Source of the DNA: an uncultured Candidatus Saccharibacteria bacterium
GTDB lineage: Bacteria; Patescibacteriota; UBA1384; JAGGWG01; CAZAJM01
DNA length: 64,000 nucleotides
Reading direction: 5' to 3'
Assembly: GCA_964485625.1 (NCBI GenBank)
Contig: CAZAJM010000003.1
Location: forward strand, 6,349 to 70,348
Part shown: positions 1 through 64,000 of the stretch, piece by piece
How the letters are laid out: every line of letters starts with the position of its first letter
Numbering within the stretch: the stretch's first letter is position 1
Notes under the pieces: generated by a model
Told to the model about the DNA's origin: nothing
Databases searched by the model: none
Seen by the model: the letters and a program-made list of their open reading frames with translations, nothing else
Program-made: the position numbers and the translations under genes

Positions 1-2025
1 CTCTCTCAGTTTATGAATCAGACCAATCCCTTAGCAGAATTAGAGCACAAAAGAACTTTATCTGCGACCGGCCCAGGAGGACTATCTAGAGAAAGAGCCG
101 GCTTTGAGGTTCGTGACGTTCACTCATCTCATTATGGTCGTATCTGTCCAGTGGAAACTCCTGAAGGCCAAAATATCGGTCTAGTAAATTATCTAGCTGG
201 CTTTAGTAAAATAAATAAATACGGTTTTGTTGAGACACCTTACAAGAAGGTAGTTAAGAAGGGCAAGGGTATGACAATAACAGATGAGATTGAATATCTT
301 GACGCGGCCGAGGAAGAGAAACATGTCGTCGTCTCAGCTACTCACGTTACAATTAAAGAAGGTAAATTAACTGAAGACAGATATATTGCTAGAAAAGAAG
401 GTGAGGTTCAGGTCGTTGATCGAGACGAGATAGACTATATCGAAGTCTCTCCTCGTCAGATCTTATCTGTATCGGCTTCCTTAATACCATTTTTGGAAAA
501 TACTGACGGTGCCCGTGCCTTGATGGCAGCCAATATGCAACGTCAAGCCACTCCACTTATTAAACCACAAAGACCTTTAGTTGCTACTGGGCTAGAAGAT
601 AAGGCAGCGGCAGATTCCGGTCAGATTATTACTGCCACGCAGCCGGGAGAGGTGGTTGAGGTCAGTAATGAAGAGGTAAAGATAAAAAACAACAAAGACG
701 AATTTAAGACCTATAAATTATTTAACTTTGTCAGATCAAATCAGTCTACCTGTATTCACCACCGCCCTAAAGTTGAGGTGGGGGAGAAGGTTAAGACCGG
801 TCAGGTGATAGCCGATAATTTCTCTACTGATAATGGAGAGTTGGCTCTTGGCCAGAACCTAACAGTAGCATTTATGAGTTGGGATGGCGCAAACTATGAA
901 GATGCGATTGTAGTTTGTGAGGACGTAGTTAAAGATGATCGATACAGTTCAATCCATATTGAAGAGTATGAGATTGATGTTAGAGAGACTAGACTTGGAA
1001 AAGAGAAAATTACTAATGATATTCCAAATGTTTCCGAGGATGCCCTGGGTAATTTAGATGAGAATGGAATAATTAGAATTGGTGCCGAGCTTAGTTCGGG
1101 TGATATCTTAGTCGGTAAGATCTCTCCAAAAGGAGAGGTTGAACTATCGGCCGAAGAGAAACTTCTTCGAGCGATTTTTGGAGAGAAGGCTAAGGATGTT
1201 AAAGACAGTTCTTTAAGGTTGCCACATGGCGAGAAGGGTAAAGTTGTTGGAGCAAAAATATTTTCCAAATCAGCCGGCGATGAGCTTGACGCGGGAGTCT
1301 ACCAGAAAGTTAAAGTGTGGGTAGCTCAACTTAGAAGATTAAAGGTAGGTGACAAGTTAGCCGGACGACATGGCAATAAAGGTGTAATTTCAAAGATTTT
1401 ACCAAGAGAGGATATGCCGATGACGGAAAACGGCGAGCCAGTTGATATTGTTCTTAATCCATTAGGAATTATCTCGCGTATGAACCTAGGTCAGGTTTTT
1501 GAAGTTCATCTGGGTTTAGCCGCCAAAGAGCTTGGCTATCGACCGATAGCACCTGCTTTTGAGGGTCCAACATGGCCAATGGTGCAGAAAGAGCTTGAGA
1601 AGGCCGGTTTTGAAAACAATGGTAAAGTCCAACTTTATGACGGACGCACGGGCGACCCTTTTGATAAGAAGACAGTTATAGGTAATATCTATATTTTAAA
1701 ACTATTACATTTAGTTGAAGATAAGATGCATGCTAGATCCATTGGACCCTACTCAATTGTTACTCAGCAGCCACTGGGCGGTAAGGCTCAATTTGGTGGA
1801 CAACGATTTGGTGAGATGGAAGTATGGGCTTTAGAGGCTCATGGCGCAGCTCATTTCCTTCAAGAGCTTCTGACTATCAAGTCTGATGATATTGTTGGAC
1901 GAGCACAAACATATAAGGCGATTATTAAAGATGAGAAGATCGAAGGGCCGAAGGCTCCTGAGTCATTTAATGTTCTGATAAAAGAGCTTCAGGCACTGGG
2001 CTTGAAAGTAGAACTTCTTAAATAA
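1..2025 (+). CDS. rpoB: DNA-directed RNA polymerase beta subunit, C-terminal part (5' end outside window)
   Basis: Frame is open from nt 1 ([18 protein letters not shown]...). Motifs ...[18 protein letters not shown]..., ...NMQRQA..., and the C-terminal ...[19 protein letters not shown]... are typical of RpoB. Confidence 0.95.
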
Positions 2026-2045
2026 AAAAATAATTTAAATAAATA

Positions 2046-5000
2046 ATGGCAAAATCAATAGAAATTGGCGATCAAGTAATCTCACCCGACGATTTTAGTG
2101 GTATCAAATTGAGTCTAGCCAGCCCGGAGGATATTGAAAAATGGTCATATGGTGAGGTGGAGAACTCTGAAACTATTAACTATCGAACTCAAAAGCCTGA
2201 GAAATATGGTCTTTTTGATGAGAAAATATTTGGTCCAACTACTGATTATGAGTGTTATTGTGGTAAGTATAAAGGGATCAGGTATAAGGGGGTTACTTGT
2301 GATAAATGTGGAGTTGAAATAACAGTTAGCAAGGTTAGGAGAAGACGGATGGGCCATATTAAACTCTCTGTGCCTTGTTCTCATTCTTGGTTTGTACGCG
2401 GAGTCTCTTCTTTAATGGCCAATGTTCTCGGTATCACCTCAAGTGATCTGGATAAGGTTCTCTATTTTGGCGCCTTTATTATCACCGATGTTGACGAAAA
2501 GCTTCTGGAACAGACAAAAGAGAAGCTAGAGAAAGAATTACAGCAATATAAATCAAAATTATCTGGCAGTCCAAGTAAAAAAGAAAAGAAAGAGAAGGGC
2601 CTATCTAAAGAGAAGAAAGAGAAGAAGCTTGATAATATTATGGAGGCCTACAATAAGGCTAAAACAGAGCTTAAAAGCCTAGAACGATTAAATGTTATTT
2701 CAGAGGCACAATATCACGAAATATCTAGAAAATATGGCCAGATTATTGAAGTAGGCATAGGAGCAGAGGCGATTAAGAAGTTACTATCAGAAATTGATAT
2801 GAAAGAAGAGATTGAACAGTTGGAGCAGGCTAGAAAAGATTATTCAGGCAGTAGTGAGCCCAAAAAACTTCTACGAAGATTAAATCTATTAAAAAGCTTA
2901 GAGAAAAATAATATCCAACCCAAGTGGATGATTTTAGAGAATATTCCGGTCTTACCTCCTGATTTAAGGCCAATGGTCCAGCTTGATGGTGGAAGATTTG
3001 CTGCTTCTGATCTTAATGATCTTTATCGAAGAGTTATTAATCGAAACAACCGACTTAAAAGATTAATTGAGAAAGGAGCGCCGGAAGTAATCCAAAGAAA
3101 TGAGAAACGGATGCTTCAAGAAGCTGTTGATTCCCTGATTGATAACAAGGGAGGTCAGAGCCAGATTGGCAGAAGACCTCTTCGATCTCTATCAGACCTA
3201 ATCAAAGGTAAGAAAGGAAGATTTAGAAGAAACTTACTTGGTAAACGTGTAGATTACTCCGGCAGAAGTGTGATTGTTGTTGGCCCAGAGCTTAAGTTTA
3301 ACCAGTGCGGTATACCTAAGATGATGGCCTTGGAGCTATTCAAGCCTTTTGTCATCCAAAGACTTATCAAGCAAGAGTATGCTCAAAATATTAAGAACGC
3401 GACCCGAATGATCAATAACGAGGAAGAACAAGTTTGGGATATATTAGAGGAAGTTGTTGAAGACTATCCTGTAGCCTTAAATCGTGCGCCAACCTTACAC
3501 AGGCTTGGTATTCAGACGTTTAAACCAGTTTTAGTTGAAGGTAAGGCAGTTAAAATACACCCTCTTGTCTGTGAAGCCTATAACGCTGACTTTGACGGTG
3601 ATCAGATGGCGGTCTACGTTCCTTTAACTAAGAAAGCCAAACAGGAAGCGGAAGATATATTAATGTCAACCAATAATTTAATTAAGCCGGCCACAGGAAG
3701 ATCTATTGTTAACCCAAGACAAGATATGGTCTTTGGTCTCTACTACCTAACCATGATTGAAGAGAAAGGTCTGGGCGCCGGGAAAACATTTGCTGATCCG
3801 AATGAGGCCCTTAGAATGCACAGGAACAAGAAGCTTGGTGTTGCTTCTAAGATTAAGGTCAGAATTGATGATAAGTTAGTTGAGACCAGCGTTGGTCGGA
3901 TCATGTTTAACTCGATTTTGCCAGAGGAATTTGAGTACATAAATAAGATAATCGGCAGAGGTGAGATTGGGCAAATTGTCGACAGAATGATTACTAAATA
4001 TTCTAAAGAGGAAGCTGTAGAGGTTATTGATAAGCTTAAAGGGCTAGGTTTCCATTACGCCACTCATTCCGGACTCAGTTTCTCAATTGGAGATGTAAAT
4101 GTGCCAACAGCAAAGAAAAAATTAATCAATGAGGCTCAGAGTGATGTAGATGACATAAATGAACAGTATCAAGATGGGTTAATTACTGAAGAGGAGCGAT
4201 ACTCAATGATTGTTAATCGTTGGACTCAGGCTAAAGATGATTTAGATGAGAAGATGAGCAAAGGATTTAGTCAAGGAAACCCTATTCATACTATGGTAGA
4301 TTCCGGATCTCGTGGTTCATCGGCTCAGTTAAGTCAGTTGGCTGCCATGAAAGGTATGGTCGTTAACCCAGCCGGTCAGGTAATAGAGCTGCCAATTAAG
4401 GCTAACTATCGGGAAGGTTTTACTTCCAATGAGTACTTTGTCTCTTCTCATGGTACTAGAAAAGGTAGAACCGACACCGCTCTAAGAACAGCTCAAGCAG
4501 GCTATCTAACAAGAAGACTGATTGATGTCTCACAGGATTTGATTATAAATAAGGAAGATTGTGGTGGCAGCGAAGCATTAAAAATTAATATAGAAAAAGA
4601 AGAGGGGGTAAGCCGAGAGCTTCACCAGAAAATCAGTGGTAGAATTTTAGCGGCAGATATTAAAGATGGCAAGAAAGTTCTTGCCAAGAAAGGCGATCTA
4701 ATTGCCAAGGAACTATTAAATAAACTTGAAGATTCATCAGTTAAGGAGGTTGAAGTATACTCACCTCTTACCTGTCAAATGCCCGATGGTATCTGTCAGA
4801 AATGTTATGGCCAGGACCTTTCGACTCATAAGATGGTTGAGCCGGGTACGGCCGTAGGTATTATCGCCGCTCAGTCTATTGGAGAGCCTGGCACCCAGTT
4901 GACTATGAGAACTTTTCATGTCGGTGGTGTGGCCGGTGAAGATATTACCCAAGGCCTACCTAGGGTAGAAGAAGTATTGGAGGCCCGTTCCCCAAAATCT

Positions 5001-5822
5001 CCAGCAATTTTAGCTGATATCGACGGTAAGGTTGAAGTGAAAGAAGATGAAGATAATGAGAAGAAGATAATCTCCGTTGTTTCAGATGATAAAAAGACTG
5101 TTGACTATCGGATCAAGAAAGGCTATCAGCCTAAAGTTAAGGATGGGGAAGAAGTCAAAGGTGGTCAGGTTATTATAGAAAGATCTCGAGGTAGCGATAT
5201 TAAGGCCGATTTTAGAGCTAAGATAAAGAAGACCAAGAATAAAATTACTCTAGTTAGTTTCCATAATGTTAGAAAGAACTATACCGTCTCTCCGTTCACC
5301 AACTTAGCTGTTAAAGAGGGCTCTAAGGTTAAGGAAGGTGATCAAATTACTGAAGGTCATGTTGATCTTGAGCAGAAGTTCAGGGTTTCTGGTAAGAAGG
5401 CGGTACAGCAATATATTTTAGGTCAGGTCCAAAATATCTACGTTTCTCAGGGCCAGGTTATTCATGATAAGCACTTCGAGGTGATTATTAGACAGATGTT
5501 CTCAAAGGTTAGAATCTCCAAATCTAATGATTCAGATTTTGTAATCGGTTCAATTGAAGAGAGAAGAAAGGTCGATGATGTTAACAGTAAATTAAAAGAG
5601 AAAAAGAAGAAGCCTGCTGAATATGAAGAGTTGTTACTTGGTATTTCCAATGTTTCTCTAAATACGGATAGCTTCTTGTCTGCGGCTTCATTTCAAGAGA
5701 CGACCAGGGTATTAATAGAAGCAGCAATTAATGGAGACATTGATAATCTAAATGGCTTGAAGGAAAATGTGATGGTCGGTAGGTTAATACCGGCTGGTAC
5801 AGGTTATAACAAGAATAAATAA
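2046..5822 (+). CDS. rpoC: DNA-directed RNA polymerase beta' subunit
   Basis: 1258 aa. Has Zn finger CxxC...CxxC near the N-terminus, the catalytic NADFDGDQMAV motif and a conserved C-terminal trigger-loop region. Contains a K/E-rich insertion at about aa 150-290. Confidence 0.95.
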   Translation: MAKSIEIGDQVISPDDFSGIKLSLASPEDIEKWSYGEVENSETINYRTQKPEKYGLFDEKIFGPTTDYECYCGKYKGIRYKGVTCDKCGVEITVSKVRRRRMGHIKLSVPCSHSWFVRGVSSLMANVLGITSSDLDKVLYFGAFIITDVDEKLLEQTKEKLEKELQQYKSKLSGSPSKKEKKEKGLSKEKKEKKLDNIMEAYNKAKTELKSLERLNVISEAQYHEISRKYGQIIEVGIGAEAIKKLLSEIDMKEEIEQLEQARKDYSGSSEPKKLLRRLNLLKSLEKNNIQPKWMILENIPVLPPDLRPMVQLDGGRFAASDLNDLYRRVINRNNRLKRLIEKGAPEVIQRNEKRMLQEAVDSLIDNKGGQSQIGRRPLRSLSDLIKGKKGRFRRNLLGKRVDYSGRSVIVVGPELKFNQCGIPKMMALELFKPFVIQRLIKQEYAQNIKNATRMINNEEEQVWDILEEVVEDYPVALNRAPTLHRLGIQTFKPVLVEGKAVKIHPLVCEAYNADFDGDQMAVYVPLTKKAKQEAEDILMSTNNLIKPATGRSIVNPRQDMVFGLYYLTMIEEKGLGAGKTFADPNEALRMHRNKKLGVASKIKVRIDDKLVETSVGRIMFNSILPEEFEYINKIIGRGEIGQIVDRMITKYSKEEAVEVIDKLKGLGFHYATHSGLSFSIGDVNVPTAKKKLINEAQSDVDDINEQYQDGLITEEERYSMIVNRWTQAKDDLDEKMSKGFSQGNPIHTMVDSGSRGSSAQLSQLAAMKGMVVNPAGQVIELPIKANYREGFTSNEYFVSSHGTRKGRTDTALRTAQAGYLTRRLIDVSQDLIINKEDCGGSEALKINIEKEEGVSRELHQKISGRILAADIKDGKKVLAKKGDLIAKELLNKLEDSSVKEVEVYSPLTCQMPDGICQKCYGQDLSTHKMVEPGTAVGIIAAQSIGEPGTQLTMRTFHVGGVAGEDITQGLPRVEEVLEARSPKSPAILADIDGKVEVKEDEDNEKKIISVVSDDKKTVDYRIKKGYQPKVKDGEEVKGGQVIIERSRGSDIKADFRAKIKKTKNKITLVSFHNVRKNYTVSPFTNLAVKEGSKVKEGDQITEGHVDLEQKFRVSGKKAVQQYILGQVQNIYVSQGQVIHDKHFEVIIRQMFSKVRISKSNDSDFVIGSIEERRKVDDVNSKLKEKKKKPAEYEELLLGISNVSLNTDSFLSAASFQETTRVLIEAAINGDIDNLNGLKENVMVGRLIPAGTGYNKNK

Positions 5823-5890
5823 CCTGTTGACTTTGGTTAAAATAATTGTTAGAATAAAGAACACTTATAAATAAATTGAGAAAATTTCAT

Positions 5891-6322
5891 ATGCCAACTA
5901 TCAACCAATTAGTAAGAAAAGGACGGAAGGCTCAAAAAAATAAGTCGAAATCTCCTGCTCTTCAGCGAGGTTTTAATTCTATTAAAAGAGAGCCTTTCGA
6001 GTATAGAAAGGGTTCACCGTTTAAAAGAGGAATCTGTACCAAAGTTTCAACTATTACTCCTAAGAAACCTAACTCCGCTTTAAGAAAAGTTGCTAGGGTT
6101 AGATTAACTAATGGCATGGAAGTAACCGCCTATATCCCGGGAGAAGGTCACAACCTACAAGAGCACTCTGTAGTATTAATTAGGGGCGGTCGAGTTAAGG
6201 ATTTACCTGGTATAAGATACCATGTTGTTAGAGGGCATCTTGATACTAGTGGTGTAGATTCTAAGCAACAGTCTCGAAGTAAATATGGTGCTAAAAAACC
6301 AGACTATAAGATTGAAAAATAA
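5891..6322 (+). CDS. rpsL: 30S ribosomal protein S12
   Basis: Begins [13 protein letters not shown]... and has the PNSALRKV motif. I take the internal Met at 5891 as the start rather than the ORF-track Met at 5876. Confidence 0.93.
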
Positions 6323-6324
6323 TT

Positions 6325-6792
6325 ATGGGCAAAAAAGCAGACTATAAAACAATTAATCCAGATCCTAAATATGGTTCATTAACTTTAGCTCGGTTTATCA
6401 ACTATGTTATGAGAAAGGGCAAGAAGCAATTAGCAAGAAAGATTGTCTATAGGGCTCTAGATATTGTTAAAAAGAAGACTAAAAAAGACCCTATTGAAGT
6501 TTTTGAAGAAGCTTTGGAGAACGCAAGCCCCCTACTTGAGGTAAGAAGTAAAAGAATTGGAGGTGCTAACTATCAGATCCCCCAAGAAGTAAGTAAGAGA
6601 AGAAGAATGATCTTGGCCATGCGTTGGATGGTAGCCGGGGCCAAAGAGAAGAGTGGAGTTTCTATGGACCGCAGATTGGCTAATGAAATAATTGCCGCAG
6701 GTAAAAATGAAGGTTTTGCCGTTGGCAAGAAAGACGAATCCCACAGAATGGCTGAGGCTAACAAGGCTTTTGCCCACTACGCTAAATTCTAA
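6325..6792 (+). CDS. rpsG: 30S ribosomal protein S7
   Basis: 155 aa in the S7 family. It sits immediately after rpsL. Confidence 0.93.
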   Translation: MGKKADYKTINPDPKYGSLTLARFINYVMRKGKKQLARKIVYRALDIVKKKTKKDPIEVFEEALENASPLLEVRSKRIGGANYQIPQEVSKRRRMILAMRWMVAGAKEKSGVSMDRRLANEIIAAGKNEGFAVGKKDESHRMAEANKAFAHYAKF

Positions 6793-6820
6793 TTTATTTT
6801 GAACTAATATATTTAACAAG

Positions 6821-8926
6821 ATGGCTAAAAAAGTTTCATTAGATAAAACTAGAAATATCGGAATTATCGCTCATATTGATGCAGGTAAGACGACTGTAAC
6901 GGAGCGTGTTCTTTACTATACAGGCAAGAAACATAAGATTGGCGAGGTTCACGAAGGTGAAGCAGAGATGGATTGGATGGAGCAAGAACAGGAACGTGGT
7001 ATCACTATTACCTCTGCGGCTACCACCGCATTTTGGTCTGCACCAGAATGGCTCTATGGCGAAAAACCAGGCAAATTAAAAATAAATATTATTGATACTC
7101 CCGGTCACGTTGACTTTACTGTGGAAGTAGAGAGATCCTTAAGAGTATTAGATGGTGCGGTTGTTGTTTTTGACGGAGTAGCTGGTGTTGAAGCTCAATC
7201 AGAAACCGTTTGGAGACAGGCCGATCGATATGAGGTGCCGAGGCTCTGTTTTATTAACAAGATGGATAAAACAGGAGCAAACTATGAAAGATCGATTGAA
7301 TCAATCGAAGAAAGATTGAACGCCGATATCGTGCCTATTCAGGTTGCTGTCGGTAGTGGCGATGAGTTTGAAGGCGTGATCGACTTGTTTAAGATGGAGA
7401 AGGTTACAACTACCGGTAAGATGGGTGAAGAAGTTAAAAGAGAGCCAGTTCCGGAAGAGCTTCAGGATGAGGCTAAAAAATGGCGTGAACGGATGATCGA
7501 GGCGATTGTTGAGACTGACGAGGAACTGATGAATGAATATTTAGAAGGAAATCAAATAGAGGAGAAGAAGTTAAAAGAAGCATTGCGAAAAGCGATAATT
7601 AATAATGAAGTAACTGCCGTTCTAACTGGTAGTGCCTTGAAAAATATCGGTGTCCAGCTCCTACTTGACGCGGTCAGTGAGTACCTGCCAAGTCCTTTAG
7701 AGGTGCCTAAAGTTGAAGCTCAGAAAGCTGGTGGCGATGAAAAGATTGAGATTGAGGCTGACCCTAATGGGCCATTGGCTGTCTTTGCTTTTAAGGTTGC
7801 AACCGATCCGTTTGTCGGTAGACTTACTTATGCTAGGGTCTATTCTGGTACATTAAAGAACGGCTCCTATGTCTATAACCCATCTAATAACTCCAAAGAG
7901 AGAATTGGCCGAATCGTTAGAATGCATGCCAATAGTCGAACCGAAGTCGAGGAAGTTAAAGCTGGTGATATTGCTGCGATAGTTGGCCTAAAAGATACCA
8001 CTACTGGAGATACCTTAACTAATAAGGATAATCCAATTCTTCTAGAGAAAATTGAATTTCCTGATCCTGTTATCTCTGTAGCTATTGAGCCTAAAACCAA
8101 GGCCGATCAAGAGAAGCTTGGTGTTTCACTGAACAGATTATCTGATGAAGATCCAACCTTTAATATTGAGACCAACGAAGATACTGGCCAGACCATAATT
8201 TCGGGTATGGGCGAGCTTCATTTAGAAATTATTGTAGATAGATTGAAGAGAGAGTTTAAAGTAGAGGCCGATGTTGGCAAACCTCAGGTAGCCTACAGAG
8301 AAACTATTAGAAAAGGGATTGAGGAAGAAGGTAAGTATGTTCGTCAGTCCGGTGGTAGGGGGCAGTATGGCCATGTCTGGCTAAGAGTTAAACCTCTTGA
8401 AAGAGGCAAGGGCTTTAAGTTTGAAGATCAGATTAAAGGCGGTGTAATCCCGAATGAATTTATTCCAGCAGTTGAAAAAGGTGTTAAAGAGTCCCTAACT
8501 AAGGGGCCGGTTGCCGGCTATCCTTTAGTTGATCTACAAGTTGAACTGTTTGATGGCAGTTATCATGAGGTAGACTCATCAGAGGCAGCCTTCAAGATTG
8601 TTGCTAGTAAAACCCTAACCTCTGCTGCCAATAAGGCTAATCCTGTTATCTTGGAACCTATTATGAAACTAGAGGTAGTAGTGCCGGCTGAGTATATGGG
8701 AGACGTTAGTGGGGATATTTCTTCTAAAAGAGGGCAAATTGAGCAGATTGAAGATAGAGAAAATCTAAAAGTACTTAACTGTAAGGTTCCTTTGGCAGAG
8801 ATGTTTGGCTACTCCACCAGACTAAGATCTCTTACCTCAGGTAGAGGTAGCTTTATGATGGAATATGATCATCACGCCGAGGTACCGACCAATATCCAAG
8901 AAGAAATTGTAGAAGGCAGGAAATAG
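6821..8926 (+). CDS. fusA: elongation factor G
   Basis: 701 aa. Has the G1 motif AHIDAGKTT, the DTPGHVDF motif and the EF-G domains IV-V. Confidence 0.95.
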
Positions 8927-8947
8927 ACTTAATGAAGGACTATTAAT

Positions 8948-9052
8948 CGGAAGCCGGATCCGTCTGCCAAAGACTGAAGCTAGTGACCTGCCCGCTAGTG
9001 CCTGAGCACAGCAATGGCAGGCGGGTGGCGGACAGGCTTCCGATTTTTGTTT
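8948..9052 (+). terminator. long imperfect stem-loop followed by a U-run; terminator of the rpoBC-rpsLG-fusA transcription unit
   Basis: The arm cggaagcc (8948-8955) pairs with ggcttccg (9035-9042), with inner complementarity. It is followed by atttttgttt and sits 20 nt after the fusA stop. Confidence 0.6.
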
Positions 9053-9080
9053 AAGAAAAAAATCGCAAAAAGAATTCTTC

Positions 9081-9449
9081 TTAACTTAATGCGATAAGTG
9101 GTATAGTGCCAATTGTTAACGAGCCGCCAATAAAGAAGCATATAGTAGGTGCTAAAACAGAAAATATATAACAGTCAAGTCTAACATCCAGTTCTCTTAT
9201 GCTCTTAGTTATGATAAGCAATGAAATACCTATTAATAATAACCAAAGTATGCTTCCTGGAAACTCACTTCCTTCTTTTGATAGGGCAATAAGTACACCT
9301 GTCCCGGCAAAACTTCCAGCGAAAATAGAACCAATTGAAATAAACATAAAATCAACTAGGAGTCGAGCTTCTTTGCACATCTTATGTCCTCCTGTTTGTA
9401 TGGGGTTCAAAGGCAATTTAAAACTAATATAAATCTGGTCACTAGTCAA
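9081..9449 (-). CDS. small hypothetical membrane protein (start codon uncertain)
   Basis: 122-aa ORF with 3 predicted hydrophobic helices. Convergent with fusA. No recognisable family. Confidence 0.35.
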   Translation of the reverse strand: MTSDQIYISFKLPLNPIQTGGHKMCKEARLLVDFMFISIGSIFAGSFAGTGVLIALSKEGSEFPGSILWLLLIGISLLIITKSIRELDVRLDCYIFSVLAPTICFFIGGSLTIGTIPLIALS

Positions 9450-10325
9450 CTACCTCGCCCAAATCTCTCTATTTAGATCTAAATTATCATTATCCTGACA
9501 GAGATAGACTAAACTATTTGAGATTTTTGAGTTTTTTAACCTACCAGGACCGAAAATGATTGAGTTATCTATTTGGGAGTTAGTAGTTTTGACTTGTACT
9601 GAGCTCTCGCCTTCTTCTTTTTGATAATATTTTTTCCCTAAATAGTCTTTAGCAATTATCACCCCCTCTACTTCCATGTGGTCACCGATCTGGATCCAAG
9701 GTTCTTGATTCCTGTTGATTATAGGGTTGAGCTTCTTTTTGCATTTTTCAATTACGGGCAGCATCTTCACCTCTTCAGCTCTATCAAATTCCGGTCTGGT
9801 CTTTTCAATAAATTTAAAAATATCTGGGGTTAGACGCCAGAAGCCCAAATCTGCCCAGTTGCCATTATTGGAGAAGGTGATTAAGTTGCCCTCTCTGTCA
9901 TGCTCAATTATTTTGTGATTCTGCGGGTCTCCTATCTTAGTGGCAGAGAGAACCGTGCCTTTGTTATTAATAAGTTGTTTTAGATGATCATTTGAGAGAT
10001 AGACATCTCCTAGAATCACAATAAAATCATCTTTTATACTATCCTTAGCGTAACTAATAGCATCGGCTGTGCCACCGGTGGAGCTATTTTGAACCAGATA
10101 CTCAATCGGGGTGCCGTTATATTCCGAGCCAAAGTGATCAACTATCAACTCCTTTTTGTAATTTACAACTAGATAAATCTTATCTATTTCATCAGTCTCG
10201 CTCAAGTTCCTAATAGTATACTCGATAAATGGCATTCCCCAGAAATCTATCATCGGTTTAGGTAGGTAGTTGGTTACTGGTTGAAGGCGACTGCCCTTAC
10301 CTGCAGTTAAAATTATGGCATCCAT
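9450..10325 (-). CDS. sugar-phosphate nucleotidyltransferase (NTP_transferase family)
   Basis: N-terminal ILTAGKGSRLQPVT matches the G-x-G-x-R-L signature of glucose-1-phosphate nucleotidylyltransferases. 291 aa. Confidence 0.7.
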   Translation of the reverse strand: MDAIILTAGKGSRLQPVTNYLPKPMIDFWGMPFIEYTIRNLSETDEIDKIYLVVNYKKELIVDHFGSEYNGTPIEYLVQNSSTGGTADAISYAKDSIKDDFIVILGDVYLSNDHLKQLINNKGTVLSATKIGDPQNHKIIEHDREGNLITFSNNGNWADLGFWRLTPDIFKFIEKTRPEFDRAEEVKMLPVIEKCKKKLNPIINRNQEPWIQIGDHMEVEGVIIAKDYLGKKYYQKEEGESSVQVKTTNSQIDNSIIFGPGRLKNSKISNSLVYLCQDNDNLDLNREIWAR

Positions 10326-10428
10326 ATATTTTTATTTAATGATAATAAGCACCTGTTAATTTTATCTATAAGTATGCCTGCTGTCAAAGTTGGCAAAATG
10401 TCATGATAGTTGATATAATATTTCTGTT

Positions 10429-10989
10429 ATGAATAATAATCATGAAGTTGAGACAACTGAGACTGGATCGCCTGAACTAACCCCAGAGATGCTTACTCCA
10501 GAACAGAGAGATGTTTTAGCATATGAGATTTCAGATCCGGATAATTTCATCCAATATCTCTATCCTTCTACTTGGGTAGAGGTTGAGCAGGACCAGCAGA
10601 ATTCAGTTAATGGACTAAGACAACTAATTGTCCAAATAACTAGACAAGCAATTGAAGAATTAGATCAAGAGTATAACGAAGATGAGATTGAGAAGTTTAT
10701 AATTTGGGAAACAATAGGCGTTGCTGATAAGACTGAAGAGGAAATAGATTCAAATCTAGATATTTTAGCAGTGGCTGCTCAAAGAGAAGTTGAGAGTGAG
10801 TTTGCTAAAAATTTTGTTAATACCAGAGAGGCCTATCGGCACTGGAAAAAATTAGATGAAGAAGGTAAAGAGAGAGCTCGACAAGAAATTAGAGATTTTG
10901 TAGATTATCGAAAACAGGTTAGAGATAGAGTATATAGAAAACTAATCGGCGAAGAGCCGCCTGAGATCAATGAAGGGGAGGATTGGTAG
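10429..10989 (+). CDS. highly acidic hypothetical protein
   Basis: 186 aa and very D/E-rich. Its 3' end overlaps the downstream nuclease gene by 20 nt. Confidence 0.5.
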   Translation: MNNNHEVETTETGSPELTPEMLTPEQRDVLAYEISDPDNFIQYLYPSTWVEVEQDQQNSVNGLRQLIVQITRQAIEELDQEYNEDEIEKFIIWETIGVADKTEEEIDSNLDILAVAAQREVESEFAKNFVNTREAYRHWKKLDEEGKERARQEIRDFVDYRKQVRDRVYRKLIGEEPPEINEGEDW

Positions 10990-11473
10990 GTTAATTAGGT
11001 CTAACTATTTAGTTGGAATCTATCTAGTTCTAATTGTTTTAACTTTGCTCTACATTTTCTCATACGGTCAATCAGCTGGTAACTCGGCTGTCTTTTCTAA
11101 TCAAAAAGCTCATGTGGTAGAGGTAGTCGATGGGGATACCATTAGATTGCTTTCAGGTGAGACGGTCCGCTTGCTCTCAATTAATGCCCCCGAAAGAGGA
11201 GACCCATATAGTGTGGAGGCCAGAGAGAAACTGGAGAGCTTAGTAGAGGGTGAAGATGTACTGCTGAAGTTTGACCAAGAGAAACTAGATCATTATGGCC
11301 GGCTTCTAGCCTATATCTACACCGGAGAGACGATGGTCAATATGATAATGGTCGAGGAAGGCTTAGCCTACAGCTATATCGTCCCGCCTAATGATAGTTA
11401 CAAGTATGAGATTGAGCTTAGTGAATCTGAGGCTAAACAGGCTCGGATAGGTATTTGGAATAATCTTAAATAG
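10970..11473 (+). CDS. membrane-anchored thermonuclease (staphylococcal nuclease, SNase-like)
   Basis: N-terminal TM helix followed by an SNase fold, with VVDGDTIRL...RLLSINAPE...YGRLLAYIY. Confidence 0.75.
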   Translation: MKGRIGRLIRSNYLVGIYLVLIVLTLLYIFSYGQSAGNSAVFSNQKAHVVEVVDGDTIRLLSGETVRLLSINAPERGDPYSVEAREKLESLVEGEDVLLKFDQEKLDHYGRLLAYIYTGETMVNMIMVEEGLAYSYIVPPNDSYKYEIELSESEAKQARIGIWNNLK

Positions 11474-11497
11474 CTATATATCATTAATATCTAATAT

Positions 11498-12097
11498 ATG
11501 TTCAAACTCTTTAAAAGACTTGCCCTTATCTACATCTTGGTATTTTTACTATTAATTGTCCTAGTTGCCCACTCATTCCGTCCGGAACTGGTTAATGTCG
11601 ATCGCTATACAATAATTCTCTTTGCTTTTCTCTTTATTGTTGCCATTCTGCCCTCACTTCAGTCAGGAAAGATATCATATTTCTTTGAGTTTAAACGTGA
11701 TCTAGATAAGGCTAGAGAGTCCGTCAAAGATTTAAAGCAAGCAGCTGAAGTAGGCAAGGAGGCGATTGATAAGGTAAAGCAAGAGGCTGATGAAAATATT
11801 AATGCCAGTAACGCTTGCCAGGCCTGTGGCTGGCTAAGGCAGAAGATATATAACTCGCTTAAAGAAATAAATAAACGGAAAAATAGCTCTAAATCTAAGG
11901 CCAGAAAACCGCTAACCTTATTAGAAGATCTAAATGAGGCTAACCTGCTTGATAAGAAAATGTATCAGGCTGCCAAAGATGTGCTAGTTCTCTGTGATCC
12001 GGATAAACCTTATGATCAGATGGACGAGGAGGATTCAGATAAAATTACAGAGGTGGCCCTACCTTTAATTGAGTACTTAGAAAATTACGTAAAATAA
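11498..12097 (+). CDS. hypothetical membrane protein with coiled-coil region
   Basis: 199 aa. Two N-terminal TM segments followed by a charged helical region. Confidence 0.45.
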   Translation: MFKLFKRLALIYILVFLLLIVLVAHSFRPELVNVDRYTIILFAFLFIVAILPSLQSGKISYFFEFKRDLDKARESVKDLKQAAEVGKEAIDKVKQEADENINASNACQACGWLRQKIYNSLKEINKRKNSSKSKARKPLTLLEDLNEANLLDKKMYQAAKDVLVLCDPDKPYDQMDEEDSDKITEVALPLIEYLENYVK

Positions 12098-12181
12098 AGA
12101 AAGGCCTTTTATTTATATTTAATTGCTCGACTACTTAGTAGTTTTAGGTAGTGCCTTTTTGTTTGCGAGCAATAAGTTTTT

Positions 12182-12502
12182 TCAAACTTTCTCTAGTGCC
12201 TCTTGGATCTGCTCAATCACATAGTTCATGATCTCATATGATTCTTCGTGAGGGATGCCTATAGCTGGAATTCTCCACTCTGTGTCACTGATTATCTCAG
12301 CGACAAAGCTCCTTATCTGACTATCATTAACGCCATTAACGCAACTAGAATATGGTTTATCACGATGACTAGCTCGGGCTACAAGTATAAACGATTCTCC
12401 GTCTGGCTCTTTAAAAACGTATAGTTTATCTAATACTTGAGAGGCTAGTTTGTGATTAATTTGTACATCATAAAGATCACTTTGATGTATCATTCCTGTC
12501 AT
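12182..12502 (-). CDS. hypothetical protein
   Basis: 106-aa ORF convergent with the previous gene. No family recognised. Confidence 0.4.
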   Translation of the reverse strand: MTGMIHQSDLYDVQINHKLASQVLDKLYVFKEPDGESFILVARASHRDKPYSSCVNGVNDSQIRSFVAEIISDTEWRIPAIGIPHEESYEIMNYVIEQIQEALEKV

Positions 12503-12776
12503 TTGTCTTCTCCTCCTTGTTAAGCTACTTGTTCTGGTTGGCTCTGGTTGAACCCTTGAAATGTTCCCAAGAGCTCAATTAAACTAGCCAGAATCAAAAA
12601 ATCCGCCTCATAGGGCGGAATATTTATACTTATTTTATCTTTAGCTGTTATTTATATAAAATTACTCCGCCCGTTAGGGGTATGGTTAGTAGTTCGAGCA
12701 GAAGGAGTAAGTTTTGGGTGATTTTTCTCATTTCCATTGACTATAGCTTATGATATCTTAATTTAGCTGTCAAGAC

Positions 12777-12805
12777 TTGCAATATATTAAGCCTTGGTAT
12801 ATAAT
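12777..12805 (+). promoter_or_regulatory. sigma70-like promoter P1 upstream of tuf
   Basis: TTGCAA (12777-12782), a 17-nt spacer, then TATAAT (12800-12805). Confidence 0.55.
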
Positions 12806-12837
12806 ATCAAAAGAAATTAACAGGTTAACTTAACTAT

Positions 12838-12866
12838 TTGCAAAGTTTGGTTTTATCTGTTAATAT
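12838..12866 (+). promoter_or_regulatory. sigma70-like promoter P2 upstream of tuf
   Basis: TTGCAA (12838-12843), a 17-nt spacer, then TAATAT (12861-12866). A Shine-Dalgarno AGGAGG lies at about 12911. Confidence 0.5.
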
Positions 12867-12944
12867 ATGAATGTGATTAAATTAAAAACTAATATCGTCT
12901 AATTATTTACAGGAGGTCCCGAGAAGCCGGGATTTATTAAAAAA

Positions 12945-14135
12945 ATGGCTGAAAAATTTGAGAGAGAGAAACCACACGTTAATGTCGGTACTATTGGACA
13001 TGTAGATCATGGCAAGACTACCTTGACTGCGGCTATGCTAAAGACTGCTGCTGCCCAGGGTTGGTTGGCCGATGATAAAGATGTAGAAGGTATTGATGCT
13101 GCGCCGGAGGAGAGAGACAGAGGCATCACTATTGCTACTTGTCATGTTGAGTATGAGACACCTGAGCGTCACTACGCTCACGTCGATTGTCCAGGTCACA
13201 GAGATTATGTTAAAAACATGATTACAGGTGCTGCTCAGATGGATGGCGCAGTCCTAGTTATTTCAGCTGCTGACGGTCCTATGCCTCAGACTAGAGAACA
13301 TCTACTTCTAGCAAATCAGGTAGGTGTGCCTAAGCTAGTGGTCTTTCTAAACAAGACAGACCAGGTTGATGATGATGAACTAATCGACCTAGTCGAAGAA
13401 GAAGTCAAAGATTTACTTAAAAAATATGAATATGACGCAGATAAGACCCCAATTATTAGAGGCTCTGCTCTAAAAGCCCTGGAGGCTGATGGTAAAGGTG
13501 ATGATGCTAAACCAATTGTTGATCTACTTAAAGCTTTGGATGAAGCTATCCCTGAACCAGAGAGAGCAGTTGATAAGCCACTCCTTATGGCCGTTGAAGA
13601 TGTCTTTACCATAGAAGGCAGAGGTACTGTGCCAACTGGAAGAATCGAACGTGGCAAGGTTAAGGTTGGTGATGAGGTAGAGATCGTTGGTCTAAGAGAG
13701 ACCGAAAAATCAGTTGTTACTGGAATAGAGATGTTTAGAAAAGAGTTAGATGAGGGTCAGGCCGGTGATAATGTGGGCGTACTACTAAGAGGAATTGAGA
13801 AAGATGATATTGAAAGAGGTCAGGTAATTGCTGAGCCAGGCTCGATTACCCCTCATACCGAGTTTGACGCCGAGGTCTACATTCTAACCAAAGATGAAGG
13901 TGGTAGACATACCCCAGTTATGACCGGTTACAAACCTCAATTCTATATCAGAACTACCGATGTTACAGGTGAACTGTCACTTCCAAAAGATGTTGAGATG
14001 GCAATGCCGGGCGATACTATCAAAGCTTCAATTAAACTTAGTAAGCCTATCGCCATGGAAGATGAGATGAAGTTTGCTATCAGAGAAGGTGGAAGAACTG
14101 TTGGAGCCGGTGTGGTAACTAAGATTAAAAAGTAA
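12945..14135 (+). CDS. tuf: elongation factor Tu
   Basis: 396 aa. Has [32 protein letters not shown] and NKTD. Confidence 0.97.
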
Positions 14136-14143
14136 TTTGTAAG

Positions 14144-14185
14144 ATGTCTATATATGGCCCTAGTTAAACTTAGGGCCATAGACAT
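14144..14185 (+). terminator. near-perfect palindromic hairpin after tuf (terminator/attenuator; weak U-tract)
   Basis: atgtctatatatggcccta (14144-14162) pairs with tagggccatagacat (14171-14185). It is followed only by ttt. Confidence 0.4.
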
Positions 14186-14247
14186 TTTAAGAGAGTTAGT
14201 AATATTAAGATTTGTTCATTGTTGAAAATTAAATATATTCACCTAAA

Positions 14248-14562
14248 ATGGCCAAAGCAACCCAGAAGTTAAGGATCAAATTAAAGTCGGCAGACACCAG
14301 AATCTTAGATAAATCAGCGGAGAAGATTATCGATACTGCCAGGGGAAGTGGAGCAATCGTTTCCGGACCGATCCCTTTGCCGACAAAGAGAAGCCTTACT
14401 TCGGTTAAAAGAAGTTCCTTCGTACATGAGGATTCTCATGAGCAGTATGAGATGAGAGTTCACAGCCGATTGGTAGACATTAAGAAGCCAAGTCCCCAGA
14501 CAGTTGACAAGTTGATGGATTTGGATCTACCAAGTGGTGTCGATGTCGAAGTAAAGATGTAA
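14248..14562 (+). CDS. rpsJ: 30S ribosomal protein S10
   Basis: 104 aa. [14 protein letters not shown]... is the S10 family. Confidence 0.93.
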
Positions 14563-14698
14563 GATTAAATTAAAGTTTTTATTAATGATCACGGCTAGCC
14601 AATAATCATTGTCTAGTTCTGTATAGTTTTAATGATAAGTCAGAGAATTACTCGTCTCTGGGTTTTTTATCAAGTGGCGAGTATTTTTAATCAAAATT

Positions 14699-15259
14699 AT
14701 GAAAGTAGGAATAGTCAAAAAAATTGAAATGAGCCAACTCTTTAGTGAGAAAGGAAAGCAGATTCCTGTTACTTTGGTTAAATTAATTCCAACTAAGGTA
14801 AGTCGGGTTAGAACTAACAGTAAAGATGGTTACCAGGCCGTGCAATTAAAGGCTGAGGGAGAGAATAGGATCTGTAAAGAGTTTAGACTAATTGGCGATA
14901 GTCAAGATCTTGATTTTAAAGAAGGCCAAGAATTTAATATTAACAATCTAAAGGATATAGAAAAAGTAAACGCTACTGGATTCTCAAAAGGAAAAGGTTT
15001 TCAGGGCGCAATCAAGAGACATGGATTTTCTCGAGGGCCGATGAGCCATGGTAGTCACCACAAACGCAAGACAGGTGCTATCGGCCAATGTGTTATGCCC
15101 TCAAGAGTTTTTAAAGGTAAGAAGATGCCTGGACGGATGGCAGGTGGTAAGGTGACCGTCAAAAATTTAGAGGTAGTTAAAATTGAAGATAATAATATTT
15201 TTCTCAAAGGAAGTCTGCCTGGCCCAAATGGCTCCTACCTAACATTAAGAGGAGTTTAA
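14699..15259 (+). CDS. rplC: 50S ribosomal protein L3
   Basis: Belongs to the L3 family (…GKGFQGAIKRHGF…). A hairpin plus U6 (cagaga...tctctgggtttttt, about 14641-14670) lies in the rpsJ-rplC spacer. Confidence 0.9.
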   Translation: MKVGIVKKIEMSQLFSEKGKQIPVTLVKLIPTKVSRVRTNSKDGYQAVQLKAEGENRICKEFRLIGDSQDLDFKEGQEFNINNLKDIEKVNATGFSKGKGFQGAIKRHGFSRGPMSHGSHHKRKTGAIGQCVMPSRVFKGKKMPGRMAGGKVTVKNLEVVKIEDNNIFLKGSLPGPNGSYLTLRGV

Positions 15260-15263
15260 TATT

Positions 15264-15899
15264 ATGAAAATAGATGTATTATCAAAATCGGGTAAAAAAA
15301 GTTCAAAGATAGAAGTTAAGGCTGAGATTTTTACAGATAAACTTAACAAAGATCTTATCTCACAAGTTTTTCGAGTTGAGAAACTATCACGAAAGAAACC
15401 AGTTCACACTAAAGATAGAAGTGAGAGATCAGGTGGAGGAAGGAAGCCTTGGCGTCAGAAAGGTACCGGCCGAGCTAGGCATGGCTCAATTCGCTCACCT
15501 CTTTGGAGGAAGGGTGGCGTCACTTTTGGGCCCAGGAAAGAGAATAATTTTAAGAAGAAAGTTAATAAGGGGATGAAACGCAAATCTGTTGCTTCCTTGA
15601 TTGCCGATCAAGAGAAAAATGGTAGGCTGTTTGTTATCACCGGATTTCCTAAAGTTGAAAAGACTAAAGAACTTGAAAAATTTATTCTCAAACTACCTCT
15701 TAAAGAGGCTGGCTCAATTTTAACGATTATCGATGAGGGTAGTAAGGATATAATTAGGTATTCGAGAAATATTCCATATATCAATGTTTATGATAAGAGT
15801 GGCTTAAACACCTACAATCTGCTTAATAGTGATTATCTGATCATTACCAAGAAAGCCTTAGAGGAATTTATTAGTTTAGTTGATAAGAATAAGGATTAA
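15264..15899 (+). CDS. rplD: 50S ribosomal protein L4
   Basis: L4 family, in the conserved operon position. Confidence 0.9.
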   Translation: MKIDVLSKSGKKSSKIEVKAEIFTDKLNKDLISQVFRVEKLSRKKPVHTKDRSERSGGGRKPWRQKGTGRARHGSIRSPLWRKGGVTFGPRKENNFKKKVNKGMKRKSVASLIADQEKNGRLFVITGFPKVEKTKELEKFILKLPLKEAGSILTIIDEGSKDIIRYSRNIPYINVYDKSGLNTYNLLNSDYLIITKKALEEFISLVDKNKD

Positions 15900-15901
15900 T
15901 T

Positions 15902-16177
15902 ATGAAGATTAAAGGATTTGTAATTACAGAGAAAACAACTGAGATGGTCGAGGAAGGAAAGTATAGTTTTTGGGTTGACTTAGAGGCATCGAAGAATCAA
16001 ATTGTTGACGCAGTCGAGAAGCGTTTTAGTGTTGAGATAGTTGATATCAAAACAATTGTAGTTAAGGGTAAGAAAAAATCATGGCGACAGAGATCTGGAA
16101 AGAAGAAAGATCGAAAGAAAGCGATCGTTAAACTAAAAAAGGGACAGAAAATTTCGGAGTTTGAAGTTGCCGAGTAA
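15902..16177 (+). CDS. rplW: 50S ribosomal protein L23
   Basis: L23 family, 91 aa. Confidence 0.88.
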   Translation: MKIKGFVITEKTTEMVEEGKYSFWVDLEASKNQIVDAVEKRFSVEIVDIKTIVVKGKKKSWRQRSGKKKDRKKAIVKLKKGQKISEFEVAE

Positions 16178-16189
16178 GTTATAAATATT

Positions 16190-16987
16190 ATGAGCAAGAA
16201 AGATACAAAAGTAAAAACTAATTCTAAAAGAAACAAGCGTCTAGTTTATGGCCGAAAAAGAGCTGTGGGTAGAAACAATATGGGGCGAGTTACTTCGGCT
16301 CATCGTGGTGGTGGGGCCAAAAGGCTATATCGTTTGGTTGATTTTAAACGCAATAAGCCGGGTAAATTTGAGATTATCTCAATTCAGCGAGATCCAAATC
16401 GTTCTGCACGAGTAGCACTAATTAAGAATAGTAAGGGTAAGCAATCTTACATATTAGCCAATCAAACAATGAAGAAAGGCCAGACTATAGAGGTTGGCGA
16501 TAAGGTTTCTGCTAAGCCGGGCAATAGAATGAAATTAAAGAATATTCCGACCGGAAGCGAGATCTATAATATTGAACTTAAATCAGGTGAAGGGGGTAGA
16601 ATAGCTCGAAGTGCGGGCAATAGTGCTACCCTAAAAGCAATTGAGGGCAAAAGGGCTCTAATCACTCTTCCATCAGGGGAAATACGATTGACATCGGTCC
16701 ATTGCTATGCTACCCTGGGAGCATTGAGCAACCCTAGCCACAGCCTTAAAAAGCTAACTAAGGCCGGTCAAAGTCGCTACTTAGGACGGAGACCAAAAGT
16801 TAGAGGTGTGGCCAAGCATCCAGGTGCTCATCCTCATGGTGGTGGTGAAGGAAAATCACCTATCGGTATGAAATATCCAAAAAGTCCGACCGGTAAGCAC
16901 TCAAAAGGCAAATTAACTCGAAAGAGGAAGAAATATTCTGATAAATTAATAGTTAGTAAAAGAAAGAAAAAGAGGAAGAAGAAATAA
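16190..16987 (+). CDS. rplB: 50S ribosomal protein L2 (with poly-K C-terminal tail)
   Basis: Has the L2 signature ...[15 protein letters not shown]... and ...HPHGGGEGK.... Ends with KRKKKRKKK. Confidence 0.93.
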
Positions 16988-16988
16988 T

Positions 16989-17300
16989 ATGTCAAGATCA
17001 TTAAAAAAAGGCCCCTTTGTTAAAGATAGTCTAGCTAAAAAGATAGAGACTGCCAAAGACAAAGATAAGGTCATCAAAACATGGTCCAGAGAGAGTGTGA
17101 TCACCCCAGAAATGGTAGGTTTTACTATTGGGGTTCATAATGGCAGAGAGCATGTTCCGGTTAGGGTAGCTGAAGATATGGTTGGTCATAAATTAGGAGA
17201 GTTTTCATATACACGTAAATTTATCAGGCATGGTGGTCGAATGGCTAAAGAGGAAGATGAGGATAAAGGCAGTGGTTTTGCGCCAGGGCAAGAGATTTAA
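16989..17300 (+). CDS. rpsS: 30S ribosomal protein S19
   Basis: [11 protein letters not shown]... is the S19 family. Confidence 0.92.
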
Positions 17301-17314
17301 TCATATATATAATT

Positions 17315-17692
17315 ATGGCAGGAAAAGAAGCGCAGGTGACAATTAAAAATCTAAGAATAGCTCCTAAAAAAGTTATCCCTTGGCTACGTAAATTTAAGGG
17401 CAAAACAATTGATGAGGCTGAGACAATCTGCTATCAAATGAACAACAAGGCAGCCAAATTGATTAGGAAGACCTTAGTTGCCGGTCAATCAGCTGCTGGA
17501 GATAAAGAGATGGACGAAGATAAGCTCTATGTTAAAGAGTTTGTCTGCCAGACCGGGCCGACCATGAAGAGACAACTGATTAGATCACGTGGTAGAGCCG
17601 ATGTTATTAGAAAACGTTCATCTAATCTTAAATTGATTATAGGTGAGAAAAGAAGCGGCAAGAAATCAGATAAAGATAGTAAGAAAATATAA
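17315..17692 (+). CDS. rplV: 50S ribosomal protein L22
   Basis: L22 family, in order. Confidence 0.9.
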   Translation: MAGKEAQVTIKNLRIAPKKVIPWLRKFKGKTIDEAETICYQMNNKAAKLIRKTLVAGQSAAGDKEMDEDKLYVKEFVCQTGPTMKRQLIRSRGRADVIRKRSSNLKLIIGEKRSGKKSDKDSKKI

Positions 17693-18321
17693 TGGCAAGA
17701 AAAGTAAATCCAATTAGTTATCGCATACCCACCAATAAGAACTGGCAATCTAAATGGTTTAGCCAGAAAAACTTCGGTGATAAATTACAAGAGGATATTA
17801 AGATTAGAGATCATATCAATAAAGAGTTTATCCATGCTGGGATTGGCAAGATTGAAATTGAAAGAAGCCGAGGTGTAGTTGAAGTTGCTATCTATACTTC
17901 TAGACCCGGAATATTAATTGGTCATAAAGGCTCAGGAATTGAAAAATTAAAGAAAAGCCTAGATAAACTAACTAAAGAGAAGGTAAAGGTTGATGTCAAG
18001 GAGATTAAAAAGCCTGAATTATGGGCTCGCTGTATGGCAGAACAAGTAGCTTATCAGATTGAGAGAAGGATTGCTTATCGCAGAGCAATGAAACAAGTTA
18101 TGGAAGAGATTATGAGAAACCCCCAAGTTCAGGGAGCAAAGATTCAGGTTGCTGGTCGACTAAATGGTGCAGAAATTGCTCGAACTGAACACATCTCAAA
18201 AGGCGCCCTGCCTCTTCAGACTCTAAGAGCAGATATTGATTTTAGTAGAGTTCTGGCTCGGACCAAGTTTGGCAGTATCGGTATAAAGGTTTGGGTAAAT
18301 AGAGGAGAGGTTAAAAAATAG
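17692..18321 (+). CDS. rpsC: 30S ribosomal protein S3
   Basis: KH domain with the S3 C-terminal domain. Confidence 0.92.
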   Translation: MARKVNPISYRIPTNKNWQSKWFSQKNFGDKLQEDIKIRDHINKEFIHAGIGKIEIERSRGVVEVAIYTSRPGILIGHKGSGIEKLKKSLDKLTKEKVKVDVKEIKKPELWARCMAEQVAYQIERRIAYRRAMKQVMEEIMRNPQVQGAKIQVAGRLNGAEIARTEHISKGALPLQTLRADIDFSRVLARTKFGSIGIKVWVNRGEVKK

Positions 18322-18325
18322 TATT

Positions 18326-18739
18326 ATGGCTATCCCAAAGAAGGTAAAATACAGAAAACACCATCGTGGTCGATCTAAGGGAATGTCTAAGAGAGGTAGT
18401 CGACTAGAATTTGGAGATTATGGTATTAAGGCGGCCTCAGCCGGCAAATTGACTGAGAGAGAGTTGGAGGCAGCCCGACGAGCAATGGCTCGTTATATGA
18501 AAAGAGGAGGTGAGGTATGGCTCAGAGTATTTCCTGACTATCCTGTAACCGCTAAGCCACTTGAATCAAGAATGGGCAAGGGTAAAGGTGAGGTTGATCA
18601 TTTTGCCGCTAGGGTTAAGCCAGGCCGGATAGTATTTGAAATTGCCGGAGTTAGCCCAAGAGTTGCTCGAGAAGCACTAAGACTAGCATCTCATAAATTG
18701 TCGGTAAAGACCAAAATAATAGAAAAGAGAGTGAAATAA
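18326..18739 (+). CDS. rplP: 50S ribosomal protein L16
   Basis: L16 family (…RGRSKGMSKRG…). Confidence 0.92.
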   Translation: MAIPKKVKYRKHHRGRSKGMSKRGSRLEFGDYGIKAASAGKLTERELEAARRAMARYMKRGGEVWLRVFPDYPVTAKPLESRMGKGKGEVDHFAARVKPGRIVFEIAGVSPRVAREALRLASHKLSVKTKIIEKRVK

Positions 18740-18945
18740 TGAGCAAGTATAACAAACAGAAACTTAGTAAGTTAATTGAAGAGTCCGATAAGCTTGAGGA
18801 GAAGCTGGCCGATATTAAATTAAAACATTCTCAGAGTAAGCTAAGAGATACTGCTAGTATTAAAAAAACCAAAAAAGATTTGGCCAGGGTCAATACAGCA
18901 ATTGCTAATAAAGCTAATCAAATTGAAGATGAAAAAGAAAGATAG
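18739..18945 (+). CDS. rpmC: 50S ribosomal protein L29
   Basis: 68 aa and helical, in the L29 position. Confidence 0.85.
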   Translation: MSKYNKQKLSKLIEESDKLEEKLADIKLKHSQSKLRDTASIKKTKKDLARVNTAIANKANQIEDEKER

Positions 18946-19198
18946 CGATATTCGAAAAAAAAGACTGACCGGCAGAGTAGTCAGTGACAAGATGGATAGA
19001 ACCGTTGTTGTTAGAATTGAGAAATTAAAGATGCATCCGACATATAAAAAGAGATATTATCTTGATAAAAATATTTTAGCCGACAATCCCAACGATAAAT
19101 TTAAGGAAGGTGATCGGGTTGTTATCGAGGAGAGTAGGCCAATTTCGAAGAAGAAAAGATTTACTGCTATAAAGAAGTTAAAAGACAAAAATAGTTAA
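18929..19198 (+). CDS. rpsQ: 30S ribosomal protein S17
   Basis: ...RLTGRVVSDKMDRTVVVRIE... is the S17 family. I place the start at the internal Met, overlapping the L29 stop. Confidence 0.88.
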   Translation: MKKKDSDIRKKRLTGRVVSDKMDRTVVVRIEKLKMHPTYKKRYYLDKNILADNPNDKFKEGDRVVIEESRPISKKKRFTAIKKLKDKNS

Positions 19199-19210
19199 AA
19201 CAATAGATAT

Positions 19211-19579
19211 ATGATCCAAGCCGGAACAAAATTAAAGATAATAGATAATAGCGGCGCTCAAATAATTGAGTGTATTGACGTCTTGAGATTATCAGAGAAA
19301 CGTACGGCTGAAGTTGGTCAGTATATCATTGCTTCAGTTAAGAAGGCCAAAGTAGGTGGTAGTGTCAAGAAGAAAGATGTGATTAGAGCCTTGATTGTGA
19401 GACAGAGAAAACCTTATAAAAGAGAGAATGGAGTAGTAGTTAGATTTGATGACAATGCTGCTATTATCGTCGATGAAGGCCTAAAAGAGCTAATTGGAAA
19501 TCGTGTAGTAGGTCCAATTGCTTATGAGGCTAGGGTTAGTATGCCTAGTGTCGCTTCCATAGCCGATGAAATTGTTTAA
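19211..19579 (+). CDS. rplN: 50S ribosomal protein L14
   Basis: MIQAGTKLKIIDNSGA... is the L14 family. Confidence 0.93.
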   Translation: MIQAGTKLKIIDNSGAQIIECIDVLRLSEKRTAEVGQYIIASVKKAKVGGSVKKKDVIRALIVRQRKPYKRENGVVVRFDDNAAIIVDEGLKELIGNRVVGPIAYEARVSMPSVASIADEIV

Positions 19580-19588
19580 AATAATCTT

Positions 19589-19894
19589 ATGAAAATAAAA
19601 AAATCAGATAAAGTATTAATCATATCAGGAAAAGATCGAGGCAAGACGGGCACTGTTGAGAAGGTGGTGCCAAAAAATAATAAGATTGTGGTTTCAGGTA
19701 TTAATATGATAAAGAAGCATCTTAAGCCAACCCAGAAACAACCTAAGGGTGGTATTGTTGATCAGGCCGGCCCAATAGATGTTAGTAATGTTAAGCTTAT
19801 CTGTAAAAAATGTCAGAAGCCGACCCGAGTAGGCTATAGTAATGGCAAGAGAGATAAAAAGAGAATCTGTAAAAAGTGCGGAGAGATTACCTAA
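19589..19894 (+). CDS. rplX: 50S ribosomal protein L24 with C-terminal CxxC...CxxC zinc-ribbon extension
   Basis: KOW motif (ISGKDRGKTG) followed by CKKCQK...CKKCGE. Confidence 0.88.
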   Translation: MKIKKSDKVLIISGKDRGKTGTVEKVVPKNNKIVVSGINMIKKHLKPTQKQPKGGIVDQAGPIDVSNVKLICKKCQKPTRVGYSNGKRDKKRICKKCGEIT

Positions 19895-19909
19895 GAGATT
19901 ATTAAAATA

Positions 19910-20596
19910 GTGATGAATAGATTAAAAAAATATCTACAACCCAAAAAGTTTAATAAACTCAAGAAAGAGCTTTCTTGTGATAACGATTTTGCTATACCAA
20001 AACCGGAAAAGATTGTAGTTAATATGGGCATAGGTGAGAAGGGTAAAGATAAAGAGGCCTTAAAAGAATTGAAGAGTCAGCTATCTAAAATTACGGGACA
20101 GCTACCAGTTGAAACTCGATCAAAGTCCAGTGTTTCAGCTTTCAGCGTAATAGAAAATCAGATAGTAGGACTTAGAGTAACCTTAAGAGATAAGAGAATG
20201 TATGATTTCTTAACTAAAATTGTTAGAATTGTTCTTCCTTCCTGGAAGAATTTTAAAGGGATAACTATTAGCTCTCTGACTCCACAAGGCGATCTGACTG
20301 TTGGTCTGCCGGCCGAAGTATTCTTTCCGGAAATAGATTATGATAAGGTTAAACAGACTAATGGGCTATCATTCACTATCGTTACTACAGCTAATAATAA
20401 AGAAGAAGCAACTAAATTATTCAAGGCCCTAGGTTTTGTTTTTGAAAGTGAAGAGGCTAGAAAAGCTAGAGAAGAGATTGAGGCGAAGCGTAGAGAGGAG
20501 AAGAAACGATTGGCAGAAAGAAAGAAGACATATCTTGAGATGGCTAAGACGCCTGGAGAAGAAGATGATTCTGAGCAGACAGAAGAGGAAGAATAG
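19910..20596 (+). CDS. rplE: 50S ribosomal protein L5 (charged C-terminal extension)
   Basis: L5 core with a roughly 50-aa K/E-rich tail. Confidence 0.9.
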
Positions 20597-20618
20597 ATAT
20601 ATTAACACTAGATATATA

Positions 20619-20804
20619 ATGGCTAAAAAATCAAAAATAATAAAATCAGAGAAAGAGCATAAACATTCAACCAAAGATTTTAATGCTTGTAAAAACTGCG
20701 GCAGAACTAGAGGCTATATTAGAAAGTTCAAACTTTGCCGTATCTGTTTTAGAGAGTTTGCAAATAAAGGACAGATTCCTGGCGTACAGAAATCTAGTTG
20801 GTAA
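20619..20804 (+). CDS. rpsN: 30S ribosomal protein S14 type Z (zinc-binding, 61 aa)
   Basis: MAKKSKIIK...CKNCGRTRG...CRICFRE. The ORF-track N-terminal extension that overlaps rplE in another frame is spurious. Confidence 0.88.
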
Positions 20805-20816
20805 ATAACACATATT

Positions 20817-21212
20817 ATGGATCAAATAAATAACATGTTGACGACAATCAGAAATGGACAGATGACTGAGAAGAGAACAGTCTCTACCGATTACTCCAAT
20901 TTTAAAGAGTCTATCTTAAAGATTCTTAAAAATGAAGGTTATATCAGCGGGTTTAAAAAGAAGGATAAACAATTATCAGTTAAGTTAAAATATGATCCGT
21001 CGGGTAGGCCGGGAATAGATGAAATTATTTCAGTCAGTAAGCCTGGTAGAAGAATATATATTAAAAGTAGCCAAATCAAACCCTATAAACCCCTGGCAGG
21101 CTATGGCAAGGGCTTTGGCACGATTGTCTTATCTACCTCACAAGGAGTGATGACAGGTGAACAGGCCAGAGATAAGAAAATTGGCGGGCAGGTATTATTT
21201 AAACTTTCCTAA
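20817..21212 (+). CDS. rpsH: 30S ribosomal protein S8
   Basis: ...MLTTIRNGQ... is the S8 family. Confidence 0.92.
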   Translation: MDQINNMLTTIRNGQMTEKRTVSTDYSNFKESILKILKNEGYISGFKKKDKQLSVKLKYDPSGRPGIDEIISVSKPGRRIYIKSSQIKPYKPLAGYGKGFGTIVLSTSQGVMTGEQARDKKIGGQVLFKLS

Positions 21213-21226
21213 GATAATTATAAATC

Positions 21227-21796
21227 ATGAGCAGATTAGCTAAAAAACCAATTCTGATACCCGATAAAGTCGAAGTCAAAGTCGATGGTAATTTAATTTT
21301 AATTAAAGGGCCGCTTGGCCAAGGCGAAGTTGACCTTACACGTTTTGTCGATGGTGAAATTAAAAAGGATAATAATAGTGGCTCAGAAGCAATTTTTCTA
21401 AATAAGAGTAACAACAGCAGCAGAGCCAAAGCAATGGTCGGTACTGTCTACTCACTAACCTCTAATCTAGTAACCGGAGTAAGCAAGGGCCATAGCAAAA
21501 CTCTAGTTTTTAATGGTGTTGGTTATCAGGCTCAGGCTAACAATAACAAGCTTACCCTCAAAGTCGGTTTCTCTCATGATGTTGAGATCGAGGCTCCCAA
21601 TGAAGTGAAATTCGAAGTAAATAAAAATGAGATAACAGTAACTAGTCAAGATAAACAACTTGTAGGACAGTACGCTGCTAAGATAAGGGAAGTTAGGCCG
21701 GTTGACCCCTATGTTTTAAAGGGTATTAAATATAAAGGTGAACAGATTACCCAGAAGGAAGGTAAAACTGTTGAGAAGATGGGCGAGGAAGCATAG
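21227..21796 (+). CDS. rplF: 50S ribosomal protein L6
   Basis: L6 two-domain protein, in order. Confidence 0.9.
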   Translation: MSRLAKKPILIPDKVEVKVDGNLILIKGPLGQGEVDLTRFVDGEIKKDNNSGSEAIFLNKSNNSSRAKAMVGTVYSLTSNLVTGVSKGHSKTLVFNGVGYQAQANNNKLTLKVGFSHDVEIEAPNEVKFEVNKNEITVTSQDKQLVGQYAAKIREVRPVDPYVLKGIKYKGEQITQKEGKTVEKMGEEA

Positions 21797-21810
21797 ATTA
21801 AATAATAATT

Positions 21811-22119
21811 ATGACATACAGAATTAGAAGAAAACTCAAATCAATCAATAAGGGCAGAAGGCCAATTTTAATGGTCAATAAAACCAACAAACATTTCTAT
21901 GTGCAGCTGGTTGGAGTAGATGGCAAAGTAATTGTTGCTGCTTCCGATCATAAGGTTAATGCTAAGAAGGATTTAATCAGTAAAATGGCAAAGAAGATAG
22001 CTAAAGAGGCAAAAGAGGCCAAGATTAAAGAGATTGTTTTTGATCGATCGCCTTACCCCTACAAAGGCAGGGTAAAGAAGCTCGCAGAGGCCTTAAGAAA
22101 GGAAGGATTAGATTTTTAA
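21811..22119 (+). CDS. rplR: 50S ribosomal protein L18
   Basis: L18 family, in the conserved position. Confidence 0.88.
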   Translation: MTYRIRRKLKSINKGRRPILMVNKTNKHFYVQLVGVDGKVIVAASDHKVNAKKDLISKMAKKIAKEAKEAKIKEIVFDRSPYPYKGRVKKLAEALRKEGLDF

Positions 22120-22140
22120 TTAATCTTTATTTTCCAAATT

Positions 22141-22626
22141 ATGAATAATCAAAGAGGACAAAGAAGAAGAGAGAGTAAGTATGACGAAGAGATTATTTCA
22201 ATAGATAGAATCTCTAGGATGACTGCTGGTGGTAGGCGGATGAGGTTTAGATGCGCTATCTGTATTGGAGATCGAAAGGGTAAAGTTGGCATCGGTAGCG
22301 CAAAATCAGATGATATATCCAAAGCAATTAATAAGGCAAAAAAACAAGCTGAGAAAAATATGCTCAAGGTAAACATTGTAGAAGGTACAGTCCCTCATCA
22401 AATAGAAACTAAATTTTCAGGTGCTCATATCTTGTTAAAGCCTGCCGCTACTGGCACAGGTGTTATTGCTGGTGGTGTGGTTAGAAAAGTGCTAGAGTTA
22501 GCCGGAATTGAGAATATACTGAGTAAGTCTTTTGGCTCTCAAAATAAAATCAATAACCTAAAAGCTACTTACCAAGCCCTGGAGAAGTTAAGCCAGGTTA
22601 AAATAGTAGAAAAAAGCGATAAATAA
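22141..22626 (+). CDS. rpsE: 30S ribosomal protein S5
   Basis: S5 dsRBD with C-terminal domain. It is directly followed by L15, with no L30 gene between them. Confidence 0.92.
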   Translation: MNNQRGQRRRESKYDEEIISIDRISRMTAGGRRMRFRCAICIGDRKGKVGIGSAKSDDISKAINKAKKQAEKNMLKVNIVEGTVPHQIETKFSGAHILLKPAATGTGVIAGGVVRKVLELAGIENILSKSFGSQNKINNLKATYQALEKLSQVKIVEKSDK

Positions 22627-22630
22627 AAAG

Positions 22631-23044
22631 ATGAAAACAGACCAATTAAAGAAATTAATAAAAAATAGACGCCGGTCGGGCAGAGGTATATCGTCTGGTA
22701 AAGGCAAGACTGCTGGTAGAGGCACAAAAGGACAAAAATCAAGGTCTGGATACAATATCCCGACCGGTTTTGAGGGTGGTCAAAATCCAATCAAGAAAAG
22801 AATTCCGAAATTAGGTGGTTTTAACAGAGAGTCAAGACCTGCCCAAGTCGTTAATTTAGGTGAGATCTATAAACATTTCAAAACAGGTGCCACTGTCTCT
22901 CCTAGCACTCTTGAAAAGAAAGGTCTTATTAGAGATAAGGAGCAACCAGTTAAGGTTCTAGCAATGGGGTCTGATAAGAGCAAAAAGCTCAAATTTTCCA
23001 GTGATCTGTCTTTCTCTAAGTCTGCTAAAGAAGCCAGCAAGTAA
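22631..23044 (+). CDS. rplO: 50S ribosomal protein L15
   Basis: G/R-rich N-terminus, L15 family. Confidence 0.9.
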   Translation: MKTDQLKKLIKNRRRSGRGISSGKGKTAGRGTKGQKSRSGYNIPTGFEGGQNPIKKRIPKLGGFNRESRPAQVVNLGEIYKHFKTGATVSPSTLEKKGLIRDKEQPVKVLAMGSDKSKKLKFSSDLSFSKSAKEASK

Positions 23045-23064
23045 TATATTTATATATAGAAAAA

Positions 23065-24363
23065 ATGATTGAGAAAATTAAGAAAATTTTCTTAATACCT
23101 GAACTTAGGAATAAGATTGTTGTTACCGCTATTTTGCTTGTTCTCGTTAGAGTTTTAGCCCACATTCCTCTTCCCGGCGTAGATCTTCAGACATTAGAAG
23201 AGTTTTTTAACCAAAATCAATTTTTCGGTCTACTAAATATGTTTAGTGGTGGCACTATGGAGAACTTCTCTATTATTTTAATGGGTGTTGGGCCATATAT
23301 TACTGCCTCAATTATTTTCCAACTACTAGGTATGGTCTGGCCGGCAATAGAGAAACTCCAGAAAGAGGGGCAGGAGGGACAGAAAAAAATTAATCAATAT
23401 ACAAGATTACTGACAGTTCCTTTGGCGGCTATCCAGGCTTGGGCGATGATTCAAGTATTAAGTGGGGCTGGTCAATCGGTTGCTACTACTCAGTTTAGTA
23501 TCGATCTATCAGGGTTTGAACTTATTATGGCGGTTATCACTGTCACTGCCGGAACAGTTCTTTTAATGTGGTTAGGTGAAATTATTTCAGAAAAAGGTAT
23601 TGGCAACGGAATCTCATTGATTATAACATTAGGTATCCTGGCCGGCATACCACAGATGATCCAAAATACTTGGTTGCTTGTACAAGGAGGCGACACTTCC
23701 AAGCTAATTGGTTTAGCTGCTCTGGTTATTCTTTCTGTTGCCATAGTCGTCTTTATTGTCTATATCAACGAAGCAAAAAGGAAGATCCCAGTTTCCTATG
23801 CTAAACAGGTCAGGGGGAGGAAGATGTATGGTGGGGTTGAGAGTTTTATACCATTAAAAATAAATCAAGGTGGAGTTATTCCGATTATATTCGCTATGAG
23901 CATGCTTCTATTTCCTCAGTCTCTGGCTAAGTTTTTAGTTAATGTCAGCAATTCTACTATCAGTAATTTAGCCTCTAGTGTCGATCAGTTCTACTCTAAC
24001 AATCTCGCTTACGGTATTGCCTACTTTATTTTAGTAGTTGCTTTTACTTACTTCTACACAGCAATTGTTTTCAACCCGGACCAAGTCTCTGAAAATCTAC
24101 AGAAACAAGGTGGATTTATCCCTGGAATTAGACCTGGAGAGAAGACTAAGCATTATCTAAACACAGTATTAAACAGAGTTACGTTCAGTGGTTCAATCTT
24201 CCTTGGGCTGATCGCAGTTATGCCATTTATTCTTCAAGCTGTGACGGGTATCACTACTTTCATTGTCGGTGGTACTGGTCTATTGATTGTTATCTCTGTT
24301 GTTCTTGAGACCAAGCGCCAGCTAGACGGCATGGTTACGATGAGAAGCTACGACGAATATTAG
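23065..24363 (+). CDS. secY: preprotein translocase subunit SecY
   Basis: 432 aa with 10 TM segments, in the conserved position after rplO. Confidence 0.93.
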   Translation: MIEKIKKIFLIPELRNKIVVTAILLVLVRVLAHIPLPGVDLQTLEEFFNQNQFFGLLNMFSGGTMENFSIILMGVGPYITASIIFQLLGMVWPAIEKLQKEGQEGQKKINQYTRLLTVPLAAIQAWAMIQVLSGAGQSVATTQFSIDLSGFELIMAVITVTAGTVLLMWLGEIISEKGIGNGISLIITLGILAGIPQMIQNTWLLVQGGDTSKLIGLAALVILSVAIVVFIVYINEAKRKIPVSYAKQVRGRKMYGGVESFIPLKINQGGVIPIIFAMSMLLFPQSLAKFLVNVSNSTISNLASSVDQFYSNNLAYGIAYFILVVAFTYFYTAIVFNPDQVSENLQKQGGFIPGIRPGEKTKHYLNTVLNRVTFSGSIFLGLIAVMPFILQAVTGITTFIVGGTGLLIVISVVLETKRQLDGMVTMRSYDEY

Positions 24364-24381
24364 ACAGCTATAATTATATCT

Positions 24382-25083
24382 ATGAAGATTAAAGCCAATC
24401 CCGGCCAAAAACTAGAGATTAATATTGACGGGGTGAGCTATTTACGTATTCCAGTAAAAACAAAGATAATCACGCCTGAGGACAGTATTGAAGATGTGGC
24501 TGAGAAGAGCCTTAAAGAGATCGTTGAGACAGGCGATGTTGTTGGAATTAGTGAGAAAGCGACGGCCATATCTCAGGGACGGTCCTATCACAAAGATGAG
24601 ATTGAGCCAGGATGGTTGGCTCGTTTTTTGGTTAAATTTGTGACTAAAAGTAGTAGAGGAGTCGGTATATCTAGTCCAGAAACTTTCCAGTTAGCGATCG
24701 ACGAGTGTGGATATTCACGAATCATCTTAGGCTCAATCATTGGAGGAATAGGCAAACTTCTTGGAATTAAAGGGCTTTTTTACTATATCGCCGGGAATAA
24801 GGCTAGGCTGATCGATGGCGCAGCAGAGTATGTTATTCCGCCATATAACAAGCATGTCTCCAAAGGCCCGGCAAGACCGAACCAGGTCTCTGATAAGATC
24901 TCAGAGAAACTTGGAGTAGGAGTAGCAATCATTGATATTAACGACTACGGTGGCCAGGTTGTTGGAGCAAGTAGAAAGATTGGCAAGAAGACCAAGAAAA
25001 AAATAATAGCAATTCTGAAAGATAATCCTCTCGGTCAGTCAGATGAGTGTACACCAATAGTAATTATTAGAAAGAAAAAATAA
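24382..25083 (+). CDS. CofE-like protein (F420-0:gamma-glutamyl ligase-like fold, PF01996-like)
   Basis: DVVGISEKATAISQGR and VGVAIIDINDYGGQVVGAS resemble the conserved CofE blocks. 233 aa. Inserted between secY and adk. Confidence 0.5.
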   Translation: MKIKANPGQKLEINIDGVSYLRIPVKTKIITPEDSIEDVAEKSLKEIVETGDVVGISEKATAISQGRSYHKDEIEPGWLARFLVKFVTKSSRGVGISSPETFQLAIDECGYSRIILGSIIGGIGKLLGIKGLFYYIAGNKARLIDGAAEYVIPPYNKHVSKGPARPNQVSDKISEKLGVGVAIIDINDYGGQVVGASRKIGKKTKKKIIAILKDNPLGQSDECTPIVIIRKKK

Positions 25084-25086
25084 CTC

Positions 25087-25671
25087 ATGGAAAAGATTAC
25101 CCCCATCTTAATTTTTGGTCCCCCGGGATCGGGCAAGAGTATACAAGCTGAGAATGTCGCTGATAAGTTTGGATTACCATATATATCAACTGGCGAATTA
25201 ATAAAAGAATATACCAATTCATCAAAAAATGATTCTACTGTAAAAGAAGCAAAAAAACGATATCAAGAAGGCCAGCCTCAACCAAACGATCTAGTTTTTA
25301 AGCTAATAAGAGAGAGGCTCAATCAGCTAGAACTATCCAAAGCTAGAGCAATCATTTTGGATAACTTCCCGTTCAATAAGGATCAATTCAAATGGTGGCA
25401 AGACTTCTCAGTAAAGAACAATTTCGCACCACTTAGAGGAATCTATTTAGATGTTAGTGAAGATACGATATATAAACGCTTGAAGAGCAGGAAGAGAAGT
25501 GATGACAATAAAGAGGTTGTTGCTAATAGAATAGCCAAATATCGTCAACCGATAGATTTTTTAAGAAATACCTTAGACCGAAAGGGAAATTTAGTTATTG
25601 TCGATGGGGAACCGTCAATTAATAAGGTTAGTAAAAAAGTAACCAATACAGTGGATGAAATTATTAACTAA
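25087..25671 (+). CDS. adk: adenylate kinase (short, no zinc lid)
   Basis: P-loop GPPGSGKS with the AMP-binding region ...YISTGELIKE.... Confidence 0.85.
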   Translation: MEKITPILIFGPPGSGKSIQAENVADKFGLPYISTGELIKEYTNSSKNDSTVKEAKKRYQEGQPQPNDLVFKLIRERLNQLELSKARAIILDNFPFNKDQFKWWQDFSVKNNFAPLRGIYLDVSEDTIYKRLKSRKRSDDNKEVVANRIAKYRQPIDFLRNTLDRKGNLVIVDGEPSINKVSKKVTNTVDEIIN

Positions 25672-26458
25672 GAAAGAGCAGGAAGTCTTAACACGAAATG
25701 GGGAGATTTTGGCTGAAATTCTTAATAAGTTGGCCAACCTAGTAGAACCAGGCAAAAGCGAGAAACAGATTGAAGATCAGGCAGTAACCATGATAAAAGA
25801 GAAATCCGGAGAAGCTGCTTTTCTTGGCTACCCTGGTGGGTCTAAGCCCTACCCGAGTGCAACCTGTATCTCTGTTAATGAAGAAGTAGTTCACTCGCCA
25901 CCAACAAGCTATAAATTTAAACCCGGGGATCTAGTCTCGGTTGATCTAGGTTTCAAAAAAGACGGTCTATATACTGATGCCTGCTTCTCTGTTTTACTGG
26001 AAGGAAGTGATAAAAAACAATTAGAAGAAGACGAGAGACTTCTTCTAACCACCAAAGAGGCTCTAAGGAGAGCTATCGAGATTTCTAAACCAGGTGCCTA
26101 CACGGGCGATATAGGTAATATTATCAATAAGATAGCCTCTGAGGCGGGCCTAAAGACAGTTAAGTGCCTAACCGGCCATGGTATTGGCAGGAAACTTCAT
26201 CAAGAGCCGGCAATATATAACTATGGGAAGAAAGGTACTGGAATTAAGTTGAAGCCAGGTATGGCTATTGCTATTGAACCGATCATTTCTAACGGAAGTG
26301 AAGAGGTTATATCAAGAGTAGATGACCAGTTCAGTCTATATACAAAAGATGGCTCTAAAACGGCTCATTTTGAAGATACAATCCTAATAACAGAAACAGG
26401 CAACAAGGTGTTGACTAAGCAAATTTTTTGTGATAATGTAATTAAAGATATCAAATGA
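25655..26458 (+). CDS. map: type I methionine aminopeptidase
   Basis: MetAP pita-bread fold with the metal ligands D...D...H...E...E. Confidence 0.88.
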   Translation: MKLLTKKEQEVLTRNGEILAEILNKLANLVEPGKSEKQIEDQAVTMIKEKSGEAAFLGYPGGSKPYPSATCISVNEEVVHSPPTSYKFKPGDLVSVDLGFKKDGLYTDACFSVLLEGSDKKQLEEDERLLLTTKEALRRAIEISKPGAYTGDIGNIINKIASEAGLKTVKCLTGHGIGRKLHQEPAIYNYGKKGTGIKLKPGMAIAIEPIISNGSEEVISRVDDQFSLYTKDGSKTAHFEDTILITETGNKVLTKQIFCDNVIKDIK

Positions 26459-26679
26459 CAAGCCAAAAAGACAAACAAAAAATTGAGATGGAGGGAAAGG
26501 TAACAAAAACCTTGCCTTCTACCCAATTTATGGTCGAACTTGAGGGGGGTAAAGAAATTAGAGCCTATCTATCAGGTAAGATGATGATGAATCGAATCAA
26601 TGTTATGGTAGGAGATGAGGTTCTAGTGGAGATGAGTCCCTACGACCTAAGCAAAGGTCGAATCGTAAGAAGAAAATAG
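26455..26679 (+). CDS. infA: translation initiation factor IF-1
   Basis: 74 aa, S1-like OB fold (...[19 protein letters not shown]...). Confidence 0.9.
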
Positions 26680-26702
26680 CAAATTTTGTTATTAATGTAG
26701 TT

Positions 26703-26846
26703 ATGAAAGTTAGAGCCAGTGTAACAAAAATCTGCTCAGATTGCCGGATCATAAGAAGAAGTAGCAAGGGCAACAGTAAGCAAAATAAGAAGAAGCGAGT
26801 TTTTGTTATATGCAAAAATCCCAAACATAAGCAGAGACAAGGTTAA
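26703..26846 (+). CDS. rpmJ: 50S ribosomal protein L36 with 9-aa internal insertion
   Basis: Not in the ORF track. Reads [48 protein letters not shown]36 zinc ribbon with an extra SSKGNSKQN segment. Confidence 0.8.
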
Positions 26847-26856
26847 TCAATAATAT

Positions 26857-27246
26857 ATGCCAGTAAGAATAGCCGGGGTTGATATCCCCGAAAAAAAACA
26901 AGTAAAGTTTGCCCTGACTGAGATAAAGGGTATTGGGCAATCCTTATCTAGCAGTATTTTAAGTCAGGCAAATATCGATCAAAAAACACTGGTCAGTAAG
27001 CTTACAGATAGTGACATAAGAAGGATTAGGGAGGTCATTGAAAGCCAGATAAAGGTAGAAGGAGATTTGAAGCTCGAGGTTAATCAGAATATCAGAAGAT
27101 TAAAAGATATAGATAGCTATCGAGGTGATCGTCATAAGAAAAATTTGCCCGTCCATGGTCAGCGAACAAAAACAAATGCACGAACCAAGAGAGGCAGAAG
27201 AGTAACAGTCGGTTCTGGCAGAAAACCAGCTGCAGAGAAAACATAG
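26857..27246 (+). CDS. rpsM: 30S ribosomal protein S13
   Basis: MPVRIAGVDIP... is the S13 family. Confidence 0.92.
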   Translation: MPVRIAGVDIPEKKQVKFALTEIKGIGQSLSSSILSQANIDQKTLVSKLTDSDIRRIREVIESQIKVEGDLKLEVNQNIRRLKDIDSYRGDRHKKNLPVHGQRTKTNARTKRGRRVTVGSGRKPAAEKT

Positions 27247-27267
27247 AAATTATAATTTTTACATACT

Positions 27268-27702
27268 ATGGGACAGATGAGAGTACAAACTAAGGATGGT
27301 GGTCAAGTTAAATCAAATAAGCAGGCAGTAGCCACTAAGATCAAAAAAGCCGATATTAAAAAGGCTAGAGCTGTTATTAAATCTACTTTTAACAATACCA
27401 GTATTTTTCTATATAATTCTCAAAATGGCAATCTGCTAGTTTGGTCGTCATCGGGAAGATCAGGTTTTAAAGGAACCAGAAAGGGCACGCCTTATGCTGC
27501 CGGAGTAACTGCTAACAATGTTGGCCAACAGGCACTTGATATGGGTATAGAAGAAGTCGATATTGTTGTTAAGGGCATTGGTCAAGGTAGAGACAGAGCA
27601 ATTAGAGGACTGGCCTCAAGTGGGCTGGAGGTGGCTAGCTTAACTGATGCAACGCCAATTGCTCATAATGGCACAAGAGCAAAGAAGCCAAGAAAACCAT
27701 AA
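27268..27702 (+). CDS. rpsK: 30S ribosomal protein S11
   Basis: S11 family. Confidence 0.9.
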   Translation: MGQMRVQTKDGGQVKSNKQAVATKIKKADIKKARAVIKSTFNNTSIFLYNSQNGNLLVWSSSGRSGFKGTRKGTPYAAGVTANNVGQQALDMGIEEVDIVVKGIGQGRDRAIRGLASSGLEVASLTDATPIAHNGTRAKKPRKP

Positions 27703-27725
27703 TAATTAAAACATAAATTTTAAAT

Positions 27726-28436
27726 ATGGCCGAAGAAGAGACAAATACAACAGAAGAAGTCGAGGAAGCTAGTGGTCCGACTGAAACCGAAGAGGCTGGT
27801 AGGGGTTTACGCTACAAAAAATCAAAATCTGTCTGTCGTAGATGTCGCAGACTTAATCAAAAACTATATCTAAAAGGCGAGAAGTGCTTCACCCAAAAAT
27901 GCCCCTTTGTCAGAAGAAAGTATGCTCCAGGTCAGCATGGGCAGAAACCGACCCGTCAATCTGATTATGGTTTCCAGCTACAAGCTAAACAGAAAGCCTG
28001 TGAGATATATAAGATCACGGATCGCCAGTTAAGAAACATCGTTGATACTGCCAGTAAGACTCCGACCTCTACTCAAGAGAAGATTGCTCAACTACTCGAA
28101 ACAAGGTTAGATAGCGTTCTCTACCAGGGCGGACTCGCTCTTTCCAGAAGGCATGGTCGTCAATTGGTAACTCACGGCAAAGTAAAAGTCAACGGCAAAA
28201 AAGTCTCGACCCCCTCATATAAGATAGAAGAGGGAGACAAAATAGAAGTAGATAAGAAGATTATTGGTGGTAATATGGCAGATAATTTTAAACGTCTTCA
28301 GGCAGAAAAACAGAAACCTAAATGGATTAAACTTACTAGTGATAACAAGCTTGAGATTGATAAGATAGATGTTCAAGAATTAGCTCAGCTAGTTGAGTTT
28401 CAAGTTCAACCAATTATTGAATTCTATAGTCGATAA
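27726..28436 (+). CDS. rpsD: 30S ribosomal protein S4 (zinc-finger form)
   Basis: CRRCRR...C...C followed by the S4 domain. Confidence 0.9.
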   Translation: MAEEETNTTEEVEEASGPTETEEAGRGLRYKKSKSVCRRCRRLNQKLYLKGEKCFTQKCPFVRRKYAPGQHGQKPTRQSDYGFQLQAKQKACEIYKITDRQLRNIVDTASKTPTSTQEKIAQLLETRLDSVLYQGGLALSRRHGRQLVTHGKVKVNGKKVSTPSYKIEEGDKIEVDKKIIGGNMADNFKRLQAEKQKPKWIKLTSDNKLEIDKIDVQELAQLVEFQVQPIIEFYSR

Positions 28437-28479
28437 TAATTAAAATTTTACTAACTAAGAAATATTTGTGGAGTAAATT

Positions 28480-29442
28480 ATGAAAATCATTCTACCAAAG
28501 ATCAAACAATTAAAACTGGAAGATAACTATGGGCATTTTGAGATCTCTCCGCTTCAGTCTGGTTACGGCGTCACGCTCGGTAACTCCCTAAGAAGAATAT
28601 TGCTATCATCTCTTGCCGGTGCAGCTGTTAAGAATGTCCAAATAGAAGGAGTTGATCATGAATTCTCAACAATAAATGGCATTAAAGAGGATGTGATCGA
28701 GATTATTCTAGCCTTTAAAAAACTCAACGTTCGTTATGAATCTGATGAGGATGTCGAACTTACTATTAAAGCAAAAGGCCCGGGGAAAATTACTGCTAAA
28801 GACATTGAGGCGCCTAGTAATGTTGAGATAGTTAATCCTGATCTTCATATTGCTACCCTTCAAAAATCGGGAGAACTCTACTCTACAATTACTGTTGGCA
28901 AAGGTATTGGGTATATGCCAGCCGAAGAAAGAGAGGAAGAAGAAAGATCAATTGGTCAGATTGCAATAGATGCTAATTACGCACCGATTGAACATGTTAA
29001 GTATCAAACATCTCAGACGCGTGTTGGTGGCACTACTGATTATGACAAACTGGAACTCCACATTACTACAGATGGAACAGTCGATCCTAACTCAGCCCTA
29101 GTGCAGGCCTCTCAGATCTTAGTTAAGCACTTTAACTTGATTGCCGATCCAGACTCTACAGAAGAGGAAGAGATCGATGCAGAGGTAAAGGAGTCAGAGG
29201 CAAAGAAAGAATCAACTAAGTCAGCTAAGAAGAAAACTAAATCTAAACAAGTAACAAGAGAGACCCCAATAGAAGAGACTGGTCTGCCCGCTAGAACAGT
29301 CAATATTCTTGAATCAAATAATGTCAGGACTGTTGGTGGATTAGCAAGATATAACAAAGACACTCTTGCTGAAATGGAAGGATTAGGGCCAAAATCTATC
29401 GAAGAGATTGAGAAAAAATTAAGCAAGTGGGGTATAGAGTAA
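28480..29442 (+). CDS. rpoA: DNA-directed RNA polymerase alpha subunit (extended acidic/basic NTD-CTD linker)
   Basis: NTD and CTD are conserved. The linker is about 60 aa and D/E/K-rich. Confidence 0.92.
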   Translation: MKIILPKIKQLKLEDNYGHFEISPLQSGYGVTLGNSLRRILLSSLAGAAVKNVQIEGVDHEFSTINGIKEDVIEIILAFKKLNVRYESDEDVELTIKAKGPGKITAKDIEAPSNVEIVNPDLHIATLQKSGELYSTITVGKGIGYMPAEEREEEERSIGQIAIDANYAPIEHVKYQTSQTRVGGTTDYDKLELHITTDGTVDPNSALVQASQILVKHFNLIADPDSTEEEEIDAEVKESEAKKESTKSAKKKTKSKQVTRETPIEETGLPARTVNILESNNVRTVGGLARYNKDTLAEMEGLGPKSIEEIEKKLSKWGIE

Positions 29443-29451
29443 GGAATCATA

Positions 29452-30012
29452 ATGAGACACAGAAAAAGAGGAAAAAAACTAAGCCGAAAAAAGGCTCACC
29501 GTGATAAGTTGGTCCGTAATTTAGTTACTCAGATATTTGAGCATGGTAGAATCAAAACTACCTTAGCCAAAGCAAAATTAGCAAGACCGGCAGTTGACAA
29601 GGCAATAACAACTGCTAAAAAGAATACTCCTGCCGATAAGGAGAGGTTGGCTAAATATCTCTTTACCGATCAAGCCTTGGATAATATCTATAATAAGTAT
29701 TTTGAAGATTTTAAGAAAAGAGAGAGCGGCTACTCCAGGTTGATTAGACTGAGCAGAAGAGGTGGTGATAATTCCAAGATGGCCTATCTTGACTTGCTTG
29801 TTGATGATGAATTGAAACAAACTAAGACCAGCAAATCAGATAGTAAAGACAGTAAGAAAGAGAAAAAAGAAGAGAAACAGAAAGATAAGAAATCATTCTG
29901 GGATCGATTTAGCAGCCAGGAAGGGAAAAAGCAGGATAAAAATATTAAAGAGTCTAAAGCTAAGGCAAATTTAAGAGAGAAGGAATCGACTCAAAGAACA
30001 ACTAGTAAATAA
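29452..30012 (+). CDS. rplQ: 50S ribosomal protein L17 (about 70-aa K/E-rich C-terminal extension)
   Basis: MRHRKRGKKLSRK... is the L17 core. Confidence 0.9.
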   Translation: MRHRKRGKKLSRKKAHRDKLVRNLVTQIFEHGRIKTTLAKAKLARPAVDKAITTAKKNTPADKERLAKYLFTDQALDNIYNKYFEDFKKRESGYSRLIRLSRRGGDNSKMAYLDLLVDDELKQTKTSKSDSKDSKKEKKEEKQKDKKSFWDRFSSQEGKKQDKNIKESKAKANLREKESTQRTTSK

Positions 30013-30015
30013 CCG

Positions 30016-30456
30016 ATGGAAACATATCTACCAAAAAAAGACGATATAAAAAGAGGAGAGTATCTAATAGATGCCAGTAAATTTGTTTTGGGAAGATTAG
30101 CAACAGCTTCATCCCAAATTCTTAGAGGAAAAAAGAAACCCGACTACACCCCCCATCTAGATACAGGAGATTATTTAACTGTTATCAATGCTGATAAAGT
30201 TCAGATAACTGGAAATAAAGAAGAGAATAAATACTATTACAAAGCGACAGGATATACTGGCAACCTAAAAGAGATTAGCCTAAAAGACCTTCTCAAAACT
30301 AAGCCTGAGGAGGTAATTAAAAAAGCTATTGCCGGCATGATAAAAAGTAATCGATTAAAAAAAGAGATACTTAAACGACTAACTGTTTATCCAAGTAGCC
30401 AAGAGCTAGATAAGAAAAAGATAGATAAATTAACCGAAATTAAACCTAAAGAATAA
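30016..30456 (+). CDS. rplM: 50S ribosomal protein L13
   Basis: L13 family. Confidence 0.9.
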   Translation: METYLPKKDDIKRGEYLIDASKFVLGRLATASSQILRGKKKPDYTPHLDTGDYLTVINADKVQITGNKEENKYYYKATGYTGNLKEISLKDLLKTKPEEVIKKAIAGMIKSNRLKKEILKRLTVYPSSQELDKKKIDKLTEIKPKE

Positions 30457-30848
30457 TGGCAAAATACTACGAAGGCATCGGCAGGAGAAAGACTTCAACT
30501 TGTCGAGTAAGAATCACAAAAGGCAAAGGCGAGATCAAAGTAAATCAAAAAAGTTTTAATAACTATTTTGGCGATTTTGAAGATAGGGATTTTATCATCC
30601 AAACTCCCCTAGAGAAGGTTGACCAAAAAGATAAGTTTGATATCTCTGTCTTGGTCAAAGGCGGGGGCAAGAGAGGACAACTAGAAGCGGTTCAATTAGG
30701 ATTGGCCAGAGCACTTGTTAAATTCGATGAAGAGTATAAAGCAACTCTTAAAGCAGAAGGCTACTTAACCAGAGACCCAAGAATGAAGGAGAGAAAGAAG
30801 CCTGGCAAGAAAGGGGCTAGAAGAGGCGCCCAATGGGGCAAGAGATAA
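30456..30848 (+). CDS. rpsI: 30S ribosomal protein S9
   Basis: S9 family, ending with ...GARRGAQWGKR. Confidence 0.92.
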   Translation: MAKYYEGIGRRKTSTCRVRITKGKGEIKVNQKSFNNYFGDFEDRDFIIQTPLEKVDQKDKFDISVLVKGGGKRGQLEAVQLGLARALVKFDEEYKATLKAEGYLTRDPRMKERKKPGKKGARRGAQWGKR

Positions 30849-30862
30849 AAAGCAATTTTATG

Positions 30863-30892
30863 TCGGAAGGACAAACCTTCCGATTTTTGTTT
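30863..30892 (+). terminator. rho-independent terminator after rpsI
   Basis: tcggaagg-acaaa-ccttccga followed by tttttgttt. Confidence 0.75.
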
Positions 30893-30915
30893 ATTTAAGA
30901 TATAATTAAACTATT

Positions 30916-31248
30916 ATGACTAGAAGACAACCAAGTGTAGAGGAACTGATTCAGCAAGAGACAGCTAAGCTAGTTCAGGAAACATTACCTAAGGAGATAG
31001 TGGCAACAGTTACGGACGCTAAAGTCAGCAAAGATATGAGACATGCCGATATCTGGGTAGCTGTTTATCAGGAAAATAAAGAAGAGCAGGCTCTAGCTAT
31101 CTTGGAGGAAGGTAAGTATAAAATTCAGGATTTACTAAATAAGAAAGTTGAGATCAAATATGTCCCCAAGATCAGTTTTAAGTTAGATAAGACTGGGGAG
31201 AGGGCCGAGAAGATAGACCGCCTACTAAATAAAATTAATAGTAAGTAG
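30916..31248 (+). CDS. rbfA: ribosome-binding factor A
   Basis: 110 aa of RbfA-like KH fold (...VTDAKVSKDMRHADIWV...). Confidence 0.75.
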   Translation: MTRRQPSVEELIQQETAKLVQETLPKEIVATVTDAKVSKDMRHADIWVAVYQENKEEQALAILEEGKYKIQDLLNKKVEIKYVPKISFKLDKTGERAEKIDRLLNKINSK

Positions 31249-31252
31249 ATAG

Positions 31253-31612
31253 ATGCCTCTGGTATTATTGAATTTAATCGTTTGGATTTTTGGCATTGCT
31301 TCAGCCATTATTTTTAGCTTATTATTGTTCTTAGTTAATCCTTTCCAGGCTGAACTGGGCTACCTAATCGCTTTCTTTGTCTCTCTTTTCTTCTTACTAA
31401 CAGCTCTTCTCTCTTTAATCGGCTACTATATTAGAGAAGCTATCAATAGCAAGTCCGGAACTGGATTGATGGTCTCCTCGATCAGACAATCAAGCTTGAT
31501 ATCTCTCTACCTATTAAGTATCATCATTATGCAGGCTACCAATACCTTTGCCCTGTGGCAGGCAATATTGCTATTAGTGGTAGTTGTCTTGCTTGAACTA
31601 TACTTTCGCTAA
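31253..31612 (+). CDS. small hypothetical membrane protein
   Basis: 119 aa with 3-4 hydrophobic helices. Confidence 0.45.
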   Translation: MPLVLLNLIVWIFGIASAIIFSLLLFLVNPFQAELGYLIAFFVSLFFLLTALLSLIGYYIREAINSKSGTGLMVSSIRQSSLISLYLLSIIIMQATNTFALWQAILLLVVVVLLELYFR

Positions 31613-31622
31613 AAAGCTAGAT

Positions 31623-32300
31623 ATGAAATTACATCCTCTAACTTGGTTTAACCGTAGCGCCATTAACTATTTTGACCAGTACGGTTTTAAGGTATTCACA
31701 GGTTCCGAAGTGATCGATGAATGGACAAACTTCGATGGACTTAATGTTCCGGCAGATCATCCTTCTAGAGATGTTCAAGATACTTTTTGGTTAAAAAATA
31801 ACCTACTTCTACGAACCCATACTACTTCTATGGACTTATTGGCCATGAAGAATGATAAGCCACCTGCTAGATATATTGTTCCGGGCAGATGCTATCGTAA
31901 TGAGACTACGGACGCCTCTCATGAGACAACATTTTATCAGCTGGATGGTTTTGTTATTGAAGAACAAATTGAGATGGGCCACCTTATAAAAACCTTAAAA
32001 GATTTCTTTAAGAACATATTTGGAGAAAGTACTAATATTAGAACCAGGCCCCATCATTATGCTTTCGTTGAGCCCGGCATGGATATAGATGTAGAACTTG
32101 ATGATCAGTGGCGAGAGATGATAGGCTCAGGTATGCTTCATCCGGTAGTCTTAAAAAATATGGGAGTTGACCCGAAGGAATACCAGGGCTTTGCTTTCGG
32201 TATGGGCATCGACCGGTTGATGATGGAAAAATATGGAGTAGAAGATATTAGGTCCTCATACTCTAGTGACTTCAGAGTCTTAAAGCAATTTGATAAATAA
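31623..32300 (+). CDS. pheS: phenylalanyl-tRNA synthetase alpha subunit, minimal catalytic-core form (about 225 aa)
   Basis: Class II motifs, including FRNETTDASHETTFYQLDG and GMGIDRL. The N-terminal extension found in typical PheS is absent. I take the start at Met 31623. Confidence 0.85.
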   Translation: MKLHPLTWFNRSAINYFDQYGFKVFTGSEVIDEWTNFDGLNVPADHPSRDVQDTFWLKNNLLLRTHTTSMDLLAMKNDKPPARYIVPGRCYRNETTDASHETTFYQLDGFVIEEQIEMGHLIKTLKDFFKNIFGESTNIRTRPHHYAFVEPGMDIDVELDDQWREMIGSGMLHPVVLKNMGVDPKEYQGFAFGMGIDRLMMEKYGVEDIRSSYSSDFRVLKQFDK

Positions 32301-32312
32301 CTAAGAAATAAT

Positions 32313-34265
32313 ATGCTAGTTCCCTTAAGTTGGCTAAACAAATACATAGAAGAAAGTGATGTTAATAAAATAGAGACAATTTTACTCCAAGCGGGTCTTG
32401 AGGTAGAAGAAGTTTTGCTACACGAGTCAGGCGATGAGATTTTAAAAGTTGAGGTAACTCCTAACCGCGGTGATTGGGCCAGTATTATTGGTGTGGCCAG
32501 AGAGCTCTCTGCTATAGGAGGATACGATTTAAAGAAACGAGTAGTAGAACCTAATCTAGATTCTAATCTAAACACCGAAGATCATATTAAACTAAATTTA
32601 AAAGAACCTAAGCTATGCCGTAAATATCAAGCAACATTAATAGAAGGACTTTCGGTAGAAAATTCAAACGAAATTATTGCCAGTAGCTTAGAGAAGATGC
32701 GTGAGAAAACAATCAACAATGTCGTCGACGCAACCAACTTTGCCATGTTTGAGTTGGGTCAACCACTTCATGCCTTTGATGGCGATAAAATAGAGGGAGA
32801 GATAATCATCAGGACTGCTAAAGAGGGAGAAGAGATTGAACTGATTAATGGCAAGCTTGTTAAATTAGATATAAAAGATTTAATAATTGCCGATAGCAAA
32901 AGACCGATCGCCCTAGCCGGTGTGATGGGAGGTAGAGAGACCGAAGTAACTAAAAAAACGAAGAGAATTATTCTTGAATCGGCTTGGTTTGAGCCTAAAA
33001 CGATTAGAGCAACTAGCAAAAGGCATAGCATATCAACAGAGGCCAGCTACCGCTTTGAGCGGATGGTCGATCCTAATATTACCAGCAAAGCCTCCAAGCT
33101 AGTTATAGAGATCCTAAAAGAAGGTCAACCAACAATTAAAGTGGCTAAACCTGTCATGGAAAAAGGCTCTAGTTTTAGAAAAAACAAGGTTAGACTAGAG
33201 ACCAATAAGATCAATCAAATACTGGGGTTGGATCTAAAAGAACAAGATATTTTAACTATGCTAGATAATTTAGGTTTTAAGATTGAGAGAAATAAAGTTA
33301 CCACTCCTTCTTGGAGGAGTGATATCAGAATAGTTGAGGATCTAGTAGAAGAAGTTGCCAGAAGCTATGGCTATGATAAATTGCCTGAAAAAAGTCTAAA
33401 GAAGAAAGAATCCAATCTATCTGACTCAAATTGGTATCAAGTAGAGCAATTAAAAGACTATCTTGCCAAGAAAGACTTCCTGGAAGTATATAACTACTCT
33501 TTTATCTCCCCAGAAGACGCCCAGGTCTTTAATCTACCCGTTAAAAACCTACTCGAGGTAGTTAATCCGGTAGATCCTGATAATAAGTATATGAGAGCCT
33601 CTCTCTTCCCGGGCCTAGTTAAAACAATTGCCAAGAACCAACAAGAGTCTCAAATTAAGGCCTTTGAAATAGGCCAAGTATTTAACAAAAAGAGTGTTAC
33701 CAGAAAAGAAGCAAATCTTAAGTTAGGTTTAGTCGCCTTCGGTGTTGAGGAAGCGGAACTAACTCAAATTACCAAGGAGTTAGAGAAAAATCTTAAAATT
33801 AAGGCCGAAAACCGCTACCTTCATAGAGACGATAAAAAAGATCAACAAGTATTTAAGAAATATAAGATTAGGAAGCCAAGTATTCACATTGTTGAATTTG
33901 ATCTAAATAGAGCTAACTTTGATTGGCTAGATAAAAAAATAGAACTACCACCCAAAAAAGGATTCAGTTTTCAAGAGGTCTCTAAATACCCTGAGGTCAA
34001 TCGTGACTTAGCCTTTATTGTCTCGAGAGATATTAAGAGCGATGAGGTGAAAAAATTGATTCTTTCAGCCGATGAACTAATTGTAAGAGTAGAGCTTTTC
34101 GATGAGTTTGAACATGACCGGTTCGGCAAAAACAAAAAAAACTTAGCCTATCATATTTTCTTCCAAGCTCCCGATCGAACTCTTAAGGATAAAGAAGTCG
34201 ATAAGTTAGTAGAAAGAACCATTAGCCTTGTAGAGAAAAAGTTTGAGGCTAAACTTAGGGAATAG
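32313..34265 (+). CDS. pheT: phenylalanyl-tRNA synthetase beta subunit (short, 650 aa)
   Basis: Has B3/4, B5 and catalytic-like domains, and lies directly downstream of pheS. Confidence 0.85.
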   Translation: MLVPLSWLNKYIEESDVNKIETILLQAGLEVEEVLLHESGDEILKVEVTPNRGDWASIIGVARELSAIGGYDLKKRVVEPNLDSNLNTEDHIKLNLKEPKLCRKYQATLIEGLSVENSNEIIASSLEKMREKTINNVVDATNFAMFELGQPLHAFDGDKIEGEIIIRTAKEGEEIELINGKLVKLDIKDLIIADSKRPIALAGVMGGRETEVTKKTKRIILESAWFEPKTIRATSKRHSISTEASYRFERMVDPNITSKASKLVIEILKEGQPTIKVAKPVMEKGSSFRKNKVRLETNKINQILGLDLKEQDILTMLDNLGFKIERNKVTTPSWRSDIRIVEDLVEEVARSYGYDKLPEKSLKKKESNLSDSNWYQVEQLKDYLAKKDFLEVYNYSFISPEDAQVFNLPVKNLLEVVNPVDPDNKYMRASLFPGLVKTIAKNQQESQIKAFEIGQVFNKKSVTRKEANLKLGLVAFGVEEAELTQITKELEKNLKIKAENRYLHRDDKKDQQVFKKYKIRKPSIHIVEFDLNRANFDWLDKKIELPPKKGFSFQEVSKYPEVNRDLAFIVSRDIKSDEVKKLILSADELIVRVELFDEFEHDRFGKNKKNLAYHIFFQAPDRTLKDKEVDKLVERTISLVEKKFEAKLRE

Positions 34266-34370
34266 ATACAGTAACAATACCAATAAAAGTAACTACTTGC
34301 ATTTCTTTTTGATTTTTTATTAAAAAACAGGTAAGATATTAGTAATATTAACACTTGAAATTATTCTATT

Positions 34371-35771
34371 ATGCTTAAAGACCATAGTGCTAGAGAACTT
34401 ACTAAAAAAATTGCTGGCAAGACCGTTAGATTAGCGGGCTTTGTCCATTCAATTCGCTCACATGGCAAAATTATCTTTATCGACCTTCGAGACTTTACAG
34501 GTCTGGTTCAAATAGTCTTTGATCCGGAGAATAAAGAGGCTCATAGAGCTGCTAAGAAACTTTCAGGAGAGTATGTCGTTACTATTGAGGGAGTAGTCAA
34601 GGAGAGGCCTTCCGGCATGGTCAATGATGATATCGTTTCAGGAGAGGTGGAGATTGAGGCCAAGAAACTAGAGATTCTCTCTAAGGCTAAAACACCTCCT
34701 TTTGAAGTAGACAAAGATACCAGAAACGTCTCTGAAGAGAAACGTCTAAAACATCGATATATAGATCTTCGAAGCCAGAGGATGATTGAGAACCTAAGAG
34801 TTAGAACCAAAGTTATTAGGTTTTTAACAGATTTTCTGATTGGCCAATCGTTTCTGGAGATAGAGACCCCATATATTACTAAAGGTACTCCCGAAGGAGC
34901 CAGAGAATATGTGGTGCCTTCAAGGCTTCACAAGGGTAATTTCTATGTCTTACCTCAATCTCCCCAACAATTTAAACAGCTTTTAATGGTTTCTGGAGTA
35001 GAGAGATACTTTCAAATTGCTAAAGCCTTCCGTGATGAGGACCCTCGAGCCGATAGGCAGCAAGAGTTTACTCAACTTGATATCGAGATGAGCTATATCA
35101 CTCAAGAGGATATTTTAACTATTGTTGAGCAGATGATGAGTGAGATGATAGAAGAACTTTTCCCAAATAAAAAGATAACTCAACTTCCTTTCCCCAGATT
35201 AACCTATCAGCAGGCAATGAAAGAGTACTCCTCAGATAGCCCCAACATGAAAAAAAGCCTTGAGGACCCAGATGAACTGGCCTTCTGTTGGGTAACTGAC
35301 TTTCCTTTAATGGAGTACTCGGAGAGCGAAGGTAAGCTGGTCTCAACTCATCACCCTTTTACTGCACCAAATGTGGAAGATATCAGCAAACTCGAGAGCC
35401 AGCCGGAGAAGGTTAGGGCCCAAGCCTACGATTTAGTTCTAAACGGTTATGAGGTAGCAGGGGGAAGCATTAGAATATCAGATCAAAAATTACAAGAGAA
35501 GGTCTTTCAAATTCTTGGTCTGTCTGATAGTGAGATCAAGGACAAGTTTGGTCATATGCTAGAAGCTTTTGAGTATGGAGTTCCTCCTCATGGTGGCATT
35601 GCCGGTGGGCTAGACCGCTTGGTAGCAGAGATCGCTAATGAAGATAATATCAGAGAAGTAATTGCCTTTCCTAAAACAGGCGACGGCAGAGACTTAATGA
35701 TGAATGCACCAAGCAAGATAAGTAAAAAACAACTTAAAGAGCTTGGTATAGAAATTGCTAAAGATGATTAA
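34371..35771 (+). CDS. aspS: aspartyl-tRNA synthetase lacking the bacterial GAD insertion (466 aa)
   Basis: OB-fold anticodon-binding domain plus a class II core (FRDEDPRADRQQEFTQLDIEMS, GGIAGGLDRL). Confidence 0.88.
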   Translation: MLKDHSARELTKKIAGKTVRLAGFVHSIRSHGKIIFIDLRDFTGLVQIVFDPENKEAHRAAKKLSGEYVVTIEGVVKERPSGMVNDDIVSGEVEIEAKKLEILSKAKTPPFEVDKDTRNVSEEKRLKHRYIDLRSQRMIENLRVRTKVIRFLTDFLIGQSFLEIETPYITKGTPEGAREYVVPSRLHKGNFYVLPQSPQQFKQLLMVSGVERYFQIAKAFRDEDPRADRQQEFTQLDIEMSYITQEDILTIVEQMMSEMIEELFPNKKITQLPFPRLTYQQAMKEYSSDSPNMKKSLEDPDELAFCWVTDFPLMEYSESEGKLVSTHHPFTAPNVEDISKLESQPEKVRAQAYDLVLNGYEVAGGSIRISDQKLQEKVFQILGLSDSEIKDKFGHMLEAFEYGVPPHGGIAGGLDRLVAEIANEDNIREVIAFPKTGDGRDLMMNAPSKISKKQLKELGIEIAKDD

Positions 35772-36697
35772 TGAGTAGTATTCTAGTATTTTTAATAGTC
35801 TTAACAGAGATTATAGGGTTTAACCTATCAAATTTAGATTCAACTAATTTATACACCTTCAATAAATCATCACTGAATAGTAGCTCGGTTAAATTACCCG
35901 AGATAGATTTAGAGCAGATAAATTCTTACCCAGTCAAATCTGACTCCTTTTACAAACCATTTATTACAGGTAGAAGCTACTTGGTCTATGATTACGGTTC
36001 CAATAGGACTCTAGCCAAACAGAAGGCACATAAAGAGCGTCCAATCGCTTCAATTACCAAGCTAATGACTGCAATAGTGGCAATTGAGAATATGGATCTC
36101 GATCAATACGTCAAAATTTCTAAAAAAGTGAATAAAGTTGGTGGTTCGAAACTCTGGATCGATCCAGGCCTGAATTTTAAAGTTAATGACCTTCTGGAAG
36201 CAATGCTTGTTAAGTCTGCCAATGATTGCGCATACTCTATCGCTCACGCCTACGATAAAGAACATGGGGATGGTCAATTTAGTAAACAGATGAACCAGAA
36301 GGCGGATGAACTTCTCATGTACTCAACCAATTTTGATGAATCGACAGGGCTTAGTGAAAAAAATACTTCTTCTGCTATCGATTTAAAAAAGTTAGCCAAC
36401 TACGCTCTAACCAAGCCGGAAATTAGAGAAGCGATTAACAAAACCAGCAGAACAATTGTCTCAAAAGAAGGCTACAATTACACAGCTAGGGCCTCAAACC
36501 AGATGCTCTCCACTGATAATGATATCTTTGGCATTAAGACGGGCTATCTAGAAGAGGCGGGCCATTGTTTTATGGCAGGCTCGGATAATGGTAGTGGTAA
36601 GATAATATCTATTATTTTGGATGCCGGTTCTACCACCTTAAGATTTAGCGACTCTAGAAAGCTTATTGATTGGGCAAGGGAAGTATATAGTTGGTAG
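35771..36697 (+). CDS. D-alanyl-D-alanine carboxypeptidase (PBP5/6-like, S11 peptidase)
   Basis: SxxK (ASITKLMT), SxN (SAND) and KTG motifs with an N-terminal signal/TM. Confidence 0.8.
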   Translation: MSSILVFLIVLTEIIGFNLSNLDSTNLYTFNKSSLNSSSVKLPEIDLEQINSYPVKSDSFYKPFITGRSYLVYDYGSNRTLAKQKAHKERPIASITKLMTAIVAIENMDLDQYVKISKKVNKVGGSKLWIDPGLNFKVNDLLEAMLVKSANDCAYSIAHAYDKEHGDGQFSKQMNQKADELLMYSTNFDESTGLSEKNTSSAIDLKKLANYALTKPEIREAINKTSRTIVSKEGYNYTARASNQMLSTDNDIFGIKTGYLEEAGHCFMAGSDNGSGKIISIILDAGSTTLRFSDSRKLIDWAREVYSW

Positions 36698-36710
36698 GTA
36701 TTTACATACC

Positions 36711-36749
36711 AAATAAAAAAGCCAACTTCAATATGTTGGTTCTTTTTTG
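36711..36749. terminator. bidirectional rho-independent terminator
   Basis: An A-run, then gccaac-ttcaatat-gttggt, then a T-run. Lies between convergent genes. Confidence 0.75.
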
Positions 36750-36774
36750 TAGATCAGTTATAGATAGACTAATT

Positions 36775-36849
36775 TTATGAAGCTGAGGCTGCCCACCAGA
36801 TAAGAATGATAATGACAAGGGCAATCACCAGCCACCAATACCAATCCAT
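36775..36849 (-). CDS. candidate 24-aa hydrophobic micro-peptide (MDWYWWLVIALVIIILIWWAASAS)
   Basis: Unannotated tiny ORF just downstream of the CcdA-like gene on the same strand. Coding status uncertain. Confidence 0.25.
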   Translation of the reverse strand: MDWYWWLVIALVIIILIWWAASAS

Positions 36850-36889
36850 AGATTATCAATTAATGATTTGGCCTATTATAGCAGATAAA

Positions 36890-37702
36890 CTAAATGGTTA
36901 CCAGCAAAAGCCAGAATCCTAAGCCAAAAATTAGAATCCCGGTTATTAGATGAAGGAGCTTGATATTTTTCTGACGCCACTCCTCGGTCTTCTCAACTTT
37001 AATAACAGAGTAATGAACAGCAAATATTATTAAGATAAGTGGTAGAACAAAGATTAGATTATAGTAAATTAGATAGAGTATAGTCGAGAACTCTTGACTC
37101 TCCAAGATACTAAGAGCAAAAAGATAGGGCCCTCCGGTACAAGGAAGCTCAAAAAATGAAATCAAAAAACCTACAAAAAAAGCAATTAATGGACTAGTTG
37201 CTCTAGTAATTAGATTGCCCATCTTTGGTCGCCAGTCCATTGGAATCTCCATCCTAAAAAACTTACCATAGAAAAAATAGTCTTTTATATTGAAAATCCC
37301 CACTAATATTGCTATTAGAGCGATGATAATATGGAAAAAATCAAGATTATCAAACAGGCCTATGCCTTTAATTAGCCCCAGCCCAATTAGCAAGTAAGAT
37401 ATAAAGATACCGGCAATAAAGGCCAAACCGGTCTGAATTATTTTTTTTCTAATCAATACCAAACCTTCAAGTAAGATCATCAGCACTGCTAGAGCACATG
37501 GATTGATAGAATCCGTTAAAGCTGCCAAAGTTATTAGAGTAAAACTACTCATACTATCTAGAGAGCCGCCGACCTGACAAGAGTAGCAAGGATCAATTAA
37601 ATAGTAGATTAGATAGGTAAGTGCGCCAACTCCGACAATAATGGAGATAAGTAAAATAAGTTTTGCTATAGACCTACTCTTTACCATACTCCGCCTCTCC
37701 AT
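36890..37702 (-). CDS. CcdA/DsbD-family thiol:disulfide transporter membrane protein with N-terminal CxxC
   Basis: Multi-TM with Cys in TM segments (INPCALA, ELPCTGGPY) and an N-terminal CYSC. Confidence 0.6.
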   Translation of the reverse strand: MERRSMVKSRSIAKLILLISIIVGVGALTYLIYYLIDPCYSCQVGGSLDSMSSFTLITLAALTDSINPCALAVLMILLEGLVLIRKKIIQTGLAFIAGIFISYLLIGLGLIKGIGLFDNLDFFHIIIALIAILVGIFNIKDYFFYGKFFRMEIPMDWRPKMGNLITRATSPLIAFFVGFLISFFELPCTGGPYLFALSILESQEFSTILYLIYYNLIFVLPLILIIFAVHYSVIKVEKTEEWRQKNIKLLHLITGILIFGLGFWLLLVTI

Positions 37703-38729
37703 TAATCTTAGAATTTAATTTAATAGCTGAGTGGATACCTACAGGGATCATTAGCCAAAATGAGATTAGCCGATAACCAATAACTGAAAAAATCGTTATA
37801 TCAAGAGGCAGACCAACATTAACTAACATCAACCCGAGAGCTCCCTCAACCACACCAAGACCGCCAGGTATAAAGGAAATTGCACCTAAGCTAGTTGCCA
37901 CGCCATAGGCAATAATTAGCTTGGCCGGGTGAATATAGGCTCCAAGTGAGAGAATAACAAAAAATAGCACTAGAATATCACCAACCCAATAGATAAGAGC
38001 GATAGCAGTTTGACGGGAAAAGATAGGGAGAGAGTCCATGGGAGAGAAGCCACTATGAATATCTCTGATAACGGCCTCTTTCTGGCTCATATTAAGTTTG
38101 GCTCTCTTTAGGATCACCATCTTGAAGTGATCTAAAAAACTTACAATTTTTTTAAAAAAATATCTAAAACGGTTAAAGTTTAGATAGAGATTTCTAGCTA
38201 GAATAATCCCGCCGACTAATATCAATAGCACTAATACTGATGCAACCTTGCCAGTAAATGAGACATCGGGGAGCGTGGGCATAAAAAGAAGACTTATTCC
38301 AAGAATTATAAAGAAGGCTGAGTAAGAGAAGATTAAACGGGTAATAATCATAGCCATAATATTACCTGTTGGGACCCCTCTTTTACGTAAGTAATAGTAG
38401 CTGTAGGCTGCCTCTCCAAAACCGGCTACTGGCACCAAATGAATCGCCATAATAGAGACCGTGCCCAATCTAAAAGCCTCTTTGTAATCTAATATATCTA
38501 CCTCTAGATGTTTTAATATAGATAAAATCAGATAGCCTGTCCCAAAATAGGCGAACAACTCAAATAGTAGGGCAACTAAAATCAGCAGAATATTTGCTTC
38601 ACTCAGAAGGTCAAAAATCTTATCAAAGCCAAGCCAGCTTGTAGCTAGGACATATATAGCTATGCCTACTATCAGAAGAACTACTATCTTCCTATAAGAT
38701 AAAGATTGATTAATCGACTGTTTCTTCAC
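37674..38729 (-). CDS. UPF0104 / lysylphosphatidylglycerol-synthase-TM-like (flippase-like) membrane protein
   Basis: 351 aa and polytopic. Its architecture is typical of the LPG_synthase_TM family. Confidence 0.5.
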   Translation of the reverse strand: MKKQSINQSLSYRKIVVLLIVGIAIYVLATSWLGFDKIFDLLSEANILLILVALLFELFAYFGTGYLILSILKHLEVDILDYKEAFRLGTVSIMAIHLVPVAGFGEAAYSYYYLRKRGVPTGNIMAMIITRLIFSYSAFFIILGISLLFMPTLPDVSFTGKVASVLVLLILVGGIILARNLYLNFNRFRYFFKKIVSFLDHFKMVILKRAKLNMSQKEAVIRDIHSGFSPMDSLPIFSRQTAIALIYWVGDILVLFFVILSLGAYIHPAKLIIAYGVATSLGAISFIPGGLGVVEGALGLMLVNVGLPLDITIFSVIGYRLISFWLMIPVGIHSAIKLNSKINGEAEYGKE

Positions 38730-39432
38730 TTTCTAGTTTTAATTTATCAAGAGCATTTTTAGCGGCACTTGCCTCAGCTTTCTGTTTGCTACTTCCTTCT
38801 CCTAGACCAACCTTCTTCTCATCCAAGAAAACTGCTATCTTAAAAACCTTATTATGGTCCGGGCCGGCCTCCGATACAACCTCATAGGCTGGAGTAATGC
38901 CATATTTATCTTGAGCTAATTCTTGAAAATAGGTCTTAGGATCGATATGCTTGCCTTCTTTGATAATAGATTCTAAGTAAGTAATAATTTCCGTTTGGAT
39001 AAATTTCTCCGCCTTCATATAACCTTGGTCTAAATAGATCGCTCCTATCAAGGCCTCAAAAGTACCGGCAAGAATCACTTCCTTCTCTCGGCCACCACTC
39101 TTTTCTTCTCCTTTGCTAAGCCTAAGATAGTTGCCTAAATCTAGCTTATTAGCCGCCTGAGCCAAATTAGAGCCTCTAACTAAGGCCGCTCGCCAGTTGG
39201 TGAGTACCCCCTCTCCTTTCTTTGGATAATTATCGTAGATATAGTCGGTCACTGCCAACTCCAAGACTGCATCACCAAGAAATTCCAACCTCTCATTATG
39301 CTCTATCTTCTTCTCTCGGTTCTCATTAACATATGATCGATGAACAAAAGCCCGCTTAAAAATATCCCTATCTTTAACCTCAATAGAGAAATTATCTTCT
39401 AAATAATCTAGTAAAGTCTTAAGCTTCTTCAT
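38710..39432 (-). CDS. rnc: ribonuclease III
   Basis: Signature ERLEFLGDAVLEL plus a C-terminal dsRBD. Start chosen at the internal Met. The ORF-track Met at 39471 would overlap nusB by 53 nt. Confidence 0.88.
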   Translation of the reverse strand: MKKLKTLLDYLEDNFSIEVKDRDIFKRAFVHRSYVNENREKKIEHNERLEFLGDAVLELAVTDYIYDNYPKKGEGVLTNWRAALVRGSNLAQAANKLDLGNYLRLSKGEEKSGGREKEVILAGTFEALIGAIYLDQGYMKAEKFIQTEIITYLESIIKEGKHIDPKTYFQELAQDKYGITPAYEVVSEAGPDHNKVFKIAVFLDEKKVGLGEGSSKQKAEASAAKNALDKLKLESEETVD

Positions 39433-39886
39433 CTTTCTTTCTCGGCTTATTAATCTTCTCTGACTCCTCACCTTTATGTCTATCTGAGGCCCTAAAAACT
39501 GTGCCTAGAACACCGTTGATAAAAGGAGCAGTATTCTCACCCCCAAACTCCTTGCCAAGCTCCACCGCCTCATCTATAGCTACCTTAGGAGGGATATCCT
39601 CTCTAAATAATAGCTCATAGACTCCAACAGTAAGAATAGCCAAATCGATATTATCGATCTTCTCTAAGGGCCAATCGGGAGCAGCGATCTCAATAGTCTT
39701 ATCGATTTGATCGATATTCTCCTTAATCTCCTTAACACACCGACTAACATAATCATCTTCTAGATTATCTGATGGATGAGTCTCTAAATTCTCTTTGGCT
39801 ATCTCAAAGATATCTTCTTCTTTCTCCTCAAACCGCCATTGATAGACGGTCTGCATTACTACCACTCTTGATTGATGTCTAGACAT
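39419..39886 (-). CDS. nusB: transcription antitermination protein NusB
   Basis: 155 aa, NusB helical fold (MSRHQSRVVVMQTVYQW...). Confidence 0.8.
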   Translation of the reverse strand: MSRHQSRVVVMQTVYQWRFEEKEEDIFEIAKENLETHPSDNLEDDYVSRCVKEIKENIDQIDKTIEIAAPDWPLEKIDNIDLAILTVGVYELLFREDIPPKVAIDEAVELGKEFGGENTAPFINGVLGTVFRASDRHKGEESEKINKPRKKDEEA

Positions 39887-39892
39887 AATTAA

Positions 39893-40078
39893 TTAGTTAG
39901 ATTCTTTGACAATCTCCTCATCTTTGTAATGTCCACAGTTAGGACAGACCTGATGGGGCATCTTCTTCTCTCCACATTCCTGACACTTAGCTAACTGAGC
40001 CATCTTTTTCTTAGAAAAATTGGCCTTCCTTCTTACCTTTCCCTTAGCTTTGGTCGTCTGTTTTTTTGGTTCTGGCAT
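39893..40078 (-). CDS. rpmF: 50S ribosomal protein L32
   Basis: Basic N-terminus with CQECG...CPNCG zinc ribbon. Confidence 0.8.
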   Translation of the reverse strand: MPEPKKQTTKAKGKVRRKANFSKKKMAQLAKCQECGEKKMPHQVCPNCGHYKDEEIVKESN

Positions 40079-40082
40079 GATA

Positions 40083-40571
40083 TTACTTATTATTTATTAA
40101 TTTTTTTAATTTTTGTAACTCAGGATGACCCTTATCTTCTTCCCTACAGTCACAGATCGACTCGTTTAAATTTTGGCCACAGATTTGACAGAGGCCCTTA
40201 CAATCCGACTGGCAGAGCTTCTTAGGAGGAAGCTGGCTGATAAGTTGATCGACTAGAGGCTTTTGGAGATCGACCTGGCCATCTTCATCGATCTCTAGCT
40301 CATCTTCTTCCGGCTGACTGGCAAATACTTGCTCTAGATTGATTTGATAATCACTTATAAACGACTCCAGGCAGCGATCACAAGTCAAACTCGGTTTAAG
40401 ATTAGTCTTAGCTGATATTAGATAGCTACTCTCATCCAACTTGCTAATTTTAATCTCAATCTCGATATCTTGATTAATCTCAATCAAATCATCCTTATAA
40501 TCTAGCCTCCCTTTCTTAATAACTGATCTCTGCCCATTATCGACAAGCTTTTGAGGATTGATCTTAATCAT
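40083..40571 (-). CDS. yceD: YceD/DUF177 family protein (23S rRNA accumulation protein)
   Basis: Conserved position upstream of rpmF. Has the Cys cluster CDRC...CQSDCKGLCQICG. Confidence 0.7.
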   Translation of the reverse strand: MIKINPQKLVDNGQRSVIKKGRLDYKDDLIEINQDIEIEIKISKLDESSYLISAKTNLKPSLTCDRCLESFISDYQINLEQVFASQPEEDELEIDEDGQVDLQKPLVDQLISQLPPKKLCQSDCKGLCQICGQNLNESICDCREEDKGHPELQKLKKLINNK

Positions 40572-40647
40572 CTGATTTTTCCAACTATTATTAACCTACT
40601 CAATCAGTTTAACAGATAAAGAGGTCTCTTTTCAAGACTTGATAGCC

Positions 40648-43071
40648 TCACCCCGTAATTATATTAACTAATTTAGGCGGCAGACCCGGCTTATTCTCTC
40701 TCTCAACTACAATCATATCTCTAACTTCACTGCCGTCAATATGCTTAGCTACATTACCTAAGCTAGCAATACTTTCCTTGATAGTAGTAATATCCTCTTG
40801 TGGGCTTGCTTGATAGAGAGCCCTTTTCTTACCATTAACCTGAACTACAACCGGGTAATTATCTTGCCTTAAACTAACTTTTGATGGTTTTGGCCAAGAA
40901 CTATTAAAAATAGTTGATTCATTACCAATCTCCTGCCACAGCTCTTCGCAGATATGAGGAAAGACGATTGAATTTATAATTATATATTTCTCAACTACCA
41001 ACTTGCTTAATTTACTATCTTTCTCAATCGAATTTAGAAATTTCATCAAGGAAGAGACGATAGTATTTAACTGAAAATTCTCCAGGTCCTCCTCAACTGA
41101 CTTGATTAGCCTATTAATTCTAGCTTCCTGACCCTCTATAGCTTCATCTACTATCTCTTTGCTACTTAGGGTGCTATGAAGACGATCTAGATACTTCCTG
41201 ACCCCCTCAATTCCACCATCATTCCACTCCTTGCTCTGCTCAGGCGGGCCGATAAAGAGCTCGTAACCTCTTAAAGAGTCTCTTCCATACTTTTCTACCA
41301 ACTTATCAGGCGAGACAACGTTACCGACCGACTTACTCATCTTCTTACCATCTCGGTAGATCATGCCCTGATTAAACAGAGATTTAAAGGGCTCGTTAAA
41401 TTCAATATGGCCTAACTTGTAGAGTGCCTTGGTGATAAAACGAGCATAGAGCAAGTGAAGCACGGCATGCTCAACCCCACCAACATATTTATCAACCGGT
41501 AACCACTTTTTCATTCTATCTTTATCAAATGGCTTGTTATTCAGGTTAGGATTAGGGTAGCGCAGATAGTACCAACTTGAGTCAACAAAGGTGTCCATAG
41601 TATCTGTCTCTCTTTCCGCCTGTCCACCGCATTTAGGGCACGAACAGTTAACAAACTCCTTATTCTTAGCCAGGGGAGAGCGACCGGACTTAGATGGCTT
41701 AAAGTCATCCATCTCAGGTAGCTTAATTGGTAGGTTCTCTTCTTTTTCGGCTACCACCCCACACTTAGGGCAATAGACGATTGGGATTGGCGTTCCCCAA
41801 TATCTTTGGCGACTAATGAGCCAGTCGTTAAGTTTGTAATTAACTCTAAACTCGGCCATATTATCTTTAGCTAAATCCTTAGCAATGGTCTCGCGAGCAT
41901 TCTTGCTCGCCTCACCGTCATAATCAGAGCTATTTACCAAAACTCCTTCACCCTCGTAGGCAGAATTAAGGTTTTCTAGCTTACCATTAGAGCTAATTAC
42001 TTGGATAATATTTAGGTTGTATTTTTTGGCAAACTCAAAATCTCGTTGATCATGGGCCGGTACTGCCATAATAGCGCCTGTACCATACTCTTCTAGCACA
42101 TAATCAGAGATCCAAATAGGAATCCTCTTGCCATTGACCGGATTAATAGCATAACTACCGGTAAAGACACCGGTCTTTTTCTTGCTTAGCTTGCGCTCTT
42201 TGATCGATTTAGACTTGGCCTTTTCCAAATAATCTTTAACTTCACTAACTTGCTTAGAAGTAGTCAATTTATCTACCAGATCAGACTCTGGAGCTAATGC
42301 TAGGAAGGTAGCGCCAAAGAGAGTATCGGCCCTAGTGGTAAACACTTCAATTAGCTCATCTTTATCTTCAACCTTAAACTTAAGCAGTACACCCTGGCTC
42401 CTACCAATCCAGTTTTTCTGCATCTTCTTTACTTTCTCCGGCCAATCTAGCCCATCTATATCACTATTTAACTGATCGGCAAAGTTAGTTATCTTAAAAA
42501 ACCACTGATTTAGTTTCTTGGTAGTAACCTCACTATCACAGCGCTCACAGAGACCTCCAACAACCTGCTCGTTTGCCAAGACCGTCTTACAACTAGGACA
42601 AAAATTTACAGGCGCCTCTTTACGATAGGCTAAACTCGCCTTAAATAGCTCCAAGAAAAGCCATTGAGTCCACTGATAGTAGTCTGGGGAAGAGGAGTTT
42701 ATCTCTAGGCTCCAATCATACATCCCTCCAATCTCTGTTAATTGGCGAGTGAAATTAGCAATAGCTTTGGTGGTATATTCCTTAGGATGAGTATTGTTCT
42801 TGATAGCAGCATTCTCTGCCGGCAGACCAAAAGCATCCCAACCCATGGGATGAAGCACCTCATAGCCACGAAGCTTCATATACCGGCTCCAAACGTCACT
42901 ATAGACATAGCCCGACCAGTGACCGACATGCAAGCCTTCTCCGGAAGGATAGGGGAACATATCCAGACAATAATATGGCTTACTAGTAGACAAATCTACT
43001 TTATGGCAACTGTTATCAGACCAGTAGTTCTGCCACTTCTCTTCAATTTTTTTATGATCATATTTATTCAT
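40648..43071 (-). CDS. leuS: leucyl-tRNA synthetase
   Basis: 807 aa. Has HIGH-type HVGH, KMSKS, the CP1 editing domain and zinc-binding Cys pairs. Confidence 0.93.
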   Translation of the reverse strand: MNKYDHKKIEEKWQNYWSDNSCHKVDLSTSKPYYCLDMFPYPSGEGLHVGHWSGYVYSDVWSRYMKLRGYEVLHPMGWDAFGLPAENAAIKNNTHPKEYTTKAIANFTRQLTEIGGMYDWSLEINSSSPDYYQWTQWLFLELFKASLAYRKEAPVNFCPSCKTVLANEQVVGGLCERCDSEVTTKKLNQWFFKITNFADQLNSDIDGLDWPEKVKKMQKNWIGRSQGVLLKFKVEDKDELIEVFTTRADTLFGATFLALAPESDLVDKLTTSKQVSEVKDYLEKAKSKSIKERKLSKKKTGVFTGSYAINPVNGKRIPIWISDYVLEEYGTGAIMAVPAHDQRDFEFAKKYNLNIIQVISSNGKLENLNSAYEGEGVLVNSSDYDGEASKNARETIAKDLAKDNMAEFRVNYKLNDWLISRQRYWGTPIPIVYCPKCGVVAEKEENLPIKLPEMDDFKPSKSGRSPLAKNKEFVNCSCPKCGGQAERETDTMDTFVDSSWYYLRYPNPNLNNKPFDKDRMKKWLPVDKYVGGVEHAVLHLLYARFITKALYKLGHIEFNEPFKSLFNQGMIYRDGKKMSKSVGNVVSPDKLVEKYGRDSLRGYELFIGPPEQSKEWNDGGIEGVRKYLDRLHSTLSSKEIVDEAIEGQEARINRLIKSVEEDLENFQLNTIVSSLMKFLNSIEKDSKLSKLVVEKYIIINSIVFPHICEELWQEIGNESTIFNSSWPKPSKVSLRQDNYPVVVQVNGKKRALYQASPQEDITTIKESIASLGNVAKHIDGSEVRDMIVVERENKPGLPPKLVNIITG

Positions 43072-43110
43072 TACAGACCTAATTTATCACAAACCAAGCT
43101 ATTTTTCAAT

Positions 43111-43141
43111 CAAAAAATCCACCTTCTTCTATCTTTGGTGG
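43111..43141 (-). promoter_or_regulatory. terminator-like hairpin plus U-run in leuS 5' leader (attenuator candidate)
   Basis: On the minus strand, CCACC-AAAGAUAGAAGAA-GGUGG followed by AUUUUUUG, about 40 nt upstream of the leuS AUG. Confidence 0.4.
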
Positions 43142-43900
43142 AATATTATGAGTGAGTGTGTTGGGCCGAGGGGAGGAGGAGTGTAAATAGTATCATTGAC
43201 GAGGGTTTCCCCAAGTCACATTCAAATTCACACTCCTCTCCCGCTCAGCTCCTAGATTTCCGGACTTTTTTTTAGTTTACCCCTTGACCACATAACTGCT
43301 GCCAGTAGTTGATGTCCGGTATCAACTTAGGCATATGCGCTCAAGAAGCTTGACAGCTCAGATTTACACCCAATCGGGCTGCCCGCAATTGCAGGCTCTG
43401 GCTGTCAATTCCTTAGGATGATTGCCGGGAAGGGGAGAAGCGAGATTAGGTCACTACCCCGTTGTATCTTCGATCGGGGCGCACCCTTTGTGATCTCACT
43501 TCCCCTTCCCTAGGCCCTGCTTCGTCGTCCTCCTTTTATTCCCGGGTAAGCAGGGTAAGCCCAGGAGGAGGAAATTCGGAAGGATGATTGCCCGAGACGG
43601 GTCATGGCGTGGTGAATCGCTCGCCGCCTCGGAAGACAGTTTTGTCCCCCACCTGGTACCCTCAATGGGGTTTTCTCCAGGTGAGGCTACGCTCTGCCTT
43701 TCCAGAAGCCCATGGGCCCTCCCCACGGCTGTAGTCCCCACTCCTCTTCGCCCGAGGAGTGGGGGGGGGTCGACGACTCATACGTCATCCCCTCGTGCGC
43801 TACCTACTTCATACGCATCATCCTTTCTCGCCCTCCTTCTGGTGCGTCATGCCCCAGGAGGGCCTATCTAATAACTTTATGCCTCCCTTAACTGAGTCAG
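43140..43900. other. GC-rich ORF-free island (about 760 nt), a candidate large structured ncRNA or remnant of foreign DNA
   Basis: Its composition is visibly much more GC-rich than the flanking AT-rich DNA. It has long purine/pyrimidine runs (GGGGGGGGG, GGAGGAGGAG), many hairpins and an internal repeat aggatgattgcc at about 43407 and 43580. Only short ORFs occur in any frame. Confidence 0.5.
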
Positions 43901-44008
43901 GGTAGGCTATTGTTGGTGCGATTTATCTTGAAACTACTATACACTATTATTAGTTGTATGTCAATAGTTTCAGCCTTATCTCTTAATTTGTCTTATATAA
44001 GGGAAATA

Positions 44009-44040
44009 AAAGCAGGCCTAATAACAGGCCCGCTTTTTTA
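44009..44040. terminator. hairpin plus T-run terminator (bidirectional; also ends the DUF378 gene on the minus strand)
   Basis: gcaggcc-taataaca-ggcccgc followed by tttttt, flanked upstream by an A-rich stretch. Confidence 0.55.
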
Positions 44041-44052
44041 CTGATAGCTCGG

Positions 44053-44271
44053 TTAGCTCATTTCAGTTGACTCGCCGCCACCTGAGAATAGTTTTACTAA
44101 TACCCAAAGTGCAGAAAGACCAACAAGAGCGTAGATTACTCGAGATAGAGTAGACATGTCGCCAAAAATGGCAGCAACTAGATCCCAGCTGAAGAAACCA
44201 ACTAGACCCCAGTTAAGACCACCTACAACTACCAAGATGTAAGCTATCCAGTCAAGAGTAGTTTTTTGCAT
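44053..44271 (-). CDS. DUF378-family small membrane protein
   Basis: 72 aa. ...LDWIAYILVVVGGLNWGLVGFFSWDLVAAIFG... matches the DUF378 consensus. Confidence 0.7.
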   Translation of the reverse strand: MQKTTLDWIAYILVVVGGLNWGLVGFFSWDLVAAIFGDMSTLSRVIYALVGLSALWVLVKLFSGGGESTEMS

Positions 44272-44395
44272 AATTACTCCCTTTCTATGGATTAATTTCT
44301 ATAATAACGATCAATTACATTATACTATATCTATTTAACAAATGACAATATTGTGATATATTAGTCCTAGAAATAGAAAAATAATATATTAAACC

Positions 44396-44671
44396 ATGCT
44401 ATCAAAACTACCAATTGATTTAGACAAAGTTTCTGATGAGAACATCGACAAAGAAATTGCCAGAGCAGGTATAATTGCAGAGTATGATGCTATTAGTTTC
44501 TATGAACAGATGGCAGCTAAAGCTAAAGATTCTAAGCTCAAAAAAGTCCTTATGGCAGTTGCTAAGGAAGAGAAGGAGCATGTAGGTGAGTTTCAGGCCA
44601 TGCTTCTAAAATGGGACAAAGAGCAGATTAGTGAAATGAAAGAAGGTGAGAAAGAAGTAGAGGAGATGTAG
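44396..44671 (+). CDS. encapsulated-ferritin-like (EncFtn/ferritin-like diiron) small protein, no obvious targeting peptide
   Basis: ...IAEYDAISFYEQM...AVAKEEKEHVGEFQAMLLKW... matches the EncFtn E/ExxH motif pattern. Confidence 0.6.
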   Translation: MLSKLPIDLDKVSDENIDKEIARAGIIAEYDAISFYEQMAAKAKDSKLKKVLMAVAKEEKEHVGEFQAMLLKWDKEQISEMKEGEKEVEEM

Positions 44672-44682
44672 AACAAACTAAA

Positions 44683-44714
44683 AAGACCGGTTGTGTAAAA
44701 ATCGGTCTTTTTTA
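44683..44714 (+). terminator. rho-independent terminator
   Basis: agaccgg-ttgtgtaaaaat-cggtct followed by ttttttatt. Confidence 0.75.
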
Positions 44715-44736
44715 TTCCATTAATTAATACTAATAT

Positions 44737-44788
44737 TATGGGTTCTTCACCCCATTATTTTTATATAATTAAAAAATGGAGCTAATGG
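44737..44788. repeat. 52-bp perfect direct repeat copy 1 (tRNA-Ala 3' 12 nt plus 40-nt trailer); att-like
   Basis: Identical to 44919-44970. On the minus strand it reads 5'-CCAUUAGCUCCA followed by the trailer. Confidence 0.85.
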
Positions 44789-44918
44789 CCCGCCCGGCAA
44801 TCGCCTGACGGCTCAAGCCGGATGGCGGACGGGGATTTGAAGCTGTTGGCCCTACTTGAAGTTTAAACTTAATCTCAACCGATATACTCAAAAACAGAAC
44901 AAATTCTATCACCTCAGG

Positions 44919-44970
44919 TATGGGTTCTTCACCCCATTATTTTTATATAATTAAAAAATGGAGCTAATGG
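44919..44970. repeat. 52-bp perfect direct repeat copy 2 (overlaps the 3' end of the intact tRNA-Ala)
   Basis: tatgggttcttcaccccattatttttatataattaaaaaatggagctaatgg. Confidence 0.85.
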
Positions 44971-45031
44971 GATTTGAACCCATGGCCTCGTGAATGCCAT
45001 TCACGCGCTCTACCAACTGAGCTATAGCCCC
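44959..45031 (-). tRNA. tRNA-Ala (anticodon GGC), CCA not encoded
   Basis: Minus strand: GGGGCUAUAGCUCAGUUGGUAGAGCGCGUGAAUGGCAUUCACGAGGCCAUGGGUUCAAAUCCCAUUAGCUCCA. It folds as a cloverleaf with the G3:U70 Ala identity pair, anticodon loop AUGGCAU and T-loop UUCAAAU. Confidence 0.9.
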
Positions 45032-45082
45032 ATATTATCTATGAGGTTATTTTAGCTTAAATTTGCTATTCTGTCAAAGGTT

Positions 45083-47299
45083 TCAATATCTTGCCAGTTG
45101 ATACTGATCTCTAATAATTTCTGCCAAGGTTGTCTCACCACCATACCTTATTCTTTTGAGTTTCTTAGGTTTAACATCGATGACTTTTCTCTGTGATTTA
45201 GGCAGTTGTCTTCTAATCTTTCTTAGTTGTTCTCTGGTCTTAATATAGTGACGATACTGTTTCTCAATCACCCAGATTGTTCCGCTATTAGTGGCACTGA
45301 TCAGGCTACCATTTTTATGTACTAATATTCTTCTGTTTGGAATATCTCTAAAAAGGTCAGGATCGACCTCTTTTATGTCTCTCCAACGGTATCCTCTCAT
45401 TCTGAAAACTTTTGGTGAAAGTACTGGGTAATTTCTACAACCGAACTTATTTGAACGATAGACCGCTACAGTCCCACCACCTTTAGGTCTAATCTTATCG
45501 TTGTAATTTAATAATTTATCAGCTTTCTGACAAGTAAGTTCTTCTGGAGTTAACTCATTTTGTGGTGGATCATCATCTTCTGGCTCTTCCTCAGGCACGT
45601 CTGTTACTGTAATAATAATTGTTTCATCATCAGTATCATCACCATCACTTACTATGAAATTAATACTATAATCTCCAGATTGCTCATTGGTTGGCGTCCA
45701 AGAAAACAATCCTGTCTCGCTATTCAAATTAGCTCCATCGGGTAATCCAGATGATGAAAAAGTTAGTAAGTCTTCGATATCATCATCACTGGCGTTTAAG
45801 CTAAATTCTAATAGAGCCTCTTCTTCTATTGATTTATCACCTACAGCAGTTAAAACTGGTGCTGAGTTTAATATCGTGGTATCAACTTGATCGCTTGGAC
45901 CATTTAATATTCCATCGGTTGGAGTTGCTTCGCAACGCCAAAGGTCGTCCTTAGAAGTATTGTCTTTATTTAGGACAGGACCGGCAAGCTCAGGCTGCAA
46001 AACATCATTCTTGTACCAATTGTATAGATAAGTAACTAAGCCGCCATCAGGATCATTGGAGCCAGAAGCTTCGCAGTATAAATCATCAGTAGTATTAGGC
46101 AATTCTGGTGTTATTACTACACTGGTAGGCTGAGTAGGTGGGCTATTTTCACCTCCATCTCCAATATCAATCGAGGTGTACATGGTGCTACCATCTTCAG
46201 GTATATTTACTGGAGTATCATTATCAGTAAAAATATTATCTTGATAATTAATTTCAAAACCATCTAAGGTGCCCGAGTTTCCGTCACTAATTAAATCCTC
46301 TGAATAAAAATACCAGTTATTATCAGTATCATTGGGAGGCATGTAGTCTAATTGATCTGTTAAATCATGTGACGCTGATATGTTAGCATTGTCAGCACCA
46401 GCCATGTTATATTTTAGGGACTGCCATGTTGGGTCAGAGGAATTACCAACACCTAGGCCGTATCTAATCTGATTTTTAACGGGGTGAGTTATGTCAATAT
46501 TTGCCCAGACCTGAGGGACATAACCAATTTTATCCGTATCGACCCATGCTTCAATCATATAGTTTTCAACAAAATCATAGGATAGCCACGAATAACCATC
46601 ACCGCTCCAACTGCTGCCCCATGAGTTAACAAATTTAAAAGCTCCTGTCTGAGGGTTTCCTTCAGAGTCAGTATAACTGCGATCATCATCATAACCAACA
46701 ATTGTAACTGCATGGCCACCCCTAAGACTACCTTCGGGATAAGCATGTACATCATTGCCACCAGTCGCTGATAGTTGATCATCATATGATGGTACTCCGG
46801 CAACTAATACTCCACCTGCATCAAGACGTTGTTTAAGGTTGTTAATATCAGTCATAAACGCTTCATGATAAATAATATCATTACTTTCACTACGATAGTA
46901 CATTGCATTCTGCCATTGTGCTTGGTTTGGCCAGGTACGATAATCAACATTACCCATTAATTCATAGGTTGGGGTGCCGGTTTCCTTAAGCATATTAAAG
47001 GATCCGCCTATAGACATGCCTTGGCTTGAATCACCTCCGTTAGCTTGATTCCAGATGAATGTAGGGCTGAACTGATGGTCAGTAGTATCTACCGACCAGC
47101 CGTGTTCCTGTTTTTCAACAAAAGTTTTGTAATAATAGCCGGTTGCCCACCCAACACAAGAGCCGTAACTACCCTGACTTCTTACAGGTGGCATATCAGC
47201 GGAGAGATCAACTGAGGCAGCATTAACATTACCGGCAATAAAGGTCAGAAAAACCGTAATAGTAATTACTAGTGTATATTTCAAAATATTCTTATTCAT
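45083..47299 (-). CDS. secreted papain-like (C1A) cysteine peptidase with putative Ig (He_PIG/cadherin-like) domain and basic C-terminal domain
   Basis: Signal peptide. Catalytic Cys block QGSYGSCVGWATGYY, His block GGHAVTIVGYDD and Asn/Trp block NSWGSSWSGDGY. A middle ...TGLFSWTPT... Ig-like repeat. The C-terminal roughly 170 aa are K/R-rich. The start overlaps the upstream gene in ATGAATAA. Confidence 0.75.
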   Translation of the reverse strand: MNKNILKYTLVITITVFLTFIAGNVNAASVDLSADMPPVRSQGSYGSCVGWATGYYYKTFVEKQEHGWSVDTTDHQFSPTFIWNQANGGDSSQGMSIGGSFNMLKETGTPTYELMGNVDYRTWPNQAQWQNAMYYRSESNDIIYHEAFMTDINNLKQRLDAGGVLVAGVPSYDDQLSATGGNDVHAYPEGSLRGGHAVTIVGYDDDRSYTDSEGNPQTGAFKFVNSWGSSWSGDGYSWLSYDFVENYMIEAWVDTDKIGYVPQVWANIDITHPVKNQIRYGLGVGNSSDPTWQSLKYNMAGADNANISASHDLTDQLDYMPPNDTDNNWYFYSEDLISDGNSGTLDGFEINYQDNIFTDNDTPVNIPEDGSTMYTSIDIGDGGENSPPTQPTSVVITPELPNTTDDLYCEASGSNDPDGGLVTYLYNWYKNDVLQPELAGPVLNKDNTSKDDLWRCEATPTDGILNGPSDQVDTTILNSAPVLTAVGDKSIEEEALLEFSLNASDDDIEDLLTFSSSGLPDGANLNSETGLFSWTPTNEQSGDYSINFIVSDGDDTDDETIIITVTDVPEEEPEDDDPPQNELTPEELTCQKADKLLNYNDKIRPKGGGTVAVYRSNKFGCRNYPVLSPKVFRMRGYRWRDIKEVDPDLFRDIPNRRILVHKNGSLISATNSGTIWVIEKQYRHYIKTREQLRKIRRQLPKSQRKVIDVKPKKLKRIRYGGETTLAEIIRDQYQLARY

Positions 47300-48149
47300 C
47301 TTCGATCTCCAGTCCAAGTGGATACTCTATCCTCACTCCCTGAGAAGCTAAGTAAAAATCCTCTAACCAAGTATTATTTTTATTATCTTTTACTGCTACC
47401 TCTATTGAAGGCGGAGTATCAGTTGATACTTTTTCGGATATGTCCAAATAATAGCTTATAGTTTTAGTTTTTTGACCCTGGTGGTCAATAGAAGAAATAG
47501 TTCTCTTATTTCCATCTACAAAAAATACTAAGTCATAGCGATCCGAAGCCTCGATTACTAAATCCCTTGCTTTTGCGTTGCCAATATTTTTTAGTTTCAA
47601 GTCTAACCTGATTCTTTCGCCAGGATTTGCGATTTGATCTTGGTTACCTAAAGTGCCGCTTTGACTGCCGTCAACAACTCTAATATTTTGTAGTTTAATG
47701 ATTGGAGCACCAACGACATTTAACTGCATATCAACTACAAGAGGTTCTTCTAATTGTTGAGAATTTAAATAAAGATAGGTTTGATGTTTACCTACCGGAA
47801 GTTTTTTAGCATTAATAACTAATTCGATCTTACTGCTATCTCCTGGACTTATAGTTCTTTGACTGGGCAAAATATTCAACCAATTAACCACAGCTTCTTT
47901 ATTATCTGCAGTCTTTTTGATATTAAATTTGAAATCGAGCTCAGATTGATTTAAGATTGACAGGTAAGTAGAACTATGGCTACCTTGGTTTGCTTTAACT
48001 TTGATCTCATTATTATAGGAGATTTCTTCTGGATTTATGACCTCTTGAGCAGAAATATCCAATTTAATATTGGTGCCATCTAAGAGAATAGTAATAATGA
48101 CCAACACAATAAAGCTAACAATTACTAAATACCAAACCTTTTTGCGCAT
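47292..48149 (-). CDS. hypothetical membrane-anchored extracellular protein (operon partner of the protease)
   Basis: N-terminal TM followed by 260 aa of predicted beta-rich ectodomain. Translationally coupled to the protease gene. Confidence 0.5.
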   Translation of the reverse strand: MRKKVWYLVIVSFIVLVIITILLDGTNIKLDISAQEVINPEEISYNNEIKVKANQGSHSSTYLSILNQSELDFKFNIKKTADNKEAVVNWLNILPSQRTISPGDSSKIELVINAKKLPVGKHQTYLYLNSQQLEEPLVVDMQLNVVGAPIIKLQNIRVVDGSQSGTLGNQDQIANPGERIRLDLKLKNIGNAKARDLVIEASDRYDLVFFVDGNKRTISSIDHQGQKTKTISYYLDISEKVSTDTPPSIEVAVKDNKNNTWLEDFYLASQGVRIEYPLGLEIEDE

Positions 48150-48194
48150 AAATAATTTATAACTTAATATTATTATAAAACATTATACCACAAA

Positions 48195-49106
48195 ATGCAC
48201 ATTTCTGTCTTAGACAAGGAAATTATTGAATATTTTGAGCTGGATAAAAACAGAACAATAGTTGACGCAACAGTTGGCTTGGGTGGTCATACTAGAATAA
48301 TATTAGAATATTGTGATAACTTTAAAGTTATTGGCATAGATCAAGACAAAGATGCATTAAATTACGCCAGTAGGAACTTAATTAACTACAGAGATAGAGT
48401 AATATTAAAACATGGTAATTTTTCAAATTTAGCCAGTTTAGTTAAAAAACCAGTTGACGGAGTACTCTTTGATCTTGGGGTCTCATCGATGCAACTAGAT
48501 AATAAAGAGAGAGGCTTCTCATTTAATAAAGAAGCTAAGCTTGATATGAGAATGAATAGAGAGCAAGAACTAACTGCCAAGAAAGTAATTAACAGTTACC
48601 CAGCTAGCAAACTAGTTGAGATTATCAAAGAGTATGGTGAAGAGAGATGGGCAAATAAAATCGCAGAAAGAATTGTACAAACTAGAAAATTAGATAGCAT
48701 AGAGACTACCAAAGAACTAGCTGATATAGTAAGATCGACAATTCCTAAAAAGTTCTGGCCAAAAAATATTGAGCCAGCCACCAAAACTTTCCAGGCCATT
48801 AGAATAGAGGTAAACCAAGAACTAGATAATCTAAAAGAGGGCCTAGATCAAGCGCTTAAAATACTTAAGCCCAGGGGTAGAGTAGTGGTAATCTCATTTC
48901 ATTCTCTTGAAGACAGGATTGTCAAGAATAAATTTAAATATTGGGCGAAGGATTGTATCTGCCCACCCGACTACCCAATCTGTAAATGTGACAAAGAGAA
49001 GGAGGTTAAGATCTTAACCAAAAAGCCAATTAGAGCTAATCAAGAAGAGATCGAAAACAATCCTCGGGCTAGAAGTGCCAAACTTAGAGCTTGTGAGAAG
49101 ATTTAA
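48195..49106 (+). CDS. rsmH: 16S rRNA (cytosine1402-N4)-methyltransferase RsmH/MraW
   Basis: SAM-binding motif ATVGLGGH and a conserved RsmH C-terminus. Confidence 0.85.
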   Translation: MHISVLDKEIIEYFELDKNRTIVDATVGLGGHTRIILEYCDNFKVIGIDQDKDALNYASRNLINYRDRVILKHGNFSNLASLVKKPVDGVLFDLGVSSMQLDNKERGFSFNKEAKLDMRMNREQELTAKKVINSYPASKLVEIIKEYGEERWANKIAERIVQTRKLDSIETTKELADIVRSTIPKKFWPKNIEPATKTFQAIRIEVNQELDNLKEGLDQALKILKPRGRVVVISFHSLEDRIVKNKFKYWAKDCICPPDYPICKCDKEKEVKILTKKPIRANQEEIENNPRARSAKLRACEKI

Positions 49107-49813
49107 GTTAGGATATCAGCAAAATCTATGATTTTTGGGTTATCTAGATCCCCAAAATTTGTTGACCAGAAGCCATAGGACGAATGATCTCCAAATTGGC
49201 CCTGTGCTTTCATGCCATGATCTGAGAGTACTAATAACTTATCGACTTTTTTGTTAGCAACCTTGCCAATTTCATCTAGGTCTTGATAGATCATCTTCAT
49301 CAGGCTGTTATTACCAAAACTAAGATGCCCTACTAGATCGGCTAAGCCAAAGTATCCTAATAGAAAATCGTAATCCTTATCCAGACTCTCTAAAAACTCC
49401 TCTTTTATCTCTTTATGGTGATCAAAGGCCAGCTTATTGTACTTTGACCTTATCTCTTCTTTTTTACTACTATCTTCTGTCTCAAAGAAGCTTTTTAGAA
49501 GCTCTCTTTGTTTGTGATGCTGATCTGTATCATAGTTAAATCCCGGCAAATCAATAATATGAGGTTTTTCAAACTTAGAGAAAAATGTTTCTTTCAAAGG
49601 CCACTTGGTATTCCACATCTCTTTATCGCCTTTAGCTAGAATCTCTTCTTCTCTATTCTTCCCTGTCATAAAGCTAGACCAGAGCACCATTGTTCTTGGC
49701 TCACTAAACTCAGAAATATCAGTCTTACCGTAATCAACTTGTTTTAAATTTTCGCTACCGTATTCTTCGACTTTCTTTATCTCTAGCGCGTCAATAGCAA
49801 ATACTACTAACAT
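49103..49813 (-). CDS. alkaline-phosphatase-superfamily (NPP/metalloenzyme-like) protein, short form
   Basis: ADLVGH and LSDHGM motifs resemble the C-terminal metal-binding motifs of iPGM (NPDMVGHTG / TADHGN) and NPP (SDHGM). Only 236 aa, with an atypical N-terminal half. Confidence 0.4.
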   Translation of the reverse strand: MLVVFAIDALEIKKVEEYGSENLKQVDYGKTDISEFSEPRTMVLWSSFMTGKNREEEILAKGDKEMWNTKWPLKETFFSKFEKPHIIDLPGFNYDTDQHHKQRELLKSFFETEDSSKKEEIRSKYNKLAFDHHKEIKEEFLESLDKDYDFLLGYFGLADLVGHLSFGNNSLMKMIYQDLDEIGKVANKKVDKLLVLSDHGMKAQGQFGDHSSYGFWSTNFGDLDNPKIIDFADILT

Positions 49814-49828
49814 AACTTAATTACTTAA

Positions 49829-51091
49829 TTATATTTTAGTGATGATCCCACCGGCCACTGTGTCGCTTCTTTCTAAAACAAATCTACCAAGCTCAGGAAC
49901 CTCATTGAAGTCATCTACCACTATCTCATCGGCTGTCTCAATCTCTACACTGGCAACTTGGCGGTTCTCAATAATCTCCCCACCTTCATTAACAACTTCT
50001 AGAGTAGAGGAGTCAATTATTCTGTCAAACTTAGTAACCTCGGCCATCACAGATTGACTGGCAAGCTTAAATAGAAGACGCTCACCTTTTTTCATCGGCT
50101 CTTTATCCATCCAGAAAAGGTTGGCTTGGATTGTATTGGTAGATTTTGGCCTATCTTTACTATCGCTGATCACGTTACCTCTATCAACAAAAACCTTATC
50201 TTTACTAACTATGCCGATACTATCACCCGCGATAGCTCCATCTATCTCTTCTTTGTACTTAAGCACCTCATTGACTTCTGTCTCTTCTCCGCTAGGCAAG
50301 ATTACCATCTTATCACCTTTCTTTATTACTCCAGAAGAGATTCTACCGGCAATGATGCGCTTATCCCACTTATATACATCTTGAACAGGCAACCTCAAAG
50401 GCTTATTTAACATCGGTTCTTCTATCTCAAACTGGTCTAAAGCTTCCAATACCGTTGGGCCAGAGTACCAGTCGGTTTTTTTAGATTTAACAGCAACGTT
50501 CTCTCCCTCTTTAGCACTAATTGGCACTACTTGTTTTGGCTCTATCTCAATTTTATCTAAAAATTTAGCCAGCTCTTTTTTAACGGCTTTAAATCTACTC
50601 TCCTTGTAATCTACTAGATCCATCTTATTGACTACTACAATTACTTGGTCTAAGCCAAGCATAGAGAGGATATAGGCATGCCGCCTGGTCTGTTCTTGCA
50701 AGCCTTCCTCGGCGTCAACTATTAAGATAGCCGCTTCAGCTTGAGATGCACCCGTAATCATGTTTTTTACAAACTCAACATGACCAGGAGCATCGATAAT
50801 AGTATACTCGCGCTTCTTAGTTCTAAAGAAGGTCTGAGCAGTATCGATAGTAATTCCTTGATCCCTCTCTTCTTGTAAGTGGTCCATGACGTAGCCAAAC
50901 TCCATCTCTTTACCTAAGGCATCACAGATCGACTTAATCTCTTCATACTTCCCTTCAGGAAGAGAATCGGTATCATAGAATAGTCGGCCAATTAAGGTGG
51001 ACTTACCATGATCGACATGACCAGAAAGAACCAGTTTTAGATTTTCATCAACTTTATTTGCTTCCTCAGTTTTAATTTTCTCTTTATTCAT
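49829..51091 (-). CDS. cysN: sulfate adenylyltransferase subunit 1-like GTPase (CysN/NodQ family)
   Basis: [14 protein letters not shown], ...[35 protein letters not shown]... and NKMD align closely to CysN. Confidence 0.8.
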
Positions 51092-51113
51092 AGATATATT
51101 TTTTAATTTTTAA

Positions 51114-53156
51114 CTACATATACCCAAGAGCTCGAAGGTTCTGCATCGCATTGGCCTCTTCTTTGTCTTGAGCTCGACCAGCTCTTTCAGCAGTATGTGA
51201 GGTCTCTACCTCTTCAATTATCTCATCGATATTCTTGGCCTTAGATTCAACCGGGGTAGTACATGGCTCACAGCCCAAAGACCGGAAACGCTTACCCTTA
51301 CTATCGGCAAAGTAGAGGGGATTTACCGGCAGGTCTTCTCGTTTAGTATATTTCCAAATATCAACCTCCGTCCAATGAAGTATTGGGTGAACTCTTAAGT
51401 GCTGCTCGGTCTCTTTTTGAGATTTATACTGATCCCAAAGCTCCGGAGCTTGGTTTTTATAGTCCCATCGAAAATCCTTGTTTCTGGGAGAATTATGGAC
51501 AGCAATTCCTTCAGCAAGGTATGAATGATGGTCATCTACCTTAAGGTCATAGACCATGCCTTCATAATTTATCTCATGAATATCTCTGATTGGAACCCAA
51601 AAACCACCTGTTCTGGCTTTACCAATATTGGCATAATCATTCCCAGAATTAATTTCATCAATTTCCTGAATTAGTTTTTTGAATCGATTTGTGTAATTAA
51701 CATTACTAGTAATCCCAAATAAATTGTAAAAACGTTCTTTACTATTTCCAACAACTCTAACCTGGTAACGTCCATCTTTTTGCTTGGAAACTGAGGTCAT
51801 TATACCAAGCCTTAGTAGTGCTAAGTTAATTTGCTTAGATAGCTGACTGGAAAATGTTGTGTATGTTTCTTTATGTCCATCTCCAAGCCAACACCCCTTA
51901 ATCAATTGAATTAAATTAACATTTGACAATTTAGTGTAAAAATATGGGAGCTTTTTATTACGTGCCCCTTTCCCACATAACTTAGAGAAGAGGAGCATTA
52001 ACGTCTTATTACTAAAAAGAACGTTATAACAATTGCCTCTATCTCTAATTTTCGCTTTGATGCCAAAGTGCTTACTAACAATATCATTAACATCATTAGC
52101 AAAGGATTTTTCATTTTTACCAAAAGCGAACTCAAATTGATTACTAGAATAATTACTACTTCCTTCGGCAATATATAGCCCTAGGAGCCTCATGATTTCC
52201 TTGTTGACAGGCAAGGATCTTCTAATATCTGGAGAATTACTATGGGAAGATTTCCAACTAATTTTCTTTTTATTAACAAGCAAGCCTTTATGCTTACCAA
52301 TGACATCACATATATCAATAAACTTGGGACTATTGTGGCCATCTTGAGGTTTCTTTGCTAATTTTGGAATGAATAAAAAATCTCCCTTTTCTAAAGTTGA
52401 CGCAGAAGTCCATACCATTCTTCTTCTACCGGCAATTGGCAAATCAATATCACGAGTTACACCATCAAATCCCTTAGAAGTTACAGTTACAACTTTCTTA
52501 ACAGGAGCTTTCACTTTTGCCAAAACCGCATGATTAGGAGTCATAGATAGCTCCTTGCCATAAGGAGTTTTGACTTTCAATAACTTCCCTTTATGTTTTC
52601 TTGATGATATATCTTGAACTTCTTTCAAAGAACCTAAATGCGTATAAACCTTATCGCCTCTCCTAATTTTTTCTATAGGCTTAGTTTTTTCTCCATAAAT
52701 TGTAGTCCCCCTTGGAAAACAAAAGGTTCTCTCCTTCGCGCGAACTCCATGCTCATCTCGCCTAATTCCAAGGAGTAGAGCATCAAACTTATGCTCATCG
52801 ATTGTCTGCTTTAGAGCCTCTGTCTTTCTCATACCACAGCACTTAAGCTTGTCTTTAGGCCCGATTCCTTGCTTATCAGCCTCGTCGTTTTTTGAGACTA
52901 TTAGATCCAGATCCCATTTCTTAACGCATTCATCTCGAAAGTCATACATTTCTTGAAAATGCTTACCCGTATCGATATAGATGACGGGAAAAGGCACCTT
53001 ACCAAAGAAAGCTTTCTTTACCAACCAGAGCATAGTGGTCGAGTCTTTGCCTATCGACCAGAGCATGCCCATCTTCTTGTAATTAGCAAATGCCTCTCTG
53101 ATAATGTAGATCGATTTGCTCTCTAATTTGTCCAAGTGAGTTAACTTCTTCTTCAT
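51114..53156 (-). CDS. cysD: sulfate adenylyltransferase subunit 2 (CysD, PAPS-reductase-like) interrupted by an in-frame intein
   Basis: N-extein ...LWSIGKDSTTMLWL...GIRRDEHGVRAKERTF and C-extein SPRNKDFRWDYKNQAPELW...RSLGCEPCT... align collinearly with CysD. 410 intervening residues have intein features. Confidence 0.85.
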   Translation of the reverse strand: MKKKLTHLDKLESKSIYIIREAFANYKKMGMLWSIGKDSTTMLWLVKKAFFGKVPFPVIYIDTGKHFQEMYDFRDECVKKWDLDLIVSKNDEADKQGIGPKDKLKCCGMRKTEALKQTIDEHKFDALLLGIRRDEHGVRAKERTFCFPRGTTIYGEKTKPIEKIRRGDKVYTHLGSLKEVQDISSRKHKGKLLKVKTPYGKELSMTPNHAVLAKVKAPVKKVVTVTSKGFDGVTRDIDLPIAGRRRMVWTSASTLEKGDFLFIPKLAKKPQDGHNSPKFIDICDVIGKHKGLLVNKKKISWKSSHSNSPDIRRSLPVNKEIMRLLGLYIAEGSSNYSSNQFEFAFGKNEKSFANDVNDIVSKHFGIKAKIRDRGNCYNVLFSNKTLMLLFSKLCGKGARNKKLPYFYTKLSNVNLIQLIKGCWLGDGHKETYTTFSSQLSKQINLALLRLGIMTSVSKQKDGRYQVRVVGNSKERFYNLFGITSNVNYTNRFKKLIQEIDEINSGNDYANIGKARTGGFWVPIRDIHEINYEGMVYDLKVDDHHSYLAEGIAVHNSPRNKDFRWDYKNQAPELWDQYKSQKETEQHLRVHPILHWTEVDIWKYTKREDLPVNPLYFADSKGKRFRSLGCEPCTTPVESKAKNIDEIIEEVETSHTAERAGRAQDKEEANAMQNLRALGYM
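51492..52721 (-). mobile_element. intein (Hint domain plus LAGLIDADG homing endonuclease) within cysD
   Basis: Starts with Cys (CFPRGTTIYG), block B TPNHAVL, LAGLIDADG-like LLGLYIAEGS and LIKGCWLGDGH. Ends ...AVHN followed by +1 Ser. The spliced junction RAKERTF|SPRNKDFRWD matches the E. coli CysD [17 protein letters not shown] region. Confidence 0.85.
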
Positions 53157-53175
53157 TATTAAATATATTAATTAT

Positions 53176-53388
53176 TTACAAATAGCCAAGTTCCTTTAGT
53201 CTTTTCTTAACGCTCTCAATCTCACCTTTAGTCAGTTTAATATCCTGATCAATTGGGCCACTACCGGCAATATCTCGTAAGACAAAGACGATAAACTCCG
53301 TAACAGAAGAGAAACCGGTCTCTTCGATCTGATCCTTAAGAGAATTATATAACTGCTTGGGAATCTTAATTGTCGCTTTATCACTCAT
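53176..53388 (-). CDS. ribbon-helix-helix (CopG/NikR-like) DNA-binding protein
   Basis: 70 aa. ...TIKIPKQLYNSLKDQIEETGFSSVTEFIVFVLRDI... fits an RHH beta-alpha-alpha pattern. Lies directly upstream of cysD. Confidence 0.45.
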   Translation of the reverse strand: MSDKATIKIPKQLYNSLKDQIEETGFSSVTEFIVFVLRDIAGSGPIDQDIKLTKGEIESVKKRLKELGYL

Positions 53389-53490
53389 TTTTATCCACAG
53401 ATTAATATACTATTAAGACTACAATTAGTATACTGTATCTAAAATAAAAAAGAAAGCAATAAGCCTAAAATTAATTAAGCTAACAGCCTT

Positions 53491-54291
53491 CTAGACGGTT
53501 ATAGTTTGTTGATTTAAGATAGATTCTATCATGGCTTCACAGACTTTAGTAATATCATTAATTTGATATCTAGATGCATTTCTCTTGATAGTTCTAATTT
53601 GATCCAAGTCAACAGGATCTCTCTCAGTGAGTTCAATAAGTTTCTCAAAAACACTTCTGGCTTGTTGATCATTCAACCGATCTGTATTACTTACTAAAAT
53701 CAGATAATCTTCAAACTCGTCTGCTAACATCCACATTATTTCAAAGATAACTCCCGAAAGATTGTCTTGGTATCCAAAATCTGTTTCAAAAAACTTAGCC
53801 GTTTCAAAGTCACGACAATACTTAGCAATTCTTTGAGTAATGTCTAATTGATCAGGACAAAGAGCAATCATCCGCTGTAATTCTATATAATAACAAGCTA
53901 ACATTTTCATTGTTTCCTCATCTCTACCAGCCTCTCTGAGAGTCCAATTCAAATTCCTTACCCAATACCAAAGATTAGTCCGGTTTCTCATTATTCCATA
54001 AACCTCTTCTCTTAATTCTTCTGTCATCTCTTCCATACTATTACAGAAAACTACCATCTCTCTTAAAACATCAAAAGGAATTCTTCTTCTTATTTTATTA
54101 GGCAACTTATACCAAGAGCTAACTGCGGCTTGAGCCATATTATCATTATGGTGAGGAATTACACTTTGGAAAAAATCTTTAATGACAAAATCTTCCCAAT
54201 TCGCCTTACCAAATTTTAACCTCCACCATCTTTTAACATCATCTATAAAATCCGACCATCCCCCAAAGAGAAGTTTGCTCTTCATGATCAT
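53491..54291 (-). CDS. hypothetical protein (Trp-rich, predicted all-alpha)
   Basis: 266 aa. No recognisable motif. Confidence 0.45.
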   Translation of the reverse strand: MIMKSKLLFGGWSDFIDDVKRWWRLKFGKANWEDFVIKDFFQSVIPHHNDNMAQAAVSSWYKLPNKIRRRIPFDVLREMVVFCNSMEEMTEELREEVYGIMRNRTNLWYWVRNLNWTLREAGRDEETMKMLACYYIELQRMIALCPDQLDITQRIAKYCRDFETAKFFETDFGYQDNLSGVIFEIMWMLADEFEDYLILVSNTDRLNDQQARSVFEKLIELTERDPVDLDQIRTIKRNASRYQINDITKVCEAMIESILNQQTITV

Positions 54292-54351
54292 ATTTTACAC
54301 TCCGTGGATCATGATAGGTGCAATACTGCTAATAAGATTATCAAATAGTTA

Positions 54352-55470
54352 TTAGTTATTCAATTCTAGATCAATCTCTTTAGCAATCTGTAGCTCCTCA
54401 TTAGTCTTAAGGTGTGTTATCTTAGTGCCTTTTAAAATGTGTTTTAGATCTCTGGTAATCTTCTCTCTAATCACACTCGAACCACTACCAATTGAACCAC
54501 TAAATACTAGTCCATCTAACTTGGTAAGTGCCGCTGTATATGCCCCAATATATTTCTTTACCCTGTAAACAAACATCTTTAGAGCCAATTTAGCTAGCTT
54601 AATATCCTCCTCTTGGCAATCATCAAAGCCTTTCGGCTGGTAGTTATCATCTTCTACTTTCTCTCCTGCCAAGAAAAGTATATCTCTCATGTCGCCTCTA
54701 CCGGCAACTGCCTTTAGTCCCGAGTCGTTATTAAGTAGATTGTCAATCTGTTCGGTAGTCATCTCTTCTTCTTTCTCTAAATATGTTATTATCCCTGGGT
54801 CGATATCACCCGGTCTGGTCTGCATCATCAACCCCTCTAATGGAGTAAAGCCCATCGAAGTGTCGATAGGTGAACCGTTTTTATGAGCAGAAATTGAACT
54901 TCCTGCCCCCAGATGAGCGGTAATAATATTAGAGCTAGTTAGGTTTAGATTTAATTTTTCTGCCCCCTTGCTTGCTAAGTACTTGTGAGAAATTCCATGA
55001 AAGCCATAACGTCTGATTTTATTTTGCTGATAATATTTTAGAGGAATTGGGTAGAGCTTGGTTAGCTCAGGTAGATCACTAAAGTAGGCCGTATCAAAAA
55101 CAGCCCATTGAGAGATAGAACTGTCTAATGCGTTAATTGCCTTAACTAGTTCTAGCTGATGAGGATTATGAAGAGGAGCCAGCTTACTATACTCCTCAAT
55201 TTTTTCTAGGCTCTCCTTGTTAAGCTCTGTGGGCAGAACGAACTCCTCTCCACCATGGACTATTCGATGACCAATAATATCAACTTTGGCTAATTCCAAA
55301 CTATTATCTTCAATCAATTTTTCTAGAGCTTCGCGGTGATTTTTTATCTGACTACCTATTCGATCGACTTGCCCACTTCTTAACTCTTTGAAATTGCCTC
55401 TATCATTACTAAACAGCTTAAACTTAATTGAGGACGAACCAGCGTTGAAAACAAGGTACTGTTTTGCCAT
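54352..55470 (-). CDS. ackA: acetate (acyl) kinase
   Basis: N-terminal LVFNAGSSSIKFKLF, with the HGISHKYLA and acetokinase motifs. Confidence 0.85.
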   Translation of the reverse strand: MAKQYLVFNAGSSSIKFKLFSNDRGNFKELRSGQVDRIGSQIKNHREALEKLIEDNSLELAKVDIIGHRIVHGGEEFVLPTELNKESLEKIEEYSKLAPLHNPHQLELVKAINALDSSISQWAVFDTAYFSDLPELTKLYPIPLKYYQQNKIRRYGFHGISHKYLASKGAEKLNLNLTSSNIITAHLGAGSSISAHKNGSPIDTSMGFTPLEGLMMQTRPGDIDPGIITYLEKEEEMTTEQIDNLLNNDSGLKAVAGRGDMRDILFLAGEKVEDDNYQPKGFDDCQEEDIKLAKLALKMFVYRVKKYIGAYTAALTKLDGLVFSGSIGSGSSVIREKITRDLKHILKGTKITHLKTNEELQIAKEIDLELNN

Positions 55471-55477
55471 AAATTAC

Positions 55478-56053
55478 TTAGTTAATTAATATTTCTCCCT
55501 CTCCCTCTTTCTCTATCCCGGCAGCATTGGCCTCATCTGTATCTATATGCATACTCTTATCATACTCCTCATTAATCCTTACTAGAACGTTCTTAAAAAC
55601 TAGACCTCGTTTGCCTTTCACCTCCACCTCAACCTTACTCTGGTTTTCAATACCAATCTCTTCAGCTTGCTCAGGGTTTATATGAATATGGCGATGAGGA
55701 ATAATAGCGGCCCTTACTTCAACCTTACCTTCCGAACCAACTATTGTGATCTTACCCGGTCTGACATTTTCGTCGTTTACAGATTTCTCAATTGGTGCCT
55801 CAATTCCTAGCTTGATGGCATCGGTCTTCGAGATCTCTACTTGAGTCTTTTCCCGAGTTGGACCAACAACTGCTACATTCTCAATAACTGAGCTAGGACC
55901 TTTAATAGTCAATCTTTCCTCACAAACATACTGGCCCGGTTGATCGATCATTCTTTTTTTAGTTAGACTCTGATTTTTACCCAAAACCTTTTCTAGATCA
56001 ACTTTTGAGAGATGGATGTGTCTGGCAGATGTTTTAATGCTAATTTTATCCAT
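55478..56053 (-). CDS. pduL: PduL-type phosphate acyltransferase (phosphotransacetylase, PTAC family)
   Basis: Two repeats with ARHIHLS / PHRHIHIN and HIDTDEANAAG, typical of PduL. Confidence 0.7.
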   Translation of the reverse strand: MDKISIKTSARHIHLSKVDLEKVLGKNQSLTKKRMIDQPGQYVCEERLTIKGPSSVIENVAVVGPTREKTQVEISKTDAIKLGIEAPIEKSVNDENVRPGKITIVGSEGKVEVRAAIIPHRHIHINPEQAEEIGIENQSKVEVEVKGKRGLVFKNVLVRINEEYDKSMHIDTDEANAAGIEKEGEGEILIN

Positions 56054-57605
56054 GATGATTATTATTATTTATATAGAAGTGTTCATCTTTTATTTCACTA
56101 GGCATATCCAAGCCAAGCTCATTGATAATGATATTAGCCACTCCGGCAATACTGCCTCCTGACTTAAGGGCTTTTTCAGAATGATTAACTAAAATAAAAG
56201 GAACTTGATTGTTAGTATGTTCGGTATGGGGCTGACCAGTCTTTCTATCTATCATCTCCTCGGCATTGCCATGATCGGCAGTAACTAATATTGTTTCATT
56301 CTCGCCAATATTTTCCAATATCCGACCAAGTTGTTTATCGACAAATTCAACTGCCTTAATAACGGCATCTATCTTACCGGTATGTCCAACCATATCCGGA
56401 TTGGCAAAGTTAGCTAAGGTAAAACGATATTTGCCAGATTTTTCTGCCTTAAGTAGCTCATCACAGACCTTTTTGGCATTCATCTCCGGTTTTTGGTCGT
56501 AGGTCTCTACTTTGGGGGAGGGTATTAAAACTCTATCCTCATTCTTATAGGGCTCCTCAATCATACCATTAAAAAAGTAAGTTACGTGAGCATATTTTTC
56601 AGTCTCTGCTATGTGAAACTGTCTCATCCCAGCCTGGTCAATTAGTTTAGCCAATGGATTTCCAATTTTTTTAGTTGGGAAAGCCGAGCGGTATGGTAGA
56701 TGCTGATCGTAAGTTTTGTAAGGGACCATAGAGACAAAGAAGAGCTCCTTTAAAAACTTCTCTCGATCGTATTTCAAATCAGGATCGATAAAGAAACTTG
56801 TTAGTTGTCTGGCTCTATCTGAACGGAAGTTAAGAAAGACTACACTATCACCATCTTCAACCACTCCCTGCTGATTGATTACTGTTGGCCTAATATACTG
56901 ATCTGTCTTACCGCCCCGATAACTTTTGCCAATTGCTTTTAAAGCGCTATTACTTTTGTTTCCTCTGCCAGAGACCATCGCCTGGTAAGCCAAGTTGGTC
57001 CGCTCTAGGTTATTGTCCCTATCCATGGCATAGTATCTACCAGAAACTGAGGCGACTTTGACATTTTCTTTCATGCCCAAATCCTCAATTTTTTCGATTA
57101 ATTTAGAGACGAAGGTCTGAGCCGAACTGGGGGGCGAGTCTCTGCCATCAGTTATTAAGTGTAAATAAACATTACTAACATCCTCTTTTTTGAGCATCTC
57201 CAGTAGGGCATAGAAATGATTAATATGAGAGTGAATCCCACCATCGGAAAGCAAGCCAATAATCTGAAACTTGGATTTCTCTTCTTCTTGATGCTTAATA
57301 GCATTTAAAATCTGCTCATTACTAAAAAAACTTCTATCCTCAACTGCACCATTGATCCGAGAAACATCTTGGGGAATAATCCTGCCGGCCCCCAATGTCA
57401 TATGACCAACTTCAGAGTTACCCATCTCATCTCCAGGCAGACCAACAAACTGGCCACTTGCCTCAAGGGTGGTGTGGGGATATTTTCTCCAAGCCCAATC
57501 AAAGTTAGGTGTTCTAGCCTCACTAATAGCGTTACCACCCCAGGCCGGAGAGTAGCCCCAACCATCTAGAATTACTAATTTTACACAGCGTTCACTTTTA
57601 TTCAT
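56046..57605 (-). CDS. gpmI: 2,3-bisphosphoglycerate-independent phosphoglycerate mutase, paralog 1
   Basis: GNSEVGH (Ser nucleophile), GGIHSH, NPDMVGHTG and TADHGNAE motifs. Confidence 0.85.
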   Translation of the reverse strand: MNKSERCVKLVILDGWGYSPAWGGNAISEARTPNFDWAWRKYPHTTLEASGQFVGLPGDEMGNSEVGHMTLGAGRIIPQDVSRINGAVEDRSFFSNEQILNAIKHQEEEKSKFQIIGLLSDGGIHSHINHFYALLEMLKKEDVSNVYLHLITDGRDSPPSSAQTFVSKLIEKIEDLGMKENVKVASVSGRYYAMDRDNNLERTNLAYQAMVSGRGNKSNSALKAIGKSYRGGKTDQYIRPTVINQQGVVEDGDSVVFLNFRSDRARQLTSFFIDPDLKYDREKFLKELFFVSMVPYKTYDQHLPYRSAFPTKKIGNPLAKLIDQAGMRQFHIAETEKYAHVTYFFNGMIEEPYKNEDRVLIPSPKVETYDQKPEMNAKKVCDELLKAEKSGKYRFTLANFANPDMVGHTGKIDAVIKAVEFVDKQLGRILENIGENETILVTADHGNAEEMIDRKTGQPHTEHTNNQVPFILVNHSEKALKSGGSIAGVANIIINELGLDMPSEIKDEHFYINNNNHHG

Positions 57606-59194
57606 AGTTTAACTAAACCGTTTTTTAAATCTTCACCGGCCATATTTGGGTCTGAGTCAATCTCAAGATTAACTAATATTGTACTACTAACATCGGCTAA
57701 AATACCACTAGGCGAGAGCTGGCTAATAGATTGCCACAGACTATCACTATCGAGATTCTTCTGTGGTTGCTGAAAGCCATCCACCCAAAAGAAAGGAACC
57801 GGATTAACAGTATGCTCCTTATCTGGCTTGTTACTTGCTAAATTAATCATCTGCTCACAGTTGCCATGATCGGCCGTAACGAAGGAGAGGTAATCTGCCT
57901 TGCCGGCAACTAAAAGTAATTTACCTAAATAGTAATCAACAGCCTCTACTGCCTCTTTGGTTGCCTCGAAGCTACCTGTATGGCCGACCATATCGGGATT
58001 AGCTATATTCAAGAGAATGAATTCCGGGCTCTGCTTAATGCCATCGACTACCGCTTGAAAAAGAATCTCCAAACTCATCTCAGGTTTTTGGTCGTATGAT
58101 TCAACATCAGGAGAGGAGATAATACTGTCAACTTCTTTGGCATATTTTTTATCTAAGCCACCGCCAAAAAAGTAGGTGACATGGGCCCTCTTCTCACTCT
58201 CTGCTAGATGAATTTGGGAAAGCCCCCTCTTATCAATAACTGACGGCAGATTATCTTCTACTTTTGGCGGATCAAAAACCGTTCTAATATCAATATCCCA
58301 ATCTTCCTCATAAGGCGTCATGGTAGCAATATCAACTTTAGGGAACTTGGCCCTAACAAACTCTTTTAAACTTGGATCGGCTAGAGCTCTGGTCATCTGT
58401 CTGGCTCGATCAGCTCTGAAATTAAAGATTATTACCCCATCACCTTCTTTAACAAACTGATCATTATCACTTAGATCGACAATTGAAGGAGAGAGGTTCT
58501 CGTCGTTTTTGCCTTGACCATATCTTGCCTCAAACAGATCTTCTGGGCTAGAAAAGTAATCCTCTTTATTACTATTACCACCGATAACAGTCTCATAAAA
58601 TCTCTTGGTTCTTTCCCAGTTATTATTCCTGTCCATGGCAATCTTTCTACCGGTAATTGTAGAGACCTTGCCTACTCCAATCTCAGCTATCTTCTTATTA
58701 AGCTTAGCAAGAAAATCAACCCCCGATTTAGGAGGCGTATCCCTGCCATCACTTATCATATGGATATATACTCGATCAATATTTTTGCTCTTAGCTAGCT
58801 TAAGCAAAGCATAAAGATGATTAATGTGAGAGTGAATCCCGCCATTTGAGACCAAACCGATTAGATGCAGAGCTTTACTGCTACTAACAACACCATCGAT
58901 TAGTTCATTTAATATCTTGTTCTTGTAGAAACTGCCATCTCTAATAGACTGATCTATCTTGGGCAAGTTCTGCCAAAGGACCTGACCTGTTCCTAAATTA
59001 AAATGGCCCACCTCCGAGTTACCAACCTCGCCCCAACTTAGACCGACCTCTTCACCAGAAGCCGATAGGGTAGTAAAAGGATGGTTGGCAATTAAGCTAT
59101 CTAGATTAGGCGTATTGGCCGAAAGAACAGGATTTTGCTCCCGGTTATAGTTCAAGCCAAATCCGTCTAGTATGACTAAAAAAGTCTTATCCAT
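57602..59194 (-). CDS. 2,3-bisphosphoglycerate-independent phosphoglycerate mutase, paralog 2 (divergent)
   Basis: Same motif set (GNSEVGH, GGIHSHINHLYALL, NPDMVGHTG, TADHGNCE) but only roughly 40-45% identical to paralog 1 by eye. Confidence 0.8.
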   Translation of the reverse strand: MDKTFLVILDGFGLNYNREQNPVLSANTPNLDSLIANHPFTTLSASGEEVGLSWGEVGNSEVGHFNLGTGQVLWQNLPKIDQSIRDGSFYKNKILNELIDGVVSSSKALHLIGLVSNGGIHSHINHLYALLKLAKSKNIDRVYIHMISDGRDTPPKSGVDFLAKLNKKIAEIGVGKVSTITGRKIAMDRNNNWERTKRFYETVIGGNSNKEDYFSSPEDLFEARYGQGKNDENLSPSIVDLSDNDQFVKEGDGVIIFNFRADRARQMTRALADPSLKEFVRAKFPKVDIATMTPYEEDWDIDIRTVFDPPKVEDNLPSVIDKRGLSQIHLAESEKRAHVTYFFGGGLDKKYAKEVDSIISSPDVESYDQKPEMSLEILFQAVVDGIKQSPEFILLNIANPDMVGHTGSFEATKEAVEAVDYYLGKLLLVAGKADYLSFVTADHGNCEQMINLASNKPDKEHTVNPVPFFWVDGFQQPQKNLDSDSLWQSISQLSPSGILADVSSTILVNLEIDSDPNMAGEDLKNGLVKL

Positions 59195-60455
59195 ATATCT
59201 TATCTTCTATTCTTAATAGCTGATTGTACTTTGAGAGTCGATCGCTTCGAGACAGAGAGCCAGACTTGATCTTGCTCCCCCCAACGCCGACTACAAAGTC
59301 AGCGATAAACGAGTCTGAGGTTTCACCGGATCGATGAGAGACCATAAAATCATAGTTTGCTTGCTGAGCCTGCTTAATTGTCTCTACAGTTTCACTAACA
59401 GTACCAATCTGGTTGAGCTTAATAAGTATGCTATTACCGGCCTTCAATTTGATTCCTTTGCTAAGCAGATCTTTATTGGTGACAAAGAGATCATCACCAA
59501 CAACTGCTAAACTATCCGGAGCCTTTGAAGTAAAATACTGCCAACCCTGCCAATCTTCCTGATCGAGAGGATCTTCAATTGAGATTATGGGATAGTTACT
59601 GGCAAGCTCTAATAGATAGTTACTCATACCCTTACTATCAAGACTATCAAAGCCCTCCATAAGATAGTTAAAATTACCTGAATCATTACTAGAAAACTCA
59701 CTAGCAGCCACATCTAGAGCAATGGCAAAGTCCTCAACCTGCTTGTAACCTGCTTTTTCTCCGGCCTCAATAATTAGCTCTAACACCTGCCCCGGATCAT
59801 CAATGTTGGGAGCAAAGCCACCCTCATCGCCGACAGTTGTCGGTTGACCTTTGCTCTCAATTATCTCTTTAAGTTGATGATAGACCTCAGCTCCCAATCG
59901 AAGCTTATCTTCAAAATTACCATCAATCACCGGCACCAACATAAACTCCTGGATAGAAAGCTTGTTGCTAGCATGCTCTCCGCCATTAACAATATTAAAG
60001 TAGGGAGTAGGTAATTGATAATTAGAATTAAAACCAAAAGTCTGGCTAATCTGCTCGTAAAGAGGCTTGCCTTCAACTAAAGCAGCAGCCCTAACAGTCG
60101 CCATAGAGACAGCTAAGATTGCATTGGCTCCCAACCTCCCCTTATTATCACTACCATCAAGCTCTTTAAGTAGCCAATCTATCTTTTTCTGATTCCCGAC
60201 ATCTCTACCAACAAGCTCATCATTAATATCTTCGTTGATATTAGCGACTGCCTTTAAGACCCCTTTGCCTACATATCGATCCTCATCTCCGTCTCTAAGC
60301 TCAACTGCCTCATACTTGCCCGTTGAGGCTCCTGAAGGAACGGCGGCTTTAGTCATCAAGCCAGTATCCAAATAGACCTCTGCCTCTACAGTTGGATTGC
60401 CTCTTGAGTCTAAAATCTCTCTGCCAATAATTTTTTTAATCTTACTCATTGTCAA
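59187..60455 (-). CDS. eno: enolase
   Basis: SHRSGETSD and IEDPLDQEDW signatures. 422 aa. Confidence 0.93.
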   Translation of the reverse strand: MTMSKIKKIIGREILDSRGNPTVEAEVYLDTGLMTKAAVPSGASTGKYEAVELRDGDEDRYVGKGVLKAVANINEDINDELVGRDVGNQKKIDWLLKELDGSDNKGRLGANAILAVSMATVRAAALVEGKPLYEQISQTFGFNSNYQLPTPYFNIVNGGEHASNKLSIQEFMLVPVIDGNFEDKLRLGAEVYHQLKEIIESKGQPTTVGDEGGFAPNIDDPGQVLELIIEAGEKAGYKQVEDFAIALDVAASEFSSNDSGNFNYLMEGFDSLDSKGMSNYLLELASNYPIISIEDPLDQEDWQGWQYFTSKAPDSLAVVGDDLFVTNKDLLSKGIKLKAGNSILIKLNQIGTVSETVETIKQAQQANYDFMVSHRSGETSDSFIADFVVGVGGSKIKSGSLSRSDRLSKYNQLLRIEDKIYG

Positions 60456-61236
60456 ATAACTTAGCTATTGATAGATCGTATTTATCAGGATTATTTAAAA
60501 AATCCAAACGTTTAATATCAGTTTTAGTTATCTCATAGGCCGGCCTTCCACTTATTAGACCAAAATCCGGTAGATCGACAGGCTTTATTCTCTCTAAAGA
60601 TGGAACCTCGTTATAACTCTCGTTTCTAACCTCCTGATCATCTTCAAGGAGGTAGTAACTTGCCCCACTGTGCTTTAAGTAGTCTTCATACTCACTCTCA
60701 AAAGCCCGGCTAACCCAATTACTCATCACTAAAGGCTGCTTGAGACTAGGGTTAATCGTGACATGGCCAAAACCTGGAGGAACAACAATCTTCTCGCCCT
60801 GACTAACTTTAACTAAATAGTTTTCTTCTATAACCGAGCTATCATCCTCAGCCGGCCTTTGGATTAGATACCAAGCCTGACCATAGATCACCTCGTAGAC
60901 TTCCGGATAGGTAACTTCTTTGCCCACTAGTTTAGGATGGTAATGCCCCTTAGTCTTATTTAGCTCTCTACCAAGAAGTAGGGGAGACATAATGGTAATA
61001 TCGTAGCGCAGTTTATATTTTTTCAGATTAGCTCGATCATTCTCATAAGCGATATCTCTGTACATATAGTAGAGGTTAGTACCGGCCATATCGGGATGGT
61101 ACTGATAGATTACTTCTTTCATATCTCCGGCCTTACGGATCGCTGGCTCCACCTTTAGCCCTGGATCATCAAAAACCAACAGCTCATTACTAGAGAGCTC
61201 TATTGGCAGACCTGATTGTTCTTTTAAATCTGCCAT
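60442..61236 (-). CDS. cupin-type glucose-6-phosphate isomerase (archaeal cPGI family) with N-terminal extension
   Basis: TKGHYHPK...PEVYEVIYGQAWYLIQ...VVPPGFGHVTINP matches the cPGI cupin metal-binding pattern (TxGHxH...EVY...H). Confidence 0.6.
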   Translation of the reverse strand: MADLKEQSGLPIELSSNELLVFDDPGLKVEPAIRKAGDMKEVIYQYHPDMAGTNLYYMYRDIAYENDRANLKKYKLRYDITIMSPLLLGRELNKTKGHYHPKLVGKEVTYPEVYEVIYGQAWYLIQRPAEDDSSVIEENYLVKVSQGEKIVVPPGFGHVTINPSLKQPLVMSNWVSRAFESEYEDYLKHSGASYYLLEDDQEVRNESYNEVPSLERIKPVDLPDFGLISGRPAYEITKTDIKRLDFLNNPDKYDLSIAKLFDNE

Positions 61237-61237
61237 A

Positions 61238-61987
61238 CTATTTACTTACCCAGCCTCCATCTATTACTAAAACCTCTCCGTTAACAAAGTCCGCCTCGCC
61301 ACTAGCTAAATAGAGGGCGCCGCTAGCAATATCTTCCGGCTCTCCCAATCTAGAGTAGGGGGTAGCTGCCTCCATACCATCTTTAGTCTCTTTATCAGCT
61401 AGAATATCTTTAGTCATATTTGTTTTAATCACCCCAGGAGCAATAGCGTTAACGTTAATATCTTTGGAAGCAACTTCAACTGCCAATGACTTAGTCAATG
61501 CAATTATTCCACCCTTAGAGGCGCAGTAGGCGGCCGAACTCTCAAAACCAACCAACCCAGCGATAGAAGCGACATTGATTATCTTACCCTTACCTTTCTC
61601 CAACATCTGAGCTAGAACCGCTTTAGAGAGCAGAAAACAGCCCTTAAGATTAACAGCGATTGTTTTATCGAAACTATCTTCACTAAACTCGCTAGTCGGG
61701 CCTTGCTCCACAATTCCCGCGTTATTAACTAGAATATCAATACCACCAAACTCATCGACAGTAGCCTTAACCAAATTACCGACCTGAGCAGACTTACTAA
61801 CATCACACTTAAAGAAACTTCCCTGACCACCATCCTCAACAATCTGCTCCAAGGTACCGGCCCCGCCTGCCTCATCTATATCACTAACTACCACTTTCGC
61901 CCCAGCACTGGCAAACTTAAGAGCGATAGCCCTACCAATACCTGAGCCTGCCCCAGTGACAATGGCAACTCTATCTTTTAGATCCAT
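61238..61987 (-). CDS. short-chain dehydrogenase/reductase (FabG-like)
   Basis: TGAGSGIGRAIA Rossmann motif and YCASKGG catalytic motif. Confidence 0.85.
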   Translation of the reverse strand: MDLKDRVAIVTGAGSGIGRAIALKFASAGAKVVVSDIDEAGGAGTLEQIVEDGGQGSFFKCDVSKSAQVGNLVKATVDEFGGIDILVNNAGIVEQGPTSEFSEDSFDKTIAVNLKGCFLLSKAVLAQMLEKGKGKIINVASIAGLVGFESSAAYCASKGGIIALTKSLAVEVASKDINVNAIAPGVIKTNMTKDILADKETKDGMEAATPYSRLGEPEDIASGALYLASGEADFVNGEVLVIDGGWVSK

Positions 61988-62125
61988 TAAATATCCTTCC
62001 TATATTATTTCTATACACAACCTCATTTTACCAGAAAGAGAAAGAAAAGAAAAAACACCACAAATTTGTGATGTTAATTGTTCATCAAGCAAATGAATTT
62101 CGGAAGTATTTTATGAGTAGTACTA

Positions 62126-63358
62126 TTATTTTTTAATAATTTTCACAAACCTTCTCTTGCCAACTTTTATAACAGGTTCTTCCTTTGTGCTAATTTCTTT
62201 CTCCCAATTGCTAATTACTTGTTCTTCGTCTCTTATTATTTTAACCGCCTTGCTTTCTATTAATCTCTTAGCCTCACTGTTTGAACCTACCATCTTAGAA
62301 TCACTTAACACTTCAATTATTGAATATTTATCTTTTTTTGTTTTTAAAGTTGGTATATCGGAAGGTATTTTGTCTTTTCTAAATATTCTATTAAACTCTT
62401 TTTCTGCTTCTTTAGCTTGCTTCTCATCGTGATATATTTCAATGATTGTTCTTGCCAGTTTTGCTTTTAAATTTCTAGGATTTTCTTGATTCTTTTCTAT
62501 TTTCTTTTTAATAGTATCAATTTCAGATTTTTCAACCTCAGTGCAGAGTTCAAAACAGGGAATAATTGCCTCGTCAGGTAAGCTCATTATTTTACCAAAC
62601 ATTTCTTTTGGACTATCTTGCAAAGATACATAACTACCTTCGCTTTTAGACATCATTTTTTTGCCAGTTTCAGGATTGACTAAAAGCTTTGTTGAAATTA
62701 CGAATTTATCTCGATCTTGGTATTGCTTTACCAAGCTTCGTCCCATCATCATATTAAATGTTTGATCGTTGCCACCAACTTCTAAGTCGGCTTCTAATAC
62801 TACTGAGTCTAAACCTTGTAGTAATGGGTAAATTAATTCGTGAAAATGTATTTCTTTATTTGCTTTAATCCTTTCTTGAAACATATCTCTTTTAATAAGC
62901 TGGCCGTGCGTTGTTTTTGCCATAAGCTTAATAACATCTTTAAGTTTCATGTTTTCATACCAATCGCTATTGTATTTCATTTCAATAGGGGTGTCTTTAT
63001 TGTCAAAATCTAATATGTTGATAGCTTGGCTTTTATAATCTTTACAGTTCTTTTCAATTTCTTTTTTAGTTAGTGCTTTTCTTTTTGATGATTTTCCTGT
63101 TGGGTCTCCTATTCGAGCAGTAAAATCACCAACCAAAAAAATCAATTTATGACCTAATTCGTGTAGCTTTTTAAGAAACAGAAAATTTGTTGAGTGTCCT
63201 AAGTGCAAATCAGGCCCGGTAGGGTCAATACCGATATAGCAAGTGATTTGATCTTGTTTTCCCAAAAGCTCCTTGAAAGATTTTTTTGATGGATAGATCT
63301 TCTCTATATATCTTGAGTTTGCAATTTCATTAATTTTTCCTTTTTTGCTCATTTGCAA
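62126..63358 (-). CDS. tyrS: tyrosyl-tRNA synthetase
   Basis: HLGH (HIGH), KMSKS, GDPTGKS and a C-terminal S4-like domain. Confidence 0.88.
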   Translation of the reverse strand: MQMSKKGKINEIANSRYIEKIYPSKKSFKELLGKQDQITCYIGIDPTGPDLHLGHSTNFLFLKKLHELGHKLIFLVGDFTARIGDPTGKSSKRKALTKKEIEKNCKDYKSQAINILDFDNKDTPIEMKYNSDWYENMKLKDVIKLMAKTTHGQLIKRDMFQERIKANKEIHFHELIYPLLQGLDSVVLEADLEVGGNDQTFNMMMGRSLVKQYQDRDKFVISTKLLVNPETGKKMMSKSEGSYVSLQDSPKEMFGKIMSLPDEAIIPCFELCTEVEKSEIDTIKKKIEKNQENPRNLKAKLARTIIEIYHDEKQAKEAEKEFNRIFRKDKIPSDIPTLKTKKDKYSIIEVLSDSKMVGSNSEAKRLIESKAVKIIRDEEQVISNWEKEISTKEEPVIKVGKRRFVKIIKK

Positions 63359-63394
63359 CCCACTTTTTTAATTTGTTTGTTTTTTTATCCTAAC

Positions 63395-63438
63395 AAAAAA
63401 CTCCCCTTCCGTCCAGCTGGCGGATTCCAGAGGAGAGT
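63395..63438 (-). promoter_or_regulatory. hairpin plus U6 in tyrS 5' leader (attenuator, or terminator of the upstream gene)
   Basis: Minus strand: ACUCUCC-[UCUGGAAUCCGCCAGCUGGACGGAA]-GGGGAGU followed by UUUUUU, about 40 nt upstream of the tyrS AUG. Confidence 0.45.
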
Positions 63439-63583
63439 TTCGAACAGGGCAAAAGGGGGTATAAAATCTAACCTATTATTTTGGCGAAGTAAAATAGGTT
63501 AATACGTTAATAATTGCTTAATTAAAAAAGGATAAAACACATACCTGTCTAGTATTGAATTATCCCGCAACTAGTTACTTATT

Positions 63584-63982
63584 TCATGAATGGCCAAACA
63601 CTGCCCAATGTTCTCTGGTACCAACTATTGGGATCACTGATGGCAATACCCTAGCAAACGGTTCAATAATCTCCACTAAAGCAGTCTTTTCTTGCCAGGC
63701 GCCAATAAGAGTATACTTAAGAGCCATTATAACAATCTTTCTACAAGCATTTTTAAATGTCAGACTTGGAAATGATTCTCCGATTGATTCTCCGAGGCAC
63801 CCTATCAAATCTGAGATCCAATCATTTAACTCTCTAGGGAAATAATTGAACTGTACTTCACAGCCCCTACACATCATTTCCAATCTTTGAGAGGCTAACT
63901 GGCAATGTTCCCAAGTCGGGGCATCATCAGGCAAATCAGTCTCTGCCGGATTAACAAATGTGACTTCACTAATACTTGGCAA
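63584..63982 (-). CDS. hypothetical Cys-containing protein (may extend beyond window)
   Basis: 132-aa ORF. No recognisable family. Confidence 0.35.
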   Translation of the reverse strand: MPSISEVTFVNPAETDLPDDAPTWEHCQLASQRLEMMCRGCEVQFNYFPRELNDWISDLIGCLGESIGESFPSLTFKNACRKIVIMALKYTLIGAWQEKTALVEIIEPFARVLPSVIPIVGTREHWAVFGHS

Positions 63983-64000
63983 ATTAAAGGTCTTGGCAAT

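Follow-up and report, generated by a model that had tools for sequence, protein, structure and literature searches.

The segment between leuS and the tRNA-Ala gene in the 64-kb stretch of DNA analyzed here (the window) raises the question of what a long GC-rich sequence devoid of recognizable genes might encode. The initial annotation described it as a 760-nt island (positions 43140 to 43900) and offered three readings: a large structured noncoding RNA (ncRNA), a leuS leader of giant size, or a foreign insertion in decay. The evidence presented below favors the first of these explanations. We consider it fairly likely that the island is a stand-alone minus-strand gene for a large (∼0.8-kb), GC-rich, and highly structured ncRNA, with a promoter of its own, a terminator-like end, homologs in the same chromosomal slot, compensatory base changes, and no conserved ORF.

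Composition and genomic position of the island

The GC content of positions 43140 to 43900 is 0.544, compared with 0.389 for the whole window (54% versus 39%), which is ∼5 standard deviations above the mean of 761-nt windows taken across the 64 kb (standard deviation, 0.031). The island is the strongest GC outlier in the window, the next-best 761-nt segment having a GC content of 0.451, and 100-nt windows within it reach 0.60 to 0.67. The feature exceeds the stated 760 nt slightly: the predicted RNA covers positions ∼43112 to 43929, and its promoter reaches position 43964 (Table 1). Other compositional peculiarities were only partly reproduced. The sole homopolymer in the island is a G9 tract at 43761-43769 of the plus strand (C9 in the RNA), and the separate C9 tract reported along with it is absent. 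The described purine/pyrimidine asymmetry of the strands is mild, with purine fractions of 0.39 to 0.49.

Two Logan contigs from two runs, which match the window at 100% identity, jointly cover both junctions of the island. Because independent assemblies cross both junctions, an assembly chimera or artifact can be rejected. The genes around the island are leuS, yceD, rpmF, nusB, rnc, a gene for a DUF378 membrane protein, and an EncFtn-like gene; the best matches of the leucyl-tRNA synthetase (LeuRS) are Patescibacteria-labeled proteins (∼56%). The tRNA-Ala gene lies ∼1 kb from the island, with the DUF378 and EncFtn-like genes in between, and these two genes are syntenic in the relatives. The hairpin and T-run noted previously near 44009-44040 were recovered as the strong bidirectional terminator that ends the DUF378 gene. 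The att-like duplication at the tRNA-Ala gene was also found; it is 52 nt long (44739-44790 and 44921-44972) and takes in the 12 nt at the 3′ end of the tRNA. These duplicated ends accompany small GC-rich inserts.

Table 1. Features in and around the GC-rich island (positions in the window)
Feature	Position(s)	Strand	Remarks
leuS (leucyl-tRNA synthetase)	40648..43071	-	807 aa; downstream neighbor
Proximal leuS promoter	43109..43081	-	TTGAAA, 17 nt, TG-n-TAAATT (extended -10)
Predicted ncRNA gene (family A)	43112..43929	-	∼818 nt, 53% GC
Terminator-like 3′ end	43141..43112	-	CCACC 43141-43137, 13-nt loop, GGUGG 43123-43119, A, U6 43117-43112
3′ long hairpin H15	43170..43242	-	Apical GGG-GAAA-CCC tetraloop hairpin, 43217-43198
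A8 single-stranded linker	43266..43273	-	T8 on plus strand; A7 at the same place in L168
Second window-specific insertion	43286..43373	-	88 nt; L168 gap, alignment columns 603-690
Window-specific extra domain, part	43405..43519	-	L168 gaps at 43519-43492, 43470-43453, 43433-43405
Domain 1	43563..43840	-	Closed by long-range helices H4 and H5; contains H6 to H10
H4	43840-43831 with 43572-43563	-	Compensatory changes present
H5	43825-43815 with 43591-43580	-	AAGGAUGAUGC with GCAAUCAUCCUU; invariant
H7	43767-43736	-	C9/G-rich hairpin in Domain 1; compensatory changes
5′ hairpin H2	43881..43907	-	GCCUACCCUGAC-UCA-GUUAAGGGAGGC; 11 pairs, in the most conserved RNA block
Sigma-70-type promoter of the RNA gene	43964..43936	-	TTGACA 43964..43959, 17-nt spacer, TATAGT 43941..43936
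DUF378 terminator	44037..44008	-	Strong, bidirectional; -20.7 kcal/mol
DUF378 membrane protein gene	44053..44271	-	Upstream neighbor
Logan contig L082	35524-43625		Spans one junction
Logan contig L083	∼43148-44766		Spans the other junction

Coding potential

The description of the island as ORF-free is borne out, as the longest ORF within it has 95 aa (43584..43871, plus strand). None of the eight longest island ORFs has a Pfam match, even at E ≤ 1, and no ORF is common to the window and the full-length homolog L168 (see below), their antisense ORFs coinciding only over the first five residues. The indels between these two sequences, which are 13, 14, 18, 28, 29, and 88 nt long, do not keep to multiples of three. 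A protein-coding pseudogene was rejected because Pfam was blank at E ≤ 1 and no ORF is kept in L168. Judged by sequence comparison, this RNA is noncoding.

Transcription signals

Upstream of the island, the minus strand carries a sigma-70-type promoter that is close to the consensus (score of 11/12 in the promoter scan); both of its hexamers are identical in L168 and in a further homolog, L178, and the spacer is mostly so. Transcription from this promoter would start at ∼43929. At the opposite end, a weak hairpin of 5 to 6 bp (-8 to -12 kcal/mol; -8.3 kcal/mol in the window) precedes a U-run, and the sequences of both the stem and the U-run are kept in L168 and L084. The terminator scan missed this hairpin because its loop is longer than 8 nt. 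The ends of the predicted RNA are deduced from these two elements, which put it on the same strand as leuS; the initial annotation had recognized a candidate structured RNA but gave neither its strand nor its ends. The hairpin and U-run at 43240-43275 that it regarded as terminator-like was not called as a plus-strand terminator by the scan, and the U-run in question is the complement of the A8 linker in the minus-strand RNA.

A second promoter, with an extended -10 element, lies between the terminator-like hairpin and leuS. This arrangement is common to L084, L168, L085, L086, and L087, i.e., to all five related lineages. Since this promoter ends 9 nt ahead of the ATG, a nearly leaderless leuS mRNA is implied. 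There is no Shine-Dalgarno sequence at the leuS ATG, and the neighboring DUF378 gene has one.

Homologs and covariation

The initial annotation had proposed looking for conservation and covarying base pairs at homologous loci, and the analysis found homologs with compensatory base-pair changes. A full-length homolog of ∼665 nt is present in L168 (positions 8743 to 9407), where LeuRS and the DUF378 protein are 76% and 81% identical, respectively, to those of the window; contigs L168, L169, L170, and L171 come from four sequencing runs. There are three partial homologs besides L168, among them L178, which consists of the promoter and the 5′ end, and L084, which consists of the 3′ end (LeuRS 80% identical), and all of them occupy the slot between the DUF378 gene and leuS. 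We refer to the RNAs of the window, L168, L084, and L178 as family A.

Over aligned columns, the full-length RNAs of the window and L168 share 62% identity. RNAalifold gives a consensus of 106 pairs for them, and compensatory double changes between the window and L168 are seen in 18 of these, compared with 1 to 3 in slid controls in which the partners were moved by 1 to 3 columns; none of 500 shuffles equaled the observed count. This count comes from two full-length sequences and is partly circular, because the structure tested was predicted from the same two-sequence alignment. When the minimum free energy (MFE) structure of the window RNA is projected onto L168, 111 of its 160 pairs are kept, versus 66 to 79 in slid controls. 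We regard the homology and the conserved structure, like the promoter and the noncoding character, as shown by these comparisons.

The distribution of family A in the collections searched is very narrow, a small clade. A covariance model built on Domain 1 (R1) matched family-A loci only, and nhmmer found no homolog at 80 leuS loci of GTDB species representatives (closest LeuRS, 54% identical) or at 80 DUF378 loci from JGI metagenomes. A search with the N-terminal 160 residues of LeuRS retrieved only fragments of ≤66% identity, and the DUF378 relatives P0126, P0131, and P0133 were discarded as not syntenic. Comparisons with phage and plasmid collections by blastn revealed no similarity, and four conserved-motif scans of IMG/VR found no true homolog, the sole match (L179) being a chance likeness to a phage gene at its ribosome-binding site and start.

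Predicted fold and proposed role

The island folds far more stably than shuffled sequences, with z-scores of -8.5 for the minus strand and -5.4 for the plus strand. The minus-strand MFE of the predicted RNA is -354.6 kcal/mol. When the strands were compared, sense was more stable than antisense in both copies, with -351.7 versus -326.4 kcal/mol for the window and -262.0 versus -248.5 kcal/mol for L168, whose sense z is -7.3. The alifold energy hardly differs by strand (-116.4 versus -110.8). In the consensus, 20 of the 212 cells belong to G-U pairs; read from the opposite strand, these would become A-C.

In the 5′ half, H2 shows one compensatory change relative to L168 (U-A to C-G), and helices H8 and H9 of Domain 1 each carry compensatory changes, as do those marked in Table 1. 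The duplicated motif mentioned in the initial annotation was recovered as direct repeat D1 (43407-43435 and 43573-43601; 29 nt, 76% identical, 166 nt apart). An extra domain that is missing in L168 sits between the repeat copies (∼43436-43572); it includes a long hairpin formed by GGGAAGGGGA and UCCCCUUCCC (43427-43436 with 43501-43510, inverted repeat I11), and its 3′ limit is the second GGCAAUCAUCCU copy. This domain looks like a lineage-specific duplication of a unit consisting of a hairpin and GGCAAUCAUCCU..GAAUU. Palindromic kissing loops were considered for GCAAUUGC, but this sequence is specific to the window and nothing was made of it.

The complementary segments GGGAGGAGGAGTGT and ACACTCCTCTCCC pointed out previously were retrieved as inverted repeat I1 (43165-43188 with 43226-43249, 37 nt apart). 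Hairpin H15 is the GGGAGGAGGAGUGU/ACACUCCUCUCCC pair of the initial annotation; it also pairs in L168, with compensatory changes in 5 of 11 consensus pairs, while GGGGAAACCC is invariant.

In the model that we favor, a transcript initiated at the sigma-70 promoter would comprise, in order, the conserved 5′ hairpin, the multi-branched domain that H5 closes, a variable middle region, which the duplicated unit would have enlarged in the window genome, an A-rich linker, and a long 3′ hairpin capped with a GAAA tetraloop. It would stop at the hairpin followed by U6, and the conserved extended -10 promoter of leuS would then give rise to a separate leuS mRNA with almost no leader. Our best guess is that the product may act in trans as an architectural RNA, either a scaffold for a protein partner or an RNA-only assembly, like OLE, ROOL, and GOLLD. 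Its function would rest on the overall fold and a few conserved single-stranded or tetraloop elements, and less on sequence. A fold-dependent role of this kind would fit the fast sequence turnover and the lineage-specific gains of domains.

Comparison with known RNA families

The initial annotation could not match the island by eye to RNase P RNA, tmRNA, a T-box, or introns, and Rfam 15 cmscan and ARAGORN gave no such match either. At the gathering threshold, the only Rfam match in the window is tRNA-Ala, and at E ≤ 10 the island yields just subthreshold noise. Among the subthreshold matches, those to RsaE, SSRC38, SurA, and L20-leader all fall on the DUF378 terminator, and those to miRNAs are plain hairpins. 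L085 to L087 and L168 likewise matched no family at E ≤ 5 to 10. ARAGORN reported tRNA-Ala alone, and tmRNA, with its tRNA-like ends and tag reading frame, was dismissed as both ARAGORN and Rfam were blank in the island. Models of RNase P RNA (P4 strands GGAAAGUCC and ACAGAAnnCGGCUUA) matched neither the window nor L168, and there was no covariance-model match to group I or group II introns in the window. The island RNA, judged by these searches, most likely represents a new family of large structured RNAs outside the cataloged ones.

The kinship with GOLLD, ROOL, and HEARO suggested in the initial annotation found no support in Rfam, in the window or its homolog, at E ≤ 10. Its argument from a common genomic context is weak, because no prophage genes or IscB-type ORF are found near and because the tRNA gene is ∼1 kb distant, beyond two conserved genes of the housekeeping type. 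Like GOLLD, the candidate is a bacterial RNA of ∼800 nt, highly structured, with a conserved part and a variable part (here, a conserved 5′ half and a variable middle) and with a tRNA gene within ∼1 kb. However, neither the window nor L168 has a covariance-model match to GOLLD, including its conserved 3′ domain, and whereas GOLLD occurs in phages and prophages, often by tRNA islands, the candidate is chromosomal, in a housekeeping context of a CPR-like genome, with no phage or prophage setting and blank searches of phage and viral collections.

ROOL, an RNA of ∼581 nt (Weinberg et al. 2017, PMC5737381) that phages or prophages typically encode close to tRNA islands (PMC12286853), resembles the candidate in its large size, its many branches, and its small number of invariant nucleotides; a signal of the same kind, a long GC-rich intergenic region, would reveal either RNA. 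The candidate differs from it in lacking a match to the ROOL model, which comprises six multistem junctions as well as three pseudoknots, and in being fixed between the DUF378 gene and leuS in a small clade. With OLE, the candidate shares the nature of a large structured chromosomal RNA with its own expression signals and a presumed trans-acting role as a ribonucleoprotein or architectural RNA, but it has no Rfam match and no adjoining OLE-associated protein genes, and its host is Patescibacteria-like rather than belonging to the Firmicutes extremophiles. ROOL and GOLLD assemble into nanocages made of RNA only, and a homo-oligomeric complex is also formed by OLE (PMC12286853). The GAAA tetraloop hairpin that is conserved in the candidate is not diagnostic of homo-oligomeric assembly by way of kissing loops and A-minor bridges. 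HEARO, the IscB omega RNA, had no Rfam match, and no IscB/HNH ORF was found within several kilobases.

The candidate is similar to a T-box in its position directly upstream of an aminoacyl-tRNA synthetase gene, in the same orientation, and in its hairpin and U-run end. However, the T-box model (RF00230) matched neither the window nor L168 at E ≤ 10, neither the T-box sequence nor an anti-terminator alternative was found, and the candidate is followed by a separate conserved leuS promoter past the hairpin. It is also three to four times longer than a typical T-box.

Alternative explanations

A giant cis-acting leader of leuS, in which transcripts started at the 43964 promoter would continue through the structured RNA and the hairpin and U6 would form a regulated attenuator that adjusts leuS expression by sensing, for example, tRNA-Leu or LeuRS, is disfavored by our analysis and appears unlikely, although several observations would suit it. 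The element is co-oriented with and adjoins leuS in every lineage that has it, its terminator sequence is strongly conserved, and relatives carry two further GC-rich RNAs, dissimilar to it, just upstream of leuS. Moreover, since the 3′ hairpin is weak, partial read-through into leuS is plausible, so that the RNA could also serve as a leader. Against such a role, the conserved extended -10 promoter separates the hairpin from the leuS ATG in all lineages and is present even in L085, where the spacer is short and weakly GC-rich; T-box and other leader models are unmatched at E ≤ 10; and a search for a conserved anti-terminator segment able to pair with one of the terminator arms found none, CCACC occurring in the window RNA only as a terminator arm. 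A common core would be expected of sensors of the same ligand, whereas the RNAs in the slot have none. At 665 to 818 nt, these RNAs are several times the length of known aminoacyl-tRNA synthetase leaders. The family-A RNA is probably a stand-alone RNA rather than a leuS leader.

Less probable than a leader, and not supported by our analysis, is decaying foreign DNA of higher GC content, a functionless remnant of a mobile element in a permissive hotspot near tRNA-Ala. Such a remnant would account for the strong GC contrast with the host, for the other, dissimilar GC-rich sequences that relatives have in the slot, for the proximity of a tRNA-Ala gene with att-like duplicated ends and small GC-rich inserts, and for the breaks of many independent-assembly contigs within these elements. 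It would not account for the perfectly conserved promoter, the highly conserved 5′ region and the terminator-like end, or for helices maintained through compensatory changes. Neither a protein-coding remnant nor an integrase, transposase, or flanking terminal repeats were found, phage, plasmid, and viral collections contain no similar sequences, and the genes between the element and the tRNA are syntenic in relatives. Least probable, and in our opinion hardly tenable, is a very divergent RNase P RNA, tmRNA, group I or II intron, or relative of OLE, GOLLD, ROOL, or HEARO that the models missed. Size and GC-richness are similar, and AAAGUCCGG in the window recalls a P4 strand of RNase P RNA, but L168 lacks this segment, and RNase P was rejected for want of conservation of the motif. 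Rfam 15 is blank at E ≤ 5 to 10 not only for the window and L168 but also for L086 and L087, ARAGORN finds no tmRNA, and there is no intron-encoded or IscB-like ORF near. A new, independently transcribed ncRNA remains the reading that we prefer.

Other RNAs in the DUF378-leuS slot

Only a few bacterial ncRNAs of more than ∼500 nt are known to have complex conserved folds (rRNAs, group II introns, GOLLD, ROOL, and OLE), and each of these large RNAs has proved biochemically unusual. The RNA described here would add one candidate for structural and functional study. A structured RNA of 0.7 to 0.8 kb would be a costly gene for a reduced, AT-rich genome, and, since such organisms have shed many functions, its retention would imply an important role.

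In more distant relatives, the same slot contains two further large RNAs, also GC-rich, in which similarity to family A was not detectable: family B (L086 and L087) and family C (L086 and L172). Attempts to unify the three families by blastn, nhmmer, and model R1 (applied to the L086 and L085 spacers with its filters disabled) gave only hairpin-level noise. The heptamer UCCACCA is found in all six RNAs, but at nonhomologous positions, and we regard this motif as unproven. From sequence data on a handful of metagenomic contigs, it is conceivable, if rather doubtful, that the slot is a dedicated locus for very large (0.45- to 0.95-kb), GC-rich, independently transcribed structured RNAs with fast turnover, represented by the three families. 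If these are functional analogs, or homologs that have diverged beyond recognition, they would make up a new class of ornate RNAs in ultra-small bacteria, possibly RNA-only assemblies or scaffolds that tolerate wholesale sequence replacement. The presence of unrelated RNA sequences in the same slot raises the question of whether fold, or mere presence, can outweigh sequence in RNA evolution. In L085 the slot is a short, weakly GC-rich spacer, and L086 carries two slot RNAs in tandem.

A conserved GC-rich island between leuS and the DUF378 gene

Conserved across a small clade, the GC-rich island between leuS and the DUF378 membrane protein gene (window 43140-43900) very probably encodes a structured RNA, read from the minus strand (see the table). 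Its GC content is 54.4%, against a window mean of 38.9% (SD 3.1% over equal-sized windows) and 45.1% for the highest equal-sized window outside the island, with internal peaks of 60-67% in 100-nt windows, which bears out the strong enrichment reported in the initial annotation. None of its ORFs exceeds 95 codons, as was stated there, and the protein-coding pseudogene named as what would overturn the RNA assignment was not found, the 8 longest island ORFs having no Pfam match even at E ≤ 1. A 137-codon plus-strand ORF (42742-43155) that lies antisense to the leuS 5' end and reaches the island edge is almost certainly spurious.

Two Logan contigs, each from a different run, are 100% identical to the window, L082 over 35524-43625 and L083 over ∼43148-44766; they jointly span both junctions, so the island is real sequence and not an assembly artefact. 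In at least six independent assemblies, contigs break off within GC-rich RNA genes or at their margins: L081 stops at window 43144 and L082 at 43625, L083 opens at ∼43148, L084 begins 126 nt before leuS, and L171, L178, and L172-174 stop within the RNA. Loss of coverage where the DNA is GC-rich could explain such breaks, as could micro-heterogeneity in the population. The gene orientation flips from plus to minus at ∼36700-36900 (convergent genes) and the cumulative GC skew has its maximum at ∼37 kb, a pattern typical of replication terminus regions; the site lies ∼6 kb away from the island.

Among 80 leuS loci of GTDB species representatives (best LeuRS, 54% identical), nothing similar to the island and no comparable GC peak upstream of leuS was detected; among named proteins, the best LeuRS matches (∼56-57% identity) are labeled Patescibacteria or Berkelbacteria, and the host probably belongs to a Patescibacteria (CPR) lineage with no near relative among sequenced representatives. 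Closer relatives came from a large protein collection, and their contigs keep the DUF378-spacer-leuS order. The spacer of contig L168 (LeuRS 76% identical over 406 aa, DUF378 81%) is homologous to that of the window, L084 (LeuRS 80% identical) matches over 126 nt upstream of leuS, L178 matches at the promoter and first 35 nt, and L171, from a fourth sequencing run, matches the 5' part of the spacer. The window, the L168 group, L084, L178, and L171 constitute family A.

The predicted RNA gene has a sigma-70 promoter directly downstream of the DUF378 terminator, with -35 and -10 hexamers that the window, L168, and L178 share unchanged and a mostly identical inter-hexamer spacer; the 3' hairpin with U6 is likewise conserved among family A relatives, as is the proximal leuS promoter. 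Of the two hairpin and U-run elements originally noted, the one next to DUF378 is a terminator, whereas the “hairpin plus U-run” at 43240-43275 is the complement of an A8 linker and not a plus-strand terminator.

Features of the DUF378-leuS region (window coordinates unless stated)
Feature	Location or length	Strand	Remarks
leuS	40648..43071	minus	
DUF378 gene	44053..44271	minus	
DUF378 terminator	44008-44037		-20.7 kcal/mol; strong
RNA-gene promoter	43964..43936	minus	TTGACA-17-TATAGT; sigma-70 scan, 11/12
RNA 5' end		minus	AUCGCACC; conserved, single-stranded
Hairpin H2	43907-43881	minus	
Domain 1			closed by H4/H5; three branches: H6-H8, H9, H10
Helix H5	43825-43815 with 43591-43580		AAGGAUGAUGC paired with GCAAUCAUCCUU
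Variable middle region			extra “hairpin + GGCAAUCAUCCU..GAAUU” unit and 88-nt insert in window
A-rich linker			between variable middle region and H15
Long 3' hairpin H15	43242-43170	minus	
Predicted 3' end	43141..43112	minus	last element, terminator-like: short CCACC/GGUGG hairpin, then U6; -8.3 kcal/mol
Proximal leuS promoter	43109..43081	minus	TTGAAA-17-TG-n-TAAATT (extended -10); promoter scan
tRNA-Ala(GGC)	44958-45032	minus	
Family B and C loci	L086 8320-9285 and 9337-9960; L087 9425-9960; L172 880-1235		
Spacer, window	981 nt		
Spacer, L168/169/170	840 nt		three sequencing runs
Spacer, L087	778 nt		
Spacer, L086	1768 nt		
Spacer, L085	364 nt		

Predicted structure of the family A RNA

The minus strand folds more stably than the plus strand (-354.6 versus -323.2 kcal/mol; z = -8.5 versus -5.4 against dinucleotide shuffles), and the sense strand of L168 alone gives z = -7.3. 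The family A evidence comes from genomic DNA and two full-length sequences, window 43929..43112 (∼818 nt) and L168 8743..9407 (∼665 nt), which are 62% identical over aligned columns. Their RNAalifold consensus comprises 106 pairs in 18 helices; 18 of these pairs, in a structure derived from the same two-sequence alignment, have changed on both sides with pairing kept, a value reached in 0 of 500 shuffles, while just 1-3 compensatory pairs and 45-55% pairing remain once the 3' partners are moved by 1-3 columns. In a less circular test, the minimum free energy fold of the window projected onto L168 retains 111 of 160 pairs, versus 66-79 with slid partners. G-U occupies 20 of 212 cells, which the opposite strand would read as A-C mismatches. 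Judging from its sequence, the element is non-coding, since the indels between window and L168 measure 13, 14, 18, 28, 29, and 88 nt and the longest antisense ORFs share just their first five residues, MIARD, from the conserved GUCUCGGGCAAUCAUCCUU. Homologues in the slot of relatives, compensatory pairs, and the lack of a conserved ORF support the structured ncRNA, one of three alternatives in the initial annotation.

Hairpin H15, where 5 of 11 pairs are compensatory and the GGG-GAAA-CCC tip is invariant, corresponds to the long inverted repeat noticed earlier (43165-43188 with 43226-43249). Also present is the 29-nt motif duplicated at 43407-43435 and 43573-43601; it represents the second hairpin-containing unit of the middle region, gained in the window. 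As for the homopolymers, the G9 run lies at 43761-43769, but the second tract, C9, is absent.

Comparison with known RNA families

With all 4227 models of Rfam 15, the sole match at the gathering threshold was tRNA-Ala, and at E ≤ 10 there was sub-threshold noise alone, mostly on the DUF378 terminator. ARAGORN found no tmRNA, and phage and plasmid collections held nothing similar to the island. Membership tests for T-box, RNase P, tmRNA, HEARO, and introns all failed, Rfam 15 and ARAGORN agreeing with the earlier by-eye view on RNase P, tmRNA, T-box, and introns; those for GOLLD, ROOL, and OLE failed as well. The window RNA is like the latter three in size, complexity, and having no known function (PMC5737381, PMC12286853) but matches no model, lies in a context that is not phage or prophage, and has no associated protein genes nearby. 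The proposed GOLLD, ROOL, or HEARO-like kinship, which likewise lacks an Rfam 15 match and a phage or prophage context, is therefore not supported, and we file family A as a new family within the known kind “large ornate bacterial ncRNA.”

Further predicted RNAs upstream of leuS

In L086 and L087, whose LeuRS is 62% identical to that of the window, a different GC-rich RNA of ∼450-540 nt occupies the DUF378-leuS slot. This family B has a TTGACA-17-TATAAT promoter and a terminator of its own; its two copies share 82% identity over 366 nt, and 9 of the 111 pairs in their consensus are compensatory. A third RNA, family C (∼950 nt, likewise with a separate promoter and terminator), is common to L086 and L172-174 and precedes B in L086, where the two stand in tandem, each with its own sigma-70 promoter. 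Families B and C have no match in Rfam. Neither blastn, nhmmer, nor a domain 1 covariance model (run unfiltered on the spacers of L086 and L085) revealed any likeness between family A and B, C, or the spacer of L085, so the three families are either unrelated RNAs that came to occupy one slot or homologues too diverged to recognize. The heptamer UCCACCA occurs in 6 of 6 RNAs of families A, B, and C, at non-homologous positions within B and C and as the terminator 5' arm in family A (window 43134-43140); by rough estimate, its chance expectation is ∼0.03 to ∼1, depending on the null model.

Stand-alone gene or leuS leader

The RNA keeps the same orientation and adjacency to leuS throughout, and its weak 3' hairpin makes read-through likely, as would suit a leader of leuS. 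That reading is nevertheless improbable, because leuS has a proximal promoter of its own, directly after the hairpin and U6, that is kept in every lineage, including L085 with its short, weakly GC-rich spacer; no conserved anti-terminator partner for the terminator arms was found, and no T-box model matched. This promoter ends 9 nt 5' of the leuS ATG (43071-43069) and, whereas a Shine-Dalgarno sequence precedes the DUF378 gene, none precedes leuS, so the leuS mRNA appears nearly leaderless. On these grounds we favor, with moderate confidence, a stand-alone gene for a structured RNA. In our working model, the family A RNA would act in trans as an architectural or scaffold RNA. The extended -10 arrangement of the leuS promoter recurs in five related lineages.

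tRNA-Ala duplications

The previously noticed duplicated end of tRNA-Ala is present as a 52-nt direct repeat (44739-44790 and 44921-44972) downstream of the tRNA that copies its 3' 12 nt and the terminator. In the second copy, a tRNA 3' fragment (T-loop UUCAAAUCCC ... CAUUAGCUCCA) is split by a GC-rich hairpin insert of ∼44 nt. An analogous extra T-arm/acceptor fragment of tRNA-Ala, split by a different GC-rich hairpin, is found at L168 7452-8002, together with a 5' fragment, GGGGCUA, that precedes a GC hairpin. Past integration may have left these fragments as scars, or they may be small insertion elements rich in GC. In L085, the relative with the short spacer, a tyrosine recombinase gene (310-1122; Phage_integrase/SAM_4 domains) lies ∼1.2 kb upstream of DUF378; it may encode a XerC/D-like protein or point to integration activity around the DUF378-leuS locus.

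Follow-up and report, generated by a model that had tools for sequence, protein, structure and literature searches.

A partial copy of tRNA-Ala(GGC) downstream of the intact gene as the probable scar of an old, recently homogenized tRNA-tail duplication

Williams, writing in Nucleic Acids Res in 2002, is said to have sorted tRNA integration sites into sublocation classes. Tandem tRNA pseudogenes, or partial gene duplications, that are homogenized by gene conversion are a general phenomenon, and small GC-rich palindromic insertions in AT-rich genomes are found among REP/BIME-type sequences, the GC clusters of yeast mitochondria and the double-hairpin elements of Allomyces. Partial tRNAs derived from degenerated tRNA-targeting elements have been documented in Prochlorococcus islands, in work on these islands and on tycheposons (10.1101/2020.12.28.424599). 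The locus described here, a tRNA-Ala(GGC) gene followed by a partial copy of itself, was analyzed in a 64-kb stretch of DNA, hereafter called the window.

The window is core bacterial chromosome, encoding LeuRS, YceD, NusB, MraW and an EF-Tu-like GTPase. In addition, many short ORFs follow each other in the same direction, in what looks like a ribosomal-protein operon. The closest named relatives of the LeuRS were Patescibacteria (56–57% identity), and a LeuRS scan of GTDB returned relatives at only ~50% identity, indicating that there is no close reference genome; the exact tRNA sequence was not found in GTDB genomes. ARAGORN and Rfam detected one tRNA gene in the window, tRNA-Ala(GGC), which carries G3:U70, does not encode CCA and scored 71.9 bits against an Rfam threshold of 29 bits.

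Exactly two copies of the 52-mer TATGGGTTCTTCACCCCATTATTTTTATATAATTAAAAAATGGAGCTAATGG were present in the window, in a repeat search as well as in a search allowing 3 mismatches, with a start-to-start distance of 182 nt and 130 nt in between; in the tRNA sense, copy 1 sits 130 nt farther downstream than copy 2. None of 100 shuffled controls yielded a 52-mer match, zero being the expected number. The 52-mer is composed of tRNA positions 62–73 (CCATTAGCTCCA) and 40 nt of trailer. This composition had been proposed in an earlier, sequence-only reading of the locus and was borne out by repeat searches, ARAGORN and Rfam. The attL/attR-like geometry put forward in the same place was also recovered, with a direct repeat derived from the 3' portion of a tRNA, a same-orientation 3' fragment downstream of the live gene, and a tRNA that is kept intact. 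The features of the locus are collected in Table 1; the outermost hairpin would terminate both the EncFtn gene (plus strand) and the tRNA transcription unit (minus strand).

Table 1. Features at the tRNA-Ala(GGC) locus, in window coordinates
Feature	Coordinates	Strand	Basis
Predicted bidirectional terminator hairpin GACCG..CGGTC, with A and T runs on either side	44680..44714	.	Sequence, Rfam alignments; function predicted
Repeat copy 1: 3' end of the pseudo-copy (positions 62-73) and 40-nt trailer, with a second hairpin H (44738-44755)	44737..44788	-	Repeat searches, terminator-like scan
GC-rich hairpin (45 nt) inserted at tRNA position 61/62 of the pseudo-copy; 2-nt CC junction ambiguity	44789..44833	-	Length, fold, L170 homolog
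Degenerate part of the pseudo-copy, tRNA positions 37-63 (TTCAAGTAGGGCCAACAGCTTCAAATCCC), ~74% identity to the live gene	44832..44860	-	Local alignment, p=0.008
AT-rich spacer X, common to the window and relative L170	44837..44918	-	blastn
Repeat copy 2: positions 62-73 of the live gene and 40-nt trailer	44919..44970	-	Repeat searches
Hairpin H inside copy 2, ATGGG..CCCAT	44920..44937	.	Terminator-like scan, local alignment p=0.018, fold
Functional tRNA-Ala(GGC)	44959..45031	-	Rfam RF00005 71.9 bits; ARAGORN
Promoter-like site TTGACA-17-TAAAAT, 11/12 matches, just upstream of the tRNA	45049..45077	-	Consensus scan only; function putative

The downstream copy was found to exceed 52 nt. In the tRNA sense, the spacer ends with ...TTCAAGTAGGGCCAACAGCTTCAAATC, followed by the 45-nt GC-rich stretch and then by CCATTAGCTCCA and the trailer; that is, a GC-rich hairpin is placed between a stretch matching positions 37–63 and the perfect 12 nt. 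Once these 45 nt were removed, the copy read as tRNA positions 37–73, in a continuous alignment with a score of 40 as compared to a maximum of 37 in 2000 shuffles, the similarity over positions 37–63 being of moderate significance only. Identity to the live gene changed abruptly at the hairpin, from 20/27 before the insert to 52/52 after it (mismatches 7/27 versus 0/52; Fisher p=0.0003). The tRNA-like fragment that had been noted in the spacer was confirmed in part: a tRNA-matching stretch does exist, and its GC-rich portion is a separate hairpin. This GC-rich piece had also been said to match the GC-rich island in composition; no significant sequence similarity to the island was observed, and the sole stretch in common was 10 nt long, which is at chance level.

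No tRNA was called in the spacer or the pseudo-copy by ARAGORN or Rfam, truncated-end searches included, which rules out a second tRNA within the spacer. A tmRNA was likewise discarded, there being no ARAGORN call and the best tmRNA_permuted match reaching 15 bits versus a threshold of 47 bits (E=3), over the real tRNA end; no other Rfam family matched the spacer or the pseudo-copies. Local alignment lent no support, beyond position 37, to spacer X being the decayed 5' half of a pseudo-tRNA. Same-orientation similarity extending past the repeat, lack of function as a tRNA and comparable copies in relatives characterize the downstream copy, as would be the case for a partial tandem tRNA pseudogene.

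The 45-nt hairpin had a folding energy of -26.1 kcal/mol, with z=-2.2 on the tRNA-sense strand versus -0.1 on the other strand. Searches with blastn and nhmmer revealed no further copies of it in the 64-kb window, its sole homolog being in L170/L171, and a dispersed GC-rich palindromic mini-element (REP- or MITE-like) was rejected on account of this single copy. The stem of hairpin H is the tRNA T stem, its plus strand resembles tRNA positions 38–67 as an inverted T-arm-like piece followed by a T run, and it scored as terminator-like in the scan.

The locus was identified in six related lineages through homologs of LeuRS, EncFtn and MraW; by LeuRS, the nearest relative is the L086 lineage (80% identity; JGI sample 3300033148). 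All four ingroup lineages checked in which the tRNA has the same orientation carry a partial 3' copy downstream of tRNA-Ala(GGC), with differing boundaries. A single clean tRNA-Ala(GGC), devoid of repeats, was found only in the outgroups L088 and L089 (LeuRS 62% identity), where the tRNA is inverted relative to EncFtn, MraW and LeuRS. Relatives sharing the arrangement were the outcome that the sequence-only reading had set against its own interpretation, and they were encountered in 4/4 ingroup lineages. In L180 (LeuRS 74% and EncFtn 90% identity), whose live tRNA is oriented as in the window, a pseudo-copy of positions 20–70 lies 13 nt past the live tRNA (score 52.5, shuffle maximum 31); it contains no GC-rich hairpin, and the arrangement was identical in 7 contigs from different samples. 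In two other lineages, represented by L170 and L174, a GC-rich hairpin is present inside the pseudo-copy.

In L170, L171 and L173 (76% identity at the LeuRS N-terminus), a gap of 46 nt separates the live tRNA from a downstream copy of positions 46–73, the T loop of which is interrupted by a 29-nt insert with two hairpins. Beyond this pseudo-copy, homologs of hairpin H and spacer X were found, and then the EncFtn terminator; by blastn, window positions 44837–44927, comprising spacer X and H, matched L170 2729–2818 with 76% identity over 91 nt (E=2e-11). The homolog of the 45-nt hairpin was located at L170 3124–3165, with a Smith-Waterman score of 32 versus a maximum of 27 in 3000 shuffles, in agreement with nhmmer. 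It stands upstream of the live tRNA, directly after a stranded native 5' end, TAGCCCCATATACTC (TAGCCCCATATTATC in the window), which is a short 5' fragment. The block of positions 46–73, its 29-nt insert included, recurs in L174 and L175. Here the T arm of the live tRNA is a different one, AGGAGTTCGAATCTCCT, and in L174 a displaced native-type 3' end adjoins this tRNA; a hybrid T arm of this sort is the pattern expected if the native 3' end is exchanged for that of an incoming att site.

The block formed by positions 46–73 and the 29-nt insert is 56/58 identical between L170 and L174, with sharp edges and unalignable flanks, compared to 81% identity for EncFtn DNA between the two. Neutral decay does not explain this block, and an inert old scar should not be so conserved; either it is under selection or it was recently imprinted in both lineages by the same mobile element. 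The block was absent from IMG/VR. The contexts of EncFtn homologs at 73–76% identity (P0127, P0129) were unrelated and uninformative.

A further relative, L087, has an EncFtn 98% identical to that of L174, with no complete tRNA on the contig. The homology between the two ends exactly at the EncFtn stop codon. In L087 there is a tyrosine recombinase gene, then 58 nt including a GC hairpin, then TTCAAATCCCATTAGCTCCA in the orientation of the window, this being a T-loop-to-3'-end tRNA fragment that starts at T54. The recombinase is Xer/XerA/integron-integrase-like, scored below every curated cutoff and matched PHROG integrase families. Proteins 60–90% identical to it were found in 80 metagenome loci whose housekeeping genes are only 31–42% identical to those of the window, evidencing that the recombinase gene is horizontally mobile. 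In 8 distinct recombinase loci, a complete tRNA lies 120–400 nt downstream, convergent with the recombinase gene; unlike in these loci, the L087 gene is parallel to its tRNA fragment. Direct repeats of tRNA ends around recombinases of the L087 type were not found in 9 loci, and a regular-expression search of the 80 loci for tRNA 3' fragments beside the recombinase returned only that of L087. No integrase was found at the locus in relatives that keep a complete tRNA-Ala.

The surroundings of the repeat were analyzed for possible cargo. The 130-nt segment bounded by the repeats has no ORF, and Pfam searches with ten neighboring proteins (39419–43071 and 44053–51091) returned core or surface proteins only. 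The integrase whose presence had been suggested as a check was absent from the 64-kb window, as judged by these searches and by tblastn with the L087 recombinase. The order EncFtn, DUF378, LeuRS is kept in ingroup and outgroup, irrespective of how the tRNA is preserved or oriented, L180 having DUF5667 in place of DUF378; a GC-rich island occupies the slot between DUF378 and LeuRS in the window, L170, L088 and L089 and is absent from L180 and L087, the homology between the islands of the window and L170 being patchy. Thus, the proposal that EncFtn, DUF378 and the GC island are cargo of an insertion at this tRNA was abandoned, given the syntenic gene order in ingroup and outgroup and an island slot likewise occupied in both. 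The same applies to a nearly excised or decayed foreign element between the repeats, since L170 contains, at this locus, homologs of most of the spacer (2729–2818) and of the GC hairpin (3124–3165), so that neither is foreign DNA unique to the window.

The reading that we favor, with a probability of roughly 0.55, is that of an old tRNA-tail duplication scar, probably recombinase-derived, the last 52 nt of which were recently homogenized. The downstream repeat copy would form the 3' end of a partial tandem duplicate of tRNA-Ala(GGC) that is old and decayed; this pseudo-tRNA (positions ~37–73 and trailer) would occupy the 3' trailer region of the live gene, and the 45-nt GC-rich hairpin would have been inserted into it at the junction of T stem and acceptor. 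The pseudo-copy cannot give rise to a tRNA and is most likely inert. The original duplication and the later rearrangements, namely the hairpin insertions in or near the T loop, the inverted T-arm-like hairpin, the inversion of the tRNA with respect to the outgroup and the hybrid T arm, would be the work of a tyrosine recombinase acting site-specifically on the T arm and 3' end, and the locus would hold att-type scars of integrative elements since deleted. A tyrosine recombinase is suggested as the cause by the exclusive 3'-fragment geometry, the T-arm breakpoints, the hybrid T arm of L174, the L087 recombinase and the inversion. Breakpoints indeed cluster in the T arm, and within the clade this locus is a hot spot of rearrangement. 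The reading agrees with the degenerated elements and dispersed partial tRNAs reported near tRNA genes that are hot spots of integration (10.1101/2020.12.28.424599). As for the perfect last 52 nt, they would stem from recent gene conversion from the live gene or from recent re-duplication, because trailers show no relationship from one relative to the next and the 40 identical trailer bases can therefore not be old; a conversion tract would have ended at the heterologous hairpin. Against these points stand the composition of the identity block, 40/52 bases of which are host-specific trailer, an uncommon feature for att sites, and the lack in the window of any integrase or foreign gene, whether enclosed by the repeats or next to them. 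In addition, the DNA between live tRNA and partial copy measures only 13–130 nt and in the window is largely common to L170, and for this reason one would have to assume that an element integrated and was later removed nearly in full, perhaps more than once. The parallel orientation of the L087 recombinase gene, the lack of flanking direct repeats in the other recombinase loci, the moderate significance of the similarity over positions 37–63 and the conservation of the L170/L174 block also weigh against the reading.

Several of these observations also speak for a purely local duplication, in which replication slippage or template switching at a hairpin-rich tRNA 3' region in an ancestor generated the copy without any mobile element, and later indels, hairpin insertion and gene conversion shaped the present structure. 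Nothing foreign lies between the copies, their spacers (13–130 nt) are partly common to different lineages, the repeat reaches 40 nt into the host trailer, L180 shows a simple adjacent tandem partial copy, and the window is without an integrase. We nevertheless consider this explanation rather unlikely, because the T-arm breakpoints, the swapped T arm, the L087 recombinase and the inversion are not predicted by slippage. The downstream fragments are direct-orientation 3' portions with breakpoints in the T arm, even though L170 also has its upstream 5' fragment; the live tRNA of L174 has a swapped T arm beside a native-type 3' end; a mobile recombinase gene abuts the fragment starting at T54 in L087; and the tRNA is inverted between clades.

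The conservation of the L170/L174 block points in another direction, namely that the 3' trailer of the tRNA-Ala transcript might contain a functional RNA module made up of a GC-rich hairpin and a mimic of the acceptor 3' strand (...AGCU-CCA) and co-transcribed up to the shared terminator. Such a module may act as a trailer-derived small RNA, as a decoy for tRNA-Ala-binding enzymes or as a processing or termination element. Of the two strands of the hairpin, that in the tRNA sense folds more stably, the region is flanked by the tRNA on one side and by the only strong terminator on the other, and in the window and L170 an upstream AGCU can pair with the AGCU of the acceptor strand, leaving CCA unpaired; the 56/58 identity of the block, which has a cUUCGg-type loop, beside unalignable flanks would also fit. 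By contrast, the position of the insert, its sequence and the extent of the copy differ in every lineage, and L180 lacks the hairpin. The hairpins of the window and L170 are ~70% identical, no better than neutral spacer, they show no covariation, the registers of stem pairing being different, and the L170 hairpin lies on the other side of the tRNA. With no Rfam match and with 4-bp helices being weak evidence, a functional RNA seems improbable to us. Equally doubtful is the broader proposal of a selected RNA or DNA module, in which a pseudo T-arm/acceptor-3'-strand mimic with GC-rich hairpins serves as decoy RNA or as a recombinase landing or decoy site and would be held under constraint, in keeping with the 56/58 identity of the L170/L174 block and the flawless 52 nt of the window. 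If correct, the trailer module would be a regulatory or decoy RNA for enzymes that recognize tRNA-Ala or, alternatively, a dedicated landing or decoy site for the mobile Xer-like recombinases of the clade, sparing the live tRNA.

The perfect identity of the two copies could also be taken as the sign of an att pair that is live or of very recent origin, in which case the 182-bp unit would be what is left of a small non-autonomous element still capable of integration and excision via the 52-nt identity, with a recombinase encoded elsewhere in the genome. The 52/52 identity in the face of unrelated trailers in relatives and the existence of a mobile recombinase family in the clade are compatible with this, as are the assemblies. 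Logan contigs from two runs, assembled independently, break exactly at the repeat edges: L001 stops 31 nt into copy 1, and L082 and L083 stop 31 nt into copy 2, as expected when a k=31 graph meets the 52-mer in two contexts. These breaks indicate that the repeat is not peculiar to one assembly, with the proviso that contigs cannot tell the number of passes through the repeat-spacer loop, and a graph loop in two runs is also expected from a population mixed for the unit. Nevertheless, a live att pair is very unlikely: L170 has chromosomal DNA homologous to the spacer content at this very locus, the window lacks a recombinase, neither the repeat nor the GC-rich piece had an exact match in IMG/VR, and the repeat had none in JGI metagenome contigs. 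Finally, that the second copy is an assembly artefact, falsely duplicated or mis-joined, deserves hardly any credence, for although a short de Bruijn graph loop has its multiplicity set by the assembler, the Logan unitig ends of both runs require two left and two right contexts of the 52-mer in the reads, and comparable structures exist in relatives.

Taken at face value, an old tRNA-tail duplication scar is of minor importance, since partial copies of tRNA 3' ends are usual debris of recombination and the live tRNA is intact. On this reading, it would be incorrect to label the locus as the boundary of a prophage or island, or EncFtn, DUF378 and the GC-rich island as cargo of an island. What stands out is repeated rearrangement confined to the T arm and 3' end of one tRNA in a small-genome, probably Patescibacteria lineage. 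If followed up, a recombinase that moves between very distant hosts, together with this locus, would provide a tractable case of DNA exchange in such genomes, and the conserved pseudo-tRNA block of two relatives could matter more.

When compared with small GC-rich palindromic elements, the locus is similar in having an imperfect hairpin of 45 nt (in L170 and L174, two mini-hairpins within 29 nt) in AT-rich non-coding DNA. It differs in that one copy is present in the 64-kb window and one same-locus homolog in L170, with no sign of dispersal in many copies, of terminal repeats or of a duplicated target other than a 2-nt ambiguity. The likeness to a tandem tRNA pseudogene lies in a truncated copy that is adjacent and of the same orientation, decayed in its 5' part, perfectly identical in one segment and undetected as a tRNA by ARAGORN or Rfam. 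Unlike in such pseudogenes, a GC-rich hairpin interrupts the copy, an inverted T-arm-like hairpin is present, and the live gene is inverted with respect to the outgroup.

With regard to attL/attR pairs and partial-tRNA scars, the present locus departs from them in having no element, integrase or cargo between the repeats, 130 nt of mostly native DNA shared with a relative, an identity block that is mostly trailer (40/52 nt) and an arrangement that is clade-wide rather than polymorphic. In common with them, it exhibits a direct-orientation tRNA 3' fragment downstream of an intact gene, T-loop or T-arm breakpoints in relatives, an accumulation of older and younger fragments at one tRNA and, in L087, a mobile tyrosine recombinase beside one of the fragments.

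The direction of tRNA-Ala(GGC) was found to be flipped between the outgroup lineages L088 and L089 and the ingroup formed by the window, L170, L174 and L180, despite unchanged orientations of EncFtn, MraW and LeuRS in the two sets. The inverted segment spans about 100–150 bp and has tRNA-Ala(GGC) as its sole content. In the window, the stop codon of the 738-aa peptidase gene is separated from the tRNA by a short interval (45032-45082) that holds a strong match to a sigma-70-type promoter. As judged from sequence, this putative promoter is positioned to drive the tRNA together with a trailer of about 300 nt, up to a bidirectional terminator at 44680-44714.

Coordinates of the features at the tRNA-Ala locus and in related lineages
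Feature	Locus	Coordinates	Strand	Remarks
GC-rich non-coding island	window	43149-43900	minus (LeuRS-sense)	about 54% GC; DUF378/LeuRS gap
tRNA-Ala(GGC), ingroup	window	44959-45031	minus	
tRNA-Ala(GGC), outgroup	L088; L089	5643-5716; 6490-6564		compared with window 44959-45031
Sigma-70-like promoter match	window	45049-45077	minus	TTGACA-17-TAAAAT
Papain-like peptidase/Ig-domain gene pair	window	45083-48149	minus	738 aa and 285 aa; adjoins tRNA-Ala
EncFtn-like remnant, C-terminal	L088	5775-5906		43 codons
DUF5667 gene	L180	5482-6231		takes the place of DUF378
Native tRNA-Ala 5' end and upstream flank, then insertion	L170	3056-3216	plus	
Pseudo-tRNA block	L170; L174	2879-2936; 968-1025		tRNA positions 46-73 plus 29-nt insert
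Tyrosine recombinase	L087	310-1122		270 aa; Xer/XerA/integron-integrase-like; relatives in L090-L169

Fragments of tRNA-Ala accompany the intact gene in the ingroup. In L170, an insertion of 95 nt, opening with a homolog of the 45-nt GC hairpin that splits the decayed 3' copy in the window, parts the native tRNA-Ala 5' end and its upstream flank (TAGCCCCATATACTC on the plus strand) from the live tRNA, which leaves the live gene between a 5' and a 3' piece of a previous copy. L170 and L174 also share a block of pseudo-tRNA, a partial copy whose T loop carries an insert that forms two hairpins and includes a cUUCGg-type loop. The block is identical at 56 of 58 positions between the two lineages, the DNA on either side of it is unalignable, and the T arms of their live tRNAs differ. 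The conservation of the block exceeds what a neutral scar would show.

The surrounding genes vary as well. The window and L088 share the papain-like peptidase/Ig-domain pair (47% and 32% identity). L089, L170, L174 and L180 lack it and have MraW directly beside the tRNA region; the pair is a presence/absence polymorphism adjoining the tRNA. An intact EncFtn-like gene of 91 aa occurs in the window, L089, L170, L174, L180 and L087, a relative with a bare tRNA-Ala 3' fragment; L088 has only a C-terminal remnant of it. L180 has DUF5667 where every other relative has DUF378, and lacks the GC-rich island too, its gap measuring 311 nt at 29% GC; the same slot of L087 is likewise free of structured GC-rich DNA. 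In the window, the island holds no convincing ORF and gave no match in an Rfam search, and folding shows very strong structure on its LeuRS-sense strand (MFE z = −9.5; z = −7.6 in separate shuffles). Structured GC-rich DNA occupies the same slot in L170 (840 nt, z = −8.1), L089 (780 nt) and L088 (1.77 kb), the window and L170 islands being alignable in patches only. The window island may represent a large structured RNA or LeuRS leader not described before, or else an element without ORFs.

The tyrosine recombinase encoded near the tRNA-Ala fragment of L087 shows 60–90% identity over 80 metagenome loci, in which the adjoining housekeeping genes are just 31–42% identical to those of the window. 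Hence the recombinase gene moves horizontally between hosts that are only very distantly related. In many of these loci a long imperfect palindrome directly follows its stop codon, and in eight distinct loci a complete convergent tRNA lies 120–400 nt downstream of this Xer/XerA/integron-integrase-like gene.

Follow-up and report, generated by a model that had tools for sequence, protein, structure and literature searches.

The cysD gene of the window, by which we mean the whole 64,000-nucleotide stretch of DNA analysed here, very probably carries a full-length class-1 intein, which contains a double-motif LAGLIDADG homing endonuclease and is inserted in frame at a conserved motif of the host protein. 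An initial annotation of this DNA had already proposed such an element, taking residues 146-555 of a 680-residue reading frame as the insert, and both its coordinates and its translation agree exactly with ours. The gene is divided as follows.

51114-53156, minus strand: cysD precursor reading frame, 680 aa, 78.1 kDa, made up of N-extein, intein and C-extein
52722-53156, minus strand: N-extein, CysD residues 1-145, with the PP-loop SIGKDS inside and the C-terminal end ...RRDEHGVRAKERTF
51492-52721, minus strand: intein, 410 aa, 46.4 kDa, pI 9.9, a class-1 splicing domain interrupted by a LAGLIDADG endonuclease, missing from L081 and L085, which are syntenic
51114-51491, minus strand: C-extein, CysD residues 146-270 and the stop codon, starting at Ser+1 with SPRNKDFRW

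Residues 146-555 of the precursor correspond exactly to positions 51492-52721 and translate into a 410-aa in-frame insert. Excision of this insert in silico fuses ...RAKERTF to SPRNKDFRWDYKNQAPELW, and the resulting junction reads GCGAAGGAGAGAACCTTT/TCTCCCAGAAACAAGGAT (slashes mark splice points throughout). The reading frame runs unbroken across 2043 bases, and neither the frameshift nor the internal stop that the initial annotation had named as the mark of a pseudogene is present. A Pfam search of the precursor places the PAPS_reduct match in two stretches around the intein domains (E 2.3e-45), and the GC content of the insert (0.343) is lower than that of the exteins (0.437). The source organism is uncultured and the exact 680-aa precursor is absent from the gene-position collection, as might be expected if assembly or binning had fused an unrelated intein to cysD. 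Against such an artefact, to which we assign a negligible probability, the insert ends exactly on codon boundaries with a canonical C...HN/S junction, and the same architecture recurs at the same site in at least 21 independent assemblies (ENA, JGI, Logan and NCBI single-cell genomes).

The host protein, its insertion site and its gene neighbourhood

The spliced product has 270 aa and 31.8 kDa. It scores 360.5 bits on the NCBIfam CysD model NF003587, a subfamily-level model with a cut-off of 195, and stays below the cut-offs of the proteobacterial-type CysD models TIGR02039 (284.8 vs 396.6) and NF009214 (293 vs 413); it belongs to a short type, about 265-270 aa long, that is frequent in DPANN-labelled genomes. 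The exteins are collinear with CysD, in agreement with the initial annotation, and the spliced protein aligns with Pseudomonas syringae CysD (PDB 1ZUN) without a gap over the junction. The conserved junction segment that had been quoted for E. coli has an equivalent in the 1ZUN protein.

The insertion point lies between Phe145 and Ser146 of mature CysD, within the conserved stretch RRDE..RAKERxF/SPR. It had been described as a conserved nucleotide-binding region; the site is conserved but is not the ATP-binding PP-loop. The latter is the SIGKDS segment at residues 34-39, where the CysD alignment shows almost no variation at S34, G36, K37 and D38, and the insertion-site motif RRDE..RAKER..|S, common to CysD and the CysH reductases, is distinct from it. 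This motif we take to be the one called the 'Arg-loop', a name for which a literature search returned no support.

Three conserved genes flank cysD.

53176-53388, minus strand: conserved 70-aa reading frame directly upstream of cysD, a member of the cassette outside the intein
49829-51091, minus strand: cysN, the GTPase partner subunit, directly downstream of cysD (TIGR02034, 377.4 bits vs a cut-off of 336.1)
49103-49813, minus strand: conserved 236-aa reading frame directly downstream of cysN, a member of the cassette outside the intein

The cysD-cysN order is repeated in L081, L089 and L090, and homologs of the 70-aa frame precede cysD in L081, L088, L089 and L090. The 236-aa product is 78%, 61% and 29% identical to its positional counterparts in L081, L089 and L090, respectively, the last of which matches PF01663. 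A relationship between the 236-aa protein and the phosphodiesterase/sulfatase-like N-terminal extension fused to some CysD proteins (P0038 etc.) was considered and rejected, the BLASTP match being non-significant (E 0.42). Judged by the model score, the PP-loop and the adjacent cysN, the host is CysD, with a predicted ATP sulfurylase activity.

Splicing residues of the intein

The splicing features named in the initial annotation, namely the initial Cys, the TxxH block and the terminal His-Asn followed by Ser, are all present in the translated insert.

52692-52721, minus strand: splicing block A, CFPRGTTIYG, with Cys1 as the first nucleophile (TIGR01445)
52530-52541, minus strand: splicing block B, TPNH (TxxH), at intein residues 61-64, by motif position
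51492-51554, minus strand: splicing blocks F and G, VYDLKVDDHHSYLAEG-IAVHN, whose last two residues are His409 and Asn410 (TIGR01443)

Comparison of 13 inteins from the same site showed C1 and F2 of block A, N63 and H64 of block B, and H409 and N410 at the C-terminus to be invariant, with T61 nearly so. At the C-terminal junction ...IAVHN is followed by the Ser of SPRNK, and this Ser+1 is found in every aligned CysD, including all intein alleles of the site. Furthermore, the insert exceeds the cut-offs of Pfam Intein_splicing (PF14890, 49.6 bits vs 35.8), TIGR01445 intein_Nterm (26.9 vs 24.5) and TIGR01443 intein_Cterm (27.3 vs 15.6), and blocks F and G align with the C-terminus of the solved intein 6rpq. 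The element thus combines Cys1, TxxH, HN and Ser+1, Hint models and fold, and in-frame insertion between collinear exteins, the features of a class-1 intein. Class-3 inteins have no nucleophile at position 1 and use an internal Trp-Cys-Thr triad instead; since Cys1 is present in the cysD insert and invariant, class 3 was ruled out and the element assigned to class 1.

The bacterial intein-like (BIL) domains offer a second comparison. Like the cysD intein, BIL Hint domains show a Hint-type fold and are found in bacterial proteins, but they contain no endonuclease, mostly lack a +1 nucleophile and are located in variable parts of proteins that are not conserved. Because the cysD insert has an endonuclease, Ser+1 and a site in a conserved motif, it is not a BIL domain.

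The endonuclease domain and the predicted fold

Between splicing blocks B and F the insert contains both LAGLIDADG-like blocks noted previously (LLGLYIAEGS and LIKGCWLGDGH), together with a region corresponding to endonuclease block D.

52158-52187, minus strand: LAGLIDADG motif 1, LLGLYIAEGS, intein residues 179-188, with the acidic residue Glu186
51945-51968, minus strand: endonuclease block D region, GARNKKLP, in which a Lys and a Pro are conserved, aligned to ...AENKRIP of PI-PkoII
51873-51905, minus strand: LAGLIDADG motif 2, LIKGCWLGDGH, intein residues 273-283, with the acidic residue Asp281

In the same 13 inteins, G181, Y183, A185, E186, G187 and S188 of motif 1, K256 and P259 of block D, and G276, C277, W278, G280, D281 and G282 of motif 2 are invariant. 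LAGLIDADG_3 (PF14528) matches the insert in two stretches (44.8 vs a cut-off of 22.5). An AlphaFold model of the intein (pLDDT 86.4, pTM 0.85) was compared with solved structures by Foldseek, and the top matches are endonuclease-containing inteins, 7qsu (1.6e-19) followed by 2cw7, 1vde and 1dq3, with E-values against solved inteins spanning 1e-19 to 1e-12. The central domain of the model resembles I-DmoI (TM normalised to the target 0.63-0.73) as well as the endonuclease domains of PI-SceI and PI-PfuI. A sequence search of the solved structures likewise matched the insert to PI-PkoII, TliVMA and the C-terminus of Pho CDC21. The reading of the insert as a class-1 intein with a homing endonuclease is therefore borne out by Hint and LAGLIDADG models scoring above their curated cut-offs and by a fold that matches solved inteins. 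With both acidic residues, the endonuclease fold, and occupied and empty sites among close relatives, the element has the features of a two-motif LAGLIDADG enzyme.

In many inteins endonuclease activity decays while the motifs stay recognisable, and degenerate endonucleases are frequent among those described. Splicing could accordingly have been kept here with an inactive endonuclease, leaving a fixed, non-homing passenger that is retained because its imprecise loss would destroy cysD. Long vertical residence of this kind would be compatible with the distance to the closest intein at the same site, which is 62% identical while the exteins of the pair are about 80-85% identical. We consider an inactive endonuclease rather unlikely, since E186, Lys256, D281 and the glycine framework do not vary among the 13 inteins, which are only 41-62% identical, no mini-intein occurs among the 21 same-site alleles (383-411 aa), and the sporadic presence among very close host alleles suits an ongoing cycle of gain and loss. 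The invariance of C1, H64, E186, K256, D281, H409 and N410 at such divergence points to selection acting on splicing as well as on nuclease function, and splicing of the precursor and site-specific DNA cleavage by the intein are predicted from these conserved residues.

Intein-free alleles and same-site inteins

Uninterrupted versions of the host gene exist among close relatives. The exteins of the intein-free CysD alleles P0068 and P0069 are 94% and 92% identical, respectively, to those of the window, and the intein-free alleles occupy syntenic loci (L081-L085). L081 is syntenic with the window over about 22 kb, with cysD uninterrupted. In blastn comparison the alignment with L081 ends at window position 52719 and restarts at 51482, that is, at the ends of the intein, and the alignment with L085 ends at 52723 and restarts at 51491; the N-extein aligns up to the first of each pair of positions and the C-extein alignment begins at the second. 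The DNA of these two empty alleles is about 80% identical to the occupied one, and their junction peptides, IRRDEHGVRAKERTF/SPRNKDFRW, are the same as that of the window. Occupied and empty sites among close relatives are the footprint of homing. A survey of metagenomes for both kinds of allele, as suggested in the initial annotation, yielded intein-free alleles with 92-94% identical exteins on one side and about 21 other intein alleles of the same site on the other.

That the insert is dead and does not splice, with cysD effectively a pseudogene, has nothing specific in its favour and is very improbable in view of these alleles, to which the exteins have remained so similar, and in view of the intact frame, the presence and conservation of all splicing residues, and the intact cysN and cassette partners.

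The same-site intein is carried by about 21 further protein clusters. These inteins are 39-62% identical to that of the window, share its motifs and always show the insertion point KERxF/C...VHN/SPR; they are alleles of one intein. As the nearest is only 62% identical, there is no sign of very recent transfer. Intein identity does not follow extein identity, and alleles with an intein usually have intein-free alleles as their closest extein neighbours, giving a patchy distribution across the CysD clade. The named carriers are mostly archaeal MAGs or SAGs, the window itself being bacterial, and include the MSBL1 archaea SCGC-AAA259I09 and SCGC-AAA259E19 (P0013, P0017), a member of the Micrarchaeota (L003/P0012) and an uncultured archaeon (L002/P0008). 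Their database entries bear automatic labels only, among them 'hypothetical protein' and 'DOD-type homing endonuclease domain-containing protein'. Scanning the genome collection with an intein profile returned just three close relatives (L001-L003), the 77 other loci being distant inteins in other genes. In the six-frame translation of the window, an HMM of the same-site inteins matched only cysD, and no second intein was detected.

Inteins at other sites of CysD

CysD homologs hold inteins at six conserved sites, namely that of the window and five others with unrelated inteins. The expectation that inteins are rare in this enzyme family is upheld, although the present case is not unique. None of the approximately 33 intein-bearing proteins with mapped insertions contains two inteins in one CysD. 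A single intein lineage hopping between CysD sites was rejected: the site-d intein shares 21-27% identity with inteins from other CysD sites and 31-33% with inteins in other host proteins, and inteins at different CysD sites are no closer to one another than to inteins of other hosts.

This convergence invites the idea that CysD inteins in reduced-genome lineages are not purely selfish and act as thiol or redox switches, the state of Cys1 setting CysD maturation and so gating the ATP- and GTP-costly activation of sulfate post-translationally. All six unrelated inteins lie in catalytic motifs of CysD, so that the unspliced precursor must be inactive, and redox-sensitive splicing is documented elsewhere, for example for the mycobacterial DnaB intein cited in PMC11022373. 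Such a switch, if real, would explain why six unrelated inteins converged on one small enzyme. We nevertheless regard it as improbable: selfish inteins as a rule insert into conserved motifs, without any benefit to the host being required, very close relatives thrive without the intein, and KERTF, the five residues ahead of Cys1, offers no Cys for the disulfide trap of regulated inteins. In a weaker form of the switch idea, the cysD cassette and its intein would move between DPANN archaea and CPR bacteria.

Proposed mechanism

For the self-splicing intein with its homing endonuclease, the steps proposed here follow the established intein pathway. The 78-kDa CysD precursor would be translated first, Cys1 would carry out an N-S acyl shift, and the N-extein would be passed to the side chain of Ser+1. 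Asn410 would then cyclise with the assistance of His409 and free the 46-kDa intein, and an O-N shift would restore a normal peptide bond, yielding the 31.8-kDa CysD. Mature CysD, together with the adjacent CysN, would produce APS from sulfate and ATP. The freed basic intein (pI 9.9) would probably act as a site-specific endonuclease on intein-free cysD, at a target spanning the insertion point, and repair templated by the occupied allele would copy the intein in.

Discussion

The element is a canonical class-1 intein of textbook type; what is new is the host gene, an unusual one for an intein. Its best sequence and fold matches, PI-PkoII (2CW7), TliVMA/PhoVMA (7QSU/7QSS/7QST), PI-SceI (1VDE) and PI-PfuI (1DQ3), have the same layout of Hint domain and double-motif LAGLIDADG endonuclease and share Cys1, TxxH, HN and a +1 nucleophile with it. 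Identity in the structural alignments is only about 15%, the +1 residue of the cysD intein is Ser, and this intein is known from its sequence. The hosts also differ, being a sulfur-assimilation enzyme here and a polymerase, V-ATPase or ribonucleotide reductase for the solved archaeal and yeast inteins.

Full-text searches pairing intein with the host enzyme, CPR and DPANN brought up no paper in which a CysD intein is described, and the mention of inteins in PMC11022373 is limited to DnaB. One survey assigns 61-67% of intein hosts to COG category L and 8-22% to category F, and notes a bias of hosts toward ATP-binding proteins (PMC4760082). CysD, as an ATP-using PP-loop enzyme, fits this bias, though it lies outside the usual functional network. 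A parallel is the haloarchaeal MCM protein, a multi-site intein host with four sites (PMC10643990). In both proteins several conserved motifs have been invaded by distinct inteins with sporadic occupancy, at six sites in the case of CysD, which unlike MCM is a metabolic PP-loop enzyme and not a replisome ATPase.

The cysD intein leaves the understanding of intein mechanism unchanged. For annotation, it means that an intein-bearing cysD should not be labelled a pseudogene or a 'hypothetical protein'. A sulfur-assimilation enzyme joins the intein hosts, which are otherwise mostly proteins of replication, repair and nucleotide metabolism. One occupied allele, two empty alleles and about 20 diverged same-site inteins constitute a test system for homing specificity and for the cycle of intein gain and loss, and the six independent sites within the 270-aa CysD provide a compact model of multi-intein occupancy.

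The cysD insert has the anatomy and fold of a class-1 intein

The initial annotation had proposed, from the sequence, an insert at residues 146-555 of a 680-aa cysD ORF. The reading frame proved intact and the coordinates matched exactly.

51114..53156, minus strand: cysD precursor ORF, intact, 680 aa
51492..52721, minus strand: intein, 410 residues
51114..51491, minus strand: C-extein, short-form CysD, about 33 residues fewer than the Pseudomonas syringae structure 1ZUN

The Pfam PAPS_reduct match to the ORF (E = 2.3e-45) is broken into two stretches, between which lie matches to Intein_splicing (49.6 bits; cut-off 35.8), LAGLIDADG_3 (44.8 bits in two stretches; cut-off 22.5) and, more weakly, Hint_2. 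Run on the excised insert alone, the two TIGRFAM models of intein splicing regions, N-terminal and C-terminal, gave scores above their cut-offs, so that the comparison with intein and LAGLIDADG models suggested by the initial annotation turned out in its favour. GC content is 0.343 in the insert versus 0.437 in the exteins, a dip visible in the composition profile.

The class-1 splicing residues are all canonical, those named in the initial annotation being present at the coordinates it gave: Cys1 (ORF residue 146), a TxxH block B (TPNH, intein residues 61-64), and a block F/G segment, VYDLKVDDHHSYLAEGIAVHN, terminating in His409-Asn410 and followed by Ser+1 (His-Asn-Ser, ORF residues 554-556), which belongs to the host CysD's own conserved SPR motif. 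The two LAGLIDADG motifs of the initial annotation, LLGLYIAEGS (179-188) and LIKGCWLGDGH (273-283), are also present, each with its acidic residue. Across an alignment of 13 same-site inteins with only 41-62% identity to the window intein, C1, H64, E186, K256, P259, D281, H409 and N410 are invariant, a pattern expected if splicing and nuclease functions are both under selection.

Searching solved structures by sequence returned PI-PkoII (E = 4.8e-11), V-ATPase inteins and the C-terminus of a Pyrococcus CDC21 intein. A confident AlphaFold model computed from the 13-sequence alignment (pLDDT 86.4, pTM 0.85) gave as top Foldseek hit in the PDB TliVMA (7qsu, 1.6e-19), followed by PI-PkoII, PhoVMA, PI-SceI and PI-PfuI, all endonuclease-containing inteins, and after these by I-DmoI, which matched the central domain. 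No second copy was found in the window with an HMM of this intein's family. A BIL domain and a class-3 intein were considered and rejected as the identity of the insert. Judged by every sequence-level feature, the element is assigned as a canonical class-1 intein with a LAGLIDADG homing endonuclease, and the initial annotation was right in both observation and interpretation.

Empty alleles mark the exact insertion site

A search with the spliced sequence identified CysD proteins of 269-270 aa that have no intein and whose exteins are 94% (P0068) and 92% (P0069) identical. The contigs encoding P0069 share gene order with the window across about 22 kb: a short-chain dehydrogenase, GPI, enolase, two iPGM genes, PTAC and acetate kinase, then a 70-aa ORF, cysD, cysN, an ORF of about 240 aa, mraW and, farther along, leuS. 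Between the window and syntenic locus L081 (68-80% DNA identity) the alignment ends at window position 52719 and restarts at 51482; with a second such locus, L085, it breaks at 52723 and 51491. Both pairs fall within a few bases of the intein boundaries, and the junction peptide IRRDEHGVRAKERTF↓SPRNKDFRW (↓, insertion point) is the same in all three alleles.

Occupied alleles of the same site (KERxF↓C...VHN↓SPR, 383-411 aa) formed 21 clusters at 90% identity in the first homolog search, so the survey that had been suggested uncovered both states. The window and its syntenic loci show a clean presence/absence polymorphism at cysD, of the type made by homing.

Other differences and constants along the syntenic region were recorded.

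56046..57605 and 57602..59194, minus strand: tandem cofactor-independent phosphoglycerate mutase paralogs, overlapping by 4 bases; pair kept in L081-L084
45083..47317, minus strand: 744-aa protein, papain-like protease domain and Ig-like domains
47292..48149, minus strand: 285-aa Ig-like protein, with the former between mraW and a tRNA-Ala gene; in L081 the place of this pair is taken by an encapsulated-ferritin-like gene and a DUF5667 gene

The host is a short-form CysD

With the insert removed, the flanks are collinear with CysD, as had been claimed: the 270-aa product cleared the cut-off of 195 bits for NCBIfam NF003587, 'sulfate adenylyltransferase subunit CysD', with 360.5 bits, and aligned to 1ZUN (E = 5e-72) without a gap at the junction, where rakerTFSpRNkdfrwdyknq pairs with its counterpart segment. 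Since it falls short of the cut-offs of two proteobacterial-type models, TIGR02039 and the equivalog NF009214, and about 33 residues of 1ZUN (chain residues about 233-264, before the SLGC motif) are missing from the C-extein, the window CysD represents a short form of about 265-270 aa. DPANN archaea and MSBL1 make up most of its named members, and finding the closest named relatives among archaea when the window is bacterial hints at an exchange of the cysD cassette between domains. The neighbouring ORFs are as follows.

49829..51091: cysN, directly downstream of cysD; CysN model 377.4 bits, cut-off 336.1
53176..53388, minus strand: conserved 70-aa ORF, directly upstream of cysD
49103..49813, minus strand: 236-aa ORF, directly after cysN
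53491..54291, minus strand: 266-aa ORF, between cysD and the acetate kinase gene

The 70-aa ORF, which has no Pfam or NCBIfam match, also precedes cysD in L081, L088, L089 and L090, and its C-terminus (...KKRLKELGYL) is similar to that of CysD (...MQNLRALGYM). The 236-aa ORF is conserved in position (L081 78%, L089 61%, L090 29%), with SDHG...GDH as an invariant motif; its homolog in L090 matches PF01663 (phosphodiesterase/alkaline-phosphatase superfamily), and PF01663 or PF00884 domains are fused to other CysD homologs (P0035, P0038, P0058, P0060, P0066). The 266-aa ORF has no family match, and the corresponding stretch of L081 holds the 70-aa ORF alone; a lineage-specific insertion is a possible explanation. 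The scanned ORFs, a minority of those in the window, yielded no APS kinase.

Same-site inteins occur under archaeal and bacterial labels

Two MSBL1 single-cell genomes (P0013, P0017) are among the named same-site carriers; others are labelled 'uncultured archaeon' (L002/P0008) and Micrarchaeota MAG (L003/P0012), and one short contig (L001) is binned as Planctomycetia. The window itself is bacterial by its gene content: rpoC, EF-G and EF-Tu score above the cut-offs of bacterial equivalog models, the window also encodes MraW and a bacterial-type LeuRS (best named LeuRS matches Patescibacteria, 55-57%), and L081 additionally has NusB, L32p and YceD. In the ribosomal protein operon L15 starts 4 bases after S5, with no L30 between (22141..23044, plus strand). 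Absence of L30 is a trait linked to the Candidate Phyla Radiation (CPR), and the arrangement fits a bacterium of this group.

Extein and intein identities are uncoupled (P0001 80/62, P0002 60/59, P0011 71/41; extein/intein %). Most intein-bearing alleles have as their nearest extein neighbour one that lacks an intein or has it at another site; P0011, occupied at site d, and P0024, occupied at site a, for example, share 90% extein identity.

CysD has been invaded at six positions

Aligning CysD homologs placed insertions at six positions, all in conserved motifs.

Intein insertion sites in CysD
Site a: GKD↓S, PP-loop
Site b: ID↓TG
Site c: EC↓C
Site d: KERxF↓S, the window's insertion point
Site e: WTE↓(C)D(V/I)W
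Site f: R(F/Y)R↓SLGC

P0022-P0033 and P0037 carry inteins at the five sites other than d. Inteins at other CysD sites share 21-27% identity with the site-d intein, versus 31-33% for those of other hosts; as the former are no closer than inteins of unrelated hosts, the six sites were invaded independently. No CysD with two inteins was found among the intein-bearing CysD proteins with mapped insertions.

When 1.84 billion representative proteins were searched with an intein profile, 18,959 matched at E <= 0.001. After clustering at 50%, two representatives, P0011 and P0021, stand for the site-d CysD group; hosts of the next-best shorter matches (< ~900 aa) include group-1 glycosyltransferases, pyridine-nucleotide disulfide oxidoreductases and MptE-like proteins. 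A full-length relative with 24-29% identity across residues 1-410 is encoded in many CPR genomes (L011-L064), among them Saccharibacteria, Levyibacteriota and Collierbacteria. Three giant proteins of 3308-4920 aa (P0308, P0310, P0313), matched in 7-14 separate stretches, look like multi-intein proteins or fusions.

Proposed mechanism and significance

With its anatomy, family membership, fold, exact empty site and catalytic-residue conservation documented here, the intein would be expected to follow the established class-1 pathway. Cys1 would undergo an N-S acyl shift, followed by transesterification onto Ser+1, cyclisation of Asn410 and an O-N shift, yielding CysD (31.8 kDa) and a basic intein (46.4 kDa). 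As the RRDE..RAKER motif region, which is common to CysD and CysH reductases, is interrupted by the insert, the precursor is expected to be inactive before splicing. The freed intein would then cleave empty cysD alleles, and repair would copy the intein in.

Full-text literature searches yielded no paper on inteins of CysD, ATP sulfurylase or PAPS-reductase proteins; a large survey (PMC4760082) emphasises replication, repair and nucleotide-metabolism hosts, its main text being without sulfur enzymes. Archaeal same-site alleles bear automatic database labels only. We therefore regard the intein as a new allele, in a new host, of a kind of element that is well understood, with no new mechanism involved. 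The intein itself is textbook; what it adds is an unusual metabolic host with a clean pair of empty and occupied alleles, same-site alleles in both archaea-labelled genomes and a CPR-like bacterium, and one small enzyme with six independent insertion sites.
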